From Podarcis erhardii (lineage: Eukaryota), in the NCBI GenBank assembly GCA_964252035.1, contig OZ176201.1: DNA of 64,000 bases; one strand, written 5' to 3'. Under the pieces are notes generated by a model. That model ran no database searches and was not told the DNA's origin. It worked only from the letters and a program-made list of their open reading frames with translations. This document shows, in pieces, positions 1 through 64,000 of the stretch; position 1 is the stretch's first letter; the number at the start of each line of letters is the position of its first letter. A program made the translations under genes and the position numbers.

Positions 1-2310
1 ATGTAGTGGTAAACAATGTAGCAAATTGTGACAAAGAAGGTCAGTGGCACTAATTAGTTGATTTTAGCTAGCAATTTTATTGCAGGTATGTAGTTCATAG
101 GACAAAAGGAAATACTGCATCTGAAATTAAGGCTGGCATGCTATTCCTAAATGGTCTTGCTTGGAGGTAAGCCCCATTTATTTCCGAGGGATTTACTCTC
201 AAGTAAGGTGGAAGCGGATTATAGCCTTTCATGGCTTTCATGCATTAGTATGAGTGGTTCAAAAAGGCTTTAAATGAACTGCCACACACTGTTTTTTTTC
301 CTTTTTCCAAAAAGAGAGGTATAGACTAGCCCTTAACAAGGAACTGAAATGTGCTCATTTTGTATATAAAAGGCAGTCTGTCTTTTCAGTTACTATGTGT
401 GTATGTGTTATTGTGTCATGTGATAACAGCACTGTGTTTTCCTGTCATTTTTACAACTCTTTCCTGGCTGAAGTGATACACAAGCAACAATGGGTAGTAA
501 TCACATTGCCCCGTTCACTTTCAAAAGGAGAGAAGCGGAGATGATCGTGAAACTTTCCAGCAGGCTACAGTAAGCGTAACTGTCTGTTAGCCCCATTGTC
601 AGATATTTTCATAACAGAAAAAGCAAAAGAAAGAAAAAGGCATGAACACCAATATAGATCCTTGCAGAAATTTGTCATATTATGAGTGAATTAATATATA
701 TATATTTAAATTATTAAATACTTTCAACATATATTTCATTATTATTGTTTAAAGCTTATTGCTGCATTCGTATTAGCAATTCCCAATGTTCTGTCCCAGC
801 TGACTGTCATTGGCTCTAGAAAGACAGTGTATTTTTTTAAAAGAGTACTGGTATTCAGAGGGTAACTCAGTATTAGTTTACAAAAATCTCTCCTTTTAAA
901 ACCATAAATATTTAATTCTCAAGCATGGTTGACCATAATGGATGGAGTTGATGCAGGTGTTATAAGGTTGTTGCATATTGCCTCCCAAAAGCCTTCATTG
1001 ATAGAACAGCTCTAAAACCTGTGAATCAAGTTGTCTTTTGTGAAGTATTATTTCATTTTTGTAGCTGCCATACTTCCAACACCTATTGATCTGTAAAACA
1101 GCCCCCCCCCCAAACAATTAATGGACCAGTGAAAATGAAACGTATGCTTCTGGTGAAGTAAGCCTGAGGCACAATTGAGGTAGAATCTACACACTTATAA
1201 AAACCGTTCTGGAAACGCTTTTTAAAAAGTGTTTTTTTAAAAAATACATTGAATTTTCCATAAGGCTCGCCATCACCAACTAGTGTCACATTGTATATTG
1301 CACTTAAAACACACTTAAAATGTTTTATTTGCAGCTGTATAGATGAGTCCCAAGGCAACTGAAGAGTTGCCGTCCATTGCACGGGTGTTAGATTTTGTTC
1401 TGAATCTTCTTAATTCATAAGTAATTCATATTGGCTTTGAGTACTTCTAAAACATTTTAACATAACATTATAGCGAGTCGTGGAGGATACGGAAACATTC
1501 TGAGAAAATCAAGTATTTTCATCAATTTGGCGCAGCTCATCAGGTCCAAATTTCTGAGTCAGGCAATGCAGTACATTTCTGGGTAACTAAAATGGTGTGA
1601 CCTTAAAGCTACTCGCCCAAACAATGCAAATAACTGTGCTAGTTCCATGTTTACCCTTCCAGGAGAATAAAGAGTCTTCTCTAAGGTCCCCTGCCTCATA
1701 CTCACTGACAAGAAATAGTTAAACTTGTAATTTAGGAAATTAAACCAATCCTCATATAAAGGAAATTGTATTTTTATACCATATTTTAGATCGGACTTAA
1801 AACTCCATAAAAAGTTATAATAAGAGAATCTATTTCCTTAAAATATTTTTTGCTGAATGTGAAATTGTAACTTAGTGGTTTGGGGTAGCAGACTGCAGGC
1901 CTCTGGGGACTACTTTGTTATTTTCCTTAGACCCCATGAACTGGAGACAGGTATAAAAGACATAAACTTATAATTGAAGTGTGTTAAGTCCAGGAATTTG
2001 CCTTTAAGTTTTGGAACTGAAAAGAGCCTCTAGTGCTTCCTTACAAAAATATACTTTGTCATACATCATTCTCCCCCCCCCCCCAGCTTGGTTTCCACAG
2101 GGATCATTTTGTTGCAACAGTTGAAAGCCAGTCTTTGTCAATCTACTTCACATCACCCAGGGATCTGTCAGTAGATTCCAATTTAACTACTCTGCTATCG
2201 CAAACAGATTATTGGACTCATCAAGTTCAAATCACTGATTTTGTTATGTCATCCCATATATATATAATCTTATATATATATTATATATATTATATATATA
2301 TTATATATAT

Positions 2311-2434
2311 ATAATCTTATGCATGGATGCCCAGGGAGCAGAGCCAGTGATGTGCCTGATTCCATATATATATATATATATGGAATCAGGCACATCACTG
2401 GCTTTGCTCCCTGGGCATCCATGCATAAGATTAT
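2311..2434. repeat. Near-perfect palindrome with (AT)n centre, next to an AT-rich microsatellite (about 2255-2312)
   Basis: Arms of about 55-58 bp with one mismatch (gcagagcc vs gcaaagcc). Confidence 0.92.
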
Positions 2435-5400
2435 TCTCTGCAGAGATTGGGGTCTCCTGACATGACTATGATGCTTTGCCTTGAAAAGTGGCAATGCTTA
2501 CAGGATGCATTTACATCGTTTGATATATTTCTTTGTTGTGATGAAGAGGGACAGGCAATTTTGTCCCAAAGCTTTTCTGCTTCAGTTTTTAGGCATCTGC
2601 AGCAGTATGGATGTCATTTACCAGCACATCTGTAATACCTCTTGTGCCAGTGCTGGAAATTCTGGGCAAAGCAAACAAGAATGATCAAGCAGGATTCAAG
2701 AGTGCATGTTGTCTTGCCAGGGCAGCAATATTACTAGATGCCTTGCCTCTTGGGAAAGAAATACTGTCTCTGATTGTTGGCTGTTGATGGTCTCACTCCT
2801 GTGAAATTATTTCTGTGTCCTTTCAGTTGCTGGTAGTTCGTTCATTTTTTTTGTCATACTATAAAATGTGGCAAATGATTTTACTAGCGTAAGCACTTAC
2901 AGGTGTTGCAATAATGGCTTTCAAGCTCCATAGCACTCCTTTTCATGGTAAATCTGCCCCCTTAGCATGAAGGCCTTTTAAAATGTTCTTTTGCCATAGA
3001 TTTGACTAATTGTTCCATTGTCTGTTGCAAAGTGTACTGTTATAACAGCACGTACACTTATTTTCTGTAGACCTGGAAAGAATTAAAACTGGTTTCTTTT
3101 GTTAATCTATAAATTCTGAGAACTGTTGTAGTGAGACTTGCCCTCCATCCAGTTGGCTTTCCAAACCCTTAAGAGCAAGGTAGTGCAGTGTTATCTTCAT
3201 GTACTAGAATATTGCTTTGTAGCCTTGCAGTATGCTGCTGTTAAGGTTTTACTACTCCGCAGAGATCCTGGGCTCATAGATCTCTCATTCACAAGGACCC
3301 CTTCTACATAATGCCCTGATTGGTGACAATCAGGAAGCATTAACGTATGATATTTCTGATAAGAGGATTTAGAGCTATTGTGGTATTACCATAAAAACAG
3401 CTCTTTCCCCCAGTACTATTAGTCTGTGTGGAACAGTAGTGATCAGAACTGGGATCCCACGGGCAGTGTGTGATTGGCAACACTGATCACCTGCAGGTGC
3501 ATTTGTACAGAAGTCCTCTGTGCATAATTGCCCTGTCAGTATTTCTTATTGAGTCACAAACAGTTTGTTAAAGCTTTATCATCCTTGGAACAAGAATGCT
3601 AAAGTTGGGGGTTTTAGCTGGAGCTGTATACCTGTCCTAAACCTTTGAGTTCTGTTTCAGCAGCTGTCTAGCAACTTGTATGCCTTCTAGATTGGCCTTA
3701 TTAACTAGCATATGGTTCTCGTTCTACAAGAAACTGAGGTATATCCTTGTAAATTCCCCAAATCTTATGGCTTACTCTAGCAGAAGGTAAGATGGAAAAA
3801 ATGAAATACTCCCCTCCAGAGAGTCAGAAACATTAAAAACAATAAAACAAACAGGCAATATGCCTATAGAAAAAGAACGGTCTGCTGTGAACCAGCAGCT
3901 GCACTAACCAACTAATTTTGTCTGAATTAGGTTTAAATTCCTTTAGCTCCATGCAATGCATTACCAGCCTCAGTCACTGATTCTGTTAGGACTGAAATGG
4001 AAATGAGAGATGGGAGAGGTGTTCAGGTTCTTGTCTGAACATGTAAGCACCAAATTGTGTAGGGATTCTGGGTCCTGCCCCCAACTTCATCATGCGCACT
4101 TCCCTCATTCAGTCCCTGACCTTCTCTTGTGTAGGGAAGGTCTGTGTAGGAATTCTCCTCATGTGAATGCAAGTACAACTCTCTTCGTGATCAATCATGT
4201 ACAAGTGAATGTGGGTAGAATCCCTATAGAAGATGGGAAGGTTTGGAGACTGAGCAGGGAAGAGGAGTGTGCAGTGACACTGAGGGTCAAGCTTGCATGC
4301 ATGCTTCTGTCCCTCTATGTGGCTTGGTACTTTTGTACTCATGCCTATACACAGTTGGAGTTGGGTGTTATCAACTCCTGATGACATAGCACTCCAAAAA
4401 CATAGCACTGAATAATCTTGTGCAGTGGTTTCTCGTAGATGTCAGACACCATGAGGCACAGAATTGAACTTTTCTCCCTTGTTGGATATTCTTCAGTAAT
4501 GTTAATTTAAATTTGATATGTATATTTTAAACACTGTTGTGCACCACCCTAAAATGATGTTAAGAGTGGTACAGAAATGTGTTGTATATATATTAAGCTC
4601 TGCTTTCCTGCAGCTTTCCTAGCAAAAGGACAGTACATATTGAAAATGAGGATTTGTTCTGGTGTTACTTAAATACAGTAACCTTAAATGGATTTGTGTT
4701 GATGTATAGTGACATTGACTTAAACCTTCGCTGTGGACAGAACCCTGATTTACTTTTGTATACTTTGGTTTATAATTGTATTTTGAGTGCTACTATGACT
4801 TCTCTCTCCTTTCTCCTCCTTATCAAAACCAAAAGCTTCTGGTAGCTAAATTAATTTCTTAGTATTTAAATTTTAATAATTGGTTGTATGCAAAGGAAAA
4901 TGGAAGTAGTTTGCACACACAACTAAATTAGGCAGATCTTCTAAGCATCCAAATGATCCTTTCACCTAGGTATCTGAAGGGTTGATTAATGATAGAATCA
5001 GAAACGGTATCTGCCTTTGACTTTAAGATAAAAATATTGGAATTCCACGGAAACCTGTTAGATATTGTTTTATTCATTACTTAACCTAGAGGGAGGCGGG
5101 GTCCTAGCTGAGCAGCTCAGGCTTGTGACAGTTTGGCCACATCTATCCTAAGGTTATCAGGGTGGGGACAAGCCATTTGAATTCTTTGACATGTCACTGA
5201 TGTTCGAGTCCTGGGAATCTTGTCTTAGCAAGATGGTGAGCTATGCTCTTGTTATATGTGTGTTATTTTGGGGTATTTAAGTAACTAGCCATAATGCGCC
5301 CCCCAAAAAATTAGTCATACTATGATGATGTCAATATTATTTGTATGAATTTTCAGTATCCTAGGAGTAGCAGACTTTGAGAGCAGTTTATGTTTTTGTA

Positions 5401-6230
5401 AACAGGTTCTGGATGTTCAGCCTTGTAGCTGCAGAAGACAATTAGCAGAACATCAGTTTACTTTTTTGTAGGATCTGGGGTGTCTGTTTCCCTATAGGTT
5501 GTTTTTTCTCAGGTTTATTTAAAAGCACAAGTATTTCATATTACCAGTATCCTGCAATGTGCTAGAAGATTGGGAGCAATTAATGCCCAACACCTGTGTA
5601 ATGTGATTTCTAAGACAAATTGCTTTATCTTTAGCAGGTGCAAATGGCAAAGCTTACAATTGAATTTCTATTTATTCTTTTTTGTTTCAGCTTCTCTCAG
5701 CTTCTAAATTCTTTTCCTTTTTCATTCATTAACATTTTGTAGAAAGGTCTTGTAGGTGGTTTATTTATGACACAGACAGGAATTCAGAGATGCTGATAGA
5801 TTATTTTTTTGCTCGGTATTATGTTGCCTCTATATTTATCTTGTATAGCTGAATCTATATTAAAGATGACATACCAAGATCAGGGGATGATGGAGAAAGG
5901 GGGAGAGCTACTTCATCATCTTCAGAAATTGGTGTTCTTACGTAATGCCAAGCCTTTGTATTGCACCGTTCTGTATTTCCTCTTTTGTGGCAAACTGCAG
6001 TTGTAAGCCATGATCAAACCATGGTTTGCATTTCAGATTGCAGACAAACTTTGGTTTGCACAAACTATGTTTTTGCCTTTTGGATGTAACTGCAAACTGG
6101 TTTGCCACAAAAGAGGATGTGCAACAGTGTGCAAGGGGAGGAAGGTGTGTACATGCCCAAGGCTCTGTTTGAATTGAGCCAGTGTCTAGGAACTAAAAAG
6201 CCTTAGATCAAGCCTTTTTGCTATCTAATA

Positions 6231-6547
6231 CAGTGGTGCCCCGCAAGACGAACGCCTCGCAAGACGGAAAACCCGCTAGACGAAAGGGTTTTCCGTTTTG
6301 GAGGCGCTTCGCAAAACGAATTTCCCTATGGGCTTGCTTCGCAAGACGAAAATGTCTTGCGAGTTCCTGCGGGGTTTTTTCCCTCCCCCCCTTTTCCTAA
6401 GCCCTAAGCCGCTTATCAGCTGATCCGCTAAAAGCCGCTAAACCGCTAATAGCGCTAATCCGCTAAGCTGTCAATGGGCTTGCTTCGCAAGACGCTATAC
6501 GAAGAGCCTCACGGAACGGATTAATTTCGTCTTGCGAGGCACCACTG
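6231..6547. mobile_element. Tc1/mariner (Tigger-like) MITE
   Basis: TIRs CAGTGGTGCCCCGCAAGACGAA and TTCGTCTTGCGAGGCACCACTG; TA TSDs at 6229-6230 and 6548-6549; internal cttcgcaagacg and ccgctaa repeats. Confidence 0.88.
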
Positions 6548-7781
6548 TATTCTTTCATTGGTTTTAGAGGGTCTTTCTTGAATTCATGTTTGGACTTATT
6601 CCAAAACTAGTATTGCAGTGCTTTTGTTGAGTTACTAAGTAATTTGATTAATTTCCCATAATTTTACTTGAGTGATTACTTCTGAAGTATTCTCTGCTCT
6701 TACCATAATGCACAGTTTGTGATAAATGTACAAATATCCACATTAAATGTTCAGCCATCAGGTTTGACAAGTTCCTTGGTTCAGGGCTGAGAGGAAGGGC
6801 TTTAAAACTATGAAGCACTTCTAAAATTGCAGCTGAGGAGCCCAGAGTTTAACAGTCCAATCCTAAACATGCGTAGTAGTAATAATAATAATAATCCTAC
6901 TGAATTCTTTGAGAACTTCCTCTTACCAAGTAAGCTTCATTTTCAAACATTTGACAGTGATGGGTAGAAGATACTGGAGACTTTCACATTTGTCTTGAGA
7001 TGAACACTGTTCATATTGGAAGACAAAAATAGAAAAACTGTATTTCTTCATGCAGAACCACTTGTCAGCAAGAAAAGAAACCTAACACAGCTGTGGAAGT
7101 CTGTTCGACCCAATGTAAAAAAGATCCTTTATTACTGACGCAAAATTCTGCACACTTCTTCTAGCCTTAAAATATGCACCAGCGGCTTTGTGGCTTTTTG
7201 ACTAATCTTCTTTTACTTCAAAAATACACTGACGGAATATTGGCTCTGCATGTATTTTTGGAGTTAACATGATCCCTTCATTTTTTCTGTTTTCTATTAA
7301 TATTTATAAACTCTTCTCGGAAAACCAACAGCCACAGGTATGGGTTTTCTTTATGGTGTTATCAATGCAGGCAATAAAAGGAGAAAGACAATCACCAGCC
7401 TAAACTTAACTCTAGAAGAATGTAGTTGCTTTATGTTACGTAGCATAACTAATATTATCCTTCTGCATTTCATAGGAATATAATACAGTTTTATGCAGGA
7501 ATTTATAAACAACCACAGAAATAGACATACAGTTATTGTAATATAAGAGACAGATGGTCTTGATTAATAGCTAAAAAAAATCTAGTTGCTTTAGGTGCAA
7601 TTGTTTACAGTATCCTGCCCTGTTACCTCCATCTAGATTAGATCCTTCATGGAAAGTATATTATTGCATTAGCTTTATGTTCACTACTCTGTATAAATGC
7701 ATTTAATCAGTGCTGTAAGAGAGAGAAAGTTTTCAATTGATATAAAATGTGGCAAAATTCCTTCCCAATTTTTTTTGGCAG

Positions 7782-7956
7782 AGAGAGACTGAGAACACAC
7801 AGCATTGAATCATCAGGAAAATTGAAGATTTCCCCTGAACAACATTGGGATTTTACTGCGGAGGACTTGAAAGATCTTGGAGAAATTGGACGAGGCGCTT
7901 ATGGTTCTGTTAACAAAATGGTCCACAAACCAAGTGGGCAAATTATGGCTGTTAAA
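7782..7956 (+). CDS. MAP2K4: MAP2K4 coding exon 3 (175 nt; ERLRTHSIESSGKLKISPEQHWDFTAEDLKDLGEIGRGAYGSVNKMVHKPSGQIMAVK)
   Basis: ggcAG acceptor ending 7781, GTaggt donor at 7957; Gly-rich loop GRGAYG and VAIK-type lysine (MAVK); peptide matches MKK4. Confidence 0.98.
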
Positions 7957-8334
7957 GTAGGTGATGCCCGTAATTATTCTTGTACTTTCCAACTGCAGGG
8001 GCAATATATAGTGGATAATTTAATATCCATCCATCTTGCGCTCAGCAGTTGTTTGCTTTCCCCCGCTATCTGTATATTTTGCCTTGTAGTTTAGTGTTAT
8101 TAAATACTTAACTGGTTTGTAAAATTATGGGTTATAAAATTTAAGGAGAACATCTAATATACGTAAGCTTCTTTTTAACACAAACACTGTATATATACTG
8201 AGACCCTTTATCTCTAGGTTCCTGGTTTAAAATACAGCTCAGGTTTATTATTCTTAAATGCAGTTTTGCAGTGGACAGGTCAGGGTCCTTTGTGAAACAA
8301 GCTAGTTGCCTTGCTACAGTAGTTTTCATTTTTC

Positions 8335-8497
8335 CTACTTATCTACTTGCACCAGTGTGTTTTCAAACTGCTAGGTTGGCAGGAGCCTTGGACAAAGCAA
8401 CAGGAGCTCACCCCATCATGTGGATTCGAACTGCCGACCTTCCATTCGGCAAGCCCAAGAGGCACAGTGGTTTAGACCACAGCGCCACCTGCGTCCC
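8335..8497 (-). mobile_element. Sauria-type SINE, 5' half only, diverged
   Basis: Reverse complement of the SINE head (gggacgcaggtggcgctgtggtctaaacc...gttcgaatcc...gcaagtagataa). Confidence 0.85.
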
Positions 8498-10969
8498 ACT
8501 CATTTCTTGTAATACTCTTTTAACAACACTGAGCTATAAAATAACTTGAAGTGAAGGCAGAATTGAGCCCTGTACTCAGTCTAGTTATCAGCAAATATAC
8601 TGGCATGTTTCAGAACATGTAGGCCACTAGTCATCAAGTATAATAGGAGTAGAAGAGGGCGTGACCAGTATGCTTTATGGAATATTAAATGTTCTTCACC
8701 CTGCTTTTTCCAGCATCTGTGTCTGTGAGCTACATAAGTGACTTCTGGCCTGCAAGGAATCCATTCTGTCTTGTTCCCTCCTCTCCCTGAATTTGTAGGG
8801 TGGCACATGCCATATTTTTTTCTGTGTAGCCATGCCTCTGCTGAGTCCTGTTGCGGGTCAATATTTGGGTTTTCTATAGCAACAAATTAAGGTTTGTTAC
8901 CAAGTAAATAGGTTGGTACCAACAAGGAGTTGCGTCCAGTGTGGACTGCTTCACACTTTGATTACCCAGGTTTCGCTTGTGTATGCTGCAGTACAGCACA
9001 CAAAGTATGAATGCAGAGGTGGACATTTGTAAACACAATGGACAGGCTACCTGAGAGACACATCATATTGCATCTCCCTGATACATCTTTAGTGGGTCCT
9101 TGGAACATTTAAGGATTCACATAACTTCCACGTTGACCTCAGCAACTGTCATACATTTATCTGTATGATAGACACAATTGCCATATTCAAACTTTGTTAT
9201 TATGCTGATGTTTAATCTATTCCCATGTATTCAGTAATAAATACTAAATAATAATAAATTATGGGAGGAATTCAGCATTCCTCTATTATAATGATTCTCT
9301 CAGCTTGCCATACAGGACGATCTCCTCCCGCCCCCAGGTATGCTTTTCTGGAGGTTCCCACAATCACTGGAACCAGTTTGATCTTCCCAGGATCACTCTA
9401 CCTTGATTTGTGCTCAGCTTGTGTTTTCTGTGGGAAGTCTTGATAGTAGGTGGCTGTTTTATGGTAAAATGATGCTGGAAAAAGATTCTATATAGATGGC
9501 CAGTAAAAGAAAAGTAAAAGAAAAGAAATAATTCTAAAATTCCATAGACAGAATTCTACAGAAAACAGGAAGGTCAGGCAGATACCAGCAGCCACTGAAG
9601 AAAGGGAAATATGGTAAAGAAATATTAGGAGAGGAATTCCGGATAAGAAAATGGGAGCAAAGTCAGAAAACTCTGGAGATAAACTGCGTTTTTGCAGCGC
9701 TCTTGAAATCAAGGAGAGCACAATGGCAAGTGCTTTGCATATTTGGTCATGGGATTCCTTGGGAATACAAAGATTGGATAATGTATTGTATACAAAGGCT
9801 AGGAATAGTTCCAAGCTGAAGGGAATTGTGAAGGTTAGAGGGCATTGGCCTATATGCAGTTTAGGTATTGCCCAGAGAGTTAAGAAACACTGGAAAAAGG
9901 AGAAACAGATGGAGTGTGTTATATTTGCAGTTGTGTTTTAGAGTTCCCATTTCATCTTCTGTGTAACAGGCAGTTCTTTACTTGGATCATTCTGTTCTGC
10001 TCATCACTTCCTAGGCAAACAGTTGAGCTGCTTACTATTTCTACTCTGGAATGTGTAATGGCTTTACAGCTGTAGAATAATTGTGCCCAGAAGAATTGCA
10101 TAGTGTCTCCAGAACAAAGCAGAACCGTCCCATGCCTGCTATTGTAACTTTCTCAAGTGGCTTTGGTTAGCATTTGTTTGGTGGGGGAGGGTCTGGTATT
10201 TTTGTTACTCTTAACAGTTAGCATATAGAGATCCATATTGTTATGCTATAACTGGGGATATTTTTTGTAAAGTGTCTTCTTGGGGCCACATTACGTGCTA
10301 ATGTTCAAAGCATTTTTTTTATTGTGTGCTTAGAATTGGCCTTTTTCTTTAGGAAAAACAGGGGTGTGGGTGTTCATGCTGATTTTCGATTGGGGCTGGA
10401 AGAGAGGTTAGCTGTTTAGCCCTGCACTGTTTTCCCTGGAAAATCACTCTATACAGAAGCTTTTTTGCCCCAGAAGGTGATAGCAAATTGTGGGTAGTAC
10501 TGGAGGAGGTTGCCTAGAAAATAGCAATGGGTAAAGGATCAAAATCTGGATTAGGATTAGGATCCACTGCAGTTGACTTTTCTAAAAGGAGAGACATGAC
10601 ACAGTGCCTAAAAACACTTTTAATGTGCCATGCAGTTTGGCCCTTAGTCACAGATTGGCTACCAACGTGTCATATTATTTATGGAGGGGGTGGGGGACCT
10701 TAGGCCAAGGGACCAAATATGGTCCTTAGTAATCTTTCCAGACCATGCTTCCTCTCCAAGCCACACCTGTGGCCAGCCTTGCACTGCGGCCTACTCAAAT
10801 GTTTTTGTTAGGCTGGAATGTGTCCCATGAATTGAGTCCTGAACTGAAGAAAATACTGCCTAATAAAAGGGAATATTCATCCTCAAATATGGATCGTCGC
10901 ATGATAATGATAGCATAAGTCAGCCTTCCCCAACTTGCTGTCTTCCTATCATCCTAAACTACTGGACAA

Positions 10970-11092
10970 GGTGTGGTGGTTAGACTTCTGGACTAGTACC
11001 TTGGAGATCAGGTTTGAATCCTTCCTCAGGCATGTAACTCTTTGGTTGTCCTTGAGCTAGTTGCTGTTCTTCAGCCTAACCTTCCTTACAGG
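10970..11092 (+). mobile_element. MIR/CORE-like SINE remnant
   Basis: gtggttagacttctggactag...gagatcaggtttgaatcc...cagcctaacc...cttacagg. Confidence 0.55.
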
Positions 11093-11269
11093 TTAGAGGT
11101 TATTTATTTTTCTTAAAAATCACCTGAGCTGATTAAAATGGTTCAGATGACATGTCAAAGCCCATGGGTTCATGTGGGTGAGCCCATAATAAGATATTAA
11201 TGTGACATGCAAACACAGCTAGTTCTGTTTACTTTAATTATGATATCTCTTCCATTCTTATTCTTTCAG

Positions 11270-11389
11270 AGAATTCGTTCGACAGTGGATGAAAAGGAAC
11301 AGAAACAGCTTTTAATGGATTTGGATGTAGTTATGCGAAGTAGTGATTGCCCATATATTGTTCAGTTTTATGGAGCACTCTTCAGAGAG
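11270..11389 (+). CDS. MAP2K4: MAP2K4 coding exon 4 (120 nt; RIRSTVDEKEQKQLLMDLDVVMRSSDCPYIVQFYGALFRE)
   Basis: tttcAG acceptor, GTgggc donor at 11390; alphaC helix region of MKK4. Confidence 0.98.
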
Positions 11390-11891
11390 GTGGGCACTCA
11401 AAATCTGCTTAGTTTGTAACAGATTTAGTTAATACGTTTTATGACGTTTTAATGGGTAATGAAGCACATTAACTGAAGGGCAGGCAGTAGACAATTTGCA
11501 AGGGTAAACTAGTTTGGTGGGGGAGATGCATGTAAAGAAAACGTTAGCACTGCTTTATCTCTAAAATGCCTATTTCATTTCAGTGCTTCTCAAAAGGTTC
11601 ATTATAATCATGTGTTATACACTTGTGGCTTTCAAACTTTCTACCTTTTATTACATTTCACTTTTATCACATTCCTCCTCTTAAGGAGGTTGGGATGGTG
11701 CACATGGTTCTCCCCCATTTTTATCACAACAACCCTGCCCGGTAGGTTAAACTGAGATATAATAGCTGGCCCAAGATATTGAGAAGCCTAGTAAGCATCT
11801 GACTACTCCAGGGGTCACGAGGAATGCAATGCCATTGTATTTTGGGGTGGACAATTGCTATTGTATTCGAATGTCACATGCCACCTAACTA

Positions 11892-12414
11892 CCGTATATA
11901 CTCATGTATAAGCTGACTTTTTCAGCACATTTTTTATGCTGAAAAAGCCCCCCTTGGCTTATACTCGAATGAGGGTCCCACCGGAGCGCATTTTCAGCAA
12001 CCCCTCGTCGGAGCAAGCTGTTTGCTGCCGCCGCTCGTGCTGCCACTGCTCTGCCAAGCACGGCTCCTGTGCCTGCCCTTGCGAGCGGCAGAGGCTGTTG
12101 GTGGTGGTGGTGGAGGAGGAATGAGCAGCCTGAAAGCAGCCCTTTTGGGCTGCTCGTTCTTCCTCCGACGCTGCTGCCACCAGCCTCTGCCTCTCAGCAG
12201 CACCCTAGGTAGGCAGAGAGACTGGAGGGGCTGGGGGGGAGAGAGAAGCCCCCTCTGCCATGTGCGCATGCGCACACACACTCTCCGGCCCACTAGGAGG
12301 TTTGTGGTGTGGTGAACTGGCTTATACTCGAGTCAATAAGTTTTCCCAGTTTTTTGTGGTAAAATTAGGTGCCTCGGCTTATATTCAGGTCGGCTTTTAC
12401 TTGAGTATATACGG
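11892..12414. mobile_element. Tc2/pogo-like MITE
   Basis: TIRs CCGTATATACTC... and ...GAGTATATACGG; TA TSDs; GC-rich core explains the ORF cluster at 11936-12315. Confidence 0.85.
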
Positions 12415-12693
12415 TAATTGATTAGACCAATTGTAATTTGACAAAAGAGGAAGCAGAATATTTTGTGAGGCAGACCAACTTGAACTTTGTTCACAGAAAT
12501 ATGTATGTTCTGCTTTGTCTCTCTTCGTAAGGCAAAGGTTTGCATCGGTGTTGGTTTGTATGTCCAAGGACCTTCTTTTCTATGCTTCCCTTTCCATCAC
12601 AGCTTAGCAAGAGTTGCACATTGACCACCCCATATGTGTATTTCAGATTAACAATAATAAAACATGTCTTGCTTACTGCTTTTTTATTCTTAG

Positions 12694-12813
12694 GGTGACT
12701 GTTGGATCTGTATGGAGCTCATGTCTACCTCGTTTGATAAATTTTACAAATATGTATATAGTGTATTAGATGACGTTATTCCAGAAGAAATTCTAGGCAA
12801 AATCACTTTAGCT
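12694..12813 (+). CDS. MAP2K4: MAP2K4 coding exon 5 (120 nt; GDCWICMELMSTSFDKFYKYVYSVLDDVIPEEILGKITLA)
   Basis: tcttAG acceptor, GTaagt donor at 12814; hinge region peptide. Confidence 0.98.
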
Positions 12814-13422
12814 GTAAGTATTCCTTCTATTCTCACTGCTGCCTTTTTTGTGTGTGTGCACTTCTGCTTAGATTTTCAAATCCAGGATCTAGGTGGGAGA
12901 TGATTTGACTTATTTAGGCTTGTTGCTGTGAAACCTAATGGTTTACCATCTACTGCTCAGTCTCTGCCAGGGCGGCTTCAGAATTTTTTTTTCTTCTGGT
13001 GGTGGAGGGGCACAGAAAGTAGAAAATATACTTCTAGGTGGGTGGGTTGTGTCCCACATGCTAAGATCTCTGAAAGAAAAATAGCAGTATATGCCAATGA
13101 CAGGAGTCCAGCAACGGGGAGGCAAGAGTGGGGGTGAGCTCCTTGGTTGGGGAGTGCACTGCCCCCTATCCCAGCACCACCCATGGCCCCTGCTAGCACA
13201 AGCGGGAAACAAACCATGGTCTTACACAACCATTTCTATCACATTTTGTTTGCATTAACTACACTGTAACATGGTATAGCTATTAAATGTTTAAAGGGAT
13301 GCGCCTGCATTTCTGCCTTATAAGCTGTCTGAGATGCATCTTTAAATTGTTTGGCTTTGGATTGTGTAATAGGAGGCATTCTATTATTTTTGTTCTCAAT
13401 AAAATTTCTCTTTCTCTCCTAG

Positions 13423-13474
13423 ACTGTGAAAGCACTAAACCACTTAAAAGAAAACTTGAAAATCATTCACAGAG
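13423..13474 (+). CDS. MAP2K4: MAP2K4 coding exon 6 (52 nt; TVKALNHLKENLKIIHR-D)
   Basis: ctcctAG acceptor, GTaggc donor at 13475; HRD catalytic motif split across the junction. Confidence 0.97.
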
Positions 13475-14146
13475 GTAGGCTTTTCTGGATTTGTCTTTCT
13501 TACTGTGTGGTATGCCTGTCACGCGCAGTTCTTCCTGAGCGTGCCTGTAGATTATGCAAAATACATTTGTGAGCCAACTATTTGGGGTATTCCACATGAT
13601 CATTTTATGTTTCACTATGTCCGTGTGAGTTTTGGTTCTCTTGGGCTACCAGTTGGAGGCTGACATTAGGACAGAGCCAATTGACAACACTCATTGGGTG
13701 TTACATTTTTTAAGTCACAAGTTTCTGTGTGCAGAACAGGGTCATAGTCCTATGGGAGGGGGTTTCTCCCATACCAAAGCTGCTGCCATTGGTTGGTTGG
13801 TTGGTTGGCTGAGGTGCCTAGTTTGTTAATCCTTAACAAGCCAGGATTTGTAAGCCAACAACAAACCATGGTTTAAGGTTGGCTAGTGATCCTGGTTTGT
13901 AAGGGAGCAACAAACAGAGATCCTGAGTTCGGATATCATGGGAAGCAAGCTCGAATCCAGGTTCCTGATTTATTTCTCCTGTTAATTCCAGAGGGGGAGT
14001 GACACTAGTTTCTGTGACATGCAGTTGCTGTCTTTAGTCATAACTTTGTGTCTGACGCTATGTAACTTTCAGCAGTTAGAAACTGAAGTGCTTTGGTTGC
14101 AGCTTATCTGCTTAAATATGTTTCTGTTTGCCCACATCTGTTGCAG

Positions 14147-14274
14147 ATATTAAACCTTCCAATATTCTTCTGGACAGAAACGGAAATATTAAACTCTGTG
14201 ATTTCGGCATTAGTGGACAACTTGTAGACTCCATTGCCAAAACCAGAGATGCTGGCTGCCGGCCCTACATGGCA
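14147..14274 (+). CDS. MAP2K4: MAP2K4 coding exon 7 (128 nt; [43 protein letters not shown])
   Basis: ttgcAG acceptor, GTaagt donor at 14275; DFG motif and SIAKT activation-loop phospho-sites. Confidence 0.98.
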
Positions 14275-15825
14275 GTAAGTGGGATTTGAAAACTTATATG
14301 TGATGGGTGAGGTGCGAATAGAAATGGAATCCTTTCTTTTACTTGCTCTGTTGTAAAGGCAGAAGGTAAATATTTTGTACATGAATGGCTGAGGTTGAAA
14401 TCATTCTTCAGCTTCACAAGCTAAAACTTAGATGAAGTTAGCTTGATGTGAGGCTTCTCCAGCTTAATCTTAGTACATTACATCACTGCACACCCAAGGT
14501 GTGAACAGCTTTTCTTGCAGTAATCAAATCTCTTTCATGCTTTAGTAACCTGGTCCCTCTATTGGTGAAGGTATTGGAAGCATCCATTTTCTATGTGTTT
14601 GCATTTAGATGGTCATTTGTAGGAGGAATCTATAATGAGCTAGTAAAACCCTGTGGCTCCTACCAGAGCTTTTCCTGGGAAGAAGAGGCTCGGGAATAGA
14701 GTGAGGACATTTTGGGCCGTGATGGTTACCATACAAAGGTGCAGGGAAACGGGGAACATACAGTTCAGTGAAATTCCTTTTGAGTAAATTAAGTCTGAGA
14801 ATTACTTAGTAACATTCTGATGAGGATGTTGGTGCCTTGTGGTAGCACGGATCAATAAAATACAGCTTTAGTTCCCGAATGTGGCAGAATAATTGACTAG
14901 TCTAAGAGGGATGCCCCCTATTGCCATTTAAATAACAGACAGATGGTTACACAAGATTTCCAAAAATACAGATCAGATTCTTTTGCCATTTGTTCTTAGT
15001 TGGATGTGTTAGTTTTTTTAAGGAGAAGTTATGCCAGATTCAAAGCCACAGATAACAGGGAAACAAAGCATATTCTTTCAGAAATACTGGCACCAGCCAA
15101 GTGAGACTAATACACTTGAGTTGTGACATTAATAGCAGGTGCTTTTGCCAAGCAGAACCAGACTGGACAAAAGTGCTGCAAAAGATTGAATGGTTCAGTA
15201 CAATCTTAACAATACAACATCATAAAATGCACAAATAAAATAAGAGGGTAATTTTATATAGAATAATATCTAGACTTTAGGCACCTGAAACATTGAAATA
15301 CGTTTAATACTTCACCGTGATGAAACTTGTATATAATAATTGTCCATGGCTTCCAAGCGGGAACCATGGGATCTAATTATCCTGAGAAGACTCATATTAA
15401 GGGCTTTCAGTTCAGACTCCAGATTCAGTACTTTGGAAAACAGTCCGCCTCAGTCAAAGATGCTTAAGGGGCTGCCTAATTTGGCTCAGTGTTTATCCAA
15501 GTCCAATTCCTTCCTACCCCTTCACTAGTGAGAAATCAAAAATTTCAGAAGGATAGCTGCAGTGATTTCCCCTCAAGGCCAGTCTTTGCAGTTTTGGGGT
15601 GGGTAAAAAAGGAATCTCTTAAATCTCCCCTAATGTTTGCTTCATTTGCATAATTCATACCTTGTTGCAGGATTCTGATTTGCTTTAAATAGAGTACATG
15701 CAGCCCTGCATTAGGATTAGGATCATGGAAGGGACAGTTGGTGTTAAATGAATCCTTCTCCATATCCCACTTCAGTAAATTCTTGTCTTTTTCTTATATA
15801 ACTGATATTCTTCCTCTAATTTCAG

Positions 15826-15903
15826 CCGGAGAGGATAGACCCCAGTGCATCCAGGCAAGGATATGATGTCCGCTCTGATGTCTGGAGCTTAGGGATTACA
15901 TTG
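15826..15903 (+). CDS. MAP2K4: MAP2K4 coding exon 8 (78 nt; PERIDPSASRQGYDVRSDVWSLGITL)
   Basis: tttcAG acceptor, GTaagt donor at 15904; APE and DVWSLG motifs. Confidence 0.98.
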
Positions 15904-16525
15904 GTAAGTGAGAAATGCTAAGGGCTTTGCATGCTGCTGGAGATAAAACCCTAAAGCAGCTTGTGAAGCAGCTTTAGGAGAAGTAAAAGCTAAACTGGCA
16001 TTACTCTTGTGAACATGTACGCTGTGATAGGGCCTGCATTGCCTCCCTGAATAACAGACCTGGCTCAGCTTTCCTCTGCTACGCAGTTTGGCTTCCGTGG
16101 CTACTTTTTATCAGCAGTGACTTTACTCTGTTACTAGGGGGCAGCAATGCATGCTAAACCTCAAAAGAACCATGCTTTAAGCTAGGAAATCTGTTCCTTG
16201 CTGCCCCTTTAGAGCCAATGTACGCCCAGCCTTCCTAGGTTTGGACCACTGAAGAAAGCAAACTTAGTAGGAGTGGAGAAGAGTGTATTGAAGCAGAAAG
16301 GTAGAAACCAAGGGTTCGGTCTAATCAGAGACAATTCCAGATTCGAAGGGGCTGGTACCCTCTCTGGGCACATACACCCTTAGCATTAGCCTAGTAGTCA
16401 CCCCCAAAGTGGAGCTGACTAGGGGTGGGGACAGGTGGCAATGGTATCGAAGGGGGAAACCAGGAACTCCAGCTACCACCTCCTGCAGTTCCCTGGAATG
16501 CCTCTGGGCCCTGCCCTAGCATGTA

Positions 16526-16767
16526 CAGTGGACGCTCGGGTTGCGAATGTGATCCATGCGGGAAGCATGTTCGCAACCCGCAGCATCCGCAACCCGCAGC
16601 ACCGCATCTGCACACGGTGCAAGTTGCAATTTGGCGCTTCTGCACATGTGCAAAGCGCGATTTAGTGCTTCTGCGCAAGCACTGAAAACCAGAAGTAACC
16701 TGTTTTGGTACTTCCAGTTTTGGCGCAGTGCATAACCCAAAGCTTCTGTAACCCGAGGTATGACTAG
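16526..16767. mobile_element. Tigger-like MITE with imperfect TIRs
   Basis: TA-CAGTGGACGCTCGGGTTG ... AACCCGAGGTATGACT-(A)G-TA; CpG-rich core. Confidence 0.75.
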
Positions 16768-17506
16768 TATGTTTATGAGGAATGGGTAGACATTGTTTCC
16801 ACTGCTTTTTTTATGGGAAGCTTGAGGTCCGTCAACCAGAGACAAATGCAAAATAGGGGCTTGGGTTAATGCAGAACACACACACACTATTATTTCATGT
16901 GTTTTAAAGGTCAAGTGCTTGCCTGCTGTTTTGTGAACATTTTAAATTTAATTGAAGCAGCTGGTAAGTTGCCCACTCTGTCTCCCCAGCAATTGCCTGC
17001 ACCCCTCGTATGATTCTTCTTCTTTTTAACAAAAGAAGTGGAAAGCATTGCAGCTCTTCTACAGCAGCAAGATAGAATTTCTCCCCTATCTGTGGAAAGC
17101 AGACTTGTGGGCTTTTCACAAATGGTAAAGTGTGTTTAAGGGGCTCTTCATCTGAATACATCCAGCTGCAAAGACAAGGAAAAAAAGAATGTTTGTGGGG
17201 AGCAGGGGGGATTAGGATGCAGAGGGTTGAGCTCTTTTAAGTTGCTACTATGTCTGGGAATCTCTTTTGAGTACCGGAACTATTATTTCTCAGGTACAAG
17301 CCATCTCCTGCTTTCCCCCAAGCTTTCTTGATTTCAGCTGGCTAATTTGGGAGGGTTGCTATTGTTAAATCATAAGGAGTTGGAAACCTTGCACAGAGCT
17401 TCTGCTGGTGGGGCTTGTTTGGAGAATCCTCGTTCTCAGCCTCCTGCCCCCATGAACTTTACAATGGCTAATCTAGCCCATGTTGTTCCTTTTCCTTTCG
17501 GTGTAG

Positions 17507-17655
17507 TATGAACTGGCCACAGGACGGTTCCCCTATCCCAAATGGAATAGTGTATTTGATCAACTGACACAAGTAGTCAAAGGAGACCCACCACAGCTGA
17601 GTAACTCAGAGGAACGGGAGTTCTCCCAAAGTTTTATCAACTTTGTCAACTTGTG
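17507..17655 (+). CDS. MAP2K4: MAP2K4 coding exon 9 (149 nt; YELATGRFPYPKWNSVFDQLTQVVKGDPPQLSNSEEREFSQSFINFVNL-C)
   Basis: gtgtAG acceptor, GTgagt donor at 17656. Confidence 0.98.
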
Positions 17656-19526
17656 GTGAGTATGCCTCGCTCTGGGGCTCTTCAGGGCATTAGTTAGTGG
17701 TTCTGGCTCAGGCTTCCAACTCTGTCCCTCAGCAACTTGCATGTGGCAGCAACATCCAAGAGTATTCATGTTGCTGGAAATGGTGCATTTTCCCTCCACT
17801 GAGGATGAAAGTGGGTTGGGTGGAGAAAGCTGCAGTATGAAGAGCCACTTGCAAGCCTTAAATTAATGCCACATTTCCTGCATGTGTGATGGAAGTGGTG
17901 GCTTGGAGAGATTTAGACATGTCCTTCCCTAGTTGAGTTGCCACTCAACGTGAAGGCAACGCAGATCTTCCTTACTGACTTCTCACACTTGACAAATAGC
18001 ACTGGGATGGTAGGGAGGCCTTTCCTCAGGCTGTGTCTGTAGCAAGACCTTTTGTAGCCCCTAATTACATCTTGGAGATCCGTTTGTTGTTGCCTCCTCA
18101 ATATATGATAGAGGGAGCAGTGATTGCATCAAATAGAGTGCACACTGTAAACTGCAGAATATATCTTTGTAGTGCCTCCTGCTGGGAGTTTGCCTACCTG
18201 CAGATTTGTAGCTGTGATATTTTAAATGAATGTTGATAAGCTGTGTTTGCCTCATTGCAGCACAATTATTACATTGTCCTGTGGATAAAATGAAGTGGAT
18301 CTGAGTCGGTTGCTCTTGTTACATTTAGCACACCAGAATGGGCTCAGGAAGCGTTATGTGAGCAACTTAACATCGTTTAGTATATTAGTCTACATCAGTG
18401 GTGATTTGGAGCCTTGCAGGAGCTAGAATAGTTAAAGATACCTTTAAGATGAAACAATTGCTTTTGAGGCTATAATCACACAAAAGAGAAAGCGGAGGAG
18501 TGGTATTTAAAGGAGAATGATCAATGTACATTTTACAAACTGATTAAAGTAAGACAGTCGCTTCAAATTCACTACAGTGTTGATGTGCTGCCACCTGTTG
18601 GTTTGACATTTTTCTGCAGTGTTTTTAAAATGCAGTTAATTAGCCTCTTGAGCTGATTTCTTAGAGGCAAATGGGCAGGACCAGACTGTCTTTAGTTCAG
18701 TGATGTGCTTTCCTCCTTAGAAAGGTAGGGAGCAGGTTTTGTGTTAAGTAGACAAGGCCCTTGAAAAGCAACTGTGGCATTTTCCTCTCTGCTGAGCTCT
18801 CTATATTCATTTATGGCTGGTTATGGTAGTGCAAGAAGGATCTTTTTTAAGAATCCCCCTGTGTTTGTTTATGAAGGGTTAATTTCATGCTGCACAGGTC
18901 TTGAGAAAGAAGGAAAAGGAAACTTCCCTGATGCCAGGAAGTTGTTGAAAGGCTGTGTACTTCCTGCATTCAGAATTTTAAAACAATGGAGTGAGAGACG
19001 TACTGATAGGTTGCAGACTTCAGAGTGCTTCTGGTTATATTGCAGCATTTTCTTGGTTACCTGCAGACCAAGAACAGTCCTGGGATTCCCAATATCTACA
19101 ACATACTCTGAGCCTAATAGGCAGTACAAAGGTGAAAATACAGTGTCCAGGGCTTCTGCATAGTTTGGTAGAAAGAGGAATTTCAATAGTGCATCTTGTC
19201 TTGTGTGGCTCATCTGCTGAAATTCCCAGTCCTATACAGCTTGCAGAAGCCCTGTCCTCTTTTTAACATTTATTTCTTTACCTGACTGCCCTGGGTGAAA
19301 GAGAAGGCAGGTCACTATCACTGTATGAGTTGGTTTTATAGCCACAGCCTTTGGACAGAGAGGTGACTTAAATGACCATTAATGATGATCATCATCCATA
19401 TAGGTGCATTCATGCGATAGAATTGCAGACTCTGACAATGTGCAGTGTCTTATCTGCCCAACACTTATTTTCAGATGTTTTTCTGCTAATGTTCTGTCAC
19501 CCTAATCCTCTTACTGATCTTTTTAG

Positions 19527-19572
19527 CCTTACAAAGGACGAGTCCAAAAGGCCAAAGTATAAGGAGCTTCTG
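19527..19572 (+). CDS. MAP2K4: MAP2K4 coding exon 10 (46 nt; C-LTKDESKRPKYKELL)
   Basis: ttttAG acceptor, GTgagt donor at 19573. Confidence 0.97.
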
Positions 19573-19660
19573 GTGAGTATGATGGGATATGTGAATGCAT
19601 GAGACTAGAACTGGCTAAGACTTTAAGGACTTTAAAGACTTTTAACTCTTTTGAAGCTTG

Positions 19661-19661
<1 letters not shown>

Positions 19662-19701
<40 letters not shown>

Positions 19702-19752
19702 CCCCACCCATCTGACTGGGTTGCCCCAGCCACTCTGGGCAGCTTCCAACAG
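19662..19752 (-). repeat. (TAT)n microsatellite attached to a LINE-like 3' end
   Basis: About 13 TAT units followed by accccacccatctgactgggttgccccagccactctgggc. Confidence 0.65.
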
Positions 19753-20265
19753 ATATTATTGGGCATTCTGTAGCAGCACCCATTGCTATTCCCATTTTGT
19801 GAGATATGAGCTGCATTCTACCTGTTTAGTGCAAACAGTGAGACTGGGCTTGCTATTTTGTCTTTTGCTGTGGTGAGCAATGAAGCAAGCCCACATTTAG
19901 TTCATTCAGGGGTTGTGTTGTGTATCTAGAGAATTAAAGTTTTTTTGCAATTGCACAACATATTTAATTGGTATAATTAAAATTTGATTTTGGGATTTGT
20001 CTGCTTCACCAATTATCCATTTCCTCCCAAACGTAAGGCCAAGGGATGTACTGTACCCCACCTGCCTTCTCTGTGTGTATATGCCCATGTTGATGCTTGG
20101 AGCCCTTCTACTGAATCTTGTGAGCTGGTACCTCAGCGCAGCAACTTATAACACCTGTTAAGTGTTAAGTTGCATGGAAGTACCTTTGGGAGCTCACACG
20201 TCTTCTGGAGGCACCTTCTGTGCTCCAAAAGTGAGACTATATTTTGTTCCCTTCTCTTCTACCAG

Positions 20266-20379
20266 AAACATCCCTTCATCCTAATGTATGAGGAGCGAAC
20301 AGTGGACGTTGCGTGCTATGTTTGTAAAATCCTGGATCAAATGCCAACGACTCCGAGCTCTCCAATGTATGTCGATTGA
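20266..20379 (+). CDS. MAP2K4: MAP2K4 last coding exon 11 (114 nt; KHPFILMYEERTVDVACYVCKILDQMPTTPSSPMYVD*)
   Basis: taccAG acceptor, TGA at 20377-20379; C-terminal DVD docking region; exons 3-11 total 982 nt in one frame. Confidence 0.98.
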   Translation, partial: KHPFILMYEERTVDVACYVCKILDQMPTTPSSPMYVD

Positions 20380-22805
20380 TACTGCTGCTACATCAAAACT
20401 CTAGTGCAAATGCTGAGAAAAAGCAAGATGTACAGAATCTCCACCCCGTATTGCAGTGTTTTAACGCTCGCCCAGACACCATGTGCAATAATGTTGGTGT
20501 TTTTCTTCCATTCTGTCTGTATATTATTGTCACTTATAAAGTGCATCCATGTAATAATACCTGATCACAGTGTTAGTGTCAGTCAAAGAGAGACCTCATT
20601 TTGCTCTTTTTGTGGACATATTCATAAAACATGGAAATAAGTAACATTTTATTTGTTGACCATGATTGGATAGCACCTAAAGTTAATTTCTAGACTCAGA
20701 GACTTCTCAGCAGCTACTGGAATGATTTTATTCTCTCAAACTCTTCCAATTGTTACAGATAATATAAAAGAAAGGAAGTTAGGCATTGGCCTATCTGATT
20801 CTGAACATAAACTGCTTGGGGAGAAAGAAACTTTTATGCAGCCAAATGAGCTACTTTTACCTTCTGAAGCCAACAAAGGCAAAGAGGGGATAATATATAA
20901 ATATATATATAAATATATTTCTTCACAAAGTGCAATAGATTAATTGATTTGAAATTCTGTTGCTTTTCAGTCACAGTATGTTTTGAAGACAATTGTGGCT
21001 CAGCAGAACTTCATATTTCGGAGGGAGAAAGAAGTGATAATGTAAAATGGACTATGTCTTTACCAAAAAATAAAAATAAAAATGCATTGCATTGCATTGA
21101 AAGGAGCTAACAATTAAACTCATGAGAGTATGAGTTTGAACTCATGGAGAATAATGTATTGTTTCATTTTCCAAGCAAGCCACTCTTCAGTAGAACTAGG
21201 TGTCCTGTAAATTGTTACCTGGTGAGATAAGACTTTTACCTGAGGAATTATTAAACTACTCAGTTGAATTTAACTGGCTTGTGACCCCTGATTTCCAACT
21301 CATGGCTAAACTTTCACCATTGAAAGGGTATGGGACAGGTCGCAGTTGTGAAGAGCTATTTTACATTGTTAATAATTATTTGTAATTTATCTCCATCAAA
21401 CTTTTCATGTTTTCCAGTTGCATAGAAACTTCCCACAGAGCTCCAGGTATGACTTGGATTTCTGATATTAACCATCAGATCAAATAAGCTCCCCATATCC
21501 CCATCAGTTGGATAGTTGGGCTTCCAAAATCATTACAAAGAGGATGCTAAATATGTTTGCTTTCATTTTGTGGATGAATTCGTTTATTAGAAGAATTTCC
21601 TAACACAACGGTAACTAAGAGAACTGGAATGTTAAGTTCTTAAATGCATGTGACAGAAAAAAGGAAACCCAGAGGTTATATTGCCAGACCGGGGGGTGGG
21701 GTGGGGGAGCCCTTTAAACAATTATATTGTCATCTCAACTGCATCCAGTATGATCTTATCTTCTAAGTCACAAGGGGAAGGAAGTGGTGTTTTTTAAAAT
21801 CCAAAGTTATTTGTAATCTCAGTAACTGTCACTATTTAACATGTAATACTAGAATTGTAAGGGAATTAAGCTTTACCATTGAGTGGGTCAGCGATAACAA
21901 GACCCTGTTACTATAACCAGTTAACTTAATTTTCTCTAGTATACCAGCTGATTAATAGGATTTGGGGGCAAAAACTTGGTCAACACCATAAGAGATAATG
22001 TATTGAAATGGGAACCAGTTGGGACCAGGGCTATTCCAAGACATTTTGCTGCCTGAGGCAAATGACAAGTGCAGAAGCTGACCAAACTGCCAGGTAAGCA
22101 CCCACCACCTGAGCGGCTGTTTCACTTGCCCAATGGTAGGGAAAGTCCCTGGTTGGGACTGTTTTAATGTAGTAATTATTTATTGTAATCCACTCAGGTG
22201 GAAGATTTTCAACCTCATCCAGATGTTCCCAAACTCTATATGCATATCTCCTGGCTTTTCCTCTTTGTGCCTGCTGGAAATTGAATAGTAATTAGAGCCC
22301 CCTTCATTTTGCATTCTATTCTCACGTACGTTAGCAGCGCATTTCCATTCGGTCAACCGCAAATGGAGGTAGCTCCTATTCAGGCTCAGTGGATGTCTGA
22401 GAGAAACTGACTGTTCTAGCATATTAATCATAGATTGATATATTAAGGGTGCAACATTTATATTACAGTATATGTTTATAAAGATGTATAGTGTTCAGAA
22501 GCTGTGAAAATAGTGTAAGAACTGTACATTGTGAGCTCTGGTTTAATTTTTTTCTTGTACCATAGAAAAAAATGTAAAGTTTATTGAGAAGCTGATGTGC
22601 AGGGGATATTGCCTTATTGTCTGTAAGTAAAATGGAGTTTGACAACATGATAGCTTCTAAGAGCTTCCAACTATTTTATCCTCTCCTGGTTTGACATCCT
22701 CTTCTATTTAAAATACTTTACATGGAATCAAAGTGTTAATGTAATAGGTTCTCCCCCACCCCCCGCCTGCAGGTCAGTTGTAATAAATCAAGGATCTGAA
22801 TATGA
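20380..22805 (+). other. MAP2K4: MAP2K4 3'UTR (about 2.4 kb, end inferred)
   Basis: Follows the stop codon; blocks at about 20380-20970 and 22420-22800 resemble the human MAP2K4 3'UTR as recalled; ends near AATAAA 22782. Confidence 0.75.
22782..22787 (+). terminator. MAP2K4: MAP2K4 polyadenylation signal AATAAA (second AATAAA at 22842-22847)
   Basis: Context gcctgcaggtcagttgtAATAAAtc matches the recalled end of the human UTR. Confidence 0.7.
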
Positions 22806-24054
22806 TCTTGCTATAAGGTCAGACATGATGATGGGGAAATCAATAAATGCAAAATGAAATTTAAAAATGCCATCTTTCTCTGGCCAAGTTTTCCTATTTA
22901 TTGATGTTTGCAAGAAGGACCAAAAGGGATGGTGGGACTTTGAGGGGGTGCCCCTGAAATACAAGAGGCTCAGCTGATCCTGACCATTGTTTGACCTTTA
23001 AACAATTTTTTTACTCCCCTGAACAAATTACTTTGTTTCCTGTCTATGCATTTTACACAGTGGTACCCCCATGCTGACTGCAAGCTTTTTAATCTAGCAG
23101 AGCTTCCATCAGTAGAATGGGGAGGGGTGTGCTTTTTGTTATTCCCCCACAGTCTCCTATGCCATCTCACGCACTGTTCTGAAGAGTTCCTCCAACCCTA
23201 TGGAGTATGTTTTGGGGGACTTCAGGTTGGAAGGAGGAATTGCCAAAAATTGCCTCTCACCCCATTCTGCTGCTGGAAGCCTTTGCTGGATCAAAGAGCT
23301 TTCTTCCAGCATATGGGAGAAATCATTGGATAATATTTTTCATCTTTAGCTACTACTGTATTTGAGGTCTGACATTACCACATGAATGACCCAGTTACTT
23401 GGGTCATGCATGGCGTATAACACTTGTGCATCCTAGATTTGAATTTGCCTTTTGGGCAACAGCATCACGTTGCTGGTTTATGTTATATTTGTAATTTAAC
23501 ACAAAATATATTTCTCATCAGTAGCCCTGCCCAACAAGGTAGCTGCCATTTGGGACTTTTGTTTCTTGCTCCATCTGTTTTGTATTTTTATGTTACTGGT
23601 TTCAATAAATTCATTGAAATCATTTTGAACTAAATTCTCATACGTTCTCCAGACCATTACCAGCCTCTTCCATTTCTATCATTTGGGGTGGGTGGGGGGA
23701 GGCATTTTTTTAAAAAAATGATTTTATTTTGTAGACCAGAGGGGGAAATTGCATTTTTCACTTCTCCTTTAGCAGTTAAATGACAAGAAGCTGTGATATG
23801 ACGTGTCTTTGAAGTTCACTGAACAAATTATTGACTTTCTGCCTAACTTTCTGCACATAGTGGCTTGTAAAGGTGAAATAAACTAGTCCAGGCTGGCCAG
23901 GCTTTATGGATAGAGCACTGAAGAAATCTTGGAATATCTACTATTGTTAAGCTTGCACATGACAAAATAACTGCAAAACAAGCTCTCAGTGTGACATCAC
24001 AGGGAGTCTTTTAATTAAGTACGGCAGTGCTGATCACAGAGGTAAGGCATTGTG

Positions 24055-24060
24055 TTTATT
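24055..24060 (-). terminator. MYOCD: Probable MYOCD polyadenylation signal (alternative at 23723-23728)
   Basis: Minus strand reads CACACTGTAAATAAACACAATG just after a (TA)n run, at the end of an AU-rich tract; a typical 3'-end context but not confirmed. Confidence 0.5.
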
Positions 24061-24070
24061 TACAGTGTGG

Positions 24071-24074
<4 letters not shown>

Positions 24075-24121
<47 letters not shown>
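24075..24121. repeat. (TA)n microsatellite
   Basis: About 23 perfect TA units. Confidence 0.95.
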
Positions 24122-24124
<3 letters not shown>

Positions 24125-26631
24125 ACAGCATCCCTTTAAATAAGGATAAAAAGCCCTGTACCGCATGGCAGTGTAGCACCTAAAACTAGTCTGTATTCAA
24201 GTGCTATTAAAAAGCCTCAATGGAATGACTTCTAACTTTTTGCATATTAAAATTAAGTAAAAGAAAACAAGCATGTGAAGGATTGTTCTATCCTACCAGT
24301 GCACTGTGTGAACATTTGTACAATAGAAAATTCATGCTTTAAATAGTGACCTTATTAAAAAAAACTTAACATTTTTTTATACAACATGCAGCAATATTAA
24401 AACCAGTTGTTCGTTCTTCCCCTACTTGACCTCAGAGGTTTAGTCACCCTAGTGAGGCTGGAGTTCTACACATATTGAGGTCTGCAGAGACAGCTCTCCT
24501 GGTCCAGGCTGTTCTTCAGCCAAGAAGACACACGAGGGCACGTAGTCCTTTTTGTACTGTCTTGATTTCCAACAACTCCTTCCAGTAACACAATATTAAA
24601 TACACTCATTTGGTAAATAATTTTGTAATTAGCTTTGGTTTGCAATACTTTTACACAGTTTCAGGAAATGGCCAGATCCGTCCAAAGCAGCCACAAACTG
24701 TTTCTTACACATGCCCTTCCATACTGTGCGACCTTTCTGAATTGCAGTGCACAGAGGTTTATAGAAGAAATAAAAACACTGATGAATTGGCCAGTACTGC
24801 AAAGTACCCAGCTAGCCAAGAAGAACAAGCTCCTCCTCTTTGGATGTGGATTCATAGCTGTTCTCTGGAAGACCTTGCATGGGATTTTCACTCTGCTCCC
24901 TGCACTACAGGTGAGGCTGGGCAGGAAATCCAGAAAAAAGCAATGGCTAAGGCAGGAAGATATTGTGGACTTGAGCATCCTGTGCAGTTATTTCTGTGTC
25001 ACAATACTGTAAATGGGAGCTTCTTTTCACAAGCCTTAGGCAATTAAAAGGTTGAATATGATGTCAATGAGGCTGCTGCTTGTGTAGTGTAGATCACAGA
25101 CAGGTGTGTTGAAGGAAAGGATGTCTTGAAAGAGGTGCAGCACCATGTGAAGGAGGCAGTAGAGGTTTATTTTTAAAGGCGATTCTTCTCACTGGTGTTG
25201 TGTGCATTGCAAGGTATCTGTTTGGTTCAGTTGACTGCTATTGTCTTGCTGTTCTGAGGTGCCATTCTGCTGTAGTAGAATGTGCTTTGTGATGCTGCAC
25301 GCTTCCATGCTAGGTGTTTTTGGCTGAATGCTTCACGCTTTCTGTGGGACATCAGCATGATGTCATCAAATTATTATCCTGTTTTTCCTTCTGTCTCTTC
25401 ATACCATTTTTAAAAGAGAACAACAGTACGATCCCCATAGCTGTAGATCACCATAGTACTATTCTATCCTTTTTGTGTGGATTTTATGTACACTCTGACA
25501 TACTGGGCAGGTGAACCTGTTGCTAGTCATCTACTTCAGCACACCATCCCTATTAGTTTTTCCATTTACGCAATTTTGTAAGTATGGCTTTTCAAAGCAT
25601 CTTTCTATTTGTGCTAGAACACTTTTGCCTATTTATTAGAACTGAAATAATCACACAATTGTACTTACATGAAAAACAATTTAACTCAAATTTTAAGAAT
25701 TGAAATTGCTTTAAAAATTGTTGTTTTCTTACCATTATCTTAATTTTAAAAGTGCTGTCTTTTTTAAGAAGCCATAAAAGTAAACCATATAATAGAACTT
25801 TTAAAAAGTGGTTTGTTGTAAATTAAAGGATTAATTTGGCTTTTTTTAGAATGGTCCCTTTCCCACTTCCATGCCTATGTCATGTCATGTCATGTCTAGT
25901 GGTGCAGATTACACATAAAACAAGTATGGAGTGTGGAAAGTTTTTCTGTATGGAAAAGACTTTATGGAGAGTAATGATTGTGCACAACTAAGAGTTGCCA
26001 ATTTGGAAGTACCTATATAAGTACCTGCCCTCCCCTTTCAACATATGTCTCACCACCTGCTTAAGTTGTATTAATTTATAGCACCAATATATAGTTCAAG
26101 CAAAGTTTCACTCAAGGGCCATAAAGATCATAGCAGACTATTGTTTTAAAGGCTTATTCACCTGCTTAACTAGTATTTTGAAGCATGGTGCACCTTTGAC
26201 AGCAGCTGCCATTTTCAGATTTGGTTGCAACAGGAAGCAGAAGTGATTTTGTTTTTAAAAAATAAATTAATAAATCCTGACATATAGGGACCGGTTTAGT
26301 TAAAATACGCTTTCCATCACTGTAGATACAGTAGTGTAATTTGTTTTAAACTACCACCTAGCTTTGAGCCAAGTAGGATACATTTTAAGTGCCGTTGGGA
26401 CTTTTGCTTCTACATTTCTTTTGTCAGTCTCATAACTAGACTCAAGATTTAGCCCCCAGTCAACTATCTGCTTCCTCGGCCCAACCACTCAGCATTTGGT
26501 CTATAGGCAAAAGTAAAACTGAGGGGAATGTAAAGGGTTTTGAACTTGCTAGAATGAAAGATAAGAAGGTATGTGCAAGAAGACAAACGGTAAGCTCACT
26601 GGGCATTAAGGAAATTATTAATAATCATTTA

Positions 26632-26853
26632 CAGTCATACCTTGGGTTGAATGCGCTTCAGGTTGAGCGTGTTCAAGTTGCGCTCCGCGGCAACCCGGAA
26701 GTAACGGAGCGTGTTACTTCCAAGTTTCGCCGTTTGCGCATGCACAGACGCTCAAAATGATGTCATGCGCAGACGTGCCATCGCTAGTTACATTTGCTTC
26801 TAGATGCAAACGGGGCTCCGGAACAGATCCCGTTCAAATCTAGAGGTACCACT
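26632..26853. mobile_element. Tigger-like MITE in the MYOCD 3'UTR region
   Basis: TA-CAGTCATACCTTGGGTTG ... CTAGAGGTACCACTG-TA; related to the 16526 element. Confidence 0.75.
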
Positions 26854-28700
26854 GTATAGGTAAATTATAACATTCAATTGTTACTGTGGACATTCAGCGG
26901 TGTAGTGAGGATCTGTTGCTCAAGTGGATCTGAGTATAGTTTGGAATTGTGGCTGAGGGCTGGGCCCTCACTTTGTGGTATAAAGGGGGAACTATGGTTA
27001 AAACGAATAAAGGGTAGATATCTCACAACATAGTGCTTTGCTCATTACCCAGACTTTGTTTTTTATATGTAGTTGTGGAGTCATCACCTGGGTGAAGCCT
27101 ACCCACATGTGAACAAAGGAACCCTACCAGGCTGGCAGCATTTGCATCTTCTTTTAATGAGGCAACATATTTGAGTGATACATTGCAATATTCTTGTCTG
27201 CTCTCAGGAAAGCGATGGTTAGGAACATAATGAGTATCTGGTGCTTGGTATGAAGTCCATGGGCTGGGAAATGGTTGCTGCGTAGCTGGGCCTGCTGTGG
27301 CCCTGCCTTGTACCAGCTAGCCTGACTTTGCCCTAGATGAAAACCTGGCAGCCTCCTTTTGGGGGTCTGCCCTGTGCAGTAACAGGTGTGAGCATTCTAG
27401 CAGCAGCTTGATGGTCATGTATGATACTGCATACAGATTTGTTGCGACATGCAGAGAAAACCCAGACTGCGTTCTGTACCATCACTGACGGACTTAGATC
27501 TGGCAATATTTTAATTTAAAGACCGACAAAGGCCATAGGTTTAGGCTACAAGGGGTAAGTTGCCCAGTTTCTTCCACCGTGGTAGACTTAGTCGTAGATT
27601 TGCAACCTTCACTTGTTATGCTGATTAAACTTTGTCACTTTTTCAGATCGGCTCTGGGCAACATATTATTCAATATTATCAATTTATTCAAGACTGCCTG
27701 TTTATTAAACTGAATAAATTATTTGGTATATGAGGAGGAATGTGAGTCCTTCGAAGTGTTTTTGGAATTTGAAACAGAATTTAAATTGGTAATCCTTTGC
27801 ATTTTTATAAGTTACGATTACTTTATTGCTTGTTAATTTATTCATGACGATCTGATACTCACGGATAATATTTATATCATATATAAGAATATGGTTGGTT
27901 TTAATAGTGTGTTGAAATGCTATAGATTTATCTATATCAAATTATAGATATGTTTATATTTTTAATTTAATTAAGAAATGAGCAAAATACTTATGAAGGG
28001 AGGAATGTACCCTGAAACAGAAAATTGATAGAAGTCGCCCCAGACTTCTAGTCAATTAAAAATCCTTCATTTATGTACTTGCTTTTTATATTACTCTGCA
28101 TTCTTTTCAAGCTGAGTGCCCACCACATAAACAAGTCAGATTGCTTTACTTCTATTTCAAGTGCCTTTAAAATTGGTAAGACAGGGCAGAGAGAGAAGTG
28201 TTTAGTGAAAGGATGGCTTGGAGGTTACTGGTCTGACAATGGCTTCTTCGGGAGCTTACTTTTTTTTAAGTCTTCATGTATAGGAGGAAAGGCAGTGGCT
28301 GCCATGCAGTGTGTTGCAAGCTGTAAGTGAACCAAATTTTTCCCCACAGTAGGTAATAAGAGACAATATAGCAGAACCTGATCTGGATGATAGATATGTT
28401 AGGGATGAAATGGATGTGCATACCAAACATAATTCTGCTGCAGAGTGAGTCTTTCTTGGAAGCTACTAAAGTTAGCTGTGCTTGCTGAGGAGGAGACTCC
28501 TGCGCCAGAGATTTGCTTTGTGGTGTGTGGGAGATTATCTGGCAATTTCATTTGTAATAGGGGAGGGGAATGTCCTGGGAAAACTGACTCCAGTTTCTTC
28601 TCCCTGGCTGTCACCAGAGCTCTCTGATAAAGTATCTGAGTCTCTTTAATGGAAATCTGTTTGTGTTTAGCTGCATCCCCACACATAAGGCTTATTCTGT

Positions 28701-29266
28701 TCACCACTGTTGTAAATGCAGGTCCATGGTACTGTTCAAGTTGAGATCACTAACATCTAAGAAATCAATGTTGAAGATGCTGGGCCCAGTGGTGGTGAGG
28801 GAACCGAAACCGTTGGCTGAGCTAGGCGGAGTGAGGTCCAGCCATTCCATTGTTTCCCAAGGAGACTCTGTGAAGCTCATGTGCAAACCAGTTCCTTCTC
28901 CAGAAGAGGGAGACAGCTGGGTCTCCATGGGCGACAGGGGAGTGGGCAGGATCTCGGGTGTCAGCAGTTCATCGGCAGCTTTGTTGGAAAATCCTTCCAT
29001 CACCCCTTCAAAGTGTGGTTCTTCACCCACTTTCAGTAGGGTGATTTCACTCGACCGCCCCAGAGGGCTGTGGGAATTTAACAAGATTTCCAGATGACTG
29101 TCGTTGCTGCTAGGGCAGTGTTCAAAGGACAGCTGACCTGAGGGGCCTTGCTCAAATGAAGCAGATGTCTTCAGTAGCGAGGAAGTGCCGGAGGTCCCCG
29201 AAGACATCGTTATCTGAGGCACCTTCTGAAGGCAAGGGCGGTCCTCTTTAGCATTTGCAGGCATTT
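28701..29266 (-). CDS. MYOCD: MYOCD last coding exon 14 (566 nt; transactivation domain, ...SPWETMEWLDLTPP...NSTMDLHLQQW*)
   Basis: aaacAG acceptor at 29268-29267, phase-1 G|AA ATG; TGA at 28703-28701; myocardin-specific C-terminus. Confidence 0.97.
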
Positions 29267-29792
29267 CTGTTTGCAAACAAAAAAGGCTCATCAAGAGCAG
29301 ATCTACAACTTTACTATGCCGTGCACCCCAAGCTACCCTACAACTTTAAATGTTATAAAACATCTTGCACATCAGTGATTACTGCCTGTCAAGACGGCAG
29401 ACTCCTTTGTCTACAGTATGAGATACCCAATGGAGCACATCGTAATTCGCTGTTGCTGTCAGAGAAGTGTGTCCTACTTTGCTTTTGGTTGGATATAGCT
29501 TTATGTGATGCTATGCTAGAGTAACTTGGCATACCAGGAATCTACTTTCTGGTTCTGTGAGCCTGTAAGGTGTAACTGGGAATGCCTGGGTGAGAAGAAC
29601 AGAAAGATCGCAGAAGAGCCAACAGCAGATTGTGGTAAGGGGAACACAGTAGGTGCTCCATCCAAGGACCGCAGGAAGGAAATCAGTAGAAGAAATTATC
29701 ACTAAGTATATGTGTGTTGGCAAGGACTTGTTAAGAGGGAAAAAGATGAGCGGATGAGTATGGGACGTCCTACAGCAACTAGAATCTTAATA

Positions 29793-30025
29793 CTTCACCA
29801 AACCATTATTAGGCATTACAAGTATAAAACATCGATATATAAAATTTAAAATATATACAAATAAATAGACATGTAAACTATATAAAAATGGGATTTCTTT
29901 CATTGGGATTTCTTCCCACTAAATAGTGCCATTCACCACTCTAAGAGATACTGTTGACCAAAACTCAGCCACCCTTGCAGTTACTTCCAGGTTAATGTCA
30001 GACAGATAGATTCCTGTATGCTTAT
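29793..30025 (-). mobile_element. LINE 3' fragment, same family as 34999-35390
   Basis: Shared blocks cttcaccaaacc, ttattaggcattacaagta, ctaaatagtgcca, ctctaagagatact, ctcagccacc, tgtcagacagataga. Confidence 0.6.
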
Positions 30026-30302
30026 ATCAGATTCTGATTGTTAAGACCACACAATCTATTTTAGTGCAAGGGTGGCTAAACTGTGGCCCTCCAGATTTTG
30101 GGCTTCATCTCCCATCATCGCTGACTGGGGTTGATGTGAGTTGGGGTCCAGTGACAGTCTGAGGGCCACATCTGGTTGCTTAAAATAAGTCCATCAAGAA
30201 AATGCACTTTGGGAGCAGCACTTTCTTTCATGGGCTATGACCATGCCTACATTTAGTAGTAGGCATTGGGCTCAAATTATGGCTTACTATGACTAGGGGG
30301 TA

Positions 30303-30657
30303 AGGACGCAGGTGGCGCTGTGGGTTAAACCACAGAGCCTAGGACTTGCCAATCAGAAGGTCTGCAGTTCAAATCCCCTTGACAGGGTGAGCTCCCGTTG
30401 CTCGGTCCCTGCTCCTGCCAACCTAGCAGTTCGAAAGCACGTCAAAGTGCAAGTAAATAAATAGGTACCGCTCTGGCGGGAAGGTAAATGGCGTTTCCGT
30501 GCGCTGCTCTGGTTCGCCAGAAGCAGCTTAGTCATGCCAGCCACATGACCCAGAAGCTGTACGCCGGCTCCCTCAGCCAATAAAGCGAGATGAGCGCCGC
30601 AACCCCAGAGTCGGCCATGACTGGACCGAATGGTCAGGGGTCCCTTTACCTTTACCT
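30303..30657 (+). mobile_element. Sauria-type SINE, near full length
   Basis: tRNA-like head (gtggcgctgtgggttaaacc...gttcaaatccc), (ACCTTT)n tail; 12-bp TSD tatgactagggg at 30288-30299 and 30658-30669. Confidence 0.92.
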
Positions 30658-30841
30658 TATGACTAGGGGAAATTCTCTGAAATTGCCATTTTGGGTACCA
30701 CCCTTAAGGCAATGAAAAGCATTGGGGTTAGGGGTTAGTGCAGACACAGCAATCACAGTGCACCCTCTTTGGGCAGCCAGAGACTTCGCTCATACTTGCT
30801 TTGACCAGAACCAACAGTCTTGCCTTAGGGATATCACCTAC

Positions 30842-30899
30842 CTCCAGTTTCAATAAGCACATCCAACAGTTCATCCATTTGCTGGCTTCGGGTCATCTG
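30842..30899 (-). CDS. MYOCD: MYOCD exon 13 (58 nt; QMTRSQQMDELLDVLIETG-E)
   Basis: ctgcAG acceptor, GTaggt donor; peptide nearly identical to mammalian myocardin; missed by the ORF track. Confidence 0.97.
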
Positions 30900-31764
30900 C
30901 TGCAGCAAGAAAAAAGCAAGAGATGTTAGGAAGTTGGTACTGGAGCCACACATTACTATACTCAAAAAATCAGCTTTGATGGATATTGAGAGATGCTTTC
31001 AAAAGAAAGCTGAAGCCTCAGACATATAAGGATGATAGAATCTCCTTGACAGGCATGTTAAATAAACAATGGTTCCTTAGTAGCTAGTTGAAACAGGTCT
31101 CCTACAATACTTGAGCTGTTTTTTGTGCGTATAGTAGGCTGTTATGTATTACAATTAATACCGTTATAGTTCATAAAAGCCTCAGAGAAGCAAGATCAAT
31201 AGCCCTCCCAAAGTGGAATGAAAACTCCCTCCTTCACTCAGATGTTCAACCCGTAACTAATGTTACTTAGAATAAAATCTCACCACATTCATTGGTACTT
31301 AACTTCCTAGTAAGTATGCTTACGTTAGCTCCTGTTAACCCACACAAACTTTGTGTGACCCACTGCAATTACCTCTTTAGGGGCCATCCTGCAGTGCTCT
31401 TGTGTGTACTTTTTTGAACCAAGTGTTCAGCTGTAGCTTGCAAACTTAGTTCATTCAGAGATCATTCTGTTTCTTCTAAAAATTTAGATGGCCCTTCCAA
31501 CAGAAGTCACCTGAATCACTTCAGCTGCTTATTCAATGTCTGAACAAATAAGAGGTTGAATGAATTTGCATTTGCTTTTAATCCAATTGACTGTATATAA
31601 CTCTTTCTACAACAATAAATTCAGTTTTCAAGGCTGTCGGTAGTCATCTGCTTTCACTCATAGGTCACACAACACTCTCAAATCTGCAATTGGCTTTGAT
31701 GTACATAACAATCAAAGCAAGCTATCTGCAGCCAAGCATAGCCTACCAAGCACCAGACTGTTAC

Positions 31765-31878
31765 CTGTTTCACAGCATCAGCGTAGGGTGGTGGCTGCTT
31801 TCCATCTGGGAGGGCAGCATTTGACTTGCAAAAGCCAGGAGACAGAATGGAATACTTCTGACTACCTTGTGCTGGCAC
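31765..31878 (-). CDS. MYOCD: MYOCD exon 12 (114 nt; VPAQGSQKYSILSPGFCKSNAALPDGKQPPPYADAVKQ)
   Basis: acacAG acceptor, GTaaca donor; PPxY-D-AVKQ end motif conserved with mammalian QPPSYEDAVKQ. Confidence 0.92.
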
Positions 31879-32100
31879 CTGTGTGGAACCAAAATCAATC
31901 ACAGGGATCAAGCCAAACTTGGGCCAAGACTGCTATTCCGCAGTTGCCTCCATAAATTTACCTCTTGCACATGGGAACAAATCAACAGTTAATGAGGTGA
32001 TCTCATTGCAAATCCAGTGGAAGCATAAGAAAAAGTCAAGGCTCCGGAAGCCCATCTCCCTTGCTGTAATAACAGTTTTGCCATTGATAATGGCACTTAC

Positions 32101-32106
32101 AAAGTT
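32101..32106 (-). other. MYOCD: Candidate 6-nt MYOCD microexon (AACTTT, Asn-Phe)
   Basis: TTCCTTTGCAG|AACTTT|GTAAGT between exons 10 and 12; phase 0-0. Confidence 0.4.
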
Positions 32107-32185
32107 CTGCAAAGGAATTTTGAAATAATATTGAATTCCCCCACCCACTAGCAGAAAACTACAGTAAAGGCTGCCTGGTTTAGGG

Positions 32186-32434
32186 CAGGGGTGAGCCAAC
32201 TTTTTCAGCAGGGGGCCGGGCCACTGTCCCTCAGACCTTGTGGGGGGCTGGACTATATTTCTTGGGGGGAATTAATGAATTTCTATGCCCCACAAATAAC
32301 CCAGAGGTACATTTTAAATAAAAGCACACATTCTACTCATGTAAAAACACACTGTTTCCTGGACCATCCGTGGGCCAGATTTAGAAAGCGATTGGGCCGG
32401 ATGCGGCCCCCGGGCCTTAGTTTGCCTACCCATG
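32186..32434. mobile_element. hAT (Charlie-like) MITE in MYOCD intron 10
   Basis: Ends CAGGGGTGAGCCAACT and AGTTTGCCTACCCATG; degenerate 8-bp TSD gtttaggg/gcttaggt; same family as 58048 in opposite orientation. Confidence 0.8.
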
Positions 32435-32484
32435 GCTTAGGTGACATACTTTCTTTTGAATGGGCAGGTAACAACAACAACAAC

Positions 32485-32560
32485 CATGTTTCCTGCTTGG
32501 CAGGGGGTTGAACTTGATGCCCCTTGTGGTCTCTTCCAACTCTATGATTCTATGATTCTA
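32485..32560 (+). mobile_element. CR1 LINE 3' tail
   Basis: gggggttgaacttgatg...ttccaactctatgattctatgattct terminal octamer repeat; ends about 15 nt from the exon 10 donor. Confidence 0.8.
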
Positions 32561-32574
32561 AGTAGCTTTCTTAC

Positions 32575-33525
32575 TGGAGCTGTGCGAAGATGGCTGCTGG
32601 GCTGTGGAGAGCTGCTGCGTCCTTCTCCCTGAGTGCTGGGGGACACAGAGAGGAGGTAATGGCTGTTTGGTGAGGGTGGAAGGCTAATGTGTTGCGGACT
32701 CTTTGCTGCCTCTAGTGGAGAATGCTGGGGAGAGCACTGTGGGCTTAGGAATGTGGAGGACAGTATGCCGCTCTGTCCTGACGGTTCCATGCAATGGCTG
32801 TTTACAAGATGGGGCAGCTGAGGTGTCCCACAGTTTCTCAGTGTGTCCAAGTTGCTAGCCTGGCCTTTCAAGGGAGCTTGCTTAGAGGCAAAGGGACAAC
32901 TGGACGCTGGGTTTTCTTGCTTGATCGGAAAGCCGAAGAAGTGTGGAGAGGGCTGCTTCTCGTCCAAGCCGTGGCTCCTTTTGCGCTTCTGCAGCTGCAT
33001 CCTCAGCTCTTCCACTTGCCTCTGCTCTTGCTGCAGTTTCCAGGTCAGCTCATTGATGACCTTCTGCTTTTCCACCAGCATCTTGTCTTTCTCTGTGTCA
33101 ACCCTTTCCACGTCGGGCTGGATGCCAGCGCCGTTCATGCTTCCCATCAGGCTTTCTTCACACCCGCCTTGCACAGGGGAAGGGTGCAGGACAAAATGGG
33201 GGGAAGACATTGGTCCTTCGTTGAAACTGTCTGGCAAGGAGCCATTCACCGATAGGTCTGAGGAAGCTGGGGAGATGGGGGGAGTAGAGCTTGTGCTGCC
33301 AAAGTGGTAAAAGCCATTGGACAGCAGGCTGGCTGAAGACTGCGACTGGTAGCTGGAGAGAGAGTTGGTTGGTGTCACTGGGAAGGTGACGGTGGTTATC
33401 TCATTGAAGCTGGGCACAGAACCCCCGCTGCACTCCTGGAAGGGCCGCAGGCGTTCCATCAAGGCCGTTTTCGTACCTGATACAGGGAGGCCCCTTATTC
33501 GAAGCTGCTGCCTCAGCTCCGACAC
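32575..33525 (-). CDS. MYOCD: MYOCD exon 10 (951 nt; SAP domain C-terminal part, leucine zipper)
   Basis: ttccAG|GTG TCG GAG (VSELRQQLRIRGLPVSGTKTALMERLR); KDKMLVEKQKVINELTWKLQQEQRQVEELRMQL coiled coil; CCA|GTaaga donor. Confidence 0.98.
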
Positions 33526-33844
33526 CTGGAATGAAAGCCGTTTAGTCAGTGGCAAGGTCGCTTTTCAGTTCAACTTTGTGGCAAAGTAGCAACCTGCTTA
33601 CAGTGGACCCTGACCCAAATCTAAACCAGAGATTATTTGCACGGACAAAGAGTTGGGCTGGGTAAAGTTTGGGCTCCAAAATGGCTGCTATTAATTGGAC
33701 TGGATACGTCAGTTTGTCCCTGTGCTGCTTAGCACAACATTACTTGGAAATCTCTAATTATTTCTATTGCCTTAGGTGCTATGCTGTCCAAATTAAAATT
33801 ATGCAAGTTGTAATAAGCCTGGAGTGGGACTGAACGTCTGCACC

Positions 33845-33970
33845 CAGGGCTTATTTTTCAGCCGGAATTCAGTTTCAGCACCTCTCAGGTGAGCTCCATT
33901 GCCATTCTAAGAGAACAAGGAAGACATTCATTGTGAGCTTTGGCACCTCTTTTTCTAGAAAAATAGCACT
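33845..33970. mobile_element. Short hAT-like MITE remnant
   Basis: CAGGGCTTATTTTTCAG ... CTAGAAAAATAGCACTG imperfect TIRs. Confidence 0.5.
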
Positions 33971-34768
33971 GCCTACACCTAATGAATTTGTGGCTGGTTT
34001 TAACCTGGGCTGCCCTTCTTACATTTTAGATATAGACAGAGCAGTGCTTCTTGAGAAACTTGGGGGAAAGACAAGGCATGCTTTCCAGTCAACCATCATT
34101 ACTCCTGAGGATACTCTCCTGTCCCTGCTTAGGAGCTGCAGCCCTTTGGGCACAGGCAAGTCCTCCAGGTGAAGACTAGGCAGAACACCAGAGCTTGTTG
34201 AACTTCCCATTACTTTGCTTCCTGTGGATGGCCTATATTTTCAGCAACAGCTGCCTGAGGTTGTGCCTCTGGCACGTGCTTGTGTGTATATAAGTGTTCG
34301 CTTAGGGAACTTGGTTTCAATTGATTTCTTAACGTATGTTATTTTTAATGCTTGAGGTTTTTTCTTGTTCCAGGGTTGCCTTTGTGTTAATTTTGTTTTA
34401 ATTTAGTGTGTTAGTAAAATAATGGTTTGCATTCTTAAACAACGAATATTATTGAAATAGAACTGGCTCTGCCATCTGTTTTTAAACAAGCTACGATGTC
34501 CGATTTTATTAGTTTTAAGTCAGCTTTGGCAAATAATAATTTGGTCTTTTCTCTACAGTCCACTGACCCTAGTTGGTCTGTTGATTTTATGGTGGTGTTT
34601 GACTGCTTCAATTTATGTGATATTTGAATTTTGATTAATTTGGGATATTGACCGAAGTGCATATGTTAACCATGTGTTTGCTGGAGGAACACACTGCCTC
34701 CACATGCAGTTTCATATACCACACAGAAGGTTTTACACTTTTCATCAACTTTTGCATTCAGTACTCAC

Positions 34769-34922
34769 TTTTAAATCATCCAGGTTGGATGGGAGAGGAC
34801 CTGGCTTGAGAGACGAAATGCAGGATTGCCCTGAAAAGCTTCCCTTCCCAGGGGAAAGAGGGCTGTTGGCAACTGTCGATGGGGAAGAGTTTGAGGTTTT
34901 GGCCATTTGCTCATTGGGTTGC
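34769..34922 (-). CDS. MYOCD: MYOCD exon 9 (154 nt; K-QPNEQMAKTS...KPGPLPSNLDDLK)
   Basis: ttacAG acceptor, GTgagt donor; starts the SAP domain (LDDLK). Confidence 0.97.
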
Positions 34923-34998
34923 CTGTAAAAAATAAAAGTGCAGAACATTTTCCCCCTTTTGTTTTCTTCTTCTTTTAAAATACCAGTATTCTTACTTA

Positions 34999-35390
34999 CT
35001 TCACCAAACCTTTATTAGGCATTACAAGTACTGGCCATCATAAAACATCCATATATACAAATAAAAGCCATGTAAAATATATAATTACAAGAATTATCAT
35101 TGGGATTTCTTCCTGCTAAATAGTGCCAGTCACCGCTCTAAGAGATACTATTGAGAAAATCTCAGCCACCTTTGCAGTTACTTCTGAGTAAGTGTCAGAC
35201 AGATAGAATCTGATATTTTCATTGTGCCATGATGTTAGACTTCCCAAAAAAGGAGATAGCACGTGTTTACATAGCTGGTTGTACAATGGACAGTAGAAAA
35301 GGATATGTTCTACAGTGTCTGGCACGTTCAAATAACTTCTGCAATGTCTATCATTTCTGGGGATGTTTAAATATCTGCCTTTGACAAGAG
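34999..35390 (-). mobile_element. LINE ORF2 C-terminus and 3' end fragment (family unassigned)
   Basis: Minus frame reads ..DTVEHILFYCPLY.. (His/Cys zinc-knuckle-type end of ORF2); second copy at 29793. Confidence 0.6.
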
Positions 35391-35677
35391 CTGAGGGGGA
35401 AATGTTCAGCTGGGCTCACATAAAGGCCCTGCGTTGGGCTGGAATTATTAATTTTGAGATTTAAGTGACCCTGTTATCTGGTGTATTTAAACCATAGAAC
35501 TTGGGGGAGCAAATTTTATTTACAACTGATTTGATGAATGTCCCTTAATCTAGTTTTAATATTGCAATAAATATATTGCTCACTTGAATTATACCAGGAT
35601 TCCAAGTCAATACCAATAGATCTAATTTTGCTATGTAAGAGCTGGAACGATCTGGATGTATAAGAGTTCTTAAGCAA

Positions 35678-35897
35678 AATAAAAAAAATCCTTCCAGTAG
35701 CACCTTAAAGACCAACTGAGTTAGTTCTAGGTATGAGCTTTCGTGTGCATGCACACTTCTGTGTATCTGAAGAAGTGTGCATGCACACGAAAGCTCATAC
35801 CTAGAACTAACTCAGTTGGTCTTTAAGGTGCTACTGGAAGGAATTTTTTTATTTTGTTTTGACCATGGCAGACCAACACGGCTACCTATCTGTAACT
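35678..35897 (+). mobile_element. Penelope-like element terminal-repeat insertion with inverted partial copy
   Basis: 13-bp TSD agttcttaagcaa (35665-35677 and 35898-35910); 86-bp inverted arms with one mismatch; ...cagaccaacacggctacct... tail as in reptile PLE terminal repeats. Confidence 0.8.
35763..35800 (+). ncRNA. Minimal type I hammerhead ribozyme motif (PLE-type, probably dimer-dependent)
   Basis: GTAT-CTGAAGA-A-GTGTG(CATG)CACAC-GAAA-GCT-C-ATAC: stem I GUAU/AUAC, stem II, palindromic AGCU stem III, predicted cut after C35796. Confidence 0.65.
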
Positions 35898-36522
35898 AGT
35901 TCTTAAGCAAGTCAGAGAGCAGACTCAAAGGTTGGCAGCAAAAATGGCAACGCAGCCAATATTTTATAGTGCTAGCCTTCATCCAATATTCCATCATGTG
36001 TATACCTAGTTCTGCATACATCGTCTCATACTTGATTGAACTTAGGAGCCCCAGGATACATCTCAAGAAACTTGAGTGTATCTTATCTAAATCACTATTA
36101 TATGCTTCTATCCATATTGGGATCCCAAAAATGACACTTTAGCTTGAAAAATCTGGATAGCAGCTGGTATAATTTGGTCACCTTTCTGAAAATAAAAGCG
36201 AGCTATTGCTGAGGAGTTACACTTTGCCTGTTTTATAGCACTTGTGCAATGGGTTGACCAACCTGAGTTGCTCTGCAATAAAATTTACTGCATCACCACT
36301 GTTGTCCTGAAGGGTACAATCCTGCTGAAGTTTGGAAGAGTTGACCACACTTAAAAGGGAGAGGCTTTCTCTCTTAAGCACACACTTTAATTTCCTATTT
36401 AAATTAACAGAGCTTAAAAGTGACTAATGGGCTGGAATGTGCCCCAAATTGATTGTGACAAGAAATCAAACCTGGGTAAGGTGGAAAGGTCACTCTAGGA
36501 AACCTTTCCGTTACCAACTCAC

Positions 36523-36779
36523 TTCAGCTGCATGGAATGGGGCCCCGGATAGTTGAAGTGCTGCTGGTGCCGGTGCTGCTGCTGCTGGCTGAGGATCTGG
36601 AGCTGCAGGAAGAGCTGCTGCTGCTGCAGGAGCCTTGCATAGGCCGAGTCCATGGGCGGAGGGGACTTTTCCGCCTTCTGGTCGGGGGGAATGTACTGGT
36701 GGTACTTAAGCTTCTTCACTTTTGGCTTCATCTCCTTGGGCTTTTTGTGGCGATTCTTGCTATCGCTCGATGGTTTTGA
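36523..36779 (-). CDS. MYOCD: MYOCD exon 8 (257 nt; basic region and Q-rich domain, SRF-binding)
   Basis: atttAG|TCA AAA CCA; KPKVKKLKYHQYIPPDQK basic motif; MDSAYARLLQQQQLFLQLQIL; AA|GTgagt donor. Confidence 0.98.
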
Positions 36780-37470
36780 CTAAATGGGGCACAAATAAAA
36801 ATTTCAATAAGATTATCTGCAACATGGAGTAACTGAAGTTAGTTAGAAAGTTTAGCGAGCTCCCGTGCCCAGGGCCTGTCAGCCTGCAAGTCAGTGGAGA
36901 TAGTATCAAGACTGTGGGAGGTCATAAAAGATGTCCCTTCTCACTAGGGTTGTCGAAGGAATCCACTGAAAACAGAATATCAAGCAAATTTCCTTTAATC
37001 TGCCCATTTTATCCCCACTGGCAGAGACACTCGCTGTGGAAACTATTTACCTTAATTATCTACAACAAACTTAAAAAAAACCACACCACATGAACATGTT
37101 ATGTGTAAATAGATATGTAAATTGCTTTGCTATATATATTATTTACATCATCATATATACAGGTGCCTCTTTACTGTCCTTGTTTCTAAAGTGTTGTTCG
37201 CACCCTAAGGCCACCTATATGCACTAATATGTTGCAATCCCAACAATGTCTACTCAGAAGTAAATCTCACTGACTTCCAAGTACGGTTACAATTTCAGAC
37301 TTAATCTGTATCCTCTTGTGTATTTTAAAGCCAGTAGAATGCATTGCTCCTTATTCTTTTCACATGGAAAACCACACTTCCTGGGGTTACCTTGACTTAC
37401 AACTAAACTGTTCCTCCCTGATGCCAGAGTGAAAAAAGCATGGTGCTGATAATGCCAAGGTCACTTCATA

Positions 37471-37523
37471 TTCCTGCATTGTAGGGGGTTGGACTAGATG
37501 ATCCTTCCAACTCTGATTCTATG
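37471..37523 (+). mobile_element. CR1 LINE 3' tail
   Basis: ttcctgcattgtagggggttggactagatgatccttccaactctgattctatga. Confidence 0.7.
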
Positions 37524-39168
37524 ACAAGTTTATATTGAACTGTGAAATCAAGGTAGCGAGAAGTAGAAGACTCTAGTTTTTTTGCTGCAAAATACTAACA
37601 TGGTCCCCCCCCGCCCCCCCCCCCAAAACACAAGGAATGTAACTCATTTGTAAGTTATCTGTTGATGGCTGAGATATATGTGTCTAATGTGTGCTACATA
37701 AAAAAAAATGTTAGAAATTACAAGTATTTCCACATCAGCAGGCAATGAAACAGCACACAAACTTTTGCAAAATAAACCAATTGCATAGGAATGGAAAACA
37801 TCAGAAGAAAGTGCAAATGAATATTGCAATTGAGACGTGTTTGTACATCCCTTCTTCCCGTCTGACCTTCTGTAGTTGAGTACAAGGAACAAAATATACA
37901 GGCACCACATCATTTGTAAAGGGCATGTTTATATATTTATTAGCCACACATTCCTTTTAAAACAGTCTGAAGCAGCAATCTGGTCCTTACCCAGATGACA
38001 CTTCCAAGAATTTTTAAATGATATGTATCTAATAATATACTAATGCATGTTTTACAATCGTCACAGTACTGGTGTATTTTGTACTTGGATACTCTGACCC
38101 AAATATAAAATCTCAACATGTAACGCAGCCTTAAGATAGGCCTGCTGCCCCCAACATCATGGGGCAGTCCTCAGGTCACCTCTCCGGTGACCATTTTTAA
38201 ACATTAGGTGTGTTTGGAATTACAACTCCCAGTGCTCAAGGGTGATTGGAGCTGTAGTCTGTACCATGGGCAGGACACCATGTTGCCCATCGTTGCTTTA
38301 CGGCTTTTAAATATTTCTTTCATTTTTAACTTGGGCAGCATCCAGCTACTCCCCTTTCCCCCAGAATGCCTCTGGGTCCACCTCCATAGGAAAGGAGTAA
38401 AGAAGGAAAGCTATAGGGCAGTGCTTTGCCTTCCAGCTTCTCTCTAAATATCATAAGAAAAGGGACGGAGGGCCCTCTTGTTGCCCTAGAGGGACAAGGG
38501 AGTATTTTGTCTGTTTCGAAGGGCAGAGTTTCCCTAGATGTTTTGGGAAGAGGTACGTGCATAAGTGGTTTGTCTGTTACTTAGTGGTTTACATGGAATA
38601 TTAAATATACATTAAAATTATCCATAAAAGTTAAGCAACTTTTTTTAAAAAAATAATAATAATCAAAATATAAATGGAAATTAGTAGTTTAAAATATACC
38701 AGTGTTTGGTTGGGAGTATGCGTGGATATTATTTCTGTTATCTGGGGCAATATTTCTGAGTATTGCCATTTTCCCTCTCTGAAATGGGTATTTTGTAGTG
38801 CCCATGACAGCTTCATAGAATTCCACAATTCCTGAGACAGATGAATGAGCCATCTAACACAAGGTCCTGTTGGCGCTATTGTTGGAAACAGCTTGGCTTC
38901 AACAGATCATCAAAGTCTCAGCTTGCTCCTTTTGCAGGTACTTTCACCCCAGAATTCTAATGGACCCAGTTTTGTGACACAAGGAGGTACTGTCTGGGTA
39001 GTTCCTAGCGACTCCCATCTCCGAGCAAAGCCAACACTGTAACTCACCTCCCCAAACACCTAAAACCAGTCCCCCCCCCACTTACTGCAGATGAGTGCTA
39101 GTTGTTGTCTAGCCAATAAGACATGTTAACAATTTTTCTTCCTACGTAGTGGGAGGTTAGGCTCATAC

Positions 39169-39294
39169 CTTTGCAGATGTGGTAACAGTGCCAGGAGGTG
39201 TTTGTTGCCCATTCTGTTGTTTAGGACTTTCTGGCTGGCCATTCCTCAGAGATGTCATATCAGCCGTATCATTTTCAGAGCCAACGGAATGATC
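39169..39294 (-). CDS. MYOCD: MYOCD exon 7 (126 nt; DHSVGSENDTADMTSLRNGQPESPKQQNGQQTPPGTVTTSAK)
   Basis: ttccAG acceptor, AAG|GTatga donor; phase 0-0; GSEND motif and length match the recalled human exon. Confidence 0.93.
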
Positions 39295-40672
39295 CTGGAA
39301 TCAAAATAAATACATGGAAATTAATAAACATCAATATGCACATTTTCAAGAAGCCTATCCACATGCAGGCAGCTTACAGACTATTACAGAAATGGTCCAT
39401 GCTAGTCTTGCTCAGGACCAGTTATCTTGACCTTGTTTGGAGCCTTAACTAGGACTGGACTACATGTTATCACTTTTTTCAACTGGCATCTCTCCATGAT
39501 CTGTATTTAGAGCAGCGTAACATGGAAGTTTCCTTGCCAGCATCAGATGCTCCTGGAAACTATGTGCACCAGCCTTCAACAACCTAGTGACCACCTGATG
39601 TTACTGGACTACAACTCACAACATCCAATGGGGATTGTAGTTCAAAGCAAGCTTTAGTGTATTAGGCTGGGCAAGGCTGCTCTGTGCAATCAAGAGGATC
39701 TACAGTAGATGTTAAAGCAATAGCATGGATTGCCGACAGAAGGCAGTCTTCCATAGGGATAAGGTTCCATATAAAATGGGCTTGACACTGGAGTAGGTAA
39801 AAGAAATGGATGACAAGCTGTGAGAGCAGTGAACTACACTCCTAAAATCACTTGATCTTAAAATGGCTAGCTAGCTAAATCCAACCCACCAACTGATAAA
39901 TGCAAAATTCTTCTGTAACGGACATTCTATAAATAAATGTGTTTTTAAAAAAAAAAAAATCAACAAAAACTACCTTGGAGGCCCCCAATTTCTCAGTCTC
40001 CATCATAATCAATCAGCATATTTTGCTGGTGACTCGGGACTCCCTGCCATGGCATTTCTACACAGCTGAGACCAATCGCATTTATCAGGCTAGTGTTATT
40101 AGGGAAACCAAATGGACGAATCGTTGGGCTCTGTGCCATAAGTGCTTGGAAAATGGAGGTGCCCCATGCCAAGTACACTGTGTAACAAAACTGCCGGAAT
40201 GGAGGAGGGCACTCCAAGCCAAGAATATGTCGTGTTCAGGTTAACAGTGGCTCAGGATCCTTTGCAGGACACCCCCATGTTTTATGTAACCACCAGAGGC
40301 TGACCTTACAGCTGGCTTCCTCCATAGGCTACAGTGCCCTCAGATCTTGGCATGCATTGCATCTTTTTACCCACAACAAGTTCTTATTCCAGCCCTGAGG
40401 AGAGGAATATGCTTCCTCTGGCATCAGACATTTTTTCCTAATAGAAGCTCTTGGACTCATTGTCCAGTACTGGATGCTGACGGGGGGTGAAGACAAACGT
40501 AAAAAGTTTATAGAGAGGGACTGATTTGGAAGCACACTCACTGTGCTGAATCCAAGCGCATGTTTTCTGACCTGGATTGAGCTTGTGGGAGGTGGGTGTG
40601 GCTTGGTTCTGCAAATTTAATCCAAAGTATCAGGACGTCTCATCTGTCCAAAAGTAAGAAATACCGTTTTAC

Positions 40673-40848
40673 CTGAGTTGTCCCTGACATTGTGGGTAAC
40701 GTTGCTTCTGAAATTTTGATTCCGGCTGCTGATTCTGTGGATCCCTGGGAATCCTCGCTTCTGATCTGCTCTGGGGATAGCCCATCACTGCTACTATCTT
40801 CTTCAAAAGCAAAAGCATCTGAGGATTTAGAGAAGTTTGCTTGGTTAC
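40673..40848 (-). CDS. MYOCD: MYOCD exon 6 (176 nt; G-NQANFSKSSDAFAFEEDSSSDGLSPEQIRSEDSQ...TTQ)
   Basis: ccacAG acceptor, CAG|GTaaaa donor; AFEEDSSSDGLSP motif. Confidence 0.97.
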
Positions 40849-42845
40849 CTGTGGCAGGAAGGAAGAAAAAGACTCAGTGATAGATGATTCTGAATGGCAG
40901 TAAGTTTTTAACAAGTGTACATGTAGCAAAGCAAACAAGTGATCTTAACACACTACAGTATTCACAGCTGTACACTTTCTTGTTCCTGTCAGGTAGGTAA
41001 AGCTGTGATTTATTTGTGCTCAAAGGCAAGTACCAAAGCAGCAAATTCAGTATGGTTGACAAACATTCAACTGAGAACTATTATAGAAAACCACTAATGA
41101 AGCAGTGGTTCGAGAACATGTAAATGGTGTGCTAATAAAATCTGAATTCAGCAATTGGTTCCACTGGCTCTGTTGAAGGTCCAGCTCCACCAGGCCTTTC
41201 TCCATCATCCTGGGAGCAGTCATCCCACCTGAGTGCATCAGACGGAGAGATGGGAAGCATAACTATTGAGAGGGACTAGCTCCTTGACTCCTCCCCCTGA
41301 ACTGTTTCCACACCTGCTGGCCCTTGTGAACATTTTGTAAGTTTAAGAACTGCTGCTTCAGCTTGCTTTCCCCCTCCTCACTCCATCCTTTCCTCCTTTT
41401 GAGTTCTGCATTTTAGATCAGAAGCCTGAGGGTTCCCATGTTTCTTAATTGCTCTATAAGCTGCTCTGGAATCATTTTCAGCTGCAGAACGGAATTACAA
41501 ATGCTTTAAATAAATAAATAATTCTCAAACATTGGTTACTGGAACTATCTGATTTCCCATGAGGTTCTGATTCTCCGTGGAACACACATTTTCAGGATTG
41601 TTACTATTTTACTGGGTTTTGTTTTTTAAAAAATGAGGATCTTCTTTCTTTTCAACTGTTTTTGAAGATGCTCATGATTTTGTTTGAGGCACTATATTAT
41701 ATGTGCCACAGCTTGCACCCATCAGTCTTCAGACCCTCCCCCCTGCAAGATAGCAGATCTTTAATAAATCCAGAACCTTCAAGGATAGCATCATTAGAAG
41801 GCTCTTGTTTTTATCCCAAAATTTCACAACTCTGCAGAATGCAACCGTTATCCCATTTCAAATTGCATCGTCTCTGTATTAGTTCAGATTATTTATTTAA
41901 AAATGCAAATTTGTTTTTAAATGCACATTTCAAAGTGGATGTGGCCAAAGTGTAAAAGTGGGCAAGGTCATTCTATTTTTAAAAAATATAGGGCACATTT
42001 TAAGAGTCTTGGAGGTTGGGGTTACAAAAAAACCCTTTTGACATTCTGGAGTCACAGCTGGGAATTTGTGGGAGTGGGGAAATAGGAGCAGTCAATTTTT
42101 TAAAAAGAGAATTGATGTGTGTGTGTGTGTGTCTTGGAAGCCCACAAAAAAAAATATTGGGGGGTCAAATGCTGCTTGTGCACCATGGTGAGAATACTCC
42201 AAGAAACTCATCAATAATGTGCCCCCAAACAATTCACCAAATCAATAGCTTGCATGGTTTTTTCATCCTACAACCTCCTTTGAGAAATGCTGCAAAGATG
42301 CGACCCATTTTGCTTCTCCGCGAATCAATGTGGCTTATGCCAGATGATGCTTCTCTGCCACTCAGCATACTCAGTGGGTTCTGGAAAGTGTTCCTGTGCA
42401 GTATCCCGCAAACTAGCAGGCAAAAGCGCTTGACCCTTGGCTTTTGCTGATAAGTAAAGTGCTGGGAAAGACAGGCTCTATCACAAAAGCCCCTGCAAGG
42501 CTGGAAGACAGAGAGTAGGCAGTGGAAGGAAGGAAGATTCCTGCTACACGCTGTAATCTTTCCAGGGACATGTCTGGCTTTGATCAAGTTTCTTCCTACT
42601 CTGCTAGTGAAGAGGGATTTGAAGAGGGCAGGAATGAAGGAACCATTCTAGGGTGCTAGAATCCTGCTAGCTCTTCAACATGGATCTGTACTCTCTTATG
42701 GGAATGATTCCAAAGGCATTCCCATGGAGAAAACATCAAGAACCCTCCATCACATTGCAAGGGACCCTCTCCACAGCGAGTCTTTTGTATAGCCTACTGT
42801 GCATGGATGTTGCTATAGCGCCAGAGGTGCCTTTCCTGGTATTAC

Positions 42846-43007
42846 CTTTGATGGCTTCTTTCACAGCTGAGTCAACAGGAATGATATTCTTCTCCACCAG
42901 CTCCAGAGGACCTGGCCGAAGAGCAATTTTCTCATTTAGATTGTCTGCAAGACGGGCTCTTTTCAGTTTCATCTGAGTAGCCTGGACAGACCCTTCTGTG
43001 GCTGAAT
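42846..43007 (-). CDS. MYOCD: MYOCD exon 5 (162 nt; RPEL3: D-SATEGSVQATQMKLKRARLADNLNEKIALRPGPLELVEKNIIPVDSAVKEAIK-G)
   Basis: ttacAG acceptor, G|GTaata donor; RPEL3 and KLKRAR basic NLS element. Confidence 0.98.
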
Positions 43008-43189
43008 CTGTAAAGCCAAATGGTAAAAATATAAATTATTCCACAAAATAACCAGCCTGTGCCACAGCTCCTTTCCTTTTATCACTTCTAAGAAACACAG
43101 GATAAATTCTATGTCAGTTCTTTCCCAGTAGTTAGAACCTGAGTGTAGCTATAACACAAAGCATTTCTCTTGAACCATAAAACAACTGT

Positions 43190-43530
43190 GGCTTGCCAAT
43201 CAGAAGGTCGGCAATTTGAATCCCCGCAATGGGACGAGCTCCTGTTGCTCTGTCCCAGCTCCTGCCAACCTAGCAGTTCGAAAGCACGCCAGTGCAAGTA
43301 GATAAATAGGTACCGCTCCAGTGGGAAGGTAAACAGCGTTTCTGTGCGCTGCTCTGGTTTCGGTGTTCTGTTGCGCCAGAAGCGGCTTAGTCATGCTGGC
43401 CACATGACCCAGAAAAAACTGTCTGCAGACGAACGCCGGCTCCCTTGGCCTGTAAAGCGAGATGAGCGCCGCAACCCCACAGTCGCCTGCAACTGGACTT
43501 AACTGTCAGGGGTCCTTTACCTTTACCTTT
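43190..43530 (+). mobile_element. Sauria-type SINE, slightly 5'-truncated
   Basis: High similarity to the 30303 copy; cctttacctttaccttt tail. Confidence 0.9.
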
Positions 43531-44919
43531 AACCACAACTAGCCACAGAGTGCAACGATGACAGGTGTGCTTGTAGATAAGCTTTTCTCACTGCTGATAC
43601 GATATGCAGTCAATTTTAACAATGCTCAAGATACACAGAAAGTATTACCTGTACATAGTTCCCTGTAGCCAAACAAAATAATTCCAAGGTTCTCACCCAG
43701 TGCACCACACCCTTTATGTGCGTCTGCATACCAGCATGGCTGAGCCACAGTTTGCTGGGGAGTGGGTAGCACACAAGCAAACAATCCTTCAAATGCAATG
43801 CTGGGCATGGAATCCTATGCAGGAAAGTCATTTCTGCAAGCCCAGTAAAAACTTGGTTTCAAGAGCTAAATGAGAATTGCAAGAAGCAGTATCTAAAAGA
43901 GGGAATAACTTGCTTCATGAGATGTGCATTTTCCCCCAGTTGTATAGTGTGTGCCATACATGCTAGAGCAGCAATTGCCCCAGCCAGGCTCAAATAAAAC
44001 CCACCCCAGATTTGTTTATAGAATAACATCATGCAAACATCATCATAAATCAGTTCGATGTTTATTCTTGTCCCCACCCTGAAGGAACCCAAGGTGGCAA
44101 ACTAACAAAGATTACAAACATTTTAGAAAAGTTTTAAAACCTAAAATAATTCATAAGCATTCCATAAGCAGGAGATTGCTACCAAGAAGGCCTAGATTAG
44201 GGCAATAAAAGGTGCTTTTATACCTTTCCTGAAGAGGGATCAAAAGACACTGAGGCTTACTCAGAACATGGCAGAAGTGTCTTCTGCTGTTGGCTTGCCA
44301 CAACTACAAGAAGTCCCAAACATCTAAGGCAATCTCCCACAACCTGGTGCCCTCTAGAGGATTTGGACTACAATTCCCATCAGTCCCAGACCACATCGTC
44401 AATGGTCAGGGATGATGGGAGTTGTCCAAAACCCTTGCGGAAGTCTAGACTATCTATTAACATAGAACAGCTCATTTGCAATTCGGTGGTGTATTTCTAT
44501 ACTTACAAACATGTAAAAAGAAACCTCAAGGTCGTGATCCCCATAAAATCATCAATAAAATACACTGCTAACAACAAAATTACACCAACAAATTAGTAAA
44601 TCAGAAATATACACTACTAAACTGGGTCACCCTTGAGTAAACAAATGTGTTTTAAGTAGGTACCGGAAATAGCAACACTATAGGTGCCTGCCTTACCAGG
44701 AGCTCATTCCAAAGGGCATGTGATGTAATACTGAAAGCCCTGGGTTTTTGCAGACATAAGATGAACGTCAGGAGTAAGCAGCACCTTTAAAAGTGTCTCC
44801 CCCAGGGATTGAAGTGACTGGGTAGGGATATACAAGATTAGGTGGTCCCAAAGATAATCTGGTTATTAAGGACTTTGTATGCTAATAGCAAGATCTTAAA
44901 CTTATTCATTCAATCTTAC

Positions 44920-44995
44920 CCTGTAAAATGTGCATATCAACCAGTTCTGAGCGCTCAGGTCTGTTTCGGGTCTTGTGCTTTAAATAATCTTCAGT
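44920..44995 (-). CDS. MYOCD: MYOCD exon 4 (76 nt; RPEL2: TEDYLKHKTRNRPERSELVDMHILQ-D)
   Basis: ctgtAG acceptor, G|GTaaga donor; MHILQ motif; ATG at 44935-44933 is equivalent to the short-isoform start. Confidence 0.97.
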
Positions 44996-45142
44996 CTACA
45001 GAACATAAGAACAGAGATCATTACCTCACTAGCTTGATTTAAAGTGCATTAGGCAATGCTTCTTTAAAAGGATTCAGTCAGACTTGGTCTAACTGACATT
45101 CATTTTAGTTAACATTTGTTCTTCTCTGGTAGGACCCACACC

Positions 45143-45312
45143 AAAAGATTCAAGTTACAGGAAAAGAGATTTCAGCTCAACATCGGGAATAATTTTCTGA
45201 TGGCAAGAGCTGTTTGACAGTGGAACCGACTAAGCAGAAGCCATCTGCATGCTTTAGTTGAGATTGCAGGGGTTGGACTAGATGACCCTCAGGATCCCTT
45301 CCAATTCGATAA
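45143..45312 (+). mobile_element. CR1 LINE 3' fragment
   Basis: aagagatttcagctcaacatcggga...ggggttggactagatgaccctcaggatcccttccaattc. Confidence 0.75.
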
Positions 45313-46397
45313 TTATCCCACAACTTTTTGTCTGTATACTGAATGTCTGTAGGCTAGGACTTGGATCTTTTAAGAGCTCCATTTGTGCAAACCCGAACTT
45401 TTGGCAGGTTTCCCAGAATGCAAGTAACTTATAATTGGCACAAAGGAATCATAATACTACACCAACTTTTAATATGCACTATATTCAGCACAATTTCAGT
45501 TTAGCTTACGGCACAGATCTTAAACAAGTGTAAAATTCAGCCCTAAGTACCCAGCTGTATCAAAGTAAATTTATTTACTTCACTAGAACTTATCTAACAG
45601 CAGCTCTGTTGTGTTTTAGCTAATAGGTATTTAAAACCCATCGCAATTAAATTGGTGTAGTTTCATGTTATGTGTGAACAAAGATTTTCAAGTAGGCTTC
45701 CCATCAGTCCCTCTCAACCAAACTAGCTGTGAAGTGTTCTGATATTGCTTCCCCCTGCCAGCCCCCAGGTCCCTCCCCAGCTGAATAAAGGCTTAGAATA
45801 TATTTTTGGTTCTATTTCTCCCTAAACGAATGTAGTTTAGGGCTTTTGACTCATATAATCCTTTTTTCTTCCAGGCAATCGGCCAGTAGAAGCCTTTGAA
45901 GGGAGACTGTGAGATATTAACCTATGCCTGAACACTGAAATATAGGGTACTTCTAAGATACTTCAGACTTCTTGAAGTGTTCCAAGCACATTTATTTTTC
46001 ACAGGGGGCTATACATCCTTCATTACGTTGGTCTTGAATTTTTGCAGGACACTCATATACAATAATGTAACATAGGCATCTTCTACATGTGTGCAGGTTT
46101 TTGATAAATGCCTATACATAAATTTCATCAAAAGTTTTGAAAGTAAGTTAATATATATGTACACAGAATTGTAGAGACTATAAAAGGATTCACTTGTTTG
46201 GCTTCCTGACCTAAATTTCCTCTACATATTAACTCCTATGCCATAAACAGAGGAAATAAAGGATAAGGTGCACCACAAGTTCCCATTAAATGGGACAAGT
46301 TAACAGACGGCAACTACTACTACTAATACAAATTCTGAGTAAATCAAGTCATAGTTTCCAGGACCTTCCAAAGTCACCATATACTATTGTCCATCTA

Positions 46398-48014
46398 TTC
46401 TTTTTTTTAATTATATTTATTAAAAAATTTCAAATCTAACAGAAAAGAAAAACATCCAAATTTAAGGCCTTATTTTCAATGTCATCTTTCCAGGACTTCC
46501 CCTCCCCTCCCCCTCTTGTATTCCAGTTCTTTCAAATAGATTCAGCAAATTCTTACCCCAAGTTTTAAAGTTATTATCATTAACCCAATTTAAAAAATAT
46601 TTTCCCATCCCCTAAAATCGACCTGTTCCCTTCCACGAGTTCCCCTCTTTAATATACAATACAGATTAACATAAAAAAATAGAAAAAAGAATAAAATGTA
46701 ATTTAACACCCTTTGGATTCCAAATTTCCCTCCCCCCTTTCCCGGTTGCGTTCCCAATGTCCGTCAATGTCTACTGTCGTCCTGGAGCTCCCACATCTAA
46801 GCCATAGTCCTTCACCAGTCTGCTTTGCCGTCTTTTTAATAGTCTTTGCCGTCTTTTGGTCATCTTTGATTTCGAATGTCCGATCTTGGAAGGGGTCTAT
46901 CTTCCAACTTTGTCCAGTTCTTGTTGTTCTTGTTGTTCTTGTTGTTCTCTCTTCTCCTCTCCCCCCCCCCCCGCTCTCCTGCACAAATGTTCTAATTCCG
47001 AAAAGCTTGTAATTCCTCTACAGAGGCTTTGTTATTCAGGAACAAAACATTACGTCAAGTCCCTTCCATTCTTCAATAGATAAATCTATTGTCTCCTTTA
47101 GTGTGTAGACCTCTGTAGACAAAATAGTGTTCCATTTCTGCAGTTTCCCAGGAGATAAAAAGTCCGATTCAAATTCCATGCCAGCAATACTTGTAATGAC
47201 CCACAGCTCCTCTAGAGGGATTATAATAACTCAGTTTCCTTCCCGATCACACCCACCAGTCAAAGTAACTTATTATTCCTTGTTTTAAACAGTTTATATC
47301 CAATTTATAACAAATGTAACCAGCAAAGTCCTCGTAACAAAGTTCTCTTTTTGTTCTTCAGTTTTGGCAGCTCCTTTGACAGCTGTCAAAACCTCTATTT
47401 CTCCTCTCCCGGCGCTCTCACGGATCGCTCCCGGGGTTTTTCGGGGGGGGGGTTGTATTTTAATCCACATTCCACTTTTCTCCTCCAGCCCAGCTTATAA
47501 TTTTCCATCGCGAAATTAATAACTTTATCAAAAAAAAAAAAGGTTGCACTCGATCTTAGTTGTCAGGTCCTTTGCTTTAGCTCTTCTACAACAGGGGGGA
47601 GGCTGACTTCCTTTTTGCACCTCCCCCGCTCGCTCCGAATTTAAGAAAAAAATTGTTCCCCTTTTTAATCCAAGTTCCAATTACTCACGGGTTATTCTTT
47701 TGAGTCCAGATTTTCAATGGAAGAAGTCAGCGCTCTCCACCAAATGGCATGCGGCTTCACTCGGCAGGGGAAGCGGAGGACTCACAGCACCCCCCCGTCA
47801 CCCGCTCCGTAGCCTTTAAAAAGGCTCCTTCGCGTGGTCGGGGGGGGGGCGCAAACGGTGCCCGCCGAGTCACCATGCCCATGGGTTTCAGCGCCCATGG
47901 TTTTTGAGGGTCCCCGCGTCGCCGGCGCGGTAGAACCCAGCCCCTGCCGAGCAGGCTCCCTCCGAAGCTCGGAGGGAGTCCGCCATTCGGCGATGGCGCC
48001 AACCCGGAAGTCTC
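46398..48014 (-). mobile_element. Non-autonomous L1-like retroposon, 1617 bp, in MYOCD intron 3
   Basis: Perfect 18-bp TSD tatactattgtccatcta (46380-46397 and 48015-48032); CpG-rich 5' end GACTTCCGG...ATGGCGG; AATAAA plus A-rich tail; no long ORF. Confidence 0.8.
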
Positions 48015-48711
48015 TATACTATTGTCCATCTAGCCCAGCATTGTCTATTGTAACTAGCAGCACATCTCCATATCTCTTTACCAATCTTGCTGCTGGTGTC
48101 ATTTAACTAGAAGTACCAAGGATTGGACCCGGGTCGTCATCCGTGCAAAATACCAGCTTTATGAATGAGCTATAGGCCTCTCTCTATATGGATTGTATTC
48201 TCTATATAAGAGAACTGCTATCAGTCTTGGAAAAGGCTTCTCTAAGCAGACTGAGTTCCCCAATTTCCCCCTTTGCCAAACTGCAAAATTCAGAGAAACA
48301 TGAATTTTGAAGGATGGCCTTGTTTAAGTTTGCGTATTATTTCTGAAATGGCAAATTAGGTAGGTTCGCCTTTAAATGTAAACAGAATCAAATTTCTGCC
48401 CTCCCCGCCCACGCTACACCTCTAGTAAGAGTCTTGGCTGGAGACTTGCAGCAGGGAAAGCTTGAGAATATCTTGTACTTTCTCTAAATAAGACCAGATC
48501 ACCAGCTCTTCCACTAGTGGGGTAGGTGGGGGGGAACTGCCTCTTAATCTTATCTTTCTCATTAGCTTTAATTAACAGTGCCTAAACTCTGCTTGATAAC
48601 TGGTGCCAGCAAGAGACAAGAGTACAGGTTAAGAACAGCCCAAAGGCACTCTGCAGTGTCACAAGAAGAGAAGGGCAATATGGTGTACTGCAGACATCAG
48701 GCACAAGGTTT

Positions 48712-48858
48712 NNNNNNNNNNNNNNNNNNNNNNNNNNNNNNNNNNNNNNNNNNNNNNNNNNNNNNNNNNNNNNNNNNNNNNNNNNNNNNNNNNNNNNNNN
48801 NNNNNNNNNNNNNNNNNNNNNNNNNNNNNNNNNNNNNNNNNNNNNNNNNNNNNNNNNN
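48712..48858. other. Assembly gap (147 N) in MYOCD intron 3
   Basis: Run of N. Confidence 0.99.
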
Positions 48859-49049
48859 CTCATGGGACATGTGCCAATTAAGTTTAGAGCCCTGTAAAGG
48901 TGTGCTAAAGGTATAGTAGTATCTGCAGAAATGAATCCAGTGATTTTCCAACATTCCACTCACATTCCTGCACATGGCCACAACCTTCTCAGCAGCTAGT
49001 TAACCTGCATGATCTCCAGCCACCCCCTCTGATGCCTACCCAGGGTTAC

Positions 49050-49105
49050 CTTGGCTCTCTCCAAGCTCTTCTTTTGCTCATGGAAGGGAGAGGCGTTTTT
49101 CAGCG
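49050..49105 (-). CDS. MYOCD: MYOCD exon 3 (56 nt; P-LKNASPFHEQKKSLERAK)
   Basis: ttgcAG acceptor, AAG|GTaacc donor; FHEQ motif; correct phase (1 to 0). Confidence 0.96.
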
Positions 49106-51462
49106 CTGCAATCAGAAACAGACAAAAGCACAATGAGCACAGCAAGCAACAAGTACATTTTCAGCATTGTGCCATTGTAACAAAGTTCAACAAAATTAGC
49201 CACACAAATCAGCCAGCCCCTTTATTGCATCAAATGAAAATGGATGAGGAATAACCACAGACATTCCCAGGCCAGGCTGTGGCAGTGGAAACAAGGCAGA
49301 GAGGAGCAAAGACACAGATGGTAACTAAAGCAGGGGGAGAGCTGAGAGTTGTTTGGAGACAGCCATCTTTTTTAAGGCATCTTAGAGGGAGGTGAGTGGC
49401 CTGGCGGTAAAGTGCAGCCTGTCCAGTATCCAAACACATTGGGTGAGAAGCTCAAGAGACAGAGCCTTGCACATTAATCCTAGACACATTTGGGGAGCTT
49501 GGTTTCAGAGGAGTTGACTTCCAGCTAAAGTGATCAGTCGGGGAGGAAGGATCTAGTTATGGAGAGGACCACGAGTGAGATTAATGTCCAGAGGAGACCC
49601 GCTAATAAAATTGAGAGTCTGAGTCTCATTGTATCACATGGGTGTCAGCAGCACATACAAAATCAGCAAGAAGGATAAATTGCTCCATTCTGTCACACAT
49701 TCTTTTCAACAATGAGCTCTCCTTCCTTCATCCATTGGCAAAATCTCCTTCTCGATATAAGAGAGTGAGCAGAATGCTCCAGTAAATTCTGATACTCTCC
49801 ACCAGTGCCTGCTCTGTGTTCTGAACCACATTCCGGATATTTGTTTGGAGGACATATTTGTTTCTTCAGATTGCAGTTCCATCAAGATAAAAAAAGAGGG
49901 TCGCCTCCTCCACCATATCTTAACGCCCTCCAGTGATAAACATGCTGTTAGGATTGAATCACAACTCTGTATTTGTCCTACAGGAATAAATGGCAGCAAG
50001 GAAAAGGTAGGGGCAAAACCTGCTCCTTGAACTTCACTCCCCAACTGGCAGTCCAGCCTTTTCCTATCTGCATAGTCTCATCATGGAGCCTTTTTTCCCT
50101 TTCCCTACCATCAGTGTTGGCTAGTTCTCACTGACTAGGAAATTTGTACTTTGTTGTACTCTTATCACCAAGGGGGAGGCTGTCCCAGTGTGTTCACAGG
50201 CTTCGTGAAGATGACTTGGCACACAGTTCCCAGCTCATTTGGGTCTCACTCTCTGAACCATTTCTGGGTCTTGCTATTTCTTCTGTGTCATGGGTTAAGG
50301 GCATGAGAGGAAAGCATCGCTCTTCCCAGAGCTGCGCAAAAGCTCTTTATCTCATGGCTGAATTGTAGCCTAGTTATTTATACAGTGAAAGTTGTCCAGA
50401 ATCCAAAAATAAAGATTGCGGACACAATTCTCATCTCCATTTTAATAAGTGTCAAATTATTGTTTGTTTGTTTTCTTTGCACAAAATGTGACTGGGAGCA
50501 CAGTCAAACTGTGGGATAGGAAAATCAAAGGCCAAGAGAATTATATATTGTGTGATTTTTATTTATTTAAAAACCCTCTTTTTTCAATAAAATAAAATAA
50601 ACAAAACAACCCAAACTGCTTTTAACAAATGGCTTCTCTAGTCCCCACATGCCAGTTGTTACCTCCCATCACCAAACGGATTTATTGTCAGAGTTATGAG
50701 TCATTTTGCATTGACGCAATTGGATGAGCTAATTTATTATTTGCCTCCTGTAGTTAACTAGATCCTAAAGCACGATAGATATTTTGTTTTATTGAAGACT
50801 CAAACCCTGCGCAACTAAAAGGCCAAACAAAAAGAAGAAGAAGAAAATCTTAAAGTGAGTGAGTAAATAAAAATGTGTGACAGAGCACCAAAGGCAAAGT
50901 TAGAGGAGACACCTCAGTGGTAAAAGACGGTTGTAAAACAGATTCTGGTAAACTTCATAGGGTGAAAACCATCCTACTTTCAGATATTGCAAGAGCAATC
51001 TGAGAAGCTGGTGCACCAGTGCAGAGGCCTGGTTCACAGCTAGTGGGATGGTGGGAAGAGCTTTGAGAGAGCATCCGATAAAAGTAATCTGCAAGGCAGA
51101 AAACCAGTGTTGTTCTTCTGCACAGCTCAATTAATGCTCATTACAGATCGCTAAAGTTATGTAGGACCATGACAAAGGATGGACGCAAAACAAAGGGACC
51201 TTTGCCAAGAGGATTGATGTAAATTCTGCAGACAAACCAACAGCATATGGTTGTCTGAGAAAAAAATCTATGTCAATTTGGGGTTGAATGTGTTGGTTCT
51301 TCCATGAGGGAAGTCGTGGCAGTAGTGGAAGTTTAGAAGTTAAAGTCTGGAGTGAGAGTACAATGATGAAAGGAGAATTACACACATAGGATTGTATCCA
51401 AAGTAGCATTGAGTAATATTTTCTGACAGAACAAGGATTTCCACTTGCACAGCTGGACTTAC

Positions 51463-51515
51463 CTCCTCTCCCCTCTTGTGTGCTTCCCAAATCTGTTTTA
51501 GGGGCTCTCCAAACT
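51463..51515 (-). other. MYOCD: Candidate MYOCD alternative frameshifting exon (exon 2a equivalent; 53 or 44 nt)
   Basis: Consensus donor GAG|GTAAGT at 51462; upstream pyrimidine tract and ACTAAC; acceptors at 51517-16 or 51508-07; both lengths give CGC TGA in exon 3. Confidence 0.45.
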
Positions 51516-54348
51516 CTCCAGCAGAGTAGATTTGGGGAGTGAGTTGGACACAAAGGAGGAAAAAGTCCCAATGTGCAAGCGGAAATCCTTGTGCTGATGG
51601 ACCACGTTAGTTGGATACTGCCCCACAACACAGACCTGTCCTGAGCCTTCAGTTATCACAATTTTTAAGAGCATGTGCATTGAATAATGAGTATTGCAAT
51701 TAAACATAATTAACTTTCTCATTGTGCCTGCCAGGAAAGGCTACTGCTTTTGGCCATAGGGCTGGGAAGTGTTTTGTTTTCACAGAGAAAAGAAATCAGG
51801 AAATTGCTATAATTTTAAAAGACAAATAATAGATTTGAAATCTTATAGTTTATAGCCATTTTGATTTTAAAAGAGTGACATGAAGTTTGAATGCTCTGGT
51901 TTGAGAGGAAGGGTCCCAGTGAGAGTGCCACCATGGTGTTAAGAGAGGCTTGTCAGCTGTGTGACTTGCTTGCCGATGATAAATAGTGGCAAATCAATAA
52001 TGAGTAAAACCTGTGTCTATCACCCAATCATATGAATCTTTGTTCATATGAGTTTGGGTACATTGATTAATTTATTGATTAAACTTGCATACATTTGCAT
52101 ATGAGATAAAAACGGTTCTAAAGAAAAATGTACTTTGTTTTAAAATTATGCCCACAAGTGGCACAGTAGGCCTCATCTTTGAAGAGCTGTCCCCTGTTCT
52201 ATCACACACAGAAGGACATGACGCTGCTTGACATCTGAAACTTCTTTAAGTACTTATGTTAAAAACTGATAATGTAGATATACCAATTTGGGGGCAGCTT
52301 GTCAGCTGATCAAATTAAACCTATTAACCTAACCAATTAACTGACTAAATCCTGAACCCCTACTAACACCACTAACTAACTGACTGCATTTACACACCAC
52401 AGTAAATGCTTTTGCCATAAACACAGGTAATGGTTTAAACATAAACACACAGGGGCTTCCTGTTTTGATCATTCCCTAGCAGGAAGAACCAAACATAATC
52501 CCTAGTGTTACATCTGAATTGGAGATAGCAGTTTGTTTCACTCCAAACAAAGTTTGTTCTTGACTTACCAATCAAACTTAGTTTGAGTGAAACAAATCAC
52601 AATCCTTGGCTCAGATATTATTAGGGATGTAAGAACACATCATTTTCTGTTCTGACCTCTATTTGTTGCATGCAGCACTGTTTATGTTCCACTGCGCTTT
52701 GTCTTCCACAAAAAACCACTTTATCTGTATTTCCATCCACTGTGTCAAATTATGTACCTTATGTAATTTACATGCAAATTATGTTGCCGTGATGTTATTC
52801 CCCCCTATTCATTTCAACGCAAAGGAAACACAATGCAAGTAGGGGTGGGGAAAAGTAATAATTTATGTATCATCTGTGGACTGAAATCAGAAACAACAAC
52901 AGGTGGATTTCCATTTTGGACATGGGATGAATAAGTGAACATTGGCAATTTCCACTCCTGTTTCCATTTTTCTTGGAATTCTGCAGCATCCCCAGATGTA
53001 ATGTTAAGCCAGGGATTGTGCTCATGCTTGTAATAGGGGAGAAGCAAAGCAGGTGTGATCTCCACATTCACAACAAACCATTAACTGTGGTTTATATTAA
53101 TTGTGAACTGGGCAATGAGGCTTCTATATAGGCTTATGAGCCTTGTCAATGTGAGAAAAGGCATCAAAGCAGAAGGCAAAACAAAAACCCACCCTTAAAT
53201 TAGGAGGGCTGGAAGACCTAATACTATGGACATGTGCAGAAAACATGTGATTTATTTGCTATATTTATATATGCTGCTCCTCATTTTTTGTGAGGTTCTC
53301 AGTGGTCTCCTATCCAAGTCCACACTCACTTAGTATCAATCAAGTTACATCATGTATTCCCAAGGGATTTGCTGGGCAGTGACTGCAAACAGGATGTAGT
53401 TGGGTGTAATTCTCTAACTACCTACCACTGATGAATATGTGAATGCCCAGGAACAAAAGTAATCAATGGGATCTCTTCCTACAACATAGGAAGCATGATT
53501 ATATTAAGGGCAATTACCTTGCCCTTTCTAAGTTTTGCATAAACTGATTAGGAAGGCAGTCGAGAAATGGGCAAAGATGTGCACTTTTTGTCAAACTCAC
53601 CAGACAGGTATGAGATGCATGTATTTATCATGGGTCCTTGGGCGTTTTTTATATCCTTCAAAATGCATCTAGGGAAATGTCATATCTGAAATAGCCCTAA
53701 GCACATACTAGTTGAAGCCCATGGTCAAGCACTGTGTCCTAGAAAGAAAGATGTTTGGGGCTGTGGAAGAGGGGGAGATGAAATAAGGTGAAAAGTCTGG
53801 AGTCATGGTGGTAACCCATTTGCCTCGGACGCCTAAACAAATGCTGCTATTCTTGCCTCCATACCCCTTGCCGCTTTCTTTCTCCCTCTCTTTGAGGAGT
53901 AAAATGCCTTTTAGGGGGTAAACTAGCAGCCTTTATGGGGTGTCAGAACATCCCCTGACAGTTGGCAAACACCAATGACACCTCATTTTTGCAGAACATG
54001 ACAGTTAATTCTGATAGTGGGATAGGATTAAACCTGCCAAGAACTTTGGGCAATGTATTAAATAAACAAGTCTATGTGGATCCACTCTGTCACACATAAC
54101 ATGCTGTACCTGCACTACATACACTGAAATGCCTCATGAAAATGCCAAACTGCTGCATGCACCATTCGTATGGAAGCGACAGACATTCCATGCCAACAAT
54201 GTAGAATGTTTTGCAGGAGGTGGCTTAAGAGGAAAGCAATAGCAGAGGCCAACTACAACATGCGGCACCCAAAGGCTTAGGCAGTCACTGTGTGTGGCTC
54301 AGAATCAGTGTGATCCAACAGAGAGAGAGAGAGGGTGGGTGCTTGGGG

Positions 54349-54490
54349 TGGGAGACCTGGATTCAGATCCTAGTTTGACCATGGACTCACTGGGTGGCCT
54401 TGGGCAAGGTGTTATCTCTCTCAGTCTCAGTTTCCCCATCTGCAAAAAATTGGAATAACAATGACCTGCCTCATAGGGTTTTGCAAGGTG
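54349..54490 (+). mobile_element. MIR/CORE-like SINE remnant
   Basis: ggagacctggattcagatcc...ccttgggcaag...tcagtttccccatctgcaaaa core. Confidence 0.65.
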
Positions 54491-55038
54491 CCCTACATCC
54501 TAAATGAGTTATGAAAACGATGCAGTATAGTCTACTTCAGGAGTAATCAAGCCCAAACTCCCTTTCCTGTGAGGCTCATTAGAATCCTAGATTTTGGGAT
54601 GCGTGTGTAAGTAATCTTCTAGTCCCGAGTTTAACAGTAATTGCAATAACAAGCTGAGTATTTGATGGCAAAAATTCCATGCAATCTGTAGTGCCGGACC
54701 AGTTGCTCAACTCAATCTCCTGCTTATGATTGTACCAGAAATAAGTAATTTTTGCAGCAGTACAGACTTCTCAGGGTGGGCACTATGTAAGAAGTTATCT
54801 CTCTGCCACAAATATTTCCTTCCTGCATAAGAGTTGCAGAGGTACATAGCACCAGATCTGTGTGTGCTAAAGTGGTGTACGTGTACAATCCTGCTTTGCC
54901 CTTCTTAGAATCAGAAACAGTCCCTAATGATGCAAAGTTGTATTATATTTATTTGGTGGTGGATAGTGTGACCCTCAGCTGAGGCTGCATGGGCCTGCTA
55001 GTGCATAAAAGATAAAAGTGAGAAAGCAAAGTACTCAC

Positions 55039-55104
55039 GTGGCATGATTCCCTGGTTGGCGAGCTGCTCTCGGCTTCTTCGCTGCTGCAGCCGCAACTGT
55101 AAAA
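55039..55104 (-). CDS. MYOCD: MYOCD exon 2 (66 nt; RPEL1: V-LQLRLQQRRSREQLANQGIMP-P)
   Basis: tcccAG acceptor, C|GTgagt donor; exons 2-14 as listed sum to 2762 nt, which is in frame with a phase-1 exon 1. Confidence 0.97.
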
Positions 55105-55373
55105 CTGGGAGAGAGTGCATCTTTCAGAAAGGGACCTCGAACTTCTGCCACAAATAACTCCAAACTTTTCATTTGCTGAGATACCTTCCGCTCTGCTGCT
55201 AAAGAGGGAAGGTTCAGATCTCTATCACATGCCAAAAAAAGGAGTCATCCTTGTTACAACAGCAGTGTAGATCTGACCTATTACTGGAATGCAGCTTTCT
55301 TATTATCTTACTAAAACTAAGCCAATTAACCTGGAGTTTGGTCAAATGACCATTTCCCTTTCTCCATCCTCTC

Positions 55374-55400
55374 CACACACACACACACACACACACACAC
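55374..55400. repeat. (CA)n microsatellite
   Basis: About 13 CA units. Confidence 0.9.
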
Positions 55401-57066
55401 GTTAACAACTTCATAACACAGCAGACACAGTTGCTAATGTTACTACATTACCAAAAAGATGAAAATTTATCAAGCTATTCTAACTGTGCTGCTTATTAAG
55501 ATTTTCGAGTAAATGCTTCTCTGCTACACATGTTATTTAGGGTTGAAAGAAGAGGAGCCTTTTGCAATAGTTTCCATTCTAGAGTTCACAGGAAACAACT
55601 CAGAGTTACAAAAAAAATTGCTGCAGATCTGGAAAACATGGTCCACACGGATATGTGCTGCTCCATTAGCTTAAAGAAGGAAAGGGATGATCCACTGGAC
55701 TGAAATTCTAGCTTAAACAAATTCTTAAAAATTTAGTTTGAAATGAAAAGCAAACCAGCACACCATCTTGTGTAGGGATGAAATCGATCCTCTTGAGATT
55801 TGGCCCATTTTAATGAAAGTGATGAGTGGCTGTGGCTCAAAATGAAAAACTGTCTAGGAAACTATGGCCTAATGTACATAACAGGTCTGCCTGCAGCTAT
55901 AAATAATCCAACTTAATCTTGACACCTCTGACATATATGAAGTCCAGCCTGCTCCCCCTGTTACTGCTTCAGTTCCTAGGAGCCAGGCTAGCTGTAGGGG
56001 CAGTGAATGCCCTTCCTTCTTTGCACCTCATTGCACGATGGAGAGCCACTTGTGTTTGGCAGATCATTAGCTTGCCCTGGAGAACAAACACTTGGCTTGT
56101 GTCTCTAGAACTGACATATCTATCAGGGGTGCAAATAAAAACAACAACCAATGTCTGCAAATTTCAAATCAAACCTAACAGTATTCTGAACATTTGATTT
56201 TAAAAAAAATGTGATGAGGGAAGACGGAAACTAAAGAAACTTTTGTCTGCTTTGTAGATATATGAGGCATTTAGCAGGTGAGGGTCAATTTATTCATCCC
56301 AGTCACTATAGGAGGCCAATCCAAATTGCTCCACATATTGTACATGTAGACTTACTATTCTAAAGCTGCAACCTTAGTCATAATTCCTAGAGAATAAATT
56401 CATTATGGTGGAACTTGGAGTAAACATGCACAGGATTGCACGGCAACAGGATGGTTTTTACCGTGTCGTTACCAAATTTTAGATTGGGAGCTTCCAGAGT
56501 GGTTGTTTATTTAGCATGCATATGTGTGCACAAAACATATGTGGCAGTTATATGACATCACCTGCTTACTTGGCATTCATTCACGTGCAGGTAACCCAAT
56601 ACCCCCAGTGACTGTTATGCAACACTTCCCAGTGCAATTTCCCACCACTTTTCTTATCACTTTCTCCTTATCAGACTTTTAGTGGTTATAAAACTAACAG
56701 CATAATTGCACTAGAAAGTGTGGAATAATAACCATTTTTTCTGCATATTAACATCCCACCTGGAAATGCCCTTCATCTCTGTAAAACTGTACTTTTAATC
56801 AGCAACAACCCGCCCCCCCAAAAAAAACCCCAAAACCCATCTCAACTTAAGCAAAGAGCTACTGCACATTATGGCTAACCACATAATTTCCACAATGAGT
56901 GATTAAACTGGCCTCCACACGGTGAGCTTAATATATAAACAAACCCTTAACTTAATATATAAATCTGCCCTTTTAAATTTCCATTGAAATATATATATAA
57001 AGAATGGAATGCTATATATATATATATGTACAAAAATACATATTATCTCAATAGGATATACAAAAC

Positions 57067-57068
<2 letters not shown>

Positions 57069-57104
<36 letters not shown>

Positions 57105-57120
57105 TGAGAAAGAGAGAGAG
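57069..57120. repeat. (TG)17 followed by a (GA)n run
   Basis: Direct read of the sequence. Confidence 0.9.
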
Positions 57121-58047
57121 TATTTCATTTCTCTTCTATGTAAAATGTATTTTAAAAGAAATCTACAATAGTGTCAGATTTTCATAACCATTCAAATGCA
57201 TCTGATGCTTCATTCGTGTTGGCAATGTCCTCATCTTTGCTGGAATTAGGTCCTGTACCAGTGACTTATCAGATAATTTAAAAGACACCATTCAGCCCTT
57301 TAACAAATTAGCTAATGGATCAAAGATTTAACCTTTCGGATATGTTAGAGGGTCTCAGCCTTTAAATCAGCAATACTGGGTTGTGAAGAACACGAAGCTT
57401 GTCTTTTTCATCAGAACAAGCTCTGAGGAACTGGGTGGGGAAACCCTCCAATTTCCACAAACAATCTCTACGAAATGAGCACTGCAGACAAATGGCTTCC
57501 TTGGGGCACCAGCACCCTCTTGAAAAGCTCTCATGATTTGTTTATGCTTGCACAGACTTAGCACTATAGAGGGATTAAAGCATCTGTTTGCGTGCTGCTT
57601 TAATCAGGGCTAGTCAAGGAACTTGCACACTTAAGAGATGTCACTTCGGCAGGAGAACATGGGAGGAAAGAGATAGAGAGACGGGAGAGGCAGCTCCCAA
57701 AGGTCTGGGCTTTTTGGAAAGCATGGCCTGTTTCATGTAGTCCCAGGAACCAGATGCAAAGCTTTGACGCCACTAAAACTTAACTGCAAATGCATCAAAA
57801 TACTCCTCGTTCGCTGCAAAGCCCAGTATCCACAGTCTGGAAGGCAGGCTTGGATGAATGGCTGCCACCACATAATCCAATTACATCCTTTAATTTCAGT
57901 GGTTAAGAATGTCAGATCTGCACCTTAAACACATTTCCCTGGAAATAATAGGCCCCAGGAATTTCAACGGAATTTGCTTCCCAAGAAGACACACCAGAGT
58001 ATTGGAATCCCAGGTGTTTAAAATGCCTGAAATGCAAAGTTGTAAAG

Positions 58048-58337
58048 CATGGGTAGGCAAACTAGATCCGGCCCAGTAACCTTCTAAATCCAGCCTGTGG
58101 ACGGTCCAGGAATCAGTGTGTTTTTACATGAGTAGAATGTGTCCTTTTATTTAAAATGCATCTCTGGATTGTTTGTGGGGCTTGCCTGGTGTTTTTACAT
58201 GAGCAGAATGTGTGCTTTTATCTAAAATGCATCTCTGGGTTATTTGTGGGGCATAGGAATTCATTCATTCCTGCCCCCCAAAAATATAGTCTGACCCTCC
58301 ACAAGGTCTGAGGGACAAAAAAGTTTGCTGGCCCCTG
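58048..58337. mobile_element. hAT (Charlie-like) MITE
   Basis: CATGGGTAGGCAAACT ... AGTTTGCTGGCCCCTG; perfect 8-bp TSD ttgtaaag on both sides; internal ~50-bp direct duplication. Confidence 0.88.
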
Positions 58338-58377
58338 TTGTAAAGCATTTCTTTTTACAGATGAGTTGCTCCAATGT

Positions 58378-58512
58378 TAGGGTTGCCATATGTCCTTTTT
58401 TCCAGGACACGCCTTCTTTTTCATGGGTAGAGTCGTCCTAGCGATCCATAGTTAAAAGTAGAAGTCTGCAAATGTGTCCTCTTTTTTTGCTCTTCAAAAT
58501 ATGGCAACCCTA
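58378..58512. mobile_element. hAT (Tip100-like) MITE
   Basis: TIRs TAGGGTTGCCATAT and ATATGGCAACCCTA; TSD not recognisable. Confidence 0.75.
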
Positions 58513-61500
58513 CTACTGATTTTATTTTTTTAAAATAAAGCTGATATTTAATGCCTAATTTCATGATTGGGATTTTGCTTGCAGTGTTTGTGTTCTAAAG
58601 AACAGCAAAAGTCACAAAAAAGAGGAAAAACCAAGAGAGAAAGTGGGGTGGCAAAAAGAGAGAAAGGGGGATCGATTTTTGGCTCTGACCCTGCCCAGTG
58701 CTGACTCCAGCCCCACCCACTGTTGGTATGCAGCCCCTTGGAAAATGTTCCTGAGGGAATGTGGCCCACAATAAAAAGATACAGAAGTTACCCAACTGAA
58801 GAAGAATGGACTAATAGGGATAAATAGCAATCACTGGAAGACATTGAACTGATTTCTTTCATCTGCTCTCAACTAGCAGGTGTGCTATCAGCCAGCAGAA
58901 CTAGTAACAGAACTAGCAAGTACTTTGATACAATGAAAATTAACACCAAAAACATTTAAGCACAGGTCCAGAATAAAGCCTTTTCCATATTGTATGTATT
59001 TGGTAAAGAGGTAAGTGCAACGATATGATAGACGATTGATTGTTTTTTAAATAAAGTGCATATAGGGATGTTTCGTAGAAACTTACTGTGGATAACACTT
59101 CAGCAATAAGATGGAATCCTTGTTTATATCCACAAATGACCCACTGGCAATTACTACTGAATGGACATGTTGTGAAGATGCCCACTGGAAAATACTTTAT
59201 AGATCTGGCTTCTTTTTCCTGATGGGTTTTTAAAACAAGGCCTGTGCTTATTTCACAAACATAAACTCGCTGTTACAGAAATAGTAGGCAGGACATGCAA
59301 TCATTGTTTCATTGCTTCTAGTATGAAAAAAATACAGGCTACACTGGCATCACTAAGCTATCCACACATAATCTCTTCATAGAAGTTAGCCTGACCCCAC
59401 AGATCTGTTGGTTAAGGCAACTTGCCAGTGTGTTTGGGTAGGGAGTAAAATGTATGGGTCACTCACATTTGAAGTTTGCTCCTAAGCAACAAAGCTGCAG
59501 TACAGCTGGTCAAGCCCAGCTGACATTTAATCCACAGCTATTTGGAGTTCGCTAACAAGGCACAAATTAACTCTTTTTGCTCAGTTAATTTCATCCCTCA
59601 GAGATCTTGTGGTGCTCCTAGGTCACAGAAGTGCGACTAATTTGGACACTCCACCTCATAATTATGGATGAACCTAGATAAGATGCTTGTGTATATTGTT
59701 AATCTAATATGAACAAACCCAGGATCTCTAATAGCCATTACAGTAATGTATATATTTGAGGCATGAAGGTTTCTGCTTTGAAGCAAGAGGCTGGGTTTGA
59801 AAATCATCTACCGCCTTGCAGACCAATAATTATTTGATATAAGCTCCAGAGGTACACAAAACAAACAGGCCAAAAAAATTTCACCGTGTCCGTTCACTCA
59901 AAATTATGTATTCTTCTATTATTAGATCAGCAGTTGAAAGAGAGAATGAATTATCAATACTTCAGGAGGTTATTTCTTAATTGGTCAGAAGGTGGAGGTA
60001 AGTGTGTTCTTGTGGGGTGAGCAATAGAAATCTTTAAGAATCTGTATGTAAATCCTGAACAGTATTCCAGTTGCCTTCTTTACAGTATGTGTATTTCATT
60101 CCTCCCTGTAATGTATGCAACATCTCACCACCACCAAAAAATAGCTGCACCTCCTCTTAGATTACAGTTTTGGCAATGTAGGGATGGCTGCTACTTCTCT
60201 ACATTATCTACAATACCCTCCACACCTTATAAATCGGTTGTCTTTCTCCTTGAGCATCTGAAACAACCCTGACATAATCATGGACAAGATAAGTGGGGAT
60301 AAAAAAGAAAATCAGACAAGTCTTAGCCTACCTTGAGGACCTCAATGTACTTTGAGGAGTGGGCAGAATGTACTGGGAGTGGGGGGAATCTACAGTAAGA
60401 ATTCCAGTAAAAAATATATATATAATTATTGAAATTCAGAGTGTAAAATAAAACCACCAACTCTGATTTTTAGAACCCCAAAAGTGTTAATTGAAAGAAC
60501 AGCATTTACTCTTAACTTCACATGTTGCTCATTCTTTTCATCAGATGTCTCTAGCCTTCAAATACTGTATTTAATTGATTATTCCTCTCCGTTAAACATT
60601 AGAGGGATCTTTACTCCAACTACAATGTCTTATTGCTAAAAGATCCCCTACCAGGTTCGTAATTTTAAAACAAAAACTCTACATTAACCCTAGGCGTTTA
60701 AGAAGACACTTGCTCTAACATTTAACCCAAATCTGAATTGCTAGACTATGAAATCAGCACTTCCAGTTCTTACGTCTCTCCCCACTGCCTCATAGATACT
60801 CAGGCTAAAGGAGATGGAGTACAGATGTACCGGTATTTTTTAATAATTTACACATCTGTTGCACTTGAAGATGAGCATGGGAGAGCAACTCTATCATACA
60901 GGTAGGCACCTGGGATTTTGCAATTTAAGGGTCACTCAAACCAGGCAGAAGCAGTAAATATGGACTCTTGTGCTGCTTTGAGCAGAGCAGCTCCCCATAC
61001 GAAAACAAATTGCACCTCATATCTTTTGCAATTACAAGTTCTAGGGCACAAAACACTCTCAGCCAGCCCTGGACTCCTAGTCTGCATTGTGCAAAATTGG
61101 ATTCATAGCATAAGACACCAGTAACACCCAGACTCATTTCATTTCAACATTTCACTATCTTGATGCTCTTGAGCCATCAACACTAAGTTATTGATATACC
61201 AGTGGCCCAACTCACACACTTTTCCCATTATGGCTCCACTGGAAGTCAGAGATCTCTGTTATCTACAAACCATCAAGTATCACTTCCAACAAACAATCAT
61301 TTTTCAGTAGAACTTTTAAGATTCTCCAGCTATTTTATGCTAGACTCTAGAGCCCCATCTCTGAAGTTACCCAGTAAGGCTGAGGCAGTGGGCCTGGGAA
61401 GTGACATTTCCTTATGCAGCCAATCAGATTGTGGCAACTTACCCAACCTGTCCCCTCACTGATGGCCAAGCAAGTGAGAGATGACCTCTAAAGGAGTTTA

Positions 61501-62199
61501 ATGACTTCCATTTACAGCACTCCAATAACATATGGATTTGTATTTTTTGGAGACACAATGCCATGGATAGTGTTTCCTGGGAAGAGTTAAATACTTAGCA
61601 AGAGAATTCTTGGGCTAACCCCTCGTGCTTTGTCCTATTTGATTTAAGGCAATTCCATTGATATTTGGAAGGCAGGCAAAAAGAATCATTGTTTCTGTGG
61701 AATTTGTCAGGATGACCTCAGGTTTGTGCATTTATCTTTGGTAAAATAGACAAAATAAACATACACACAAATCCTAGTCTCTTAACTCAGAAGGAAGTGG
61801 GAGGGGAGAACATGCCTGCAACATCGCTGAAGATTTTTGACATATTAGATTTATACTCCACTCAGAGCAGTGGCTTGTTTTACCATAAGTTTCACTTGAA
61901 GGCGCAAGTTTTCAATGTAAACAAGTCTTATCTCCCTCCCGCCCCTTGGCAGAACGCTATGCAAAAGAGCAGGCTGGATGACCATCGAGTGGGAATGATT
62001 AGTAATAGAGTTGGACTAGTTTACCTTTGAGAACCCTTCCAACTCTGTAAAGCACATTTCCTCCCAAAGGTAACTATAGTTAAGAGTGCTGGGAATTTCT
62101 GTTAAGCGTAAACAACAGTTCCCAGGATTCTATTTTTTGGGGGGTGGAGGTGCTTTAAAGGTATGGTATGTATGCAACCTGTGATTATATGAAAAACTA

Positions 62200-62532
62200 T
62201 GGCGCTGTGGGTTAAACCACAGAGCCTTGGGCTTGCTGATCAGAAGGTCGGCGGTTTGAATCCCCGCAATGGGGTGAGCTCCCGTTGCTCGGTCCCTGCT
62301 CCTGCCAACCTAGCAGTTCGAAAGCACGTCAAAGTGCAAGTAGATAAATAGGTGGGAAGGTAAATGGCATTTCCGTGCGCTGCTCTGGTTCGCCAGAAGT
62401 GGCTTAGTCGTGCTGGCCACATGACCCAGAAGCTGTACGCCAGCTCCCTCGGCCAAAAAGCGAGATGAGCGCCGCAACCCCAGAGTCGGCCACGACTGGA
62501 CCTAATGGTCAGGGGTCCCTTTACCTTTACCT
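62200..62532 (+). mobile_element. Sauria-type SINE
   Basis: High similarity to the 30303 copy; ctttacctttacctt tail. Confidence 0.9.
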
Positions 62533-64000
62533 TATACTTTGTTTTATTTACTTGCTGTTAGAACAACACACTTTTTCAGTCATAGGCATGCAAAACAGCT
62601 TGCAACATTCATTAAAACTATACAGCCATAATTTTGAAAGCACAAGAGCAAACCTTGGCTGCAACATCTGGTTAGCAAGGAGAGAGCGTAACCAAGGGCC
62701 CGAAATCGGGTTACATGCTAAGCCAAACCGTGGCTTATTTCAGTGTGTTATGGGAGTAAAAAGAAAAATATTGGTGAGGAGAAAAGTGCAAGTGAGCTCC
62801 TTTACAAGTGCCTTTGTGTTTCTGTGATCCTAGAAAGCTATAGTTCGGCTCACTGTGATGTGTGAACAAGGCTAGATAAAGCCTTATGCTTGGTAGGGGA
62901 CAACATTACCCCAGAAGATGGTGGCAACTGAAGCAGCATTTTTCCACTTTAGCCTAATTCCAGGGACAGGTAAATATGGGGGGAAACATTCCTTTAAAAA
63001 TGCCAGGATTGTGTAGGTTTCCAAATGTCACAATCAACACTTTGAATTTGGCCAGGAAACATGCAGAGCTCACCTAGAATTAGTGGCATGGCAGCTCTGT
63101 GATCAGCCCCAGACTAGGTGAGCTGCTACATTTTAAAGCAACAGAAGTCCTAAGGCAGATGCCTACATAGCGCAATACAGTAGTTTGAGCTGAAAGGTTA
63201 CCAAAGCTTACAAGAAAATGGTTACGTCCTTGGATGAAGATCATGGTAATATTCGCAGGTCTCCAAACTATAATTCAAAGGAGGTCCTCAGTACGTGCTC
63301 TAAATAGGTCACCGGAGGTAGGATTGCAATGTACACGCCTGAACTGATGAAAGAACCACGGCTAATGGCTTATTTCAGTCTGTATACATTCATTGCCGAT
63401 ATTCTCATGTAGGACGTTTATGTATCATTTATATTGGCAGTAGAAATAGTCCATGATAGTAAGTCTATGATACTGTATCATACATTTTATGTACGGTAAC
63501 TGTACATACAGAAACCATAATTTTTGTCACCTACAATGGTTAACGCTAGCGACAACTTCCCACCTGTACCTCAAACAAAGGCTGCTCTCCTACGTACACT
63601 TTTTGGGGAGTAATCCCCATCAAACACAGTGGTAAGAAATTCATATACTGACTATATTTGTTATACAAAGTACTATACGCAACAAGCATTCTGTTTATGT
63701 AGTGCTACAATTCCATTTTGGAAAATTTGGGATGAAGTACAAATCGACATGAAGGACCTGTGCTCTATTTCCATGCTGCAGCTAAGGTCTATCCTCTTTA
63801 AACATCAAGGTTAGTGTTTGATCACCATGTGTATCATGCAAGAGACACCAGAACAAAGATGCTCTTATGTTTAAACCCTTTATTTAAATTAACACTTTTC
63901 AGTTTATCGCACTCAATATGCAAGTGACCCTCAAACACATCTGCCCTGTAGCTTGGGAGTCTATGGGAATATCCTTGGGATTCTAACCGTTTCCTGCTGC

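Follow-up and report, generated by a model that had tools for sequence, protein, structure and literature searches.

In the lizard Podarcis erhardii, the myocardin gene (MYOCD) encodes spacer 1 and RPEL2 on its exons 3 and 4, and we consider it reasonably probable that these lacertid exons belong to an RPEL domain of ancestral type whose predicted binding of G-actin is intermediate in strength. In textbooks, myocardin figures as the founder of its family that is independent of actin and always nuclear, the other members, MRTF-A and MRTF-B, being G-actin sensors; this picture of actin independence was drawn from the proteins of mouse and human. In the absence of actin, the RPEL domain is disordered. 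The window analyzed here is the whole stretch of 64,000 nucleotides of P. erhardii DNA in which the gene was found.

Gene structure and orthology

Each of the MYOCD exons described here lies on the minus strand. An AG acceptor and a GT donor flank all five exons that were examined, namely exon 2 (55039..55104), a 49-nt alternative exon (54391..54439), exon 3 (49050..49105, 56 nt), exon 4 (44920..44995, 76 nt), and exon 5 (42846..43007). The reading frame continues from exon 2 through exons 3 and 4 into exon 5, and the canonical exon join gives a single open frame through RPEL1, spacer 1, RPEL2, the B2 nuclear localization signal, and RPEL3. Exon 2, placed by its splice sites and frame, encodes RPEL1, (V)LQLRLQQRRSREQLANQGIMP, with the RRxxxEL-type core RRSREQL; it is 95% identical to residues 19–40 of Podarcis myocardin (tblastn), and its RPEL1, with 21 residues inside the window, scores 20.3 bits against Pfam RPEL, below the cutoff of 23 bits. 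Exon 3 starts in phase 1, so that the last C of exon 2 and the following CG form a Pro codon, and it encodes spacer 1, (P)LKNASPFHEQKKSLERAK, which aligns to spacer 1 of MAL in PDB entries 2yjf and 3tpq. Exon 4 encodes RPEL2, TEDYLKHKTRNRPERSELVDMHILQ, and the first base of an Asp codon. Spacer 2, the B2 element (KLKRAR), and RPEL3 (RPGPLEL) are found on exon 5, which has a Pfam RPEL score of 31.1 bits and 100% identity to Podarcis residues 85–140. Further downstream, a large exon predicted as an open reading frame (32572..33531) carries the SAP domain (Pfam SAP, 35.4 bits) and the leucine zipper (NELTWKLQQEQRQVEEL) and is 98% identical to residues 375–694, and the last coding exon (28701..29294, likewise an open reading frame; 94% identity to residues 742–939) ends in DLHLQQW followed by a stop. 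Exon 1, beginning with MTLL, was not found upstream of exon 2 within the window by motif search and tblastn.

Alternative N-termini are annotated for lacertid MYOCD in RefSeq/GenBank, and they are the same in Podarcis muralis, P. raffonei, P. lilfordi, and Zootoca vivipara. They comprise an MTLL long form, a form skipping exon 2, forms using the 49-nt exon, and a short MHIL form. By tblastn, the 49-nt exon corresponds to the N-termini of RefSeq isoforms of Podarcis and Zootoca. Spliced into the canonical MTLL frame it causes a frameshift and a stop in exon 3, whereas its own ATG opens a frame that reads on into exon 3 (MGKLRLREITPCPRPP-T-LKNASPF...). The annotated short isoform begins at the Met of MHIL in exon 4, and short isoforms with this start lack RPEL1 and RPEL2. 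RNA of a sister species (four runs) was inspected over positions 42800–48700, where exons 4 and 5 had either no coverage or a depth of less than about 1, a result that is uninformative on expression either way; read depth in this interval was confined to dispersed repeats at approximately 43194–43587, 45164–45360, and 47725–48118. A search of sequencing runs returned none on record as RNA with the gene.

The earlier note had identified the gene as MYOCD and not an MRTF, and the sequence comparisons bear this out. Residues 19–939 of Podarcis myocardin map collinearly to the window with 94–100% identity per exon, and every named protein match is a myocardin, those of squamates being the best. 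In a tree of 27 proteins, from which the RPEL domain was left out, the window protein is sister to Podarcis (support 99) within the squamate (100), sauropsid (100), and tetrapod (95) MYOCD clades, and the MRTF-A/B proteins form a separate clade (99). The domain plan comprises RPEL matches on exons 2, 4, and 5, the SAP domain, the leucine zipper, and the DLHLQQW C-terminus. The features on which the note had relied, i.e., this terminus, the NELTWKLQQEQ zipper, and linkage to MAP2K4, are all present in the window. An exon at 7813..7956 on the plus strand, predicted as an open reading frame, encodes the start of the MAP2K4 kinase domain (96 bits to MAP2K4 in PDB 3aln versus 39.5 bits to MKK6) and is convergent with MYOCD; human MYOCD presumably also lies near MAP2K4.

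That the gene might instead be an MRTF-A/B paralog, or that it acquired its RPEL exons from an MRTF gene by conversion, would account for the MRTF-like RPEL2 but has practically no probability left. The likeness of spacer 1 and RPEL2 to MAL is the sole support for this idea, but the RPEL-free tree places the protein inside squamate MYOCD, the linkage to MAP2K4 argues in the same direction, and the RPEL2 string, which is the same in four other lacertids, contains residues of the MYOCD lineage (KHK, RNR, LQD) that are common to squamate and amphibian MYOCD and absent from MRTF-A. An MRTF paralog is refuted by the Podarcis residue mapping together with the tree, and the gene is, by sequence, an ortholog of MYOCD. 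It is also highly improbable that exons 3 and 4 stem from different transcripts and were wrongly paired by a misjoin. A gap of estimated length (48712..48858), the sole run of N in the window, does separate the two exons. It lies in their intron, 192 nt beyond the donor of exon 3 and 3.7 kb ahead of the acceptor of exon 4, and affects no codon; residues 41–84 of Podarcis myocardin map onto exons 3 and 4 with nothing missing. Moreover, both exons share one strand and follow each other in the correct order between exons 2 and 5 of one gene, each with canonical splice sites, and their order and content agree with complete myocardin proteins from five lacertid assemblies and from every other tetrapod in the comparison. 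On the basis of splice sites, exon order, and residue mapping, an artifact of the gap was rejected.

RPEL motifs and nuclear localization elements

As the earlier note had stated, exons 3 and 4 encode a full RPxxxEL core in RPEL2 and an MRTF-like spacer 1. The spliced 44-mer of spacer 1 and RPEL2 matches the RPEL-domain structures of mouse MAL/MRTF-A with E = 6e-21 and 31/44 identical residues, which is well beyond a chance match. Against Pfam RPEL (PF02755), the RPEL2 32-mer scores 28.6 bits (E = 1e-6), above the gathering cutoff of 23, and the 44-mer scores 24 bits. In the mouse protein (PDB 2v52, 2yje, 2yjf, 3tpq; PMC2583105), the three RPEL motifs are spaced as in lizard MYOCD. Actin contacts, as defined for MAL (PMC2583105), were tabulated across 30 proteins, and eight of the nine MRTF-A contacts are kept in the lizard RPEL2 (L118, K121, R125, P126, R128, L131, I136, L137). 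The exception is the equivalent of Ile122, which is Thr in lacertids. Exchanging this Thr for Ile in the 32-mer, a change made as a scoring comparator only, lifts the Pfam RPEL score from 28.6 to 38.0 bits, so that Thr costs 9.4 bits. The description of RPEL2 as intact therefore applies to its core and to eight contacts, but not to position 122, and by sequence the lacertid RPEL2 belongs to the less canonical motifs. The RPEL2 exon is identical in the four other lacertids, whereas spacer 1 reads KNASPF in the window and KNPSPF in the other four.

In MAL, Ile122 is one of two residues of helix α1 that occupy the hydrophobic cleft of actin; the double mutation L118A and I122A in RPEL2 abolished binding, P126A alone weakened it 16-fold, and the weak actin binding of mouse myocardin was blamed by the authors on I122G and P126S (PMC2583105). 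Thr122 in the lizard removes one of the two cleft contacts, which counts against actin binding by this protein.

In RPEL1 (VLQLRLQQRRSREQLANQGIM), the equivalents of L74, L78, R81, and R82 and the hydrophobic residues of helix 2 are all kept. Its core RRSREQL is of the same style as that of MRTF-B RPEL1 (RRTREQL), with which it shares the EQL ending; MRTF-A, in contrast, has EEL. The ERK-site serine S98 of MRTF-A is replaced by Asn in lizard MYOCD, with an SP two residues further on. RPEL3 has a weak-type core (RPGPLEL) that matches MRTF-A within the aligned stretch, and within its aligned stretch the B2 element KLKRAR is likewise the same as in MRTF-A. The B3 element within RPEL2, in contrast, contains fewer basic residues (KHKTRNR versus KRKIRSR in MRTF-A). 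In MRTFs, importin α/β and actin compete for the RPEL domain, with the basic B3 element inside RPEL2 (PMC2964165). The N-terminal extension of MRTF-A carries NES1 (PMC4963197), and the MTLL isoform of lacertids is without this extension. Nuclear residence of mammalian myocardin has also been ascribed to import and export properties outside RPEL1 and RPEL2 (PMC3928398, citing Nakamura 2010 and Hayashi 2013). These extra determinants, as well as the MTLL N-terminus without the NES1 extension, count against an MRTF-like control by actin.

RPEL2 among vertebrates

The arginine-proline core of RPEL2 is kept in birds, turtles, crocodilians, other squamates, most of the amphibians sampled, a cyprinid, and a shark. 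The proline position is lost in one frog (Ala) and in Danio (Ser), and in another frog RPEL2 scores below the Pfam cutoff. A canonical RPEL2 is thus, by sequence, the general state of non-mammalian vertebrates and not particular to this window: the MRTF-like motif to which the earlier note had drawn attention is real, but it is nothing special to this lizard, and the identical RPEL2 of lacertids is public in RefSeq.

In birds, all nine contacts are present (KHKIRSRPERSDL) and almost invariant across 18 species and between orders, the spacer is MRTF-like, and the RPEL2 score in Passer (35.7 bits) is like those of MRTF-A (35.6) and MRTF-B (35.7). Because of the complete contacts, the MRTF-level score, and this near-invariance, birds are better suited than the lizard for testing whether a myocardin is regulated by actin. 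When the RPEL domain is scored as a whole, snake MRTF-A reaches 91.7 bits, Passer myocardin 73.3, P. muralis 65.2, and macaque 36.9.

Placental myocardin, compared in macaque, squirrel, elephant, horse, bats, and others, and in mouse as described in PMC2583105, shares with the lizard gene its exon plan, the Met within RPEL2 at which the smooth-muscle isoform begins, B2, and RPEL3, but its RPEL2 differs. Ile122 is lost in all 12 placentals sampled, position 122 being A, G, or V where lacertids have Thr, and Pro126, which is kept in the lizard, is replaced by S or C in 10 of the 12, the exceptions being two bats. Tyr117 is lost, the RPEL1 core reads RRTQEQL instead of RRxREQL (Arg to Gln), and LERAK in spacer 1 has given way to LDSDK-like strings. 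The human spacer and RPEL2 string, which we take to begin with HLDSDK, is nearly the same as the macaque sequence. Placental RPEL2 ranges from no Pfam match (macaque) over 17.6 bits (elephant) to 20.0 bits (squirrel), apart from one bat at 29.9, compared with 28.6 in the lizard. The divergence of the mammalian motif claimed in the earlier note is therefore evident, most placentals falling below the Pfam threshold. The mammals sampled are these 12 placentals; no monotreme or marsupial was among the best 120 clusters listed. Within this sample, the distribution of RPEL2 across vertebrates fits the note's proposal of a change on the mammalian side, and the decay of the motif in placentals is consistent with a derived loss there.

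Conservation also differs between lineages. Pairwise identity of the RPEL2 exon, compared with the rest of the protein, is 0.98 versus 0.90 in birds and 0.94 versus 0.91 in crocodilians and turtles, but 0.83 versus 0.89 in squamates and 0.74 versus 0.89 in placentals. The RPEL2 segment of placentals evolves more rapidly than does the remaining protein. Squamate position 128 may be R, H, Q, or P, and this variation, together with an RPEL2 identity lower than that of the remaining protein, hints at a weaker constraint on RPEL2 in squamates than in birds.

Predicted actin binding and its implications

In the literature searched, we found no actin-binding or localization data for non-mammalian myocardin and no work on its RPEL motifs. 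Judging from the residues retained, the lizard unit of RPEL1, spacer, and RPEL2 would probably bind G-actin with a strength above that of its mouse or human counterpart and below that of MRTF-A/B or bird MYOCD. By analogy to the MRTFs, actin bound to the long isoform would then be in competition with importin for the nuclear localization signal within the domain. Localization or activity may in this way respond to Rho/actin signaling, the earlier note having proposed shuttling of this kind.

The lizard long isoform might, however, be as actin-independent and constitutively nuclear as its mammalian counterparts, with RPEL2 kept for the B3 half of the bipartite nuclear localization signal, for ARP5 or other partners, or by slow drift. 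We regard this as a serious possibility, albeit on the doubtful side. It would agree with Thr at the cleft contact and the profile penalty this entails, with the lower conservation of RPEL2 relative to the remaining protein in squamates, and with the position of the basic B3 element inside RPEL2 (PMC2964165). The RPEL motifs of mammalian myocardin bind ARP5 regardless of the conserved leucines (PMC3941051, PMC9900090), and the further import and export determinants reported for myocardin (PMC3928398) point the same way. On the other hand, the eight contacts kept include Pro126 and Arg125, whose loss cripples RPEL2, and nearly all RPEL conservation was ascribed to actin binding by the authors of the structural work (PMC2583105). 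The near-invariance of all nine contacts in 18 bird species is hard to explain by a nuclear localization signal alone, and spacer 1 is likewise retained in its MRTF-like form.

We also put forward a broader view, as a speculation with a lesser chance of being correct. In non-mammals, and most clearly in birds, the long cardiac isoform of myocardin may still be a G-actin-regulated coactivator of SRF and MEF2, the actin-blind form being a specialization of placentals or perhaps of all mammals, with lacertids, which have Thr122, intermediate or weakening independently.

The gene and its canonical RPEL2 are already contained in public annotations of sister lacertid species, and there are better representatives of the motif than that of the lizard. 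The window alone adds little, and the point of interest is the predicted actin sensing by non-mammalian myocardin. The sequence basis of actin independence, i.e., the loss of Ile122 and Pro126, the altered spacer 1, and the change of Arg to Gln in RPEL1, is limited to the placentals sampled, and an MRTF-grade RPEL2 is kept by the sauropsids, by a majority of the sampled amphibians, and by a cyprinid and a shark, with strong constraint in birds. If the non-mammalian proteins do bind actin, the control of cardiac genes by myocardin would be coupled to actin dynamics in most vertebrates, and the actin-independent state of mammals would represent a datable loss.

Gene identity and exon structure

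MYOCD lies on the minus strand of the window, with AG acceptors and GT donors at all five exons examined. Exon 3 (49050–49105, 56 nt) is preceded by ...ttgcag and ends in GCC AAG before the donor gtaacc, and exon 4 (44920–44995, 76 nt) is preceded by ...ctgtag and ends in CAG G before gtaaga. Spliced between exon 2 (55039–55104) and exon 5 (42846–43007), also on the minus strand, they give a single open frame for RPEL1 (core RRSREQL), spacer 1 (PLKNASPFHEQKKSLERAK, one residue different from that of four annotated lacertids), RPEL2 (TEDYLKHKTRNRPERSELVDMHILQ), the basic element KLKRAR and RPEL3 (RPGPLEL). The difference in spacer 1 places the window in a lacertid species other than those four. 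The spliced product of exons 3 and 4 matches exactly the peptide reported in the earlier note, whose first and last positions are the outer boundaries of exons 4 and 3. The sole run of Ns in the window (48712–48858) falls within intron 3, 192 nt from the donor of exon 3 and 3.7 kb from the acceptor of exon 4, and is crossed by no codon. Exons 3 and 4 encode consecutive residues 41–84 of Podarcis myocardin, none missing, and their strand, order and flanking exons are those of every complete MYOCD examined.

All named matches to the large SAP/zipper exon in a word search were myocardins, with squamates at the top (Gekko 86%, Phrynocephalus 87%). Residues 19–939 of Podarcis lilfordi myocardin are wholly present in the window at 94–100% identity per exon. 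Exon 1, searched for within the window without a match, lies outside it. For a maximum-likelihood tree with 27 members of the family, the RPEL domain was cut from the references and the window was represented by the large and last MYOCD exons only. Podarcis is the window's neighbor (support 99), and the window is nested in squamate (100), sauropsid (100), and tetrapod (95) MYOCD, with MRTF-A and MRTF-B in a clade of their own (99). The grouping with MRTF-A/B named as counter-evidence in the earlier note did not arise, and the assignment to MYOCD made there is supported. The gene, its exons and the exact RPEL2 are already public in annotated lacertid myocardins. A MAP2K4 exon is located at 7813–7956 on the plus strand (96 bits to PDB MAP2K4 vs. 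39.5 bits for MKK6), and a MAP2K4-like C-terminal stretch, KDESKRPKYKELL, appeared as a tblastn by-product at ~19528–19572 (plus strand). MAP2K4 (plus) and MYOCD (minus, 28701) are convergent, the greater part of both being inside the 64 kb.

RPEL2 in the lizard and other vertebrates

The spliced 44-mer aligns end-to-end (E = 6e-21, 31/44 identical) with spacer 1 and RPEL2 of mouse MRTF-A (MAL), using MAL sequences from solved actin and importin complexes. MAL RPEL2 contacts actin at the hydrophobic cleft (L118, K121, I122), the R-loop (R125, P126, R128), and the subdomain-3 ledge (L131, I136, L137); P126A weakens binding 16-fold, the double mutation L118A+I122A abolishes it, and E130A is without effect (PMC2583105). 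Eight of these nine contacts are kept in the window MYOCD, Ile122 being replaced by Thr. Its RPEL2 32-mer scores 28.6 bits on Pfam RPEL (cutoff 23), and 38.0 bits with Ile for Thr122, a scoring comparator only; because of this difference, position 122 ranks among the most constrained of the family. The earlier description of RPEL2 as apparently intact holds for the RPxxxEL core, but not for helix alpha1.

A word search with full-length caecilian myocardin returned at least 120 named MYOCD clusters, and the segment from RPEL1 to the basic element was inspected in each of the best 120. Judged from these sequences, a canonical RPEL2 is not special to the window. Among the matches listed, birds carry a nearly invariant KHKIRSRPERSDL (9/9 contacts, 35.7 bits), and the canonical RPEL2 of MRTF-A and MRTF-B, for comparison, keeps 9/9 contacts at 35.6 and 35.7 bits. 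Turtles and crocodilians listed have RPEQSDL or RPQQSDL (7–8/9, 29.7–31.4 bits), and other squamates listed have Ile122 with RPEHSEL, RPEQAEL, or RPAPSEL (8/9, 26.9–30.9 bits); Thr122 is fixed in five lacertids and recurs in one turtle among these matches. The caecilian and salamanders share KHKMRNRPERS(D/E)L (7–8/9; caecilian 28.0 bits), frogs listed mostly keep RP (6–8/9; RA in Discoglossus; Spea 18.9 bits), and fish (cyprinid and shark canonical, Danio RS) keep 8–9/9 with Danio left out of the count (32.9, 34.3, and 25.1 bits). Danio aesculapii (RSRSEKSEL, residues 35–66), Discoglossus (KTRAEKPDL), and Spea (RPEKSDP, with IM replacing IL) represent independent departures outside mammals, and the motif is therefore not universal in non-mammals. 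In a myocardin-like model of Lota lota (967 aa), RPEL1 runs directly into the acidic region; the lack of spacer 1, RPEL2, and RPEL3 reflects an incomplete gene model or else a true loss in this fish. RPEL1 outside mammals equals that of MRTF-B but for one residue. Whole-domain Pfam scores (snake MRTF-A 91.7, sparrow MYOCD 73.3, Podarcis muralis 65.2, macaque 36.9 bits) rank the MYOCDs in the same grade order as the RPEL2 scores.

The comparison across amniotes, amphibians and fish suggested in the earlier note finds the RP core in most non-mammals listed and a degenerate RPEL2 in most placentals listed. Among the matches listed, 12 placental species have RNRSDRADL, RNRSNRADL, RNRCNSANL, RNRSYGAGL, RNKSERADL and similar motifs, with A, G, or V at position 122, an LDSDK-like spacer replacing LERAK, and RRTQEQL replacing RRTREQL in RPEL1. 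Only two bats keep the proline (Rhinolophus RNRPDRADL, Molossus RSRPSRADS; residues 57–88), by retention or reversal; the remaining placentals listed have Ser or Cys. Pfam results range from no match to 20 bits, except for the Rhinolophus bat (29.9 bits). The human string given in the earlier note was compared with the macaque sequence only. Since the sample is without monotremes and marsupials, "mammalian" means placental here.

Constraint was gauged by averaging identity over pairs of sequences, once for the RPEL2 exon and once for the protein beyond the RPEL domain. The values (exon vs. rest) are 0.98 vs. 0.90 in birds (18 species), 0.94 vs. 0.91 in crocodilians and turtles, 0.83 vs. 0.89 in squamates (four species), 0.74 vs. 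0.89 in placentals (12 species), and 0.69 vs. 0.71 in amphibians. Relative to the protein average, RPEL2 is thus more tightly held in birds and clearly relaxed in placentals; crocodilians and turtles lie near the average, and squamates somewhat below it. The pattern agrees with a function retained by non-mammals and lost or altered in the placentals sampled; by the same identities, squamates are a weaker case than birds for its retention.

Isoforms and transcript evidence

Several MYOCD forms are modeled by RefSeq in lacertids and other lizards: the long MTLL form, one that skips exon 2, others with an extra N-terminal exon (MGKLRLREITPCPRPPT), and a short one that begins at the Met of MHIL. 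The mammalian smooth-muscle isoform likewise starts at this Met and is without RPEL1 and RPEL2 (PMC3941051). The extra exon, which matches the lacertid isoform N-termini, is present at 54391–54439 (minus strand, 49 nt, AG/GT). Read from the MTLL start, it shifts the frame so that a stop is reached in exon 3, and mammalian exon 2a has a comparable effect. The lizard exon also has an ATG of its own, in frame with exon 3, and a start there would yield a protein without RPEL1 that contains spacer 1, RPEL2, and RPEL3. As the isoforms differ at the RPEL region, any RPEL2-based actin regulation is restricted to some of them. A longer alternative N-terminus (MNGV...) is annotated in MYOCD of Podarcis raffonei (X1), Hemicordylus (X1), and Tyto alba (X4); it ends in (E/S)(R/K)(K/R)NVLQLRLQQ, resembling the MRTF extension ahead of RPEL1, and a search of the window did not find its exon.

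None of the listed runs was both recorded as RNA and found to contain MYOCD. Four raw-read RNA runs of a sister species have practically no depth on exons 4 and 5, which is uninformative for expression, and depth on repeats only. Intronic dispersed repeats at ~43194–43587, 45164–45360, and 47725–48118 attract hundreds of RNA reads of 90–99% likeness with loose ends at fixed positions. The loose ends at 43236 contain a tRNA-like GGTTCGAATCC box, so the first of these three elements looks like a tRNA-derived SINE. The depth on the repeats stems from other copies of them, not from MYOCD.

Proposed actin regulation of non-mammalian myocardin

In MRTF-A, the stable core of the complex consists of G-actin bound to the RPEL1-spacer-RPEL2 unit (PMC4963197), and importin alpha/beta and G-actin are rivals for the B3/B2 nuclear localization signal within the RPEL domain (PMC2964165). 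Mammalian myocardin is nuclear and binds actin weakly (PMC2583105, PMC3941051, PMC3928398); the weak binding has been ascribed to I122G and P126S in the mouse protein (PMC2583105). The lizard unit probably binds actin above the mouse unit and below the MRTFs and bird MYOCD; if so, actin would dampen import or activity of the long isoform. That the lacertid RPEL2 binds actin measurably better than that of mouse myocardin has, in our estimation, an even chance. The Rho/actin-dependent shuttling of the long isoform proposed in the earlier note appears unlikely. A full MRTF-like switch in lizard MYOCD is argued against by Thr122, the less basic B3 (KHKTRNR), an MTLL isoform without the MRTF-type N-terminal NES1, and reports that import and export of myocardin are unlike those of MRTFs for reasons beyond RPEL1/2 (PMC3928398).

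In the literature searched, we found nothing on RPEL conservation or localization of non-mammalian myocardin. The broader hypothesis of an actin-regulated myocardin is reasonable, and bird myocardin is a better test case for it than that of the lizard.
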